DNA of 64,000 bases, from the NCBI GenBank assembly GCA_964016885.1, contig OZ024740.1, positions 138,570,001 through 138,634,000 on the forward strand, written 5' to 3'. The translations under genes and the position numbers were made by a program. Under the pieces are notes generated by a model. That model ran no database searches. It saw nothing but the letters and a program-made list of their open reading frames with translations, and was not told the DNA's origin. Each line of letters opens with the position of its first letter. Position 1 is the stretch's first letter. This stretch comes from Eledone cirrhosa. Taxonomy: Eukaryota. Below, one piece after another: positions 1 to 64,000 of this stretch.

Positions 1-471
1 ACTCTAGAACTAGAACCTACATCCACTGTACAAATAACCGATAAATGCGAATAAAGTAACGGCGTCCAACTAATGTACAAGGAAATCAAAAGACCATTAA
101 AACGAGATATATATTTACGATGAACATGATGTCAAACTAAAACAAATTAAAGTAAACCCGAAAAACGTGAAAATAAATGAAGGAAACACGTATAAGAAAT
201 CTATTAAAATCCGTACAACACAAAAATCAAAACAAAACAAACAAAAAACGAAAAAACAAAAAAAAAAAAATTAACTGAAAGATATAAAACTCGACATCCA
301 AATTAGATAAGCTAAATTAAGTTATTGAATTGTGTCTTTCGTTTATGTTTCAATTTCACTTTTTAAAGTTACATTTCTTCAGTTTCCCCGTAGCTTAAAA
401 AATATTTTTGTAATATAGATGTTTCTATCAATAACACGAAAAAAAAAAAAAATTACAACCCACAGTTACTA

Positions 472-620
472 TCTGGGGCAGTTCAGGTTTGAAGGGTCTA
501 GGGAAGTTCAGGTATGGGTTGCCCGAGGCAGTTCAGGTCTGGGGTGCCCGAGGCAGCCAGGTTTGGGGTGCCGAGGCAGTTCAGGTTTGGTGTTCCAGGG
601 CTTTTTCTGGAGGGAGCATT
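472..620. repeat. Degenerate GC-rich minisatellite (about 21-24 bp unit, GGGTGCCCGAGGCAGTTCAGGTTT)
   Basis: About six imperfect head-to-tail units with no unique spacers. Confidence 0.7.
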
Positions 621-1660
621 TTTTGACAAGGAGTGCCCAGGGCATTCACTCTTTCTACCCCCGACCCTGGTTACTACAACGTCTTTTAATGTCAAAAGCA
701 AGTTAGCTTTAAGGACATCAGAAACAAATGAGCAACAATCTTTCTTTGCTTATAACCAATTTTATGTAGGATGCTCAAGATTTGGAAGCTAACCTAAATG
801 TTATTCCTACTACTATAATCAAAAACATCATAGGACGCTATCATAAGTGTTCAATATCTCTAAGGCTATGGTAGTTACAGATCCAATGCCACAGAGCTGG
901 GATTCATCGCATTTGTTAATGTCATTGCCTTATTGATTCAAATATAACCCCAGGCCAGTTCCAATATTAGAATATATGGTTTATCTCTGAGCACTCCAGT
1001 TTCAAAAGGTTTCATGACTGATTTTCCCCATTTTTGATCTACTTTCCGACACTCAGGTTTCTTACAAAATTTTAAAGTTCTTTCAAGAAAAAATATTATA
1101 TTCAATAATAGCTTTAATCAATCAAAACTGTTTTTACTTTCAGTTAATCCTGTGTTCTTATATAATACGCATTCATACTGAATTAGTTATATGGAATTTG
1201 CACAAAAAGTAATGAGATATATTATTTATATTGAGTGTGTATCTCTGAGACACCAGATAGAATTCTATGAATGTTTTGAAAAAAGTAATTTTTTGTATTA
1301 TTGCGAAATTTCAAATTGCTAAACTCCAAGTGTTCTATTAAACCAAACAACTGTTCTTTAAAAACAATTCTGGTACATTTATAGCTACTTTTCAACCTAA
1401 ACTCCAAACATGAGGTTTTCAAGGGCTGTTTACATCTTAATAAATTCATGTTCGCCTCATGGAAACATCAACCGCCAGACATATAGTCTCCACAGATAGA
1501 CGTACTAAATCCACCTTCTTCTTAACATCAATCTTTCGATTGCCTCATGTTACGTTTATTAGTAACCTGACATACTCATAAACAATAGGACATATACACA
1601 CATTTATCCACACAACATTTAACTAATCCAAATTATATCCACTCTCTTATCGGATGCACA

Positions 1661-1697
<37 letters not shown>

Positions 1698-2385
1698 ATG
1701 AATGAATTTGTATGTATATACGCATGTATGTATGTATGTATGTGTGTATGTATGAATTTATGTACGCATGTATGTGTATGCATGCATGTATGCTTGTATG
1801 TATGTTTGTATGTATGTATATATGTCGCATGTATGTACGTATGTATGTATGTATGTAAGCGTTGATCACACAAACAAAATCAAGCACCAGAACCAGCCCC
1901 TCAATCCAGTACACACATACACATACACGAACACACACACACACATATATATACATAAGTGTATATCTAAACAAAAACAGCAATACCATCAAGCAAATAG
2001 GTACATATATTTAATAAAGTTTCAGAACGAATGAATGGTTTTCTTATGTTGGAGCTAATATATTATACAATGAACGCCAGTTGCAGGAATTATAAGGAAT
2101 ACGTGGTAGGAATAAGAAGACTTGCGTGGTAATGTTAGATCTGCTAGCACAGAACAAGGCTTTTCCTTACACACATACACGTGTGCTTGCACGTACACTC
2201 ACACGCGCACACACACATGCACAGGCTTTAATATATCTACTGTATAGTACATATATGTTTATACACACACACATACACAAACACACACATTTATATATAA
2301 GGGGATCGGGATGTGACCGCAGTTAAAGAAGATACTTTTATAGAAATGACTTTCACGAGACTAGAACTGTTTCAATCGTAATAAT

Positions 2386-2705
2386 GGTTTCTTATATAGG
2401 CACAATGCCAGAAATTTTTGGGGAGGGGAAAGTCGATTAGATCGACCCCAGTGCGTTACTGGTACTTTATTTTATCGACCCCGTAAGGATGAAAGGCAAA
2501 GTTAACCTCGGCGGAATTTGAACTCAGATCATAAAGGGCCGTGACTTTAAGCTGCAAAGCATGGTGGCCAACTCTCTACCGATACTGCTAATCCATCGCC
2601 CTTGTTTCAATCGTAATAATTGTTTCTACTTTAGGCACATGGCCAGCAATTACCCAGTACATTCCTGGTACTTTATTTTATCGACCCGTAAGGATGAAAG
2701 GCAAA
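2386..2705 (-). mobile_element. Two tRNA-derived SINE copies (Deu/Nin-like core)
   Basis: Reverse complement of GAGTTCAAATTCCGCCGAGGTTAACTTTGCCTTTCATCCTTACGGGGTCGATAAAATAAAGTACC. The first copy is flanked by the direct repeat TGTTTCAATCGTAATAAT (about 2368 and 2603), a likely target-site duplication. Confidence 0.8.
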
Positions 2706-2828
2706 CAATTCTAGACGATATTTACCTCAATCTCTCTCTCTCTCTGTCTCCATACACACACACACACACACACATATATATATGTATACATACATACATA
2801 CATACATACATACATACATACATACATA

Positions 2829-3115
2829 CATGATGGCTGCCAACTCGTTTTCGAGTACGGCCACTACTTTATATCCATGTAGGAGAACCCCTACTGCTGC
2901 GCTGAACGAGTGTGACTTTTTAGTCCAGCCAGCGACTTGAAAACTCTGGTACAAACACTACACTTGTGACAATTATTGACACATAGTGCTGGGCCATGGT
3001 ACCATGTGACGACAAGTGCAGAGAGATCTCCAGATATAAAGCAATGCCTGTGCTGTGAAGTTTTTATAGTGAGCAAAGGCACTGCACAAAGCCAGTCGCA
3101 CTCTCTTAACCAATG
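2829..3115 (-). mobile_element. RTE-clade LINE-derived 3' end with C2H2 finger and (TATG)n tail
   Basis: CHKCSVCTRVFKSLAGLKSHTRS followed by a short UTR ending GCAGCCATCA and a tandem tail. A related internally deleted copy lies at about 59715-60050. Confidence 0.6.
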
Positions 3116-3576
3116 TATCTATGTCATACATACATACATACATACATACATATTTTATGATGCTAGCAATGGTAATATGTTTATATTTCCTTGACAAGGT
3201 CGACAGCGTTATATTGGTAACGATGACGTCAGTTACGATGATGAGAGAGAAGAAGATGATGCTGCTGCTGATGATGTCGACAATGAGGATGACGAGAATT
3301 AGGAGATTGACCAGCTATGAATCTTCACTATCCTCACCGCCCTTGGCCTCACTGTCTTCCAGTAACACTACCCATGTCTGGAAAGATCAATTTCACGTCA
3401 ATTACTGTTAATTACTGATAGCTTGTGCGTGTATATAGGATAGCTTGTGTGTTGTGTGTGTGTGTGCGTGTTTGTATGTATGGGATTGTTATAATGTTTG
3501 TGTGTGTACGTTCATATATGTGTGTGAATACATTCATCTGTGTAAATTCCTAGGAATATAATCTCTATGTGTATGC

Positions 3577-3749
<173 letters not shown>

Positions 3750-3753
3750 TATG

Positions 3754-3811
<58 letters not shown>

Positions 3812-4039
3812 AAATGTATATATGTATATATACTGATATATTAGACACACGCACACACACCACAACCATCACACACACACACACACATATATATACATAC
3901 ATATGTGTGAAAGTGTATATGTAAGAAGTAAAGTCAGTGTGTTTATATGTCTGTATGTGTCTGTATGCCTATCTTTCCTTTCTTTCACTTTATTACTTTA
4001 TATATTGGTTATATTCCTTCACTATTTCTTCTTCTTCTT

Positions 4040-4570
4040 AGCGGCATAGAGTTACGGCACTTTACGTTCTGATCCCGCCGAGGTTAGGTTTGTCTTTCAT
4101 CCTTATAGGGTCGATAAAATAAAGTGCCAGTCATGCACTAGGGTCGATTTGATCGACTTTCCCCACCCCCAAAATTGCTGGCCTTGTGCCTAAGTCAGAA
4201 ACCATTATTATTATTTTTATTCAAATCCCGCCGAGGTTAGCTTTGCCTTTCATCCTTACGGGGTCGATAAAATAAAGTACCAGTAATGCACTAGGTATTT
4301 GCTGGCCTTGTGCCAAAAAGTAGAAACAATTATTAAAGTATTAAGGGCAGTGGATAGGCAGTATCAGTAGAGCGTTGGTCACGATACTTTGCAGCTTGGA
4401 GTTACGACGCTTTATATTCTGAGTTCAAATCCCGAAAGGTTAGCTCTGTCTTTTATCCTTACGGGGTCAATAGAATAAAGTATTAGTAACGCACTGGGGA
4501 CGATTTAATCGATCGACCCCCCCCCCCCGAAATTGTTGGCCTTGTGCCTAAACCAGAAACCATTATTAAC
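4040..4570 (+). mobile_element. Cluster of three copies of the same tRNA-derived SINE
   Basis: Repeated TTTCATCCTTACGGGGTCGATAAAATAAAGTACCAG...GGCCTTGTGCC...GAAACCATTATT. Further copies at about 16397-16550(+), 18430-18840(-), 20515-20740(+), 27263-27340(+), 27757-27900(+), 34280-34420(-). Confidence 0.8.
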
Positions 4571-6260
4571 ATTTTTCTTTGTATAATTTCAAAACACGAG
4601 AAACTGTTTTCTGACAACAATATTAATATTTCATTAGAAATGACAAACAGCAGGACAAAATATATATAAATATTTAATTTCTCTTGGCCTTACGTCCGAA
4701 AGGCGGTGAAATGGCAGAGTCGAAAGGCCGTTGGATTAAATGCATCGATGTTTGTTCTGGCACTTTGCAATTTGAATTCAAAACCCACCTCGTTCAGCTA
4801 GGCTGGTGTGAGCGTTGGTATCTTTTTTTCATTCTTTCACTTGGCGTTGTTTGTATCAAGAAGTTTGTTGCGTTTTGTATTTTTTGTATTGAAAAAATCG
4901 TGACGTATGTTTCGAATGTTCATAGTTCCTTGTTTTCGTACGTGAATATGTTGTTTGAACATATTGAACATATATATTTTGTGGGAATTAATCACATGTA
5001 GTACGTAACATAAGCACCACTTTCACTTACTGATATAATTATATTTTGTTTATATTAAAACGTTTGTTCTGCTCTATTTTGTTTGTCCCATATGCAAAGC
5101 TGGAAATAGTCTCAGGCTAGAGGCAAAATATAAGCTCAATTTCAAACTGCTCATTTTAGTAATCAGTTCTAAATACATATAGTTTTTGTACAGAATACGG
5201 ACATGTTCCCAAATAGACTAACCAAATACACACCTGCTTTCTTTCCTCACCAATTCTTCCGTTTCTTCTTCTTTTCACTCTCGTCTATCTTTTTATTTCT
5301 TCTTTTACTTCTCATTTTATTTTCTGATGAAAGATTAACGTCCAAAACCTCAAGACTCATTTCCTACTACATCAAGCATTAAACTTATATCATCATTGTA
5401 CTGTATCGGTTCCCATGTTGTTTATCCGTTTACGTTTCGCATACATATATACATGCATATTTAGTGTATATTAAAAGAACTAGAATTTGAGCCGTGTAAG
5501 TCCTCTCAAAATCTTTGGCTCGTGCCAATTGGCCTACCTGACTCAACTCTGATCTGTCCAATCCACATACCCACCTCATTTACACACAACATGTAAATAA
5601 ATTAAGCTGTATATTTTACTATTACACACTTATGGTATGTTCATCGTGGTTATTATAGACACAACATTTCGATCGTTGTAACCTACTACCTTTTCAGTTG
5701 ACTGTCGTATTTGGTAGGGTTCTCAGAATTTCGAAATGAAACATTGCAACAGTAACCAGATAAGGACACTATTCCCAAAATAACAGTATATAATAATGTC
5801 AGCTCCTCATTTAAACAATCCAACGTATATTTTCTGTGTAATACTAGCATGTAATACTTAAAATAAGTATCAGCTGTACATATTGGGTCCTTATAACTAA
5901 CTTCACTTTGGAGATATCAGATTTATTTCACATTTTATTTTGAAATAAATTTCGACATCCACGCTGTTTTCAATTCCGGGCCATAGTTTTTATTTCTGTT
6001 TTCGTTTCCCGTAGCAGACTAGATATATAAATCTTGGTTATTTGCAACAGAATGTACACGATTGATTTGTTTTTCTTGTAGGACTACTGCATGTATTTTA
6101 CAATAGTATGTATCCGCGTGTGTGTGAAAGAGAGAGAAGAAGAGATAGAGAGTGGGAGAGAGAAATGGAGATAATTTTATAGAGACGTGCATTAGTGGCT
6201 ATCGATTGTATAACATTCTTTATTGCTTCTTATTGTAAATTTCCTATGTGTCTTTTATCT

Positions 6261-6320
<60 letters not shown>

Positions 6321-7223
6321 AATACAGTGAGAGAGAGAGAGAGAGAGAGATGTTTTATTATTATCGCTGTTATTGCAACTTACATTAATAGTGAATCCTA
6401 AAGAAGGTCTTTCAACTAGTTCAACGACAAATACACTACACCTACAAACTCACAGAATCAATACAACATAGGAGAAAATAAGTCGCCATATTTGTTCCGG
6501 CACATTGCTTTCTGAGTTCAAATTCTGTTGTGGCTTACTTGAATGTTAGGCCAAATCCGTTGCGTGGTTTAATGCAACTACGTGTTTCTTGAGCGACTCT
6601 AGCAGATCTCATTCTGCTGTGGTCTTCAGTTTGAACATACTTTCCTCCATACATCCATCCTACCAGCTACCTACACCCTGTCCACTAAGGACTGACAGCC
6701 ACAGCACCCCCCCCCCCGTCTCTTTTATTGCACCTCAACTCTTACAATCCACACTACACACTTCATCCAATCCTGTCTCTCTAAGAAAAGCGTACAGACC
6801 CACAGATATTTTGGCTGACTGAACATAAACCACACTAGTCAGTAGTCGCAAGGGTCATCCGCATTTGCACATCTTACAAAACGGCTGAATAATCAAGAGG
6901 TTAACTTCTCAATCCTGATGCCCCTGGTTGGATTTCACTGCATGGAATCCCGGGAAAGTGTTTATTTTATATTAGCATCGGGTCAACCCAAGCTTTGTGA
7001 GTGAGTAAGATAGAAACTATATAGAAGCTCGTCGGATAGATTTTACCTGTAATGTCAAGGTCCAGCTATGTTTTGTGCCACGCTGATTTGGTTTGAGAAT
7101 TACATTATGAGTGCACGTTTCTGTGGATTACCCAGTCACTTAAACGTTAACTGAACGAGTACAATGTTAATCGAACCACTAAATGTTCATCATCGAAACG
7201 GACAGAGGATATATGAGCGTTTA

Positions 7224-7289
<66 letters not shown>

Positions 7290-7292
<3 letters not shown>

Positions 7293-7695
7293 GAATGTAT
7301 GTATAGTATATTTGGCAATATACCGTACGTTTAATTAAAAACATTTAGAAGACCATTCGCTATCAGTTTTAAAGTAGTGACAATGTCACTTATTTATTTT
7401 CGGAAAAGGCTGGGAGGGAGGCTGACAGCTGTTTCTCACTGGTTGACGTTTATCAAAGCCACGCACCCACCTGCCTTTGCCGAAAATTATAGAAGCAGGT
7501 GAAAATTAAAGGCAGGTGGGTGCGTGGTTTTGATAAACGACAACCAGCGAGAAACAGCTGTCAGCCTCCCTCCCAGCCTTTTCCGAAAATAAGTAACTGA
7601 CATTGTCACTACTTTAAACTGATAGCGAATGGTCTTCTAAATGTTTTTAATTAAACATACGGTATATTCCCAAACATACTATACATACATTCATA
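7290..7695. mobile_element. Fold-back PLE-type 3' end (arms about 190 bp, spacer about 30 bp) in (TA)n, with HHR-like motifs at 7420-7460(-) and 7526-7566(+)
   Basis: Arms are reverse complements with scattered mismatches. Motif GGCT-TTGATAA-weak stem II-GAAA-CAGCTG-TC-AGCC. Confidence 0.75.
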
Positions 7696-7820
7696 TATAT
7701 ATATATATATCCAGTTCTAGTCCTGTAGAAGCCATTTCTATATTATATATATATATATTTCGTTTCTGAAAGCAATTGCTGCGTGTGTTTCTTATTGGCA
7801 ACATGAGCCTCCCAAAGTAT

Positions 7821-7872
<52 letters not shown>

Positions 7873-8244
7873 GTATATACGTATATGTGTATGAGAATCA
7901 ATCAGGAAAAAAAAACAGTTACATAATAGATTGGGAATACACGAAAAAGATGGTTACTATAGCGATTTCACGTATGCGCATTTCAGACACAAAGGACAGT
8001 TAAGGAAGAGCGCATCATCGTTTGTTTTTGTTTTGAACCGTTTCTGCTTCACATTTGAAAAAATGGTAATAGCCCTGAAACATTATGTTGAAATATACTG
8101 AGTCAAACATTACTGTATTTTGTTTTATTTGACATCCTTTGCCCTTTTTATATTTCTACTCTGCATTGTACCGGCTTTTTGAAATTTATCAGTCATTTAT
8201 TACAAATCTCACAATGCTCCGTATTATCTATCCTTATCTTTCTC

Positions 8245-8379
<135 letters not shown>

Positions 8380-9606
8380 CAGTACAGTACAATTTATAAT
8401 ATCTCTTGTGTTGGAGGTTGGCTAAAATTTTATTAAAATAGTTCTGTTTTTGTTTTTATTTTGTTTTATAACTTTATACACCAGATCATCACACCGCCAC
8501 AGATTCTCTGTGGACGACGTTGATATCTACGCCGCTTCTTAAACATCTCTAGCGTTTTTGCTTTTATTGTTTTTAAATTCGTGAACTTTTATGTTTCAGT
8601 GAAAGATATATTTCTGTCTATGGACATAGCCTAGCCGGAAAGGTTAGGAAGTTCGGTTCACAATAATGAGGTTTCCCGTTCGGCCCCATCATGTACATCC
8701 TTAGCAAGTATCTTTTATCATAGCCTCGAATCGACTCAAGCCTTAAGAGTAAAATTGAGTAGACTGAAACTATTTGGAGGCTGAAAGGATAGACTTAACT
8801 TGTAATTCAAAAGCCAGCTTTGTCATATTCTGTGTTAAGATGAATCTGTATGATATCTCAGTTAAGCATACAGGTGTCTGTGAAATACTCAGTGATTTAC
8901 GAGTAAGCCTTCCCGTTCATCGACGTATTAGAACACTCATCGCCGAAACTGTCAGAGGCCCATTTACCTTACGATATTTTTGTTTAAAGTACATAGCACA
9001 CCACTTGTTATGTATGATTTCTTCTTTTGGTCATCTTGTCTCTGATATTAATAAATACGACTTTATTGATTTACCTCCCTGGGGACCTCGTCCACGGCTT
9101 CGGCTATAATTATTTTGCTTCTAACAATTTATATATCCCCTTTCTTATTTTCTGTTTTTGCCGTCTCCGTGATTTGGCTATTTAAATTTGTCTAATTTAG
9201 TTGTCTTGTTGCTTTGTGCCATAGTTAGGTCTCCTAGTACACTGTGACGCCTCTGTCCAACACACACACATATTGAATTGGATTAGTAACTCGATTCTCA
9301 CACACGCCGATGCCCATTTTTGCAATAATTCAACACTTGAAAACCCAACTTAGTAACCTACAGCATTCATAATATTCATCATATACTGAACTCAGTAGAC
9401 CTTATGTGGTAAGTCCCTAAATACGTTGGGTCTGTCCCAATGTGTACCGGAATGAATGGTATCAAGATAAGTATACAGAAATCGTAGTGATTTCCAGAGC
9501 TTGACTGAGGAGATGGGACTATCCATCTTTCCATTGTCTTTGTCCTGTGCACCTCCTATTTTGCATCCATATTCTAAGACTTCATCATGCGTGCTTTTTT
9601 GGAAAC

Positions 9607-9642
<36 letters not shown>

Positions 9643-9679
9643 AAAGAATAGAGGTATAACACACAAGTTATTATATATT

Positions 9680-10067
9680 GGTAAACGGAATAGAAAATGC
9701 TGACAAATTGTTCACAGTTGAAAAATAGTTTAATTAGGAATAAAAGAGTATTAGTGATTGTATGGGTTAGTATTCAGTTGTGGTTTTAAGTTTTTAAGTT
9801 TTTACCGGTTGCGCATTTCTAAATGCTTTTCAAAAATAATTTTGAGATAGAGTGTCCGTGCTGTTTGCTCTGATCAGAGCAAACAGCACGGACACTCTAT
9901 CTCAAAATTATTTTTGAAAAGCATTTAGAAATGCGCAACCGGTAAAAACTTAAAAACTTAAAACCACAACTGAATACTAACCCATACAATCACTAATACT
10001 CTTTTATTCCTAATTAAACCATTTTTCAACTGTGAACAATTTGTCAGCATTTTCTATTCCGTTTACC
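9680..10067. repeat. Near-perfect spacerless palindrome (arms about 194 bp, centre TGA|TCA at 9873/9874) with decayed HHR at 9911-9947(+) and 9800-9836(-)
   Basis: Direct mirror comparison. Motif TTT-TTGAAAA-GCATTT AG AAATGC-GCAA(for GAAA)-CCGG-TA-AAA. Confidence 0.9.
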
Positions 10068-10084
10068 GATATATATATATATAT

Positions 10085-10424
<340 letters not shown>

Positions 10425-10671
10425 ACAATATATAATACAGAGACAAGATGACCATATATATATATATATATGTATATATATATGAGTAATTATAGTAAAG
10501 GAGTCCACTTTTATTTTGGTAAGGAATGAAAAGGTCAATGCGCACGTCAACGAAAGTAGGAATTCAAGTCCATCTGTATAGAGACAATTGTAGAGATTAA
10601 AGATGGATTTCCTTTAAAAACCTTACTTTCTTTGACCAACCCCCAGCACAAGTGATATTAAAAATGTTACT

Positions 10672-11810
<1,139 letters not shown>

Positions 11811-11811
11811 T

Positions 11812-12162
11812 TACGTATACGTACATACATATATGTATACAGACGTACAGTAGTATGTATATATATATACATACATGCACACATATATATATGCACGTAT
11901 GGATGTGTTGAACAAACGAGCAACTGTGGTTGCTAGACACTACGGCTTAATACGGGATGTTTGTTTACAAATACACCAAGCATTATAATAAATGTTTGGT
12001 GAATCCATACGTACATATATATATGTGTGTATGTATGTATATATATATATACATACTACTGTACGTCTGTAGACATATATGTATGTACGTAGACATACTT
12101 ATATTTAAGTAACAGCCGTACCAAGAGTGGGAAATGAAATTTCGTTTAATTTTTTCTGTTTA
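11812..12162 (+). mobile_element. Fold-back PLE-type 3' end, same family as 50400-50915 and 51950-52352, truncated just downstream of the HHR
   Basis: Shared GTGTTGAACAAA...GCATTATAATAAATG...GAAATGAAATTTCGTTT. Inverted arm about 90 bp. Confidence 0.75.
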
Positions 12163-12497
12163 TATATATATATATAATTGTGAACGAAGATCGTTGATAT
12201 TATGTCGACGGTCCCCGGCCAACATCTAGTTCACTCAATGAATCTGTCAATTTGCAGTAATGCAACTGCAACCAGCAGTTCAAATTGCACACATTTTAGT
12301 TAATAGCAGGTACGGTAGCTGTGCTTTGATATATATATATATATACACACACACATATATATATATATATAAGTTTGTTCCGGGTTCAATCGAGGGTAAC
12401 CACAGTAAGTAAGGTACATAGCAGAGTATAAATATTTAATATAGAAATGGCTTCTACATGATTTCTCATTTTCCTGATAATATATATAATAATATAT

Positions 12498-12592
<95 letters not shown>

Positions 12593-12688
12593 TATATAAA
12601 TATATATATATATAATATATATATATCATATATATATATATATATATAATATATATATATATATAATATATATATATATATAATATAT

Positions 12689-12816
<128 letters not shown>

Positions 12817-12818
12817 AT

Positions 12819-12850
<32 letters not shown>

Positions 12851-12873
12851 ATATATATATATAATATATATAT

Positions 12874-12935
<62 letters not shown>

Positions 12936-12958
12936 ATATATATATATATATATATAAT

Positions 12959-13032
<74 letters not shown>

Positions 13033-13195
13033 ATATATATATATATATGATATATATATATGATATATATAATATATATATATATATATCATATATATAT
13101 ATATATATATATCATATATATATATATATATATAATATATATATATATATATAATATATATATATATATGATATATATATATATATATATATATG

Positions 13196-13226
<31 letters not shown>

Positions 13227-13235
13227 GATTATATG

Positions 13236-13266
<31 letters not shown>

Positions 13267-13281
13267 GATATATATATATAT

Positions 13282-13342
<61 letters not shown>

Positions 13343-13349
13343 ATATATA

Positions 13350-13550
13350 ACAAAGTGGGTGTGGTAATATACCAGGTGGACCATAATGCACCAGAGTACT
13401 CAATACTTAGGGTAGTAGAGTGGGAAATATGGAAAACTATGACCCCGACGGATGAGCTCCGGGCGTTTCGACAGCTAGACCCGAACAGTTCTGAACTAGC
13501 TGTCGAAACAGTCGGAGCTCAGCCGTCGGGGTCCTGACTCTTTTCCTATA
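13350..13550 (-). mobile_element. Fold-back 3' end of the Hydra-type PLE family (HHR 3' half inverted)
   Basis: Homologous to 31650-31780. Arms meet in the stem II loop of the ribozyme. (TA)n on both sides. Confidence 0.75.
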
Positions 13551-13551
13551 T

Positions 13552-13589
<38 letters not shown>

Positions 13590-14406
13590 GTGTATGGGTA
13601 AATGTAATGACCATGATATCCAAAGTTAGGGCCAGATACAGGATTTGTCAAACACCGATCTTCACGCTCCGAACCAGCTCCAGAGTATTATATCGATACA
13701 GTAATCAATATTCTCGTAGAGAGTTCACGTGATAAAACATTTAAAATTAATCAAATACACGCAAAAAAAGAAGACACAAAGAAAACAAGAGAAAAATGTA
13801 TGATATTTATTATTATTAATATTATTATTAATATTATTATATTTTTTTTTTACTTCTTTACCGAATTAAAAAAATAAATAAATAGATAATATTTTTTAAG
13901 GATTACAAATGGTGGTGGTGGTGGCGGCGGCGGGGAGAAGAAGAGGAGTTGCATTCAATTGAAAATAGTTCAAAGAATTATCAAAGTGTGTTACTCTGTA
14001 TGCGTTTGTTTGAGTGTATGTATGTGTGCGCCTGAAGGGGAAGGGGAGTGTTACAAAGTTATGATGGGTGAGAAAGAGTGATAGATACATAGAGGGGAAA
14101 GAGAGGAAGGAAAGAAAGAAAGAAGGACGAGGAGAAAGAGAAAAAAAAGAGATAGTGTGTGTGTGTGAGTGTGTGTGTGTGTGAGTGTGTGTGAGAGAGA
14201 GATGAGTGAGGGAGAAATAAATAAAAAGAGAATGTCATGGTGGTTTATTAATAGCATAAAATAAAAACAAGTTGCAGGAATAGGACACCTATGTCAGCTT
14301 TTGTAATGTGTTTGTGTGTAAATAAAATGTAGAATTTAGGGAAAGATAACTGCCATATCACAAAATGAACTATATTAGATAATCTGAATATATATACATA
14401 TATATA

Positions 14407-14463
<57 letters not shown>

Positions 14464-14616
14464 AAAATCTACTGTAAAACTCATTCTTTGACATAATCAT
14501 TGAATGTTGTTTAACAATTTTATATTAATAGATAGATATATTCAATCCTCACACGCTTCCATGTGTGTTTGTGTGTGCATTAGTGTGTGCATTTCTATTC
14601 ATATATATTTCTAATC

Positions 14617-14674
<58 letters not shown>

Positions 14675-14861
14675 AATACATGTCAACTTTCTATGTTGAA
14701 AAGCTGAAATTCTCTCTATACGTTATTTTCTTTGGTGTTTAAATATAATATCGACGATATTCTCTGACGTTTTTTTTGCTTTTTTGAAATATTTTTATGA
14801 GCACATCAGTCAGTGAGTCTCTCTCTCTCTCTCTCACTCTCTCTCTCACTCTCTCTCTCTT

Positions 14862-14921
<60 letters not shown>

Positions 14922-15059
14922 TAGATAGATAGATATGTATATATATATACGCACACACACATACACACATACACACACGCACACACATATATATATAAAT
15001 ACATATGCGTATGTATGTATATTTATATATATAAATATATACACAAACATACACACAAA

Positions 15060-15548
15060 TATATATTTTGTTTCTGTATTTACTTTTCAAGATGTTTTAT
15101 CTGAAAGCGTGTGTGAAACATATTGTTATACTTTGGGTGGATCATGCTGCCCATGAAAATACTCGGATCTGCTAGGTTTCATGTCAATTTATTATTATAA
15201 TTTCCCAGTCGGTTAGTTTAATAACCGAGTGGTTCTTTGGTTGTTGATTGACATCAAATTTCTTTCGTCACACATTCTGTGACATCTACAGTGACTACTT
15301 TTGTTGTTATTTTGTGTCTCTCCTGTGTTCTGCCCTACACCATAGTAGTGAACAATTGGGTAGACAAAATAACAAGAAAAGTAGTCACTGAGGAGGTCAC
15401 AGAATGTGAGTCGAAAGAAATTTCATGAGAATCAACAACTAAACAACCATGCGGTTATAAAACTAATCAACAGAGAATTTGTAATAATAAACTGTGAAAT
15501 CCACATGCGTATGTTTTCATTGGCAGCATGACCCTCCCAAAGTATAAC
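15060..15548. mobile_element. Diverged inverted pair of Naiad-related pseudo-LTR ends with decayed HHRs
   Basis: Both arms end ATGACCCTCCCAAAGTATAACA-like. HHR-like GTCA-CTGAGGA-GGTCAC...GAAAG at about 15384-15430(+) and a mirror at about 15250-15295(-). Confidence 0.7.
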
Positions 15549-15597
15549 ACACACACATACATATACATACATATATATATATATATATATATGTATA

Positions 15598-15736
15598 TAG
15601 GAAATGTTCAAGACCCCGACGGCAGAGCTCTGCCGTCGGGGTCTTGAACATTTTCCTATTACCCACTCTACTAACCTAACTATTGAGTACTCTGGTGCGT
15701 TATGATCCACCTGGTTCCTTACCACACTTCCTTCGT

Positions 15737-15740
<4 letters not shown>
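15598..15740 (+). mobile_element. Hydra-type PLE 3' end folded back at the stem III palindrome GAGCTC
   Basis: AATGTTCAAGACCCCGACGGCAGAG|CTCTGCCGTCGGGGTCTTGAACATT is a perfect palindrome, followed by the family 3' terminus and (TA)n. Confidence 0.8.
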
Positions 15741-15767
<27 letters not shown>

Positions 15768-18003
15768 CTAATTCATAATGTTCTTGGTATTGATCATTTT
15801 GTGGCATACTTGACAATTATAATAGTTAGATTGATTAATATAAGTATCTGTTTACCCGTGAGTGAAGGATAACCACCAGAATACTTGTGCGCGCGCGCGC
15901 GCGTGTGTGTAAAAGCGTATGTAATTGCATGTATGCGATGTTTAAATGAGTGTGTTGATATATGTATCACCCTAACAGACTTCAGGTTTGCTCGTCTATG
16001 TATGTATGTATGTATGTATGTATGTATGTATGTGTGCATTTATGTATGCATGTATATATGTATTATGCCTTATGTATACATGTTTGAACCTATGTACGCA
16101 TGTATTCATATATATATATATATGTCTCTCTGTGTGTGTGGGTGTGTGTGTGTGTGTGTGGCTGTGAGTGAGTGACTGTGCGCACGTGTGCATTCTCTTA
16201 CTCTTACAATTCTTCGAAAAGGGCATTTTCATCCGAAATATGATTGTATTAATTTATAAAGATTTAAGCTGTCAATATTTAATCAGAACCTCCTCTCTCA
16301 TATTCATACTATCTCTCACACGCGCTCGCACACACACATATACAGGCAGACAGATGCACGCACGCACACACGAACGCACACGTATATATATATTAAGGCG
16401 GTGCGTCGTTCGAACGTCAGATAGAACGCTTCGCAGTATTCATTCCGACTCTCTGCGCTGAGTTCAAATCTTGCAGAGGTCAACTTTGCCTTTCATCCTT
16501 TCATGGTCGATAAACAAAGTACCACTGTAGTACTGTGATCGATTATTTCACCATATCACCTTCTCACTTCATTTCTATCTCTCTTTCTCTCACCCCCTCT
16601 CCCCCTTCTCTCTCTCATACACACACACACTCTCTCTCTTTCGCTCCTTCTTTGCAAGAAATCGATTGTGCTCAAACCTGGTGAGGGGATAGGCTCCACC
16701 AGGTTAAAAATGTCCAAGACACAATGTATGTCACGATGGCGCTCCTACAACTCCATTAGGTGTCACAGATAAAAACAGAAGAAACAGATATGTATGTATA
16801 TATGTATGTGTGCATGTATGTATGTATGCATGTATGTATGCATGTATGTACGCATGCATGTATGTGTGTGTGTGCGTGTGTGTGTGCGTGTATATGTATG
16901 TATGTATATGTGTGCGTATGTATGTATGTATGTATGTATGTATGTATGTATGTATGTATGTATGTATGTATGTATGTATGTATGCATGTATGGTTGTTGA
17001 AACTGTGCGTTCAGCCAAACCGATTTTGTCAGATTATTTAACTATGATCTTTTCCCGTTCCTCTTCAGAAAACCATTCTTAAAGAAATGTTATACATACA
17101 TTATACATACACACATACATACATACACGCACTCATCCATCCATACAAACATACATAATTTCTTATTACATTTTCATGTATTTTCTGCTTGTTTGTCGTA
17201 ATGTTGTCGTTTAGCCCAATGTAAATTTTGACCGAATCGGCCTATGATCCTTCCAGCCTTCATCATACTGTCTTGCCTTTTGTCGAAACATCTAGGATTA
17301 CATTATCAAATATGTCATTCCCTTTTTCAAACCGTATTGTGTGATGTGAAGGAGCTTTTAGCTTCTATTTCTAGCATGTTGAGTGACCACGCATAAGCTC
17401 ACTTGTTGCCTCATTATTGTATTAGTAGTTGTATTACGTACTAGTTGTTATTAGTTTTAGGGAATCTAGTGATAGTTGTACTTTTAGTGATTAGTTGTGT
17501 TTGGTAGTAGTAATGGAAGTGGTAGTTGTGCTAATGTTGGTGGTTAGTAATAGCTTTGGTTGGTATCATTATAATAGTATTGGTATTAGCTGTAGTTACT
17601 TGAAAGTCCCATCTATCTTTCGTAGGGAAGTTGTTGAATTCGTGAGTGGTTGTACTTAGTGGTGATGGAGGTTGGTGATTTGGGGGATAGCAGTTAGTAA
17701 AGTTAGTAGCTGTTGATGGTAGTAGAATTGATTGTTGGCAGTGGTTGCAGTTGTGGGTTATAGTAGCAATATTAGTAGTCGTAGTAGTAGTAATAGTAGT
17801 AGTAGTAGTTATTGTTGTTGTAGTAATAGTAGTAATAGTGGCTGTAGTTGTATTAGTTTTAGTAGTTTTAGTTATTGTCACAGTAGCGGTAGTGGTAATA
17901 GTTGTGGGGAAAGTGGTGGCGTTTTGATAGTAGTACTATCTATTGGTTGCCAGTGGTGAAAATAGTATTTGTTTGATTAGCTCAAGACTAGCAAGTTAGT
18001 AAA

Positions 18004-18197
18004 TCAGTTGTAGGAAGTCACATGACTTTCGAAAGCGTAGATGATCGATGTAAAGAAGCTGACTACGCACGCCCCGACACCTAGCCAGAACGACCAACAT
18101 ATCTTGGCACGTGAGTCCTCTTTCCAAGTGATGCCGACATTGTATTTTTTATTCATGGCGATTCCGTAAATTACAAGGCCAATTGCCATGAACACCA
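18004..18197 (-). CDS. Terminal coding exon of a claudin/PMP22/EMP-superfamily tetraspan membrane protein
   Basis: Polypyrimidine tract plus TTTGCAG acceptor at 18198-18199. Phase-1 exon reads (V)VFMAIGLVIYGIAMNKKYNVGITWKEDSRAKICWSFWLGVGACVVSFFTSIIYAFESHVTSYN* (TGA at 18004-18006). Two hydrophobic helices and the WSFWL motif typical before TM4. Confidence 0.85.
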
Positions 18198-21100
18198 CTG
18201 CAAAAGAAAAACCAAAACAATAAATAAACAAAACATTATGAACTGGCGAAGAGAAATGGATTTAGTATCTTAATAGTAATGTAGTACTTTAAAATGAAAT
18301 ATCATGAATTGGTTGTTTTACATTCTTTGAAGCATGGCAGTTTCATTGTAAGTCAATAAAATATACAGACATGTTATATTCACTTCTACATAATATAATT
18401 TTGTGATAATAATAATAACGATTTCTGATAATAATAATAATGATGGCACAAGGCCAGAAATTGTTTGGGGAGGGGAAAGTCGATTAAATCGACCCCAGTG
18501 CATTATTGGTGCTTGGCGGGATTTGAAATAAGAACGTAAAGGGCCATAACTCTATGCTGCAAAGCATGGTGCCAAATAATAACAACAATAATAATAATAA
18601 TAATAACAACAACAACAACAACAACAACACTAATAATGATTTCTACTATAGGCACAAGGCTAGCAATTTGGGGAGAAGGGAAAGTCGATTAAATCGATCC
18701 CTGTGCATTTCTGGTACTTTATTTTATCGACTCCGTAAGGATCTAAAGCAAAGTTGACCTCGTCGGGATTTGAATTCAGAACGTAGAAAGTCGTAGCTAA
18801 ATGTCACAAAGCATTTCGTCCGACGTTCTACCAATCTGCTGTCAATTCAATAAAATAAATAATAATAAGTCTATAAATGGTGTGCAGTATTCACAAATGA
18901 AAGAAAAGGTTAGCAAGTAATATTATAGACACATTAGATTATAATACTTAAAATAGAACTAAATGCAAAAGAAAAATAAGGTAATGTCATTAATAGCCTA
19001 ACTAATATTCTTAATTGGATGCTAAACTCGCAAAAGTGGACAGAAAAAAAAGAGAAAAATAATGACTGTATTTAGATTGCATTCTCCCTCCACCCAAATC
19101 TGATGTTATATTTGTCATTTTCTTTTTTTGTCTTTTACTTTCTGTTACTATAAATGTATTTTGAATAAAATAATTAAAAGTTAGACGCATATATGATAAT
19201 TAATTGTTTACTAATTTCGTTAATTTTCTGTCGTTAACAAAACTCAATTAATATGTCACATAAAAAATTAATTTTTAAAATCTATTATATATGTCGCCAT
19301 TATGAAAATATTGGAAAACTTTGCTCTAGACTTAGCCATTGAAACCATAAAAAATATTACTTCCCAGAAGATCATATACTTATTGCATATAAATAATACT
19401 GTATATTACTTGCCTGGGTTTAAACGTGTGAGTCCAAGAGTTGGTATAACTAACTCACTACGCAGAACACAACACCTAGTATTTCAAATTGTACACTCAT
19501 TAGTCTAGACTGATCCATTTGCAAAGTCTTATAACCTAAAATGCTTGATTGCATTTAATATATAGTTATCACAAATGAACTTATTAAACTTATAGCAGCC
19601 TACATATGTATGCGTGTGTACGCACACACACACGCGCACACGCACACACCCACCAGCTGGAACATTACCCTAAATATCACATTCGGCCCAACCAGCTGGT
19701 AAACAATCTCTCAACTTCCCTCGTATCATTATCACCACAATACATTTACCCATCAATGAAAAGACGCAAAAGCATTTTCATAAACTTCAAAAAAAGCTCA
19801 AAGAAACAAGTTTTATCAAAAAACAACAGCAACATTTTCAGAATTCAGCAAATAGGAAAAACAGAAAACCTGCAAACAATCGTAAAACTACACAAACAAA
19901 CTAATAAAACGAGAGTACAACACTGTACAGAGTGTTTTACCACCAACAAAAGCAATGGCCAAACCAGATTCCAAATAATATACCAGCTTTGCAAATCAAG
20001 CAAACACTTTATCAGATATCTTCCGAAAATCAGCTACCAAAAAACCACACAAGGAAGACAGCGATACAATACTGACCTTCCACTTATACTACAATTTGGA
20101 CCCGTTCATTCCATTAATAGCGCAAGAGCAATACATAAATATAATATCTAAAGGGGCGTAGGGCTAAACAAAATAATAAACATATACCCACAACACTTAG
20201 GGCCTGAAAGGAATCAGTACATTCATCAACATCTACAACTACTCATCATAACATTGTAAAATCTCCAGAATCTGGAAATCACAGAAAATCCTAACAATTC
20301 TAAAGACAAACAAAACACAAAGACCGACTATCCTCTAGACAAGCTAATCCTTGACATCAGCTACACAGCCCTTTTTCTAAACCACACAATGGATTTAGAC
20401 CACTAAATCTAACCACAATACTACTCACTAACCTAATATAGAAAATACAGATTGGCTTCCTTTGTAAAAGAGTTTCCAACATGTACCCTTTTAATATTTA
20501 ATGATAAAAAAAGATGGTGGATTGGCAGAATTGATAGAGTGTTGGATACCATGCCATTGGCCACTGCATATTTATTCTGACTCTTTACATTCTGAGTTCA
20601 AATTTCACCAAGGTCAACTTTGTCTTTCATTTTTGCGAGGTCCATAAAATAAAGTACTAGTCAAGTACTGGGGTTGATTTAATCAACTTTAACCTTCCCC
20701 CAACTTTAATGGCTATGCGCCTTAATTAGGAATCAATGTTTAATGGTAAAACATAAAGACTAGGCAATAAAAACAAGGGAAAATAGATTTGTGAGTTTGA
20801 TTGAACGGGTGTGTGGAAGATTATGTGTGTATGAGCGTGTGCATGTGTGTGTCTATGTATGGTTTGTATGTGTGTATGTTAGCGTGAGCGCGTGTTAGTG
20901 TGGGATTTGTATGTGTGCGTGTTAGTGCGGAGATTTTATGTGTTGGATTTGTGTGTGAGTGAATGTTTTTGTAAGCGTGCGTGTATGTGTTTTGCCTACG
21001 TGTGCATGTGTGTGTGTTTATATTTGCATATGTGCTCATGAGTTTGTGTATATAAATATATGTTTGTGCATATATATATATATTTGTATCAGTATTGACT

Positions 21101-21610
21101 TGTATATGTGTCCATGCGCTTGTGTATATATATGTGAATCTGAGTATATATTATTTGTGCCGATTTGGGTGCGTGTGTATATATATGTTTATTGATGTGT
21201 GCGCGTGCATATATTTATTTGTGTGTTCAAGTGTGTGCGTATTTGTATGTGTTTCTGTATAAGTTTATTTGTGTGCATATGCATGTTTAAATTTGCGTAT
21301 ATGTGTGTACATGCATGAGTAGAGCGTAGTTAATATGTCGATATTTGGAGTGTAAGCTCTGGGCGCCACTCTAATATCGAGTTAGACCAAGAGACGGCAG
21401 ACAAATTCGAAGCCAAAGCTTCTTTCAGTCTTGAAGGAACATATTTATCTATTTATTTACCTATCTGTTATTTATTTATTTTCTTCTTTATTGATTTAAA
21501 TATTTATTTATATATTTCAAAGTCGAATTAGCAAATTAAGATATAAGGAGAAGGTGGAGTTACAACAGCGTTTATGTGGATATGTAAGTATATATATATA
21601 TATATATATA

Positions 21611-22336
21611 TACGAGGGCGAGTTGAAAGGTTTATAGTGACCTACATTCCGCGGGCTCACATACATTCTCTGTGCGTGATTTGGCTCAGTTCAGCCAATC
21701 AGCGCCAGTAGAAGAGGATGTATCCCTACGCGTTCTGAGGGAGAAATAGCCCGCAAAGATTGGAGGACGCCACCACTTCCAGGCTAGACGACTTCAAGGC
21801 TTGACCATGCTAAGTAAACACTGCTTGTTCTTTTGCTCCGCCAGCGCAAACAATATGTAACGACAAAACATTCCTACGGAGCTGGCTAATCGCCTTCAGT
21901 CAGTTGACCGTATTTTCTCTTGTAATCTTAATTGAATTATTTTATTTCTCTTGGCATGCCAGCTCAACCTCTGTTAATACATAATGTAAAACCAAGCTAA
22001 AAGTCGTTGTCGATATTCCTATTATATCTTTCTACCAAACCTGGTTACTCGTGGCAACCTTACCAACTTCTAAATACTTCTCCGTTAAATTGGTACTTAT
22101 ACCTCAACCAAATCTGGTGACAACAACATTCCTTTCCTTTAGGTTCATAGGCTAACTATGAAGGAGTGATGCTAGATCTGTGAAATCTTGCATGCATAAA
22201 TTTCAACCCCTTTTTTTTCTTTTATTAATAATTGCATTGTGTTTTTTTTCCAGAGACTATGTTTAAAAATAAACCTCATTTGGTCATCTCATGATAGTAT
22301 CTTAGTCAGCCTATGAACTTTTCAGCCAGCCATCGA
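21611..22336. mobile_element. Tc1/mariner-type MITE with its left TIR interrupted by an insert of about 510 bp
   Basis: Left end TACGAGGGCGAGTTGAAAGGTT resumes at about 22146 as CATAGGCTAACT. Right end AGTCAGCCTATGAACTTTTCAGCCAGCCATCG is its imperfect inverse. TA target. Confidence 0.6.
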
Positions 22337-22360
22337 ATGTGAGTTTGTGTGTATGTTTTG

Positions 22361-22399
<39 letters not shown>

Positions 22400-22403
<4 letters not shown>

Positions 22404-22745
22404 TATTGATCCCCACCCCCATAGGTCACTAATGATCATGGTTTTGTACCTAGAAAGTTTCCCTCCGAGGCACAAGCCAGCGCAAGGTTTGTTTGTGGAA
22501 GACCAACAGTCGTCCATGAATACCAATCTCCCCTCTCCACGCTACCGATGTTGTCCAAGTGAAAGGCAATGACCGATACAGCTTGGGATCAGTGACGTCG
22601 CAACTCATTTCTACAGCTGAGTAAACTGGAGCAACATGAAATCAAGTGTCTTGCTCAAGGACACAACGCATCACCTGGTCTGAGAATCGAACCCATATCT
22701 TTTCAATTGCAAGCCCAACGCTCTAACCACTAAGCCATGCGCCTT
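22400..22745 (-). mobile_element. Second tRNA-derived SINE family (GTGTCCTTGAGCAAGACACTT core)
   Basis: A/B-box head GGCTTAGTGGTTAGAGCG...GGTTCGATTC. Homologous copy at 35150-35492(-). Related-head SINEs at 37978-38260(+), 8625-8950, 34800-35100, 6950-7200, 44950-45190, 56700-56850(-). Confidence 0.75.
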
Positions 22746-23924
22746 CACACACACACACATATATATATATGTGTGTGTGTGTGTCAGTGAGTGTGTGTGT
22801 GTGTGTATGTGTATGTATGTAAAGAGAGTAAAAGTGTGTGGTTTAGTGGTCATGAGTTCAATAATGAGGGAAACATTTTCCTCAAATTTAAAAAAATATT
22901 CTAAAATCTTTTTAGAAAGAATTTTTAATAAAATATTCTCAAATATATCAAAATTATTCTCAAATTTCCCCCCAAAATTTATTAAATTTTTCATCAAAAT
23001 TTATTTAAAAATTTCAGTCGATATTTTTGAAAATATTTTCAAAAAATGCTCTCGAAATTTTCTCAATTTTTTTTTTTTCCTTTTGTTTCAGAAATTATTC
23101 GCAAAATTTTCAGGAAAATTTATTTGAAAATGTTTCAAAATTAAAAAATTTTTTCAAAAATCTTCCTCAAAAGATTTTTTTCAAAGATCTTCCTCAAAAA
23201 ATTTTCAAAATCTCACTTCAGAAGTGTCTTTCCCAAAATTTTTCTTCAAATAACTTTTTTAATTTTGTTCAAAATATTTTCAAAATTTTGTTCAAAAGCT
23301 TTTTAAAAAATTTTCACCAAATTCCTTCAAATTTATTTTAAAATTTCCCCAAAACGTTTTCAAAAATTTTCATTCAAAATTTTCAAAATTTCAAAAGTTT
23401 CTTTTTTTCAAATTTTCTAAAAACTTAGTCTCTATAATCTAAAAATAGAATAAAAGAAAAACAAAAAATGAGAAATAGTAATACTATCAATCACTTTTGC
23501 TGTGTCAATTTAAGTAGTCTGCCGTCTATTGATCGTCTCACCCATTCCTTCAAAGTGACCTTATAATTCCGCCCATCTATACCATGAGTATGGGCATTGT
23601 TTCGATACGAGGCAGATAGTTACCCTCACACAGGTCACCCGATGTTTATGTGGAGACATTCATGCTAAGGCACACAACAAGCCACTGATACCACTTCAAC
23701 ATACAGCTCTACACAGTAAATTTCCATAGAAACCACTTTGGGGACTATTGACAATTTACAGGAGCGGGTCACGAGAAGTAAGTAACGTGAGAAGAGGCAC
23801 GGGGAAGACATGCTCTGACACGGAATAAAAACATGCAAGAAAATTGCTCGGCAACGACGGGCTACTCTGTTGAAACACACACACACACACACACACACAC
23901 ATATGTGTATATATATATATATAT

Positions 23925-24103
23925 GAGAAAATGAGGGTTTTTTAAGATAAAAAACGAGATGTCCTACATGGGTGAAAGCATAAGGAAAAGAAATCGAAAA
24001 TGCAACTGGAGTCTTTTTAAGAATATTTATTTATTTCCTTTACCGGTAAAGGAAATAAATAAATATTCTTAAAAATACTCCAGTTGCATTTTCGATTTCT
24101 TTT

Positions 24104-24109
<6 letters not shown>
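23925..24109 (-). mobile_element. 'ACCGGT' family 3' end folded back exactly at the stem III palindrome
   Basis: Palindrome 23980-24109 centred on ACC|GGT (24044/24045). (TA)n flanks. Confidence 0.8.
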
Positions 24110-24172
<63 letters not shown>

Positions 24173-24629
24173 CACAAGATAAGCCGTATATCTCAACGGC
24201 GTCTCTCCTATTCCACCAGAAATAGGATATACATATATGTGTGTGTGCGCGCGTGTAATTTTATATTACCAGGGGGTATGTTAGACATAAACACATCTAA
24301 CGAAACTTGCAGAAGTGCGCACACATATGTCAAACTGTTTAATACAGATATTTTCAACTTTCCCCATTATGTAATGATTGCCCTTTACATTCGCTTGTAC
24401 CTGCTCATATATATCTGCTATATTAATACATTTTGATCTGTTTAACTTCAATGACTGTGCTTCTAAATAACATTATTTTTTCTTCCACATTGACTTTTTA
24501 CGTTCCACATTATGCACGTTTTTTTTCCTTTTTCATTTTTCTTTTCACTTCTTAAACTTTGTTTGTAAATAACATTATTCTTTCTGCACATTCTGTTTAA
24601 CATGTACGACACCACACTAATACATTTCA

Positions 24630-24671
24630 CTATCATTTGATAATGCTTATAAATGCTGAAACCGGTAATAG
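24630..24671 (+). ncRNA. Minimal hammerhead-like motif, U3-A8 core
   Basis: TTGATAA-TGC TTATAAAT GCT-GAAA-CCGG-TA-ATAG; stem I imperfect. Confidence 0.5.
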
Positions 24672-24860
24672 ACAATAATTAAATATATAAATAGATAAAT
24701 AAATGCCATTGTTAAATAAAAAATAAATCAACTAATACCTTAACACTTCACACAAAGTAAAACACTTCGTTTTAATCATTTTCTAACCCAGAAAAAGAGA
24801 GAGAAACAAAAAAGGAAAAACAAATATTTTTCTTCCTCATAATCGTGTCTTTCTCTCTGT

Positions 24861-24890
<30 letters not shown>

Positions 24891-24891
<1 letters not shown>

Positions 24892-25965
24892 GTTTTGCGA
24901 GATACCAGAGTGTCATGTTTGTGGACGCTACCCCTGGAGGGAAATTAGCTAACCAGTGTAGAAAGGCCCTGAGAAAGACCCACTTAAAGATTAAGGTGGT
25001 AGAAAAGCCTGGAACCACCATAAAATCCATGATCAGCAAAACCTGCCCTTTTAAGAAAACCCACTGAACTAATAGGAAATGTATCATATGTAAGGTAAAC
25101 CCCCGCATAAACTGTAAAACTAGAAACGTAGTCTATAGCATAAGATATACAGAGGGTACTTGCAGAAACATGACAACAACATACATAGGCGAGACAGCTC
25201 GTAGCATAGGTGAAAGGATAGACCAACACTGGGGGAACTAAAAGGACGACAAAACGGGTCAGTACTATACGAACATGCCAGACAACAACACGACGGTAAC
25301 ATAGACAACATAGAAATTAGAATAATATCTAAACATAGAAATGACGCAGCAGATAGGCAAATCAGAGAGGCCAGTGAAATAGAACTTAGAAGGCCAAGAC
25401 TAAACAGAAAGAATGAATGGAATAACAACAACACCCAAACAAACAACACTGACCTAACAGAAGTATAAATAAATAAATAAATAGATAAATAAATAAATAA
25501 ATAAATACATACACAAGCACAATAACAACAAACACATATAAACACACACTAGTCACCCAATCACGAACACACATCAAACAAAACACTATACACACATGCA
25601 AACGCATGCGCAAAGAAGACAAAATAAAATAAACAAACAAACAAATAAATAAATAAATATATAGACAGACTAAATAAAAATGGCGTAGACATACAATGTA
25701 ACGGGAGGAAACAATAGCACCACTGACGATGTTGCAGATGTGCAACGAAAGAACTTTGATAAACTATATATATGTGTTTGTGTCTATATTGTATCTGTAT
25801 TATTTTTGACCGTCGGTCAGTCAATGGCAACATTGAGGACCGAATAAATTAGATTACCGATATAAAAGACACAGAAGCGAAAAGCGAAAACCAACCAAAC
25901 AGTCAGTGAGTGTGTTCTGTTATTAATTCTGGCAATATTACACAAATATGACCCTCCCCAAGTAT

Positions 25966-25972
<7 letters not shown>
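24891..25972 (+). mobile_element. 5'-truncated Naiad-type Penelope-like element (linker, Zn knuckle, GIY-YIG, 3' pseudo-LTR with HHR) in (TA)n
   Basis: SVMFVDATPGGKLA...KIKVVEKPGTTIK...CPFKKTH*TNRKCIIC...NCKTRNVVYSI...YIGETARSIGERIDQH, frameshift near 25230, then SVLYEHARQQH...DRQIREASEI...PRLNRKNEW, stop 25466-25468. Clade assigned from recalled motifs. Confidence 0.85.
25719..25760 (+). ncRNA. Type I minimal hammerhead ribozyme of the Naiad-type element
   Basis: ACCA-CTGACGA-T-GTTGCA GATG TGCAAC-GAAA-GAAC-TT-TGAT. The copy at 51123-51164(-) has the compensatory stem II GTCGCA/TGCGAC. Confidence 0.8.
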
Positions 25973-26014
<42 letters not shown>

Positions 26015-26034
26015 CACACACTAACGCACACATA

Positions 26035-26071
<37 letters not shown>

Positions 26072-26076
<5 letters not shown>

Positions 26077-26268
26077 AAAAAGTATGAACCCCGACGACAG
26101 AGCTCAAGCCGTTTCGACGGCTATTTCTGGACTGAAATAGCCGTCGAAATGGCTTGAGCTCTGCCGTCGGAGTCATACTTTTTCCTATTTCCCACTCTAC
26201 TACCCTAAGTATTGAGTACTCTGGTGCGTTATGGTCCATCTGGTTCCTTACCACAATTCCTTTGTTAT
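26072..26268 (+). mobile_element. Hydra-type PLE 3' end folded back within the HHR stem II loop
   Basis: GACGGCTATTTC TGGACT GAAATAGCCGTC hairpin centre, family 3' terminus, (TA)n flanks. Confidence 0.8.
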
Positions 26269-26632
26269 ATATATATTTATGTGTGTGCGCGTGTGTATAT
26301 ATATATATGTATATATATACATATCGAAGTTCAAAGAAAAGCCACTTTGTGTTTGCAGGCTAGTATTGTACAAAATAGCACTTTATTATTTGGTAACATT
26401 CATGACTTCGGGTAGTAGAAACAGGATCGTATTTTCCCGTGTGCTAGCTCGGTGTAAAGTTTTCCTGGGTTGTTTTACTTTTTTGCATATTTATCATGCA
26501 GATTAATATGGTGAGTCTAAATATAGTAAATGATCTTTAGCTTTTTATTTCCAACACTTTGTCGTATTATGTTGCATATTAAATTGGTCGAAATGTATTG
26601 CATTCAACACACAGGCACGTACACGCACACAC

Positions 26633-26706
<74 letters not shown>

Positions 26707-27427
26707 CATAATCAGTTACAACAGTGGCATTATCTAGATACTTAAATCTCATTGGGTTTAGCGCCAAATCATTTAGTCTGCTATATAGCTTTCGGGGAGA
26801 TTCTTGATCGTGTAGAGAAGTTTTAAAGCTAAGGGTAGAGAATATCTAAAAATTCCCAATTAATTAATTAAATAATTTATGGTTAAACTCTATATGTGTA
26901 AGGGAGATACATCTAACAAGAAAAAAGTGTGCAGAGAGATGTCACGTAAAATAGGGTTAAATTGAATTGTAGTCCGACTCAGACCATCGCTTCAGAAGGG
27001 ACTTTGATTCGTGTGGACAACGACTGAAGAAATCCATCGGTGCATTTAGACAGTTTTATACATACATACATACATACGTACATACATACTGCTTGGTTAT
27101 ATAAGACTAGTTTCGCCTCTAAATAGCCCCTCGAGTAATGTTATAAAATCCCCTTTCTTCTATTACTTCTTAAATTACAAAAGAAAAATCTTTTTTCACT
27201 GTTCTGAAATTATTGGCATTCGCTCTCATTGTCTGTTGCGTACATATTATTACTAAGTATTTCGGGGTCGATAAAATAAAGTACCAGTAATACACTGGGT
27301 AATTGCTGGCCTTGTGCCAAATGTAGAAACAATTATTACTAAGTATTTTTTTGTTCGTTTTTTATTACTGTTTAAACACCTGTATAAAGGTATTTTGTCT
27401 GTTTTGTGTATAAAGCATGTTACTTAC

Positions 27428-27568
27428 CGGCTAATATAAGTAGGATGGCCACGGCTTTGTGTGCATTACACTTGCAATCACAACACAGTGCTATTGTTGC
27501 TATTAACAAACTGAGGATACCACATGTAGCACCAATGGAGTAGAGAGCTTGAGTGACTTGAATCAACA
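27428..27568 (-). CDS. Penultimate coding exon (141 nt, phase 1/1) of the same claudin/PMP22-like gene
   Basis: Acceptor TTCTATATTGCAG and donor GTAAGTA. Open frame xLIQVTQALYSIGATCGILSLLIATIALCCDCKCNAHKAVAILLILA; the final G joins TG of the next exon in frame. QVTQAL before TM2 fits the family. Absent from the ORF track. Confidence 0.85.
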
Positions 27569-28671
27569 CTGCAATATAGAATAAAAGAAATACCGATGAA
27601 ATATTTATAGATATACATATAGAAGTTTACAAAATATTGTCATTGTTCTTGTTCTTATCACAATCCTCCTCCTCCTCCTCCTCCTACTCACCATTTCCTC
27701 TTTCTCCTTCCCTCCTCCTCCTCATGATCATCATTAAAAAACAATCATTAATATATGGTGGAAGACTGGTAGAAAAGTTGAAACGTTTGGCGATTGCCTT
27801 GTGATATTTGGTTTTCTCTACTTTTCTGAGTTCAAATCCCACCGAAGTCAACTTTGCTTTTTAGACTTACCATGTTGGTAAATAAAGTATGAGTTAAGTA
27901 CGTTTTTTTTCTTCAAATTTGAACTCCTCTCCACGTGGTATTCACTTATATATTCTTTACACAACTTCAAATTTTGTTTTATGAAAACATATCTTAGGAT
28001 TTCGATAAGATTCCAAAATATCTAGCAGAAAATTCTGATCGCAGGATATTAGTGAAGAGAAATGGTTGGAAGTGAGGATAGAGATCGGGTGGTGTAAAAT
28101 CAAATTGCAAAGTGCTTATAGTATTTCATTGGGTAGTATAGTACTTGCTACTTCTCCAGTAGTAGGAACACTTGTTTGTTATCGTATATGCAGCACGACA
28201 TTAAAACATAATATAATTGGTAACAATATTCGCAAAGACAGACTTCTTAAATGTCTAAATGTTTTTCGTTTCACAGCCTTTCTTGGAAAGTGTAAACAGC
28301 ACAGCAACGCACACATAGATACGTGCGCGCGTCTGTGTGTGTGTCTTGTTAACATTACGTCTTCTCTTACCTATCTATGTATCTACCACTTTATCCCTGT
28401 CTCCCCTTTTCTCTGTTTCTTTCTGTCTGTCTCTTTCTCTTCCACCCTCTCTATCTCGCTGTTACTCTGTCTCTCACAGTGGTGTGTGCGCATGTACACA
28501 AATACATCATCTAACTAAAAACATTCATAAACCTAACCCAAATGCAGAAGCCACAACGACCCTCACACCTACCTAAACAAATACCATTAAATATAAACAC
28601 ACACTACATCACGAAACTATAAATACTGTATATATTTATATATATATACATATATATATGTATATATATAC

Positions 28672-28741
<70 letters not shown>

Positions 28742-28930
28742 GTGTGTGTGTGTGCGTGTGTGCATGTATGTATGTTTGTGTGTATGTATGTATGTATGTA
28801 TTTGAATTTGTGTCGTTCTGTTGTGTTACATTTTGTTAGGTCTAGACGTTGTATTTTAGTATGCATATAAATATATATATATATATATATGTAATATAAG
28901 ATCAAAAGATGGTTAAAAGAGTTCCATGTA

Positions 28931-28997
28931 TTTTATTATGCGCATTTCAAAAACAAATATCATCATGGGTTGATATTTGCGTTCTCATCAGATAAAA
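28931..28997 (-). ncRNA. Type I hammerhead ribozyme with canonical core, inside fold-back element 28892-29180
   Basis: TTTTAT-CTGATGA-14 bp stem II-GAAA-T GCGC A-TA-ATAAAA: 6-bp stem I, palindromic stem III tetraloop, AUA triplet. Confidence 0.85.
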
Positions 28998-29311
28998 AAG
29001 GGAGACATGATATGAAGCTTAAAAAAAATGAAATGCGCATAATAAAATACATGGAACTCTTTTAACCATCTTTTGATCTTATATTATTTATACTCCAGTC
29101 CTATAAACTGTTGAGTGCTACTTATCCGATATTTGCATTGCTTTATTGTGCTACAATAAAACTCACCTCCTACATTATATATATATGTATATATATAAAA
29201 TACCAGAAATAGTCACATAACATCTATTTTTGACTGACAACTGAATTCTTTTTCTTTGCCTTGAATGCACATACATAAACTATTGAAGGCTCTGTGTGTA
29301 TTGTGTCTACC

Positions 29312-29387
<76 letters not shown>

Positions 29388-29603
29388 CTGTGTGTGCATG
29401 TGTGTGTGTGCGTTTGTGTGTGTGTGTGAGAGAGAGAGAGAGATACATATACATACACACATATACACACACACATACATATGTATGTATTTTTTTTATT
29501 TAATCGCTGTAAACATCAGTGTAGAGCTGGTAAGCCACGGCTGTTCAGAAATGTATATAATACCTCTTATAATCAAGAGAGAAAACTTGAGAGAGAGAGA
29601 AAG

Positions 29604-29708
<105 letters not shown>

Positions 29709-30082
29709 AGAGGAGAAGAACCAAAAGAAACAACAATAAGGGAAAGGTGAAAAAGAGGGACGTAACCTCCATATAGTGACCCCCAATCTTGGTAGATTTT
29801 AAAAACCAATTTGAATATGACCCAGCTCTCTTAGACTGGAAGTTTTTAGAATATTATAAAGTGCCTAGTCAGTCTCCATCACAACATAGAAGTGATGCTA
29901 AAATATAGTGTCACTGACCATTTTAGAGCGCAAAGAGTTCTCCAAATTGCCCCCTCCCCCCCAATTCAGAAATGCTTCCACCGCCTCTCTCTATATATAT
30001 ATTATGCCGTATATATATATATATATATATGCTGTATATATATATATATATATATTATGCTGTATATATATATATATATATG

Positions 30083-30143
<61 letters not shown>

Positions 30144-30189
30144 ATATATATATGCTGTATATATATATATATTATGCTATATATATATG

Positions 30190-30244
<55 letters not shown>

Positions 30245-30245
30245 G

Positions 30246-30311
<66 letters not shown>

Positions 30312-30324
30312 TGTATATATGCTG

Positions 30325-31900
<1,576 letters not shown>

Positions 31901-31929
31901 GCTATATATATATATATATATATATTATG

Positions 31930-32140
31930 CCAGGCGCTGTAACCTCGGATGGACCAGCAGTACTCTTGGTAGGGGTCGAAACTGCCTAAGTCCATCTCAA
32001 CGGCCGATGATCATGGAGTTCTGTGTCTTTCGTTTTCGTATATTTATATTTTCAAAAATGGTTTCCCCTTAAAAAATTGCTTTTCGTTTTGTTTCCGTTC
32101 GTTGTCTTGTCCTTTCTTTGTTAATTTTCTTAATTTTATA
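31930..32140 (+). repeat. Unclassified (TA)n-embedded repeat, second copy at about 54285-54450
   Basis: Shared AAGTCCATCT.AACGGCCGATGA.C.TGGAGTTCTGTGTCTTTCGTTT. Possible HHR 3' half (GAAA...GTC), but no core seen. Confidence 0.55.
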
Positions 32141-32156
32141 TATATATATATATATA

Positions 32157-32292
32157 GTAATAATAAATGTGAAGACTAAAATCCAAAGGATAAATATATA
32201 TCAAATATATAAGAACTCTAGAGCAAATATTTATTAAAATAACAGATTAAAGTTTAAGCAAAACATCGCTGCTTTCACCCTTAACGGGATTA
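32157..32292 (-). mobile_element. 3' end fragment of the second Hydra-type family (as 62798-62950), truncated in HHR stem II
   Basis: Near identity to 62798-62947. Another rearranged fragment at about 61112-61255. Confidence 0.75.
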
Positions 32293-32386
32293 ATATATAT
32301 ATATAGTAAAAAATTGAACGGGAACAAAACAGACAGGCAGTACGAACAAAGGTTTATTAGTTTCACGCTCTTGAGAGTGGGGTGGT

Positions 32387-32441
<55 letters not shown>

Positions 32442-32472
32442 CGGAAGGTAAATATATATATATATATGTTTA

Positions 32473-32648
<176 letters not shown>

Positions 32649-35600
32649 GAGACAGGGAGAGAAGTAAATATAAATACATAAATATATATAAATATGTATA
32701 TTAATATACAGTATATATATATTTACACGCACACACACATATGTATATAGGTATAAATTGGTTTATATAAGAAATTCTCTAAAGATACCGACCGCAACAT
32801 GAAGCATGAAAAGAAAAAGAGAAAAAAAATGAAAGTGTTTACAGAAATCTGTGTGATGAAGGTACAAAGGGAACTATGCAAGCTGATGGAACTTTTATCG
32901 AGAGAGAAATCTACCAAACAGATGCTATTTATAGATCTAGCCATCTGTAGTTGATACCAACGTCCTTCGAATTCCTGTATTTCTGTATCATGATGACGAA
33001 GGACCGAGGTTTCATAACCGATCAAAGGAACAGCGCAGTCTGTTTATATGTTCACGTCAAAGAGACTTGACTCTCATTTTTCATTTGTACACTCGGACCA
33101 CTTAACTATAAATAGCCGTGGCATGTCCTTTTAAAAAGAAAAATACGCATTGCTTACCCAGTAAGAATTATTATTTATTTAATTATCTATCCATTATTTC
33201 TCAAAATGTGTTCCGAGGAACCCAAGAGTTCCGTGGAATAAGGTATCTATATTATAGTTTTATTTTTAAAAAAATATTACGTACTTTATATGAATAAATC
33301 CTCTCTTTAAACAAATTTTGTTTATTTAATGCTGAAGTTTCAAATACGCGGCCCGCAATCTACTTTTCTGAGGACCACGGCAGAAAAATTTATTGACTAA
33401 TATTTCCCTTAAACTTGGTAATTTGTCCGTCTCTTAATAATATTTACAGTATAATTCATCGCAATTTACTGTCATGCATTTTCAGTTTGATAGAAAAAAT
33501 AAAGTATCCCCTATTAGCTGTTTTGCAGATAAGCATTGTAACTGGTGGCAACCATCCCCACCCTCTTTTGACCTACTCTGCCACGCCTCCAGGACGTAAT
33601 GACCCCTTTGAGTCCTTGAATATGAGACCTTGAGATTTAATGCCTTAATAGTATGGCGTGGGTCGTTATGTTTTGTAAAATCATACAAGCGTTCCTCGAC
33701 AAAATAGAATTAGGAATCACTGACCTAGCATTGTTTTTATTCCGTTTCGCAGTTTTGTTGACTACTAAATTCGTTACGACAATACTTGAATAATTGAATA
33801 ATGACATTGACATTTTAAAACAATGTAATGAGTTAATAATGAGGGGCACAGTTTTAAAATCTGTTTTTGTTTTGAAAAAGATGATGGGAGGTTATTTTTT
33901 CTCACGTACACAACATTCCATTTGCAACTCTAGTATTTATTTTCAGGGACACACGACTGGTAAATAGGTACCATGCAAGGGTACAATTCAATGTAGCTTC
34001 GCGTCAATAAGGGACCTTCTTTGTGATTTAAAAGCAACATTGACATGAGTACTGCCTCTTCCTCAAGACCTATCTAATAAAAAAAATATCAATACTCTCA
34101 TATCACACCCCAAGGAAAAAAGACACAATTACAAAAAGACAGAACGGTCACAGCTAAGATGCCTTTGGTTACAGGTATGTTCAATCAAAGCTGATCTGAG
34201 GTTTTTATGAAATGTTCAGTTAAAAGCCGTGACCATCCTGTGTCATCGGGTATTTTTTTACAAGACATAAGAGACAGAGAAATCAAAGTTGACCTCGGTG
34301 GGATTTGAACCCAAAACATAAAGAGTTAGAACAAACACCGCAAAACAGTTTGGCCTAATAATGATTTCCGATTTAAGCACAAGGTCAACAATTTTGGGGA
34401 ATGGAAAGTCGATCATTACTCGATAATTACTATGGCTAAACAACATCAACAATTATGACAATTCTTAAAAAACATCCCAGCCAAAGCTTCATGACCTCTT
34501 AGGAGAGCAATCAATCACGTGATAAGCTTCTGACGTCACAGTGATATCACCAATTACGCAACCATCACTTAAAGGCAGCCTAGCGTTGCGACCAGGCAAG
34601 TGTTAGTTCCTGATATAAACTTTTAGACATCACAGATGTTTCCAGATGCTTATACCCATTTAATATATAGTAAGTTATCCTTACAAACTACGTCTCATGT
34701 AATCACATGTGACATTTCGAAGAAAATACAAGAAAGCGAATAAAAGAGTCGAAATGAAACCTAATTGTTATGCTGGTATTTTAAGCAAGTTAGACGCAAT
34801 CATAGCCGAGTGATCAAAAAATTCGCTTCGTAAATCATGAAATCTCGAGTTCGATCCCACTGAGAGATATCTTCAGAAAGTATCTTCAGTTATAGCTACG
34901 AGTCCACCCATGCCTTACGAGTAAAATGTTGTAAGCATAAACTAAATGGATTGTGTTTGTAATTCAAATATTCATCTTTGTCACACAATGTGATTGTTGA
35001 TTTGGCTTGGGAATGAAGTTAAGGGTATCTGTACCTGTGGTATACTCAATCATTTATGCGTTGATTGAGCAACTGAATGTTCGCCGTCGATACCAAGGAA
35101 AGATCTATTACATCTAACAAAATGACTACATCTATTAACTCCAAATAAAAGGGTAAAGACCCCTATCGGTCACGGATGACCATGGGATTTTCATCTAGAA
35201 AGTTCCTCTCCGAGGCACAAATCCGGTCATGGTTATTTGTGGAAGACCAGCAGTCGCCCATACATGTCAGTCTCCCCTCTCTATGCCACCGATGTTGTCC
35301 AGGGGAAAGGCAAAGGCCGATACAGCTTGGCATCAGTGACGACGCAATTCATTCTACAGCTGAGTGAACTCCAGTTCACTCAGCTGTAGAATGAAATAAA
35401 ATATCTTGCTCAAGAACACAATGCATAGCCCAGTCCGGAATCGAACTCACAACCTCATGATTGTAAACCCGACGATCTAACAACTAAGCCAAGACAAAAT
35501 AATCCAGAGTGCGGAAATTTGCAGTATTAAATATTAATATTTAATGTGATGCAGTCATAGTACTGTTTTATACTTTTCAAGAATGTCTTGCCAATGAAGT

Positions 35601-36149
35601 TCTATGTGTGTTGTCGATTACAATATTTATAGTATCTGTACTGGGAAAAAGTTAGTTTGTTCAGCAAAAACGTTAATAATATGATAGTCGTATGAGAAGC
35701 TTGTGGGTTCTTGACATTTACCACTTATTAACCATCTCTTGCCACCACATTCAATATCTTAAGGGACAGTCCACCTTGTGGTCCCGGCCGACTGGATGGA
35801 GAAGACATTGTCTCGGGGGACAGTGAGGGAGACGCGCAGAAAGAGCCACCCCACATCACGGGTAGACAGCTTGCTCCATTTTTCTATCGGTTTGCCAACA
35901 TAATTGTTGTTCTTGGCTTCAAAATGTCATTTATGCCGGTATCCATCCCTAGTTAAGAAATATTTAAGTTAAGTTACTTAATGCAGTATGCATTAAAGAG
36001 GTAATTAGCAATAATTATATCAACGTCTAATATATTAATGATTAGCAGAAACACCGAATTCCGTGTGATTTTCTACTAATTTATGAATTATATTATGTCG
36101 CCTTTTCTTCATAGAACTATATTACTATCTCAATTATATATATATATAT

Positions 36150-36621
36150 ATATTTCGTTTCTGAATTTGTTTAGCAAGATTCTTTATCTGAAAACGTGTG
36201 TTGAAACCGATATTGTTATACTTTGGGAGGGTCATGTTGCCAATAAGAAACACACATGCACCAGTTGCTTTCACTTCAATTTATTATAATAAATTTATAA
36301 ATTTAGGAATTTATAAATTTCCGGTTGGTTGGTTGGTTGGTTCCACAACCAGATGATTGTTTATATATTGTCAAAGTTCTTTCGTCACGCATTCTGTGAC
36401 CTCTTCAGTGACTGGGTATTCTTTTCTTTGTTTTTGTGACTCTCCTTTGTTCAGTCCTGTGTGACGAAAGAACTTTGACAATATATAAACAATCATCTGG
36501 TTGTGGAACCAACCAACCAACCGGAAATTTATAAATTCCTAAATTTATAAATTTATTATAATAAATTAAAGTGAAAGCAACTGGTGCGTGTGTTTCTTAT
36601 TGGCAACATGACCCTTCCAAA

Positions 36622-36625
<4 letters not shown>
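36150..36625 (-). mobile_element. Naiad-related pseudo-LTR fold-back with intact-looking HHR at 36370-36412(-)
   Basis: GTCA-CTGAAGA-G-GTCAC AGAATGC GTGAC-GAAA-GAAC-TT-TGAC. The inverted arm 36459-36625 starts in stem II. (TA)n flanks. Confidence 0.8.
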
Positions 36626-36720
<95 letters not shown>

Positions 36721-37309
36721 ATAAGAGTCAGACAATACGATATCGCCTTGGGTAGAATACCCCAAGATCAATAGGCGAGTTCTCTCCAGCGGCTTCTGTC
36801 CTTCATCATCACCACCATGTCCCACGTCACCCTGAGTCCAGTGTCTGTCCTTACGGTATCAACATATTGTGTCTTGTGTAAGCTCATTAATACTAGCCCA
36901 TCAAGTTTGCACTATGTATAAATAAGATTTCCTCCCTCCAAAATGATTTATTTACAAAATCTATTTATAAGAAGATATTAGCGTTTGTACTTCAGTACCG
37001 TAGTAATTAAGCGTCCGCTAACGGCGTTCTTGCACGGTTACTGAGGTAGTTGTAATATCATCACAGCTTAAAATACTCACAGTGATTTTAGTGAAGGTAC
37101 GTGGCTTAGTGTCAAGAAACAACAGCAACAATAACAATATCAGCAGCACTACTGTATAGCTACTGTTACTTCTGTTATATTGTTGCTATTATTGTTGATG
37201 TTATAGTAGTGACAATAATAACAACAGAAACCCAAATAAAGATACTTGTTTAGTAACAACATACATATGAAAGCGCAAATATATATATATATTTGTCTAG
37301 TCACTCATC

Positions 37310-37490
37310 AACGCAACTGGTAATATATAACCCAGATCAATCTGTGCATGGTCGAGTCGTCGGCCACCAACCGGCCACCTCAGCAAGTTTACTTAGTGAG
37401 GAGAATGATTTTTGACGCCATGTGGGATGAAAACAAAACCCATCAAATAGTGGAGGAACTCAGGAGAGTCAACGGCCATCCAATAAGGTA
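37310..37490 (-). repeat. Unclassified dispersed repeat, related to 59560-59706(+) and 60158-60345(+)
   Basis: Shared GGATGGCCGTTGA...AAATCA...CTCAC.AA.TAAACTTG...GACGAC.CGACCATGC. Confidence 0.6.
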
Positions 37491-37799
37491 TTTTTTTAGT
37501 GGGCAGTGGAGTGAGAGACCCGAATATTCATTAAGATCTCTCGGAGATGGTCACTCATGTAAAACCTGCGAATTCGTTTGCATCGTAAGATGTAGACCAA
37601 TTTACTTTTTGGGTAAATGCATTCGCTGGGATTGGTTCTGTGCAAAGCCTTCCCTCTCTTAAAAAAGCTTCAAGCACATGCATCGCTTGATATGTGACAC
37701 CTTTTGTGCTGCATGGCGTGGCTAACCGTAGCCGAAAAAGGCAATATCACATCGTAACAACTACTGCGAGAGGCCCTCTTCGTTGCAACGTCTGAGCAA

Positions 37800-37906
<107 letters not shown>

Positions 37907-38753
37907 AATATAAAAATGGCTTCCACAGGACCAGAACTGTTTCATTCGAAAGAAATCATCATACATATAGGCTTCTGAAGGCGCGTGGCTTAGTGGTTAG
38001 GCAGTTCAACCTACGACTGTAGGCCGTGCGTTCGACTTCCAGCGGTACGCTGTGTCCTTGAGCAAGACACTTTATTCCACTTAACTGGCAACAATTAGTT
38101 GTACCTGCAATTCAAACGAACCCCCTTGTCACGTACTTTTGTCATTCTGAATTTCTCTGAGAATTGCAGTAAGAGTACACGTGCCTGTGGAATGCTCAGT
38201 CACTTACACTTTATCTTCATCAACAGGATATTCCCTTGATCAAATCCCGGAACACTAACATCGAAGTCGTGTCCTACATGTATTTGATATAGTAGAGTGG
38301 GATTTGAGAGGATAAAATTATATAGCAAATTCAATATTTATTAATATCTCAAAAATTGATCGTGGTTTTTGTAATCAGCAAAACTACATCTGTGTAAAAA
38401 TTTACAATAAAATCGGATACTGTTCGTCAAAGAAAAAGATCCCTGCCTCCTTTTCAGTGTCGCTGTCTCTATCACACACCCCTCTGTTACTATAACAACA
38501 ACTGTTGTTTTCACACTACTAACACTACCACTACCGCCACCATCACTATCAACAGTACATTCTGTAGAATCGGATATATCCAATATAATGTCGTTTCTTT
38601 TTGCTTTTACTCTCTTGCCAATCTATCTCTTCCCCTTTTTCCATCGCCACCCGCTACACTCTTCGGCAAATTCACCATCCGTCTTTACCTACCCGTATCA
38701 GTCTACTCCACTTTTGTTGCGGATGTAGTCGATACTGTTTTAGGTCGTCGTCG

Positions 38754-38784
<31 letters not shown>

Positions 38785-38899
38785 CATTCCTGTTGATGTT
38801 TTTGTTTGTTATCGAAGCCGTTGTGCTGCGGCTCTTGCATATATTGTTACTGAACAACTATCTTTATTTGGGTTGATGTTGTTATTGTGGCTACTATAA

Positions 38900-38931
<32 letters not shown>

Positions 38932-39111
38932 CGTGATTATCATCAACAAAAACAACAACTATATAGCAGCAGCAGTAGTGCTGCTGCTGACATCATTATT
39001 GTTGTTGCTGTTTTTACTTGTCTCTATCATCCTTGTTATCCTATAACCCTAACCAACGTTGATGAGAGAAGAATATCGAATAACCTTAATCTTGAAAGCA
39101 GACAAGAAGCT

Positions 39112-39740
39112 GTACGTTGCTAAGGCCACGTTGCTGGCATGGCGTTGTAGGTTGCTAAAGGGACATTGCTGGCAAGTCATTGTAGGTTCCTAAAGTGGTA
39201 TTACTGATAAGCCGTTGTTGGTTGCTAATATGACGTTGTTGGTTGCTAATATGACGTTGTAGGTTGCTAATATGACGTTATAGTTTGCTAATATGGCTTG
39301 CTAGCTATACTGGGTTGCTAAGGTGCCATTGACAACAACACGTTGTTGTTAAGGTCATACTACTGATATGAGGCTACCAAAAGATGAGATTGCTGACTTG
39401 GCAGATACAGTGAAGATGGCGTCATTAAATTGCCATTGAGATAGGGTATCTAGGATTACAAAAGTCATATTACGGAAAGTGCGTTACAAAAGTAACATTG
39501 CCAAAATGATGTCACAATGGTAACATGGCTGACATGACGTTAGAAAGGTCACATTCTTGAGATGACGTTACTAAGCTGACATTGATGAGTTGACATCATA
39601 AAGGTCATATTACTGAAATGACGGTACTAAAGTCACACTGTTGAATTGATGTTACGAAGGTCATATTACTGAACTGATGTTACTAATATGTCGCAGCTGA
39701 GATGAATTTACCAAAAGGCCACAACGTTACAAAGGCGACA
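39112..39740. repeat. Degenerate minisatellite (about 20-bp then about 29-bp units)
   Basis: GGTTGCTAATATGACGTTGT repeats grading into GATGTTAC.AAGGTCATATTACTGA repeats. Confidence 0.65.
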
Positions 39741-42380
39741 CTAATTGTTCAGAGTTCAACTGCCATTGTGGACTACATGTGTGGTAAATATAATCTGTCA
39801 CCCGGCTTAATACAAACCACCTGGCCATCAAGTGCCATTAGCGGAGTCCACTTTCTTGCAAGCATTCGGACAAGATCTTCAGTTTAAGAATATCTTCTTT
39901 GCTCCCACCAGTCTTTGAGGATCTAAAATGGGTCATAAGCACTGCTCTGCCATCCCATATGAAACAGTTAAATATCTTTCTAATTGTTATTCTAAAGGTT
40001 AGTGTATTGAATGCTGTATAAAAAAAGTTCCTAACTGAAATTTCTCTCTCAGTTGAAGGAAGAAAACAAAAAAACAGTAACTGTTACTGGCTCTCATAGT
40101 AAAGGAGAAAGAATCTCAAGAAATTAAGATCTAATTTCTCAAAGTTAATTTACATGATTTGGAAAAGGAAAGTTTGATCTATGTTTGCAGGTCTATTATA
40201 TTTCTTTAGCATAGTACAGTCTAATCAAGCTGGCCTATTAATTGACATATATTTACATATATAAACAAAAACAGTTCTTTGGCAAATATAATTTGCATAA
40301 ATGAAAATATAATAAGCTAATTAACTACTGTTAATTTACCGATGATATCACAGAAAAGCAGCAGCACCACCAGTTACCTCATTAGGACCAATAGTTCAGC
40401 TACTGTTAACATATCTAATGTAGTGAGCAACAGAATTCTAATTAGAAATATTTATGTGATGAGGAAAAGGCAACTTTAGCTTATGCAGGAGATAATTTCG
40501 AACATGTTTCTATCAAATTAGTCCTACTTAGATTTCACTGTATTTACCGAAAGAGTAATGAGAGAGTCACTCTGTAAATGTATAAAAATTAGCATATTAA
40601 AAACAAACAGACAATAAATCGCTGAGTTTAATTACTCAGAAACAACATCTGCATGGCAAACAATAGTTAAATTAGTGTTAACATATTCAATATAAAGAGC
40701 ATCAAAAATTTAATTAGAAATAATTATGTGGCGAGAAAAAGACAACATTAGCTTAATAACTCCGGAGTGAAACTAAAGCAATTACGTTAGCCATTAAAAA
40801 AAAAAAAAAAATTAAATTCGTTTTATGTTTATCATTTATTTCCTGATGTCAAAATTTAACAGTTTTTATGGGTTATTTGAATAGCTAAAATGACTTTTCC
40901 ACGATGTAATAGCTTGATAATTGATATTATTTTTATTATTTCAGCAATTTAGTCTGAGGTTGAGTAGTGAGGGTCCTGACCTTTGTAGAAGACCACCTCA
41001 AAGGAGGTTATAGTGTTTCTTCTCTAGTTTGATGTTTGTAAGAAAAATAATCGACAGATTGTGAGGGAGATCGAGGCTGCTTAGTTCTTGGGAGGGAGTA
41101 TTAATAATGATAGTAGTAGGAGTGACAGCGATGGGGATAGTTTGGTGTTGATGTTGATGGCCTTGATGGCTGTCACTGTTTGCGTTGAAATATGTGATAT
41201 GATGGTGTGTTGTGTGATACGGTGAATGGCTGGACATGATGATATTAACAGGACAAATGGTGTAGTTGTTGTTGTTGTTGGTAGTGGTGGTAGAGTAATT
41301 TTCCGACCACCTAACGATAGGGCCGATAAGATTTAAAAAACGGCAAAGGAAATAATTATTTCAACACCTCCTTCACCCCACAAACATACCGACACCCTTC
41401 TGTACCCGGCTCTATCTCAGCATGTTGAGTGGACCCTAAAACAAACAAAATAAATAAACAGAAGGCAACTAACAGGGGACTCCATTAAAGAGAATTCTAA
41501 AGAATTGCCATATGTGAACGAGAGAACAGTGGAAAATTCCACACAGATTCTTTGTTCTCGTTTTTTTTTCGTTTTTCAGATTTTGTTCCCCTTCTTGTCT
41601 AATGCCACCGTCACTTACTACAGCATACAAAACTATAGCGGGCCAATGAGGAAACCTCTACACAGCCGCCTCACCTGCTAAAAATAGCAACTGAATTTCC
41701 CCCAAACCACAAACTACTGCTTTAAAAAGTTTGTGTTTTTTACTGTTTTAATGAAGGAAAGGACAATGTATTTGGTTCTATATACATGTTTTGAAAAAAA
41801 GGATGGTGGGAGTATTGTCTCGGATATCTAGGTCTATTGGATCAGTTTGACCGAGGGTTAAACAACAATACCAACAAGAAAAGGCCCCGGGACAACGAGA
41901 AAGCGAGCCTCTAAGTCATTGCTCAGCCTACTTGAAACAGCAGCCAATTTTCCCTCAAATCAATTTGACCAGAGTTATACACAGTCTTGAGACATCGAGA
42001 AAGCAAGCCTCTAAGTGACCGTTGAATTTGCTTGAAACTGCAGCTAAATCCGTAAAGGACACGCTGGTGGTTATAGTACTGGATTTCCATGAAAAGACTG
42101 GATGGTCGCGAATGGCTTACTTTTGATCGATTTAGGGCGAAACAAGTAACAGCAATAATGACTGAAGTGAATTAATGAAATCTTTGTCATATAACACGGG
42201 TACTTGCAATGTTCATAACTTTTGGAAAGACATCAGCAACATGTCATGAGAAATATATAGAGATACGGTAATTGGAAAGTGCCTGCCACCATCACATCCC
42301 CATAATCCCCACTATCATCAATATTAGCAACATCTCCATCCTCCTCCTCCTCCTCCTCCTCCTCCTCCTCCTCCTCCTCC

Positions 42381-42425
<45 letters not shown>

Positions 42426-42520
42426 GTAGTAGTAGTAGTAGTAGTAATCTACGTCGCCATTTTGTTGAATGCTTTGTCTTTCCGTTATTGATAATCATCA
42501 GCATTTGTTATAATTATCAT

Positions 42521-42576
<56 letters not shown>

Positions 42577-42984
42577 ATGGCGGCGTTTATACTGTTGTTT
42601 TAGTGAATGCCATAGTTATTGTTGTTGACATCGGTATCGACGCCATCTTTGTCTGTTCTCCCTAAGATTTTGATATTCAATACTTGATACAATCGCCAAT
42701 GCTGTCTGATGAAAATGATGATGATGATGGTGATGATGGTGAACGTAAGGAACGTGTTGTTGTTGCTGTTGTTATTGCTGTTGTTGTTGTTGTTGTTTTT
42801 GAAGATATCAGCAGCAACAACAACAACAACAACATAAACCGCCATCGTCTTCTGTGACGTTGTTAAACCATTATAGTTTGGTATTAGAAAGAATTATATC
42901 AATCATTGCGATTGCAGTGGTGATATGTATATGGTATTTGTGGTGTATATGATGTATATGGTTGTCATGGTGGTAGCGGTATCT

Positions 42985-43530
42985 TTATGGTGTGTTGTTG
43001 TTGTGGTAGCAGTGGTGGTGAGTTTGGGGTGTATGTTGTTGTGGTGGTAGTGGTGGTAGTGGTGGCATTAGTGGTGTATGTTGTTGTGGTGGTAGTGGTG
43101 GCAGTAGTGGTGAGTTTGTGGTGTATGTTGTTGTGGTGGCAGTAGTGGTGAGTTTGTGGTGTATGTTGTTGTGGTGGTAGTAGTGGAAGTAGTGGTGAGT
43201 TTGTGGTGCATGTTGTTGTGGTGGTAGTGGTGGCAGTAGTGGTGAGTTTGGGGTGTAAGTCATTGAGATGGTGGTAGTGGTGAGTTTGTGGTGTATGTTG
43301 TTGTTGTGGTGGTGGTGCCAGTAGTGGTGAGTTTGTGGTGTATGTTGTTGTGGTGGCAGTAGTGGTGAGTTTGTGGTGTATGTTGTTGTGGTGGTAGTAG
43401 TGGGGAATTTGTGGTGTATGTTGTTGTGGTGGTAGTAGTGGGGAATTTGTGGTGTATGTTTTTGTGATGGAGCAGTGGGGAATTTGTGGTGTTTGTTGTT
43501 GTGATGGAGTAGTGGGGAATTTGTGATGTT
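42985..43530. repeat. GT-rich minisatellite (about 36-48 bp unit)
   Basis: AGTAGTGGTGAGTTTGTGGTGTATGTTGTTGTGGTGGT repeated more than ten times. Confidence 0.8.
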
Positions 43531-43834
43531 TGTGGTATATGATATTTTGATTGGAGTAGGAGTAGTGGTGATGTTTGTCGTTCTGAAGTTAGTGGTGGTC
43601 TGTTTGTTCTGTATACCACTGTGATTGTTGTAGTAGTGTTAGTATTAGTGACAGTGATGATGATGATGGTAATGGTAATGGTGGCAGTGAAGCTATCAAT
43701 GAGAGTGACAGCAGGGATAGTTATGGCGAAGAGATTATTATTTGTGTTTTTCTTCTCATTCGTCTCTCCGGATAGCTACGAAAACAAACGGAGTCAAATA
43801 ACCAATCTTGGCCAACAGCGCGGAAAATAGAGTA

Positions 43835-43883
<49 letters not shown>

Positions 43884-43894
43884 TTAGTGAGTGA

Positions 43895-43971
<77 letters not shown>

Positions 43972-44566
43972 TGAATGAATGTGTGTGTCTCAGTGAATGT
44001 GTGAGTGAATGTGTGTATGTGTGTGTCTCAGTGAATGTGTGTGTTTCAGTGAATGTGTGTATGTGTGCGTCTCAGTGAATGTGTGTGTGTGTGTGTTTCA
44101 GTGAATGTGTGTATCTCACTGCGTTTGTCATCGGTGTGTGTGTCGTCGGTGTGCATGTTGTCTGTGTGCGTGCATGTGTGTGTATTTGTTTGTGCATTGT
44201 GTATGTATGTATGTATGTATGTATGTATGTATGTATGTATGTATGTATGTATGTATGTATGTATGTATGTATGTATGTATCTGGGCGTGTGCGTATGTGT
44301 ATTGTGTACACAGATGTGTATGTATTTGTGAGTGAGTGTATGTATGCATATGTGTGTGCGCGCTTCTGAAAGTGTGGGTATGTGTCTGCAAGCGTATGTA
44401 GGCGTTTAGTATGCAAAGGGATTGTGGGTAACGGAAATCAGAACTATAGAAAAAGGAAGAAAGAAAGAGCAGTTTTGAAAAGTTGCCTTGTTTTTCCCAG
44501 ATTTATAGACACGGACTTCTGGGAAATCTTGCCACAGTACGAGAGGAGAGGAAAGAGAGAGAGAGA

Positions 44567-44624
<58 letters not shown>

Positions 44625-44824
44625 AAGAGAGGGGAGGTAGATAGATAGAGAGAGTGAGGTGAGTGAAGGTAGAGGCTAAAGAAGAGAAGGAAGTGGAAGG
44701 AGGAGCATCAATCAACAGTTTCATCACTGTTCATGAAAAATTGCTTCGTAGAAGTTTCTAGAAGAATTTAATAACCACCACGTGATACTCAGTGCACACA
44801 AACATGCACGCATGCGCACGCGCG

Positions 44825-44875
<51 letters not shown>

Positions 44876-46091
44876 GAACGCACACATAGACACACACACA
44901 GTTGCACTTACATTCAGTTCACCTCAGATTCTTTAAAATACGCCGTAGTGTTCATACATATTTATCTTGGGCAAGTGTCATTTACTAAAGTTTCAGATAG
45001 ACCTATGTACCAGTAATTCAAAGGACCAACCTTGTCACACGTTCTGTCACAATGAATTTCCTTGAGAATTACGTTAAAGATACACGTGTCACTGAAATAC
45101 TCAGTCACATACACGTGAATTTCATGAGCAGGCTGGTTTGTTCATTGAACAACTGGAACAATAATCGTCGATACCGACGGGGTCCGTCAATTTTTTGATT
45201 AATTGATTACGCTGCCGACGAATGCACATTATGCAAATTAGACTAGACAGTTATGTTCTAGTTTGTTTGGCATAAATAACACGTTTGTCAGAAGCTCTCT
45301 CTGAAGCAAAATTATAAAGGTACTTGTCTCCAAACGAGTGACCGCGAAACGTAGAATTTGTCTCTTTTGTTTTATCTGTGTAAATAGCAGAGAATTTTCA
45401 ACATTTGTTAAATTTTTTACAAAGAGGCTTAGACATTATAATTATACTTGCATTAATATTATCTAATATACGCTGGGTTGTGCATAAATATGTATCTTGG
45501 GTGTTTGTGTGTGTGTTTGTGTGTGTGTGCGCGCGCGCCTGTCTCTGTGTTAAACATGGTGTATAAGACATAAACAAGCAGAAAGAAAGACGGAATTATT
45601 ACGCATCATACCCAGGTTTTCTTTTTATTTTTAAATCATTCTTTTTGGCGTTTTCACAGATTTTGGAGTGAGATAACGCAACGTCACATGGCGTGTGTAC
45701 ATACATTATGTACACGCACATACACACAAATATATATGGAATGAATAATATCAACCTTTAAAAGCCGAAACTGTAGTGATTTCTAGAGGTTAACTAAAGA
45801 AGTACGACTAGGTTTTTCCGTTTATTTTTTCCAATGTCTTTGTCCTGTGCTCACCATATTTAAGTTAAATCAAGTCATCTCAGATCGATCCTTTAAGTCT
45901 CTCACAGGAATACTCCCTTGATAATGGGTTTTTAAATATTTGGCACTATTAAATTTGCTAAGGTAAAATTCTATTTTTATCTTGGCAATTTAAAAAAATG
46001 TTCTAGTGCATTGTATAGTTTTCAAAATGATCTAAATTTGTTTTTCCTATTCAACAATGCTTCAAGCAAACTACAACACTCTGATATATAT

Positions 46092-46189
<98 letters not shown>

Positions 46190-46685
46190 GCACACATATA
46201 TATTCCCCTATATGTATTACACGATCATTCTCCTCAATATTGGCTACTGCTTCTATATGCATAAAACATCAGCTGAGCCCCGTCATAAATGTAACAAACG
46301 AAGCGACATGAAATTCACGTATTAAAATCAGGTTTATCATAAACACACACACAAACTCTCATACACACAATCACACGCATAGAAACAAACACACACACAT
46401 TTCAATAGAACCTATAAGACGTTTTCAGCCAATATATCGGTTTGAGGCTTAGAGAGCCGAAGATTGAATATCTGATACTACCCACCTCTATAAAAGCCTT
46501 TCACCGACATTCACTCCCTTAAATTTTGAGAGAAACTCCTTATTTGTATGAGCTTTGTTCCGCTTTGTCAAATTTCTCTCTTAAGCCCTATACATACAGA
46601 GACACACAGACGTAGACACAGGCACACACATGCTCGCATGCGTAAGTTGATTTAAAATTATTAGGTTATTACAGCTCCTCCGTAA

Positions 46686-46771
<86 letters not shown>

Positions 46772-47169
46772 GGCGAAAAGAGCTGTAAGCGAAATCTCGA
46801 ATGTCTGACTTTTTCCATCACCTCTTGGTATTTATTCATGGGCATTCATAAATGATACATTTTTTCCAGGGTCCTTTGTTGTTGCTGTTGATGATGACAC
46901 AATGCTGGTCAATTTTACTGCTGTGTTGATACCAAAAGCAGTGTCTGTAATTTGATACTTATTTAACATATGGATATATGTATTGTAATAAATATGGCAA
47001 GCTTTGGTTTTGTGTGTCCTTTCGTTTTATTTCACTATACTTGAATATATTATTACCCTGAATATGTTTTTCTTTATTTTTCGTGTGCATTGAGCCTCTA
47101 TTAAAATTACTTTGCACAAACAAATATTTTCACTACAAATCTTGAGTAATGAGAGAAAGAATACGATCG

Positions 47170-47387
47170 TGAAAAGGGGTTCCCCCCGAAGGGTTTTGAG
47201 TAACGTTACTTGATAAAATGCGTAGCTTAGAGATCAGGGAGTCGCTGCAGGTCGAGGCGTTACCTTTCCAAACTGTGAGATCTCAGCTCTGATACTACAT
47301 GGACATGTGGTCAGAATGTTTAAGGAAAGAATCACTGGACAGATTTTAAGGGGAAGAGCAACCAGGGTAAAACCCGAGCTATCTATC
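47170..47387 (+). repeat. Left arm of a long inverted repeat (right arm about 48810-49036)
   Basis: About 215 bp reverse-complement match with few differences, continuing into the shared TATCTACCTATCCACAC microsatellite. Confidence 0.85.
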
Positions 47388-48362
47388 CCTCTATGGCACC
47401 TCGAGTGCCTACAGGCGCTCGCAATCCTCTACCAAGCGGAAGCGGCAATCAGCGGAGACTCAACTTCGACATTCTATCGGAGATTAGTGGAGGATAAGTG
47501 CGACGACGTTCTCAGGGAAACTCTAGGCATCGAGGAGGACGAACTGACCAGTCTGTTCGGGAGGACTTTCCGTCCAGGGCCTATGGATAACTTCCAGAGG
47601 TCTCTGGCCTGGCAGTGCTACCGAGGAGCTCTACCAGTTCGAGACAAAATCTACAGGCACGGACGCCCTGGCAGAGATCCTGCCAAAAGGACCTGTCCAA
47701 GATGCGAGCAGCACATCGAAACCGTTCTGCACGCAATTGTTCAGTGCCCAGGGGTTACCGACCTGTGGAATTATGTCGAACAGCTGCTGTCACGTGTGGG
47801 ACGCATCCAGTTATCAGCCGAGTCCATCGTGAGGATCACCCCGCCGCCTTCATTTAAGAACGAAGGAGAGGCGGTTTTCCTCTGTCTGGTGGCTATGGCG
47901 AAAGAGGTAATATGGTGGACGAGGTTAAAAGGACTGAGGGCAAACACCTTTCTCTCCGGACAACAACTTAGCCCCTTTTTTTAAGTATCACTTCAGAAGG
48001 AAGGTGAGAGGAGAGAGAGGTGCTACACCCCAGTAAATTCGCTGAAAGGTGGGTGAATGTGGAGAAAATGGCCCGAGTGAATGGGCCTTCTCTGTATATA
48101 AACCTGTAGGTTGAGGAAGATAAACAGAGGAAAGACAGGAACACCTACAAAACGTGTTCCTGGTGTTGAGGGTTGTTCTATCCACGGGGTGTAAAACAAC
48201 CCTGCAGTAACGTCCCCCCTCCTACTGGGGATTTCAATTGTTATTTTATTATATATAGTTTATTGTTATTTATTAATGTTAAAGTTATTTTTATGTAAAA
48301 CCCCCGCCGTCACGTCTTGTAATGTCCCATTTTTGTACGCCCCTGTGGCAAATAAAGAAAGA
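47388..48362 (+). mobile_element. 5'-truncated Tx1/L1-group LINE (ORF2 C-terminus with zf-RVT-type CCHC finger) inserted in (TATC)n
   Basis: AWQCYRGALPVRDKIYRHG...CPRCEQHIETVLHAIVQCP. Frameshift near 47980, 3' UTR with AATAAA, TATCTATC on both sides. Confidence 0.85.
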
Positions 48363-48576
48363 TATCTATCTATCTATCTATCTACCTATCCACACACGCA
48401 CACATACACATATACACATATATGGTAAAAAAGAAAAATATTTTGACGTTTCGGTTAAAGTAATTCTTCAGAAAATAGATAGAGAGAAGGAAAAAAGAAC
48501 AGAAAGGCTGACAGTAGTATATCCATATGTGTATTCGTGTGCAAAAATACAAATAGATTAATAGTTTTCAGAGGCA

Positions 48577-48662
<86 letters not shown>

Positions 48663-48737
48663 GTATATATGTATATATATGTATATATGTATATATGTAT
48701 ATATGTATATGTATATATGTATATATATGTATATATG

Positions 48738-48803
<66 letters not shown>

Positions 48804-49169
48804 TGTGTGGATAGGTAGATAGATAGCTCGGAGTTTTACCCTGGTTGCTCTTCCCCTTAAAATCTGTCCAGTGATTCTTTCCTTAAACATTCTGACCACA
48901 TCTCCATGTAGTATCAGAGCTGAGATCTCACAGTTTGGAAAGGTAACGCCTCGTCCTGCAGCGACTCCCTGATCTCTAAGCTACGCATTTTATCAAGTAA
49001 CGTTACTCCATAACCCTTTGGGGGAACCGCTTTTCATATATATATATATATATATATGCTTGGTACAACCCCAAAGTACATACTGGAGACTACGCATCGA
49101 GTACTCACTTTAGTGAACCAACAGTAACTTGACGTATATATGTATATACAGTGGGTGAGAAGAAAGACA

Positions 49170-49243
<74 letters not shown>

Positions 49244-50070
49244 GGGGGGAGAGAGAGATTTCATGTATCATCATGAATGTTTAGATATAATCGTATATCA
49301 TAGAAAGTAATCCAGGAAATCGCTGGTGTACATTTTTAATGAAAAACCAGAAATAGGAAACCACCAGGTCAACATACTTATACCAACCAGACATTCATTC
49401 TTTTTTTTATTAAACTTTGGCAATGAATAAACATACAATATATAATTACTCAATTGTATATAAATTTATCTGAATATAATATATACAATATTTGTAGTTA
49501 ATACTGTATAAATTGTTTGATTTGTATAAAAATGAACATTTTCTAGAGTGGGGTTAGAGGTGGGATGGAACTAGGAAATTCTTCGAGAAATTCAGTTGTG
49601 TGTTTCATTGTTTTTTTCCTCCTTTAATGGAATCCATCTGGGAAACGAAACCTTCTTTCACGTATTCTTCATGACTCCCCTTTCCATTTTCGTACCTTCC
49701 TTAATGAATCTTCATCTTCAACTTCCTCTAGCAACCCCTTCCTTCTCTTCTTCTCGTGTTTCTGACATCTGTCTTTCGCCTTTCTCTCTCTTTCCTTCTC
49801 TCTCTCAACCCCCCTCTCTTGCACACATTCTACCTGCTTTCTTTTCATGCGGTTTACTTTCTGCTCTTCCTTCTCTCTTCTATAGACTCCATCTTTCATT
49901 TTCTCTTTTATCACTGTCCTCCCTCTCTCTCTCTCTCGCACGCGCACACTCATGTCCTCCTGCCATATGTTCTCGCTCTCTCTTTCTCCCACCCTTCTCT
50001 CTTTCTTTCTGTCTCTCCCCCTCTCTTCTGGTTCTCAATGTCTCGAATATCCTCTTTTTCCAGCTCTTAA

Positions 50071-50132
<62 letters not shown>

Positions 50133-50286
50133 CTCTCTCTCTCTCCCTCTCTCTCTCTCTCTCACTCTCCCTCTCCCCATTCCCGTAGTTAGCATTCTAC
50201 TTCTCCTCTTACTCTCTCATTTACTTTCACTCTCGCTTCTGCACTTTTCCTCTTTCTTATACATTACTCAGCTACATAAATATTCC

Positions 50287-50915
<629 letters not shown>

Positions 50916-50927
50916 TATATTTATATA

Positions 50928-51645
50928 TATTGTTATACTTGGGGAGGATCATATTGTTATAATATTGCCAGAAATAATAACATAACACACTCACTGCTTG
51001 GTTTGGGTTGGTTTTCGCTTCTGTGTCTTTTATATCTCCATAGTTAATTTATTTAGCAATCAATGTTTATCATTGATTGACCAGCGGTTAAAAATACAGA
51101 TACAAACAAATATATATAGTCTATCAAAGTTCTTTCGTCGCACATCTGCGACATCATCAGTGGTACTATTATGTTTCCTCCCATTGTATTGTAAAGTTTA
51201 CGCCCTTTTTATTTTATTTATTTATTTATTTATTTCTTCTTGTCTCTGTCTCTGCGCATGCGTTTGCGTGTGTGTATAATGTTTGGTGTGTATGTTCGCA
51301 TTTGAGTGTATATGTTTTTGTATTCTATCTTTGTTCACTAGTGTGTATTTATATGTGTTTGTTGTTATTGTACTTGTGTATATATTTATTTATTTATTTA
51401 TATTTCCCTTAAGTCAGTATTGTTTGTTTGGGTATGGTTGTTGTTGTTATTCCATTCGTTCTTTCTGTTCAACTTCGAACTTCTTAGTTCTATCTCAGCT
51501 GTGTATCTGATTTGCCTATCTGTTGAGTCATTTCTATGCTTAGATATTATTTTAATTTCTATGTTGTCTATACTACCGTCATGTCTTTGTCTGACGTGTT
51601 CGTATAGTACTGAACCGTTTTTTGTCCTCGCCAGACATTTTACTC
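50928..51645 (-). mobile_element. Second, shorter copy of the Naiad-type element, with HHR at 51123-51164
   Basis: Colinear reverse-complement homology to about 25220-25972. Confidence 0.85.
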
Positions 51646-51732
51646 AATGATTATAAATATATATAGAGGTAGAACACTGGAAGGTAATATCCGTAGTGGT
51701 AGAGCACTCAGTCCATGGGACGAGTTAGGTAG

Positions 51733-51863
51733 AAGTGGTAACACAACAGTTAGTTCACTATACCGAGAACAATTGTTTCACCTTAGCGGATCCTCAGCTC
51801 GTAATGGACCCACTAAGGTGAAACAATTGTTCTCAGTATGGTGAACTAACTGTTGTGTTACCA

Positions 51864-51866
<3 letters not shown>
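51733..51866. mobile_element. Fold-back element containing an HHR 3' half (GAAA-CAATTG-TT), hairpin centre in the presumed stem II loop
   Basis: About 60-bp arms around TCAGCTCGTAAT; palindromic ACAATTGT. Confidence 0.6.
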
Positions 51867-51953
<87 letters not shown>

Positions 51954-52042
51954 TATGTATACGTACATACATATATGTATACAGACGTTAATATGCATAA
52001 GGAAAGTATATACTTTCAGACGTTCAACCATCTGGCAGGAAG

Positions 52043-52081
52043 GTTGCTGACGATAGCTAATAAGCTTGAAACTAGTACAGC
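52043..52081 (+). ncRNA. Minimal type I hammerhead in element 51950-52352
   Basis: GTTG-CTGACGA-TAGCTAATAAGCTT-GAAA-CTAG-TA-CAGC. Stem I sequence differs from the 50619 copy but pairing is kept. Confidence 0.8.
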
Positions 52082-52365
52082 GTTCCTTTGTCAGTGTTGA
52101 ACAAATGAGCAACGATGGTTGCTAGACACTGTACGGCTTAATTCGGGATGTTTGTTTACAAACACACCGAGCATTATAATAAATTTTTGGTGAATCCATA
52201 CGTACGTATATGTATGTGTGCATGTATGTATATATATATATACATACTACTGTACGTCTGTATACATATATGTATGTACGTATACATACTTATATTTAAG
52301 TAACAGCCGTACTAAGAGAGAGAAATGAAATTTCGTTTCATTTTTTCCGTTTATATATATATATT

Positions 52366-52467
<102 letters not shown>

Positions 52468-52664
52468 CCAAATTAAAATTAAGGGTTGTCATGTCTGAGA
52501 GACATGAGCCATATCCATGTGTTTGTTGTTATTGTACTTGTGTATATATATATTTATTTATTTATATTTCCCTTAAGTCAGTATTGTTTGTTTGGGTATG
52601 GTTGTTGCTGTTATCTAGTTGATATATATATATGGTTGTTGTTGTTATCTAGTTGATATATATA

Positions 52665-52747
<83 letters not shown>

Positions 52748-53968
52748 CACATAGTATATATATATATATAGTATACATATATATATATACACAGTATATG
52801 TGTGTGTATGTATGTATGTATGTATGTATGTATGTGTGGAAAGAAAAATGAGGAGATTCTATGTCAGATTAAGAGATATCAAGTTCAGAAAGGGTGCTAT
52901 CGATACATTAATAAATAGATAGATATCCCAAGAGGAACCTTAATTAGATTGTATGCCCCAGGTGGGCTACAGCTTCCATCAATTGATAATGGCAGCAGGG
53001 AAGCAATTTATATCAGCTGGCGGTGAATGTGAAGAAAGTGTGAGAAGATTTGCTGCTCCACGGGAGAAAACATTCAAATCCAATACCGTTGTTCATAAGC
53101 GTGTAAACTGACAATTTAACATTAATGGAGTCTCTACGTGATCATTCAACTTGCTAGAAATACAAACCAAAAGTTCTGCAAACCAGGGGGATTCACTTGC
53201 TATTTTTAGCCGATCTAGCAATCCACTTGGAAGCCTAATCTTTTTTACTTGTTCACCCTCATATATTTGTGGAGGGGTCTGATGAAGGAACGAGTAGATT
53301 TTGATATTGTACACATGAGTCTAAACAATCTTTTCCAGTGGGTATATACATCATTGCAATATTATTAAATCTCCGTGAATAAACACGAAATATCATGGAA
53401 AAGCAAGGGAGAATTATTAGGAGTTACGGATAAATAAGCCCAGCTTCATTTGTAACAAAATCATTATCGGCAAGAGAGCTCTGAAGCTGAAACTTTTCTA
53501 TGTTAGCTAAATACTAAATAATATGTGTGAAATTATGTCAGTCTTTGTGTGTGTGTGTGGGGTGTGTGTGTGTGGACGTGTGTGTGCGCGCGCGTGTGTG
53601 TGTGTTTGTGTGTGTGTGCGTATGCATGCGTATATGAGAAATGGCTGGCATCTCGATTATTAGGCCACTTCATTGTTTCAACACTTAAACAGCTTTTATC
53701 GACATCATGTCAATGTTGGATCACAAGAGATACGAAAGGCACGGGCACACAGAAACACTCAGCAGAGTCTGTAACCGGACTGCACCTTAGTGTATATATA
53801 TATGTATTTACATACATATATATATATATATGTGTACCCATATTTAATAAGTAGGCATGTAAACATGAGAAAAAATACGAGTCAACCTGTAAATTGAAAA
53901 TAAAAATGATAAAATAAATACTTTTTCAATTTAAAGGGAAATTCATATTTTCTGACATATTTAAATGA

Positions 53969-54051
<83 letters not shown>

Positions 54052-54450
54052 AGAGAAAAGTCGACAAAACGGGAGACCAATACAAAATATAATACATTAG
54101 TTTAACACTTTATATAACAGGAAAAGAGACATAACGTTTCGGACGTGAGATTTTCATCGGAAGTTAGAATGAAAGAAAGAAGAAATAGAGGGATAGATGA
54201 GAGTAAGAAAATAAAGAAACTGGGGCTCAAATTATTATTTTTCTGAGGGAAAACACCGCGTGTAGTTAGCTATTTATATATATATACATCGTTGGTAGGA
54301 GTTAAAATTGCAAAGTCCATCTGAACGGCCGATGACCTTGGAGTTCTGTGTCTTTCGTTTGTGTTTTTATTTAAGAAAAAAAATTTTTTTTATGGTTCTC
54401 CTTAAACAAATATTTTTCGCTTTCCCTTGTTTTCGTCCCTAAGTTTATAA

Positions 54451-54532
<82 letters not shown>

Positions 54533-54601
54533 CTACAAGAAGACCACAAGCCAGGTTAGTACTTTATTCGTAGAAAAAGGCAGAGTGAGTATAAATGATG
54601 G

Positions 54602-54687
54602 TAAAACCCGACCGCGAAGCCAGGCTATTTCGTTTGTTATACGGTGAATACGAACCAAAACCGTTAGACATCTCCATCGGGGTTTTA
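54602..54687 (-). ncRNA. Decayed hammerhead-like motif
   Basis: 8-bp stem I TAAAACCC/GGGTTTTA, GAAA and GTC retained; core altered to CGATGGA. Confidence 0.45.
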
Positions 54688-54710
54688 GCGTCCTTATACA
54701 CACACACACA

Positions 54711-54820
<110 letters not shown>

Positions 54821-54976
54821 ATGAAGTTGGAAATAGCACGGGAGATATATTTAAGGGTCTGTTTTTCCTTTTTGATTCGTCAAAGTTGACATTATTGAAA
54901 ATATAATGTTATTAAAAAAAGAGAGGGACAATTCTTTTTTAATCATTTATTTATGAAGTATATAAAGTATATGAGA

Positions 54977-55019
54977 AAATTACCGGTTTCGATGTATTAA
55001 GATCCATCTTGTCAAATTC
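54977..55019 (-). ncRNA. Minimal hammerhead, U3-A8 core
   Basis: GAAT-TTGACAA-GATG GATCTTAATA CATC-GAAA-CCGG-TA-ATTT. Confidence 0.7.
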
Positions 55020-55156
55020 AGTGAAGAAAGTTAATTAAAAAGTGGACACAGAGAGATATGCGTATGTACATAGACACATAGATAAGCGTATACACATATA
55101 TACAGACACACGTACATTCTCACGCACACACGCTCAAGTACGCACACTTATACATA

Positions 55157-55203
<47 letters not shown>

Positions 55204-55645
55204 TCAAATGTCACTTTAAACAACAACCAGCACCACAATATAAAATATAAGGTGAACGAATTAGTTTCCGAAATGTCGCAGTTTTTAAGAATCACCTTAT
55301 TACAGGTAAGATATACCTGTCTACTTTAGTAAATTATAGATATAGACTTATTACTGACGAGATCGATACTGAAGAACAATTATTAACAAAGAACTCAATA
55401 CGTGGAGTGTAGAATCCCCTCATCTTACTTTTCACTGACTTTTGACATGTGTATCACACGTCAGATGTTTGTTCCACCAAAGAAATGACTATATTATATG
55501 TTAGATTTGTTTGGGAAACGGTAATTTGATTTCACTAAATATCCATTTCACTAAGGTTAAATAGTGAGTCTTATTACTCTAGACTCTGGTGCTACTCACA
55601 GGTGAAACTCCAAAGTAACAAGACTCGCTATTTAGTCTTAATAAA

Positions 55646-55826
<181 letters not shown>

Positions 55827-55844
55827 CATGGAAAATGTGTTAGG

Positions 55845-56030
55845 TATATTTGAAAAAAGGGAAAAGAATGACTTCAGTTGTAGTGTTAAAATTGATTTAA
55901 TTATTTTATAATATTATAAGTTGGTTGATCCAGTAATGGATCTACCAACTCATAATATTATAACATTCTAAAATTATATCAATTTTAACACTACAAGTGA
56001 AGTCATTCTTTTCCTTTTTTTCAAATATAT
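55845..56030. repeat. Fold-back inverted repeat in (TA)n, centre GATCCA GTAA TGGATC
   Basis: About 90-bp imperfect arms; no HHR core recognised. Confidence 0.75.
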
Positions 56031-56173
56031 ATATATATGCAAAGGTTATATTTAATTTGTTGGAATTCAACAAACTTAAAAGTTTTATAACTGATATAAA
56101 GTACTCAATAGTTTGGTGGAGTAAATATTCATTATATTAATAAATGGAAACTATATTTATAAAACCATAATTA

Positions 56174-56235
56174 TTTTATTATATATATTTCAAGGGCAAC
56201 CAAGGCAAATTTTGGTGCGCTTTCATCAGATAAAA
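56174..56235 (-). ncRNA. Type I hammerhead, canonical core, related to 28931-28997
   Basis: TTTTAT-CTGATGA-AAGCGCACCAA...TTGGTTGCCCTT-GAAA-T ATAT A-TA-ATAAAA. Confidence 0.75.
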
Positions 56236-56309
56236 TACAAAATTTGTTTTATAAATGCTGACATACCCGCCGAAGAACAACCTTGACGGTTGGGGGTTCG
56301 CTTAATATA

Positions 56310-56401
<92 letters not shown>

Positions 56402-56528
56402 GTGAGGTTTCTTTTACAAAATGAAAAATAACCGAGGTGTCCTACACGAGTAAAAGTATAAAGAAAAAAAAATGAAATAGAAAATGCAACTGGAGTCTTA
56501 TTTAAAAAAAATATATATATTTATTTGG

Positions 56529-56572
56529 CTCCTTTACCGGTTTCGCAGTTCTTCTGCTTTTCAAAAGTAGAG
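56529..56572 (-). ncRNA. Minimal hammerhead, U3-A8 core, in 'ACCGGT' family copy 56395-56600
   Basis: CTCTACTT-TTGAAAA-GCAG AAGAA CTGC-GAAA-CCGG-TA-AAGGAG. Confidence 0.8.
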
Positions 56573-56597
56573 TTGAGATGGAGGGTCTGTGGTTTTT

Positions 56598-56697
<100 letters not shown>

Positions 56698-57019
56698 CGA
56701 CGGACCTTTGTAGTTTCTATCAACTAGTTTCTACTCATAAAGCATTCCTCGAATCTATAGTAGAAGATACCGCCGAAGGTGTCACTCAGCGGGACTGAAC
56801 TTACTACCATGTGATTGCGAACAAAAAATTCTCAACCACACCGCCATATATTTTTTAGAAATACTTAATCCTTAGACAAGGAAATCGAAGAACTCGATGT
56901 TAATTACTATTATTTGCAACTGGATTTATTTCTAATTTTCTTACAGGGTATTTCTCTGAATAGCGCTTTTAATAGCCAGCTATATATCTATATTCAGTTA
57001 ATGGCTAAGTGGTGAACCA

Positions 57020-57064
57020 TGCTACTCTGGAGTTTCACCTGCGCTCTCGTAGGATCATCAGACA
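57020..57064 (-). ncRNA. Type I hammerhead, canonical core
   Basis: TGT-CTGATGA-TCCT...AGGT-GAAA-CTC CA GAG-TA-GCA. A related fold-back 3' half at about 55560-55635 supplies ACAAGA, complementary to the upstream TCTTGT. Confidence 0.7.
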
Positions 57065-57132
57065 AGAAATAATTTAAACTCTATTTCGGAATTGAGTACT
57101 TTTTCTCGCATCCATCAATAACACACACAGAT

Positions 57133-57235
<103 letters not shown>

Positions 57236-57805
57236 AACAGAGAGTGGGATAGTACAATTACGTCTGGTTAATATATGTTACATACACTTATGAACACGCA
57301 CTTTAGTATGTATGTATTCGTGCAGGCTTATGCCATTCCTTTCCTCCGACTATGTTATACATTATGTATATATATAAACAATTTATACTATGTATATATT
57401 AACACTGATTTTGCATTTACATTACAGTATAAACAAATACATTCGAGTCAAAATTGAACTAGATATCTAAACACATGTAATTAAATAAACACAAGCCATT
57501 GGAGTTTAATGCTCCGCATGACACCACTGTTATTTTATCGAAATGTACGAGCCAGCGAGGGAGACTCCATGTGGTCGCTAATTTTGGTAGAAATAGCAGT
57601 CAAATTCCCCTCAAATCACTCCACACCACAGAGCTTTCTGAACCTTTCAAATTGGCGACACAATTTAAAAAATAAATTTGTTTTTATACCACTTTAATTA
57701 AGTTATATTAGGGTTATAAAATCAACGAAGTTAACAAGCAATCAATTATATACCATATATGTCCCCAAAATACACACACACACACACATATATATATATT
57801 CAATA

Positions 57806-57891
<86 letters not shown>

Positions 57892-59136
57892 GTAAAATAA
57901 CGTCGTCAGATATTAAATATACTTTACAGTCAAATATTCTGAAATTGATCAAATTTGATCAATTTAACAGAACACTTCGCGATTGATCATACACTAAAGA
58001 TTCATGCCACATAGCTTAGAAACCTCTGCCCTACTATTTTAAATGATATAAATTACATAATGTAGTTCTAGATACACCCTGATTATAAATAAAGACGTGA
58101 GGTCGATCCATGGTCTCTCAACAAGCCAGATCTTGCACAAATTACACTCAATTGTCTTAGAAGATAATGAGCTCATGCGTTCTCAGTACAGAAAAAATCG
58201 ATATATTTATATATATATATATCTGTTCGACCAGATCTTATCCGCGACACAACAACAACAAAATCTAAGACTTGATCAACATTTTTCCATCTAGCAGACT
58301 ATAAAAATGTCAACAATTATGGCATGAACAACAAAATAGTGAGCAATGAGATTTCAGTTAAGTATGAGGAAACAACCTCGATCTTTAGTGATCTCTATAT
58401 AATGAAACTCTGCCACTGTATAGTAGAGGTCAGGGACTGGCGAGATGTGTCTAACGAATATCATACAAAAATATGGAGTGCTTTGGAAAGGAATATGTTA
58501 TGTCCAGTATGTAAAAAACATGCATTATCATACAACTTCACACACACACACGCTCACGCACTTTCTATCACACACACACACACACATACACATACACATA
58601 CATCCATATGTACACAAACATACACATGCTCTCGCATACATACACCGACATAAACAAATGCCGGCATAATCTTGAAGAAATCCAAGCTAAACACCATTAT
58701 CGACTTCATCAAGCTTGATCTGCAAGGGCCTTATTAAAGGTCCATGCGCAGTCTTCCTCACTGAACTGCTCTGTAAACACATACACATGCACACGGTATG
58801 TGTGAGATCAATCCACTTACAATGTCTCCAACCTTTGACATTTTTTATTCATGTATGTTTGTATACACACACACACACACACACACATATATGCAAAAAG
58901 TAAACGGAAGCAACAAAACAACACAGTACAATGAAGAATTATATTAGTTTAACGCTTGGTATAGTAGGAAAAGAGTCTTAACATTTTGGACACTAGTTCT
59001 TCATCAGAAAATAGAATGAGAAATAATAGATGAAATAGAAAGATACAGAGTGAGATGAGGAAGAAAAGGCAAAATAGTTTCGAGAAAAAGCACGTGTGTA
59101 TTCAATCAACCATTTTCAGCAACTACATATATACAA

Positions 59137-59203
<67 letters not shown>

Positions 59204-60606
59204 TATAGTGGAAGCTAACTTGTTCCGAGTAGGATCACTTCGACCGAAAAAAAAAGCAAAAAAAAAAAAAAAACCAGCCAAAAACAAACAAAAAGCAAAC
59301 AAAAACAAACATTCGCAAAAACGTGTTATTGATTTTGCTGTCGTTGGTGTCGCCTTAGATGGCTCATCAAACCAAAAAGTGACTTTATTTTATTCCATAC
59401 ACTGAGTAGGTAAGTTTCCCGTCTTCTAGAGTTTGATTGGCTTGACATGTTTTGTGGATCCCCACCCCCACCGTGCAGAGTGATATACCTTGGTCCAGAT
59501 GCAAAATCTAAGTGTATGGGGTACTCAAATGTGTTATTTCCATGAATATGACGTCTGGGTTTTGTTTCACCTCCCGCAGAATGCCCCTCCAAATCCCCCT
59601 CCTTACAAGCTAGCTTGAGGGTGTTGCCAGTTTAGTCGCTGACAATCCGGTCATGCAACAGGTTATACTGGGTTATATGTTACCAGTAGCGTTCGAAAGC
59701 GACCTGATATACATACATCATGATGGCTGCCCCCTCGTTATCGAGTATGACTATTGCATTGTATACCATTATTAATAATTATTAATTAATTCTCTCGTGC
59801 AATGCCTGTGCGTGAAGATTTTTTTTGAAGTGATGAAAGACTGTGCACTGAGCCAATCCCACTATCTGAGCGATAGTTGCTATAACCCGAAAAGAAGATA
59901 AGGTCAACATCATCGGTAACTACTGAGCCGCAGGTTTTATATCGGAGTTATCCCAGTTTCCTGAGATGTCTTCTCCTAGAAAAATGCCTTGACAAAGGCT
60001 AGGGGTCCTTCACTCCCAGTGATTTAACGCGCGATCGGGTATCCAACCCAACTATGTCTATGTCCCCTCGCATATATATATATACACATGCACACATGCA
60101 CACATGCATATTCATATATAATCATATGTACATGTGTATATACATGTTTACACATTTCTGGATGGCCGTTGAGTCTTATGAGTTCTTCCGCCCTTTGTCA
60201 GGTTTTATTTTTTTCCTGCAGGGTGTCCAAAATCACCTTCCTCACCAAATAAACTTGGTGGGTTTGTCGGGTTAGTCGCAGACGACCCGACCATGCGACA
60301 GGTTGTACAGGGTTACATGTTACCAGTAGCACTCAAGAATGACCCAACATAAACATACATACATACTTAATAAAACTCTAGCTCTGTTGAAAGATCTGTT
60401 CCAGACAGATCGCCATAACACGAGATTCTCCAACGAAATAATACCAACTTCAACGATCCCCAACATGAGGATATGTCACCAGCACTGGTATACCAATTCA
60501 TCAGCAAATACAAAATATCATATTCCATCATTCTTTATTTTCTTAGCTCTCTATCTCTCTTCTCTTCACTCGCTATTTCTAACACACACATGTATTCTCC
60601 ATCACC

Positions 60607-60651
<45 letters not shown>

Positions 60652-60655
<4 letters not shown>

Positions 60656-60793
60656 GGGTAGTAGAGTGTGTAATAGGAACAAGTATGACCCCGACGGCAG
60701 GGCTCAAGCTGTTTCGATGACTATTTCTGGACTAAAAAGTCCAGAAATACCCGTCGATACGGCTTGAGCTCTGCCGTCGGGGTCATACTTGTT

Positions 60794-60873
<80 letters not shown>

Positions 60874-61071
60874 AACAAGTATGACCCCGACGGCAGAGCT
60901 CAAGCCGTATCGACGGCTATTTCTGGACTTTTTAGTCCAGAAATAGTCGTCGAAACGGTTTGAGCCCTGCCGTCGGGGTCATACTTGTTCCTATTACACA
61001 CTCTACTACCCTAAGTATTGAGTACTTTGGTGCGTTATGGTCCACCTGGTTGCTTACCGCAATTCCTTCGT

Positions 61072-61072
<1 letters not shown>
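60652..61072. mobile_element. Nested palindrome of Hydra-type PLE 3' ends around a (TA)n core
   Basis: Two hairpin units (centres about 60736 and 60931) are mirror images across (TA)n at 60797-60870. Confidence 0.85.
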
Positions 61073-61112
<40 letters not shown>

Positions 61113-61269
61113 CAATAATAATAAATTTGAAGGCTAAAATCCAAAGAGGGCTCGATGAGGATAAATATATATCAAATATATAAGAACCGTAGAGCAACCG
61201 TAAACGGTGAAAGCAGCGATTCTTTGCTTAAACTTTAATCTGTTATTTTAATATATATATATATATATA

Positions 61270-62765
61270 TACATTATGAAGAGAGAAGAAACATTTAGAT
61301 ATAATTAGTAATAAAATGTATCATACCTAAACTGTTCCTAAATTCCTCGACTACGTAGTTTCGTGGCATAAACAAAAACAATATATCAAAGATATAGAGT
61401 CCTTGCGAGGTCTGCCGACTTATCAAGAGGATACCTCATTTTACTAGTCTCAAGAACGCGTCTACACGACGTGAGAAAAAATCCCAAAAGGCGGAGGGGG
61501 AGATAGTCACGCGATATAACGGTCGAGAAACAGAGCTAAGCCTCTTATAACCACGAAGAAAATACCACGGAGGCGGAGGGGGTATTCATATCGAGGCCGT
61601 AGAAGAGGTAGTGAAGAAGGCGAGAAGTATGAGTAATGGAAGCCTTCCAGTTGTCCCCACACCTCAAAGATTGCTCGACCAGAGGGAGTTATTAATATAT
61701 TTAGAAACACACAGATACATGCGGACGCACACATATATACATGAATGCATCCGCACCCAACTGTGAGTTAAGGGTGCCAACTTCACCGATGTTGCTCAAT
61801 GAATGACTGGGACAGACCAATTCAGTTTGAACTAGACTGAACCAGTATCAGAGTTAAAAATACATTATGAAGAGAGAAGAAACATTTAGATATAATTAGT
61901 AATAAAATGTATCATACCTAAACTGTTCCTAAATTCCTCGACTACGTAGTTTCGTGGCATAAACAAAAACAATATATCAAAGATATAGAGTCCTTGCGAG
62001 GTCTGCCGACTTATCAAGAGGATACCTCATTTTACTAGTCTCAAGAACGCGTCTACACGACGTGAGAAAGAATCCCAAAAGGCGGAGGGGGAGATAGTCA
62101 CGCGATATAACGGTCGATTGGGTGCGGATGCATTCATGTATATATGTGTGCGTCCGCATGTATCTGTGTGTTTCTAAATATATTAATAACTCCCTCTGGT
62201 CGAGCAATCTTTGAGGTGTGGGGACAACTGGAAGGCTTCCATTACTCATACTTCTCGCCTTCTTCACTACCTCTTCTACGGCCTCGATATGAATACCCCC
62301 TCCGCCTCCGTGGTATTTTCTTCGTGGTTATAAGAGGCTTAGCTCTGTTTCTCGACCGTTATATCGCGTGACTATCTCCCCCTCCGCCTTTTGGGATTCT
62401 TTCTCACGTCGTGTAGACGCGTTCTTGAGACTAGTAAAATGAGGTATCCTCTTGATAAGTCGGCAGACCTCGCAAGGACTCTATATCTTTGATATATTGT
62501 TTTTGTTTATGCCACGAAACTACGTAGTCGAGGAATTTAGGAACAGTTTAGGTATGATACATTTTATTACTAATTATATCTAAATGTTTCTTCTCTCTTC
62601 ATAATGTATTTTTAACTCTGATACTGGTTCAGTCTAGTTCAAACTGAATTGGTCTGTCCCAGTCATTCATTGAGCAACATCGGTGAAGTTGGCACCCTTA
62701 ACTCACAGTTGGGTGCGGATGCATTCATGTATATATGTGTGCGTCCGCATGTATCTGTGTGTTTC

Positions 62766-62774
<9 letters not shown>
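61270..62774. mobile_element. Retrozyme-like non-coding 591-nt monomer concatemer: about 1.4 units on minus (61270-62117) joined to about 1.1 units on plus (62118-62774)
   Basis: Period 591 on both arms (HHR starts 61344/61935; TTGGGTGCGG at 62118/62709). One HHR per unit, (TA)n on both flanks. Confidence 0.8.
62447..62534 (+). ncRNA. Type I hammerhead, U3-A8 core (copies at 61344-61431 and 61935-62022 on minus)
   Basis: TCCTC-TTGATAA-GT(C)GGCA...TGCCAC-GAAA-CTACGTAG-TC-GAGGA. Predicted cleavage after C62529. Confidence 0.85.
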
Positions 62775-62797
<23 letters not shown>

Positions 62798-62800
<3 letters not shown>

Positions 62801-63710
62801 ATAATAATAAATTTGAAGACTAAAATCCAAAGAGGGCTCGATAAGGATAAATATATATCAAATATATAAGAACCGTAGAGCAAATATTTATTAAAATAAC
62901 AGATTAAAGTTTAAGCAAAGAATCGCTGCTTTCACCCTTAACGGGATCTTTTGAAACTAACAAAGTCAATCTGTAAACGCAGAAGTGGATATTTCAAAAA
63001 ACGTTGCAACCGGAGGAAGACAGGAAGACGATACTTTTGTTCGTGGAAACGTTCCCTTCACAAAACATACAGGTAATATGTACTTACCTATGCAAATAAG
63101 TAATGGTATAAACATAACATATACTTACATGCATACCCATTCTTTTCGTTACCCTCTAAGAAGGAATATGACGTCACTTTCAGCTTATATCTGGAGTCTA
63201 AAAGACAACCACACCCAATATAAGTTACACTGGGAGATCCTAGCTAGAGCTGGATCGTATAACGGTAATAAAAGACCATGTGACCTCTGCACCGCTGAGG
63301 CCCTGGAAATACTCTACGCCACAGACCACATCTTAAACAAAAAATCTGAGGCAATTTCGGCTTGTAAACATAAATTGCACAAAACTTTCCTGTATTACAG
63401 CCCCACGTTATATCCTAACGGATAGTACGATCTATACGTGGATATTTTACGTCTTGATGTGGTAGCTAAGTATATGTTTTGTTTATACCATTACTTATTT
63501 GCATAGGTAAGTACATATTACCTGTATGTTTTGTGAAGGGAACGTTTCCACGAACAAAAGTATCGTCTTCCTGTCTTCCTCCGGTTGCAACGTTTTTTGA
63601 AATATCCACTTCTGCGTTTACAGATTGACTTTGTTAGTTTCAGAAGATCCCGTTAAGGGTGAAAGCAGCGATTCTTTGCTTAAACTTTAATTTGTTATTT
63701 TAATAAATAT
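62798..63710 (+). mobile_element. 5'-truncated Hydra-type Penelope-like element with inverted 3' segment (62798-63127) and HHR variant at 63636-63686(+) / 62908-62958(-)
   Basis: 63128-63425 encodes HTHSFRYPLRRNMTSLSAYIWSLKD...LHWEIL...CDLCTAEALEIL...LNKKSEAISACKHK. HHR AGTTT-CAGAAGA-TCCC GTTAA GGGT-GAAA-GCA..TGC-TT-AAACT. (TA)n flanks. Confidence 0.85.
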
Positions 63711-63789
63711 ATATATATATATATATATCCAAGAGATGTCAACATGAATGGACCTGTTATTTTTATCTAAGGACATTTTCTCTAATTCC

Positions 63790-63946
63790 AACCCGCCTGC
63801 CCCTTCAATCTATCTTATTTCCCATTGTTTCTTCTGATTAAGGACTAGCGTCCGAAACGTCAGTACCCTCTTCCTGCTATTTCAAGCATTGACCTAATAC
63901 ATTCCTTCCATATACTGTACTGATTGTGTTGTTATTTCTAATTATC

Positions 63947-63950
<4 letters not shown>
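63790..63950 (+). mobile_element. Older HHR-bearing repeat family (CTGATGA-A-GGAC NNNN GTCC-GAAACGT consensus)
   Basis: Motif at 63831-63863. Decayed relatives at about 5320-5440(+), 32305-32380(-), 48430-48480(-), 54055-54180(-), 58895-59020(-). Confidence 0.65.
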
Positions 63951-63985
<35 letters not shown>

Positions 63986-64000
63986 AACACACACACACAC

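Follow-up and report, generated by a model that had tools for sequence, protein, structure and literature searches.

A 591-nt hammerhead retroelement without protein-coding capacity in (TA)n tracts of Eledone cirrhosa, probably inserted by twin priming on a single RNA template

We analysed a window of 64,000 nucleotides of Eledone cirrhosa DNA. A non-coding unit is inserted there as two arms that meet head to head and run outwards into (TA)n (Table 1). Unit phases are counted from the base after the predicted cut, position 62530 being phase 1. The left arm spans phases 414-591, one full turn and then phases 1-80; the right arm spans phases 180-591 and then 1-245. The preliminary description of this DNA had reported a period of exactly 591 in each arm with nearly identical copies, and we found the same, with one substitution (61479 versus 62070) and zero gaps. 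It had also described outer ends that meet (TA)n via TAT/ATAT common to the unit, which is the case at both ends of this locus, and a unit that is non-coding. The longest stop-free frame of the circular unit has 86 codons, and tblastn revealed no similarity of the unit to PLE (Penelope-like element) proteins (best E 4.9). The GC content is 41% (245/591), and the fold of the circular unit has a z of -7.1 against 30 shuffles. Two hammerheads are present in the left arm alone, so a transcript of this locus would have to be of the minus strand to yield a full monomer (61939-61349).

Table 1. Features in and around the insertion (window positions; for the arms, the strand is that of the hammerhead)
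Feature	Position	Strand	Remarks
Left arm	61269..62117	-	849 nt, 1.44 units; its outer 3' end, 80 nt beyond the predicted cleavage site, is the "short" one of the two fixed ends
Right arm	62118..62774	+	657 nt, 1.11 units; its outer 3' end, 245 nt beyond the predicted cleavage site, is the "long" one of the two fixed ends
Head-to-head inversion junction	62117..62118		unit phases 414/180; microhomology absent at this junction
(TA)n target remnant, left	61251..61268		
(TA)n target remnant, right	62775..62797		
"Tail" between the two fixed ends	62610..62774	+	165 nt; strongly structured, z -5.2 and -5.9 (two overlapping pieces)
Hammerhead copy, type I, U3/A8 core, extended stem II, palindromic stem III	62447..62534	+	descriptor match at 62448-62533; predicted cleavage after C62529
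Second hammerhead copy	61936..62021	-	descriptor match; predicted cleavage after 61940
Third hammerhead copy	61345..61430	-	descriptor match; predicted cleavage after 61349
Predicted 591-nt ribozyme-to-ribozyme monomer	61349..61939	-	inferred from hammerhead coordinates
Inverted, internally deleted Hydra-type PLE (family 1), separate insertion	62798..63710		86-nt tail; no homology to the 591-nt unit
PLE family 1 mini-insertion, separate (tail arm and short arm)	61113..61252		repeat families D9, D11
Second coding Hydra-type PLE family, 3' part	30320..31780	+	U3/A8 hammerhead at 31595-31686

The hammerhead consists of stem I (CCTC/GAGG), the core UUGAUAA with U3/A8 replacing C3/G8, a stem II with a long extension, GAAA, and stem III, which is a palindrome, CUACGUAG; the predicted cleavage site is GUC. 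The descriptor is loose, and 4 of its 8 matches in the window are AT-rich look-alikes. The earlier claim of one well-formed type I hammerhead per unit stands as far as every unit has a type I motif. The word "well-formed" has to be qualified: the U3/A8 core is non-canonical, and the fold of the 110-nt monomer motif is not more stable than that of its shuffles (z -0.75). No Rfam hammerhead is among the best 150 of 260 matches (E<=1). Stem III pairing between two hammerhead copies is strong (-14.3 kcal/mol). The core and stem letters are 38-40/40 identical in a sister family (see below) that is 74% identical elsewhere, and the pairing is kept in 97.5% of 243 alignment cells, compared with 34-52% in slid controls. 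The same alignment includes zero two-sided compensatory pairs and does not exceed the shuffle control. Judging from these sequence comparisons, the ribozyme is under constraint. PLE hammerheads of Schistosoma, with U3-A8 covariation and a large helix II, are reported to act as dimers and to cut weakly, PLE-type minimal hammerheads being poor cutters (PMC4209133). For Xenopus retrozyme dimers, cleavage is reported as absent in 8/9 (bioRxiv 10.64898/2026.07.22.740005). About 25 more hammerhead-like motif types, many of them with a palindromic stem III, occur in a total of 1 Mb of TA-rich flanking DNA (loci L031-L204).

Two coding PLE families have copies in the window. The adjacent PLE and the one with a hammerhead at 31594 had been called Hydra-type, and both carry Hydra-clade motifs. 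The latter hammerhead, which had been described as having the same architecture as that of the unit, is of the U3/A8 type and is part of a coding PLE family in 20/20 loci. The endonuclease C-terminus of the adjacent family 1 copy lies at about 63123-63424 (+); at 63630-63690 a putative hammerhead-like fold, with CAGAAGA as the core and UU as the site, can be drawn by eye. Fragments of the second family are also found at 60649-61071. Family 1 has a 709-aa ORF with RWR, DKT, CxCX5C and CxxC/CxH motifs, and the (TA)n-targeting Hydra clade is described with those motifs, with RWK for RWR (PMC8557442, section 11). No Pfam domains were found in the PLE ORF; its Atlas clusters are HTH_animal/GIY-YIG/RVT. 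Family 1 (L195-L204, L223-L228) is very abundant and young, with 57,180 candidates, ORFs of 656-726 codons, a 3.24-kb period and a tail that stops about 40 nt upstream of the start codon. Its copies L224_0 and 62798-63710 have an internal deletion of the 3' UTR of about 700 nt, which is present in both arms of L224. The second Hydra-type family (L263-L282) has 62,280 candidates and its own fixed ends; its 3' UTRs are 75-80% alike between most copies, and its ORF 96-98%. A pattern count of a ribozyme variant of this family gave 61 matches.

Adjacency had been taken to mark the partner PLE. We do not retain this suggestion, because the unit has no sequence in common with either of the neighbouring families, and what all of them share is the (TA)n target. 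No PLE sharing unit sequence was found in family 1 (10 full-length loci), in family 2 (20 loci) or among 18 ribozyme matches, and no PLE pLTR related to the unit was found among the two Hydra families and other PLE fragments within 1.39 Mb. A target-site duplication, considered for 61080-61260 and 62766-62883, was ruled out: a separate PLE mini-insertion is involved.

The unit occupies roughly two thousand TA microsatellites of the genome. Exact (TA)n junctions were counted by pattern 1,889 times for the short end and 982 times for the long end, and 0 times with reversed-pattern controls. A match search of the 3.0-Gb genome returned 663 candidates; 40 of them were scored, with 120 matches at 97-100% identity. 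A 23-nt ribozyme stretch has 7,458 exact copies, common to the 591-nt family and the sister family. For closer study we took 38 best-matching loci (36 kept), 80 loci in chromosome order (60 via the short end and 20 via the long end), 18 ribozyme matches, 25 sister-family loci and a replication set of 34 loci, i.e., about 200 of several thousand loci. We left out L033 (a duplicate of L031), L068 (contig end), the second half of L077 and arms with less than 90% identity. L031 and L033 are a single insertion found in two small contigs, and in L077 a 2.55-kb local duplication includes the whole insertion.

The 591-nt insertion is one copy of a dispersed multi-copy family, in which every tandem unit has its own type I hammerhead. 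The insertions consist of the unit only, between TA tracts. The family is young, with thousands of insertions that are 95-100% identical. Its longest array has 6.9 units, and 35/80 unselected loci (about 4 in 10) have a single arm. A unit was taken as continuous with a PLE ORF if the two lay no more than 1.5 kb apart with no TA tract in between, and this is the case in 0/198 unit-bearing loci. This agrees with the earlier reading of the unit as a non-coding, dispersed, PLE-mobilised element similar to hammerhead retrozymes, and with the view that it is not the pseudo-LTR or UTR of a coding PLE. The sister family is older. It has 1,825 candidates and about 74% identity to the 591-nt family; its period is 580 nt in L184, and its two ends are the same (L171-L194). 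Intermediates between the two families, at 80-91% identity, are L209, L212, L214 and L221.

The outer ends of the arms are at phase ~80 or ~245, and the inner ends are scattered across the unit. The 97 inverted loci comprise 88 with one short and one long end (one local duplicate, L077, being counted twice), 1 long+long, 0 short+short and 8 with a broken or cut end; short+long thus accounts for 88/89 classifiable loci. In the first set of 72 inverted loci the counts are 64, 1, 0 and 7 (broken end), respectively. The replication set has short+long in 24/25, the remaining one being cut by the fetched window. TA loose ends occur at both fixed sites in contigs of public runs, the best of which may be the assembled sample. 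Microhomology of at least 3 nt is present at 24/61 clean inner junctions, versus 5% by chance. PLE family 1 behaves in the same manner, with TAT at both ends and with 28 short+long, 0 same-type and 8 other end pairs.

The different starts and stops of the two arms had been explained by circular permutation. Random permutation is ruled out by the two fixed phases of the outer ends, so the earlier argument fails: what was seen as permutation is two fixed sites (80/245), which equal the known PLE tail. The whole PLE insertion footprint is present, i.e., two fixed 3' ends (tail), an inverted 5'-truncated copy and the (TA)n target. For PLEs, Craig et al. 2021 (PMC8557442) describe a 5'-truncated copy in inverted orientation together with a tail that only one end has. 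Work in vitro describes the tail as the stretch between two RT start sites, with both target strands cut and extended and a dimer predicted (PMC11167929). For PLE inversions, self-priming on an antisense template has been proposed (PMC3846280). Twin priming on the sense strand fits our data better, because the outer 3' ends are fixed and the inner junctions are variable.

Haplotypes link the two arms of each insertion. Arms of one locus are discordant at 6/980 polymorphic-site comparisons (63 loci) versus 22% between loci, and in the replication set at 6/331 versus 23% (pooled, 12/1,311 versus 22-23%). There are 29 variants that occur in one locus and fill every covering unit of it, 16 of them across both arms. 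At sites covered at least 3 times (59/118 loci), the variant is in all units 130 times, a class that includes shared subfamily markers, in one unit 94 times, and mixed 8 times; the corresponding replication counts are 44/16/4. We counted 84 distinct locus-fixed variants, and many haplotypes are the same in all of their 2-9 units. Recurrence of single-unit variants between loci was seen 16 times versus 11.8 expected (p=0.10). Arrays that start at two fixed points and share variants make one RNA template per insertion likely. The variant pattern also needs a monomer bottleneck followed by re-expansion, and rolling on a circle provides both. Among unselected arms, 109/125 run through the predicted cleavage site and 57/125 exceed one unit; both arms are longer than one unit in 17/72 loci. 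All 349/349 passes of the cleavage point are of exact length, and eight junction positions show zero deletions in ~283 passes each. Rolling reverse transcription of a 591-nt circle had been suggested before. Its circle is likely right on the ground of haplotype sharing, although the permutation on which the suggestion was based fails. Back-junction reads at C62529, offered earlier as proof of a circle, cannot serve as such, since genomic tandems carry the identical junction. For the same reason we rejected closed contigs of 621 and 620 nt (runs X4 and X5) as evidence of a circle: such a loop also arises from tandem copies in the genome. These contigs match 62118-62774, have 591+30 and 590+30 nt and one haplotype each, and come from runs labelled with other organisms.

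The inherited variants have a strand-asymmetric spectrum in the first sample. Change direction was set by two diverged copies, which left 13/77 distinct locus-fixed substitutions unoriented; the 64 oriented ones include 25 A>G versus 10 T>C. Single-unit changes include 13 A>G versus 29 T>C of 177 (contrast with locus-fixed, p=6e-4). The other substitution classes do not differ between locus-fixed and single-unit changes (p=0.18). G is depleted 5' of A>G sites (1/25 versus 26/113, p=0.03), and such depletion is reported as an ADAR motif in all species (PMC5625713). G is enriched 3' of the sites (8/25 versus 15/113); according to the same source, a 3' G is the vertebrate ADAR motif, while invertebrates have a downstream A. 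The best single candidate for an edited template is L095 (G000:C1:50595493-50600823), with arms of 4.9 and 2.7 units. Eight differences separate it from the closest haplotype; 6 of these are A>G, and they are present throughout the 7-8 units of the two arms. The non-CpG A>G sites 107, 277, 340, 395, 537 and 547 recur in 3-7 haplogroups. The replication set has 14 A>G versus 4 T>C of 40, largely at the same sites as the first sample; no A>G excess was seen among its new variants (3/21), and locus-fixed and single-unit changes were equally rich in A>G (p=1.0). The sister family lacks an A>G excess (2 versus 4 of 15), A/G sites are not extra homoplasic by the four-gamete test (96/253 versus 70/190 for the others), and A>G sites show no significant excess in paired positions (p=0.16). 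From these sequence patterns, we put at about even the chance that some inherited A>G variants are ADAR edits of the template. PLE family 1 has another spectrum, with 47 T>C versus 7 A>G among 158 insertion-shared variants on the sense strand, 41 of them in the UTR; the T>C excess possibly reflects RT wobble errors. Editing of an antisense template was rejected here, the ADAR context being absent (p=1.0) and the contrast with single-copy variants disappearing once the set was enlarged (p=0.17).

We are confident that the element is a non-LTR retrozyme with a PLE-type ribozyme and a full PLE footprint. Twin priming on a single template is likely as well, and the template was probably a circle, as far as sequence can tell. 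Overall we favour, as the probable explanation, a protein-free 591-nt hammerhead retroelement pasted into (TA)n by the RT/endonuclease of a Hydra-type PLE, both cut ends being primed on one RNA that is probably circular. By analogy with known retrozymes, tandem loci would be transcribed, cut by dimeric hammerheads and ligated; circRNA intermediates are reported for animal retrozymes (PMC7229834). A PLE enzyme would then cut the two strands of a TA tract, and their 3' ends would pair via TAT with the RNA, one at 80 nt and the other at 245 nt past the ribozyme site, where the ends are observed. Both cDNAs would circle the same template for 0.1-6.9 turns, rolling being suggested by the observed lengths and shared haplotype. 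Joining of the cDNA ends by short microhomology, which is observed at inner junctions, would produce the tails-out inversion.

Other templates would explain a part of these data. The most serious, although rather unlikely, is a linear multimer that is left uncut after transcription from a homogeneous source array and is used in the same twin priming, the hammerhead being dispensable for transposition. In the only in vitro PLE system, that of Frangieh et al. (PMC11167929), ribozyme mutants are indeed reported to transpose normally, zero reads to end at the cleavage site and uncut RNA to be the main substrate; the start sites there are alike on both strands and not homologous to the target, which also speaks against our scheme. 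A homogeneous multimer likewise yields matching arms, 12 mixed sites were observed, and arms longer than one unit occur in PLE family 1 as well (3.24-kb period). However, arms of up to 6.9 units occur, and copying from a linear template cannot make arrays longer. The many homogeneous haplotypes, with their 84 locus-fixed variants, the recurrence of single-unit variants at no more than chance level and the conservation of the ribozyme between the two families also speak against this template. A cleaved linear monomer on which the RT jumps repeatedly from the 5' end to the 3' end, mimicking a circle, accounts equally for the monomer bottleneck, and arm 5' ends are slightly enriched near the cleavage site (14/125, p=0.07). 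Template jumps usually leave indels behind, whereas every pass of the cleavage point was exact and the eight junction positions had no deletions; we regard this alternative as improbable.

Still less probable is a unit that is the pseudo-LTR of an unsampled coding PLE, with arrays lengthened and homogenised in DNA by unequal crossover and gene conversion. The ribozyme and the footprint are of PLE type, the sample covers only some 200 of several thousand loci, and Xenopus retrozymes are reported to resemble pLTRs (bioRxiv 10.64898/2026.07.22.740005). Nevertheless, none of the 198 loci is continuous with a PLE ORF, the 74%-identical sister family with its 580-nt period is unit-only too, and the asymmetry of inherited variants in the first sample is unlike that of single-unit variants. 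An assembly chimera at 61269-62774 has a negligible probability: its own inversion junction is covered by contigs only, with no spanning read seen, but the same layout with different junctions is found in 96 other inverted loci, and one insertion recurs with an identical junction in two contigs (L031, L033).

A bolder version of the circular-template reading, which we consider possible but hold tentatively, is that a PLE dimer primes both strands on one closed 591-nt RNA and rolls, and that ADAR edits of the circle are written into all units. If it is true, a single twin-primed rolling mechanism would account for tandem copies, inversions and tails in all PLEs, and RNA editing would be a mutational source for a viroid-like genomic replicon. 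The origin of tandem, inverted and tailed PLE insertions and the role of the retrozyme circle as a template are treated as open in the sources we used (PMC8557442, PMC7229834, bioRxiv 10.64898/2026.07.22.740005). Our literature search, which had subscription journals and supplements outside its scope, found no description of twin-ended retrozyme insertions or of edits in them. The element class is already known, so the interest lies in the mechanism rather than in the element. The family yields exact predictions: two starts (80/245 nt beyond the cut) on a single molecule, each used by one of the DNA ends, and repeated passage of the ligation site, checkable with a short synthetic RNA. Thousands of near-identical insertions provide statistical power.

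Hydra-clade PLEs (PMC8557442, PMC3846280) are similar to the 591-nt element in having a partial tandem plus an inverted 5'-truncated copy with a tail at one end only, a (TA)n target and a hammerhead upstream of the ends. In contrast to them, the element has no ORF, its tail is 165 nt long versus their 30-40, and its unit is repeated up to 7 times. The Anolis Poseidon PLE studied in vitro (Frangieh et al. 2024, PMC11167929) also has two internal RT starts that bound the tail, and both target strands are extended. Unlike it, the 591-nt family has a non-coding template, uses one site per arm almost always, and its ends have TAT microhomology to the target. The Cercyon PLE hammerheads of Schistosoma (PMC4209133) share with ours the U3-A8 covariation, an enlarged helix II and a palindromic helix III suited to dimers, and opposite-strand hammerhead pairs 100-700 bp apart are reported there. 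They are mostly single motifs of truncated PLEs, whereas here the unit is an independent tandem one, and the 591-nt motif has a helix III and a helix II with a 45-nt structured extension.

The 591-nt element is best filed as an animal non-LTR retrozyme. It has in common with those elements non-coding, dispersed tandem units that lack LTRs, with one type I hammerhead each and GC below 50%, and for them a circRNA template and PLE mobilisation have also been proposed (PMC7229834; bioRxiv 10.64898/2026.07.22.740005). Its length exceeds the 150-450 bp given for animal retrozyme units by Cervera and de la Pena 2020 (PMC7229834). The preliminary description regarded 591 nt as unusually long, which no longer applies, since Li, Clavereau and Pollet 2026 report units of 51-972 bp, with a PLE origin (bioRxiv 10.64898/2026.07.22.740005). 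The 2020 definition demands a canonical hammerhead with loop 1-loop 2 contacts, and the 2026 one admits minimal types too; the 591-nt ribozyme is of the U3/A8, long-stem-II PLE type instead of the canonical one. A homologous pLTR was not found for our unit in the search described above, and its circle and cleavage are predicted. Inverted two-ended insertions are absent from PMC7229834 as far as its available text goes (the word "inverted" occurs 0 times). It is the PLE-type ribozyme and the inverted two-ended footprint that set the 591-nt element apart from known retrozymes.
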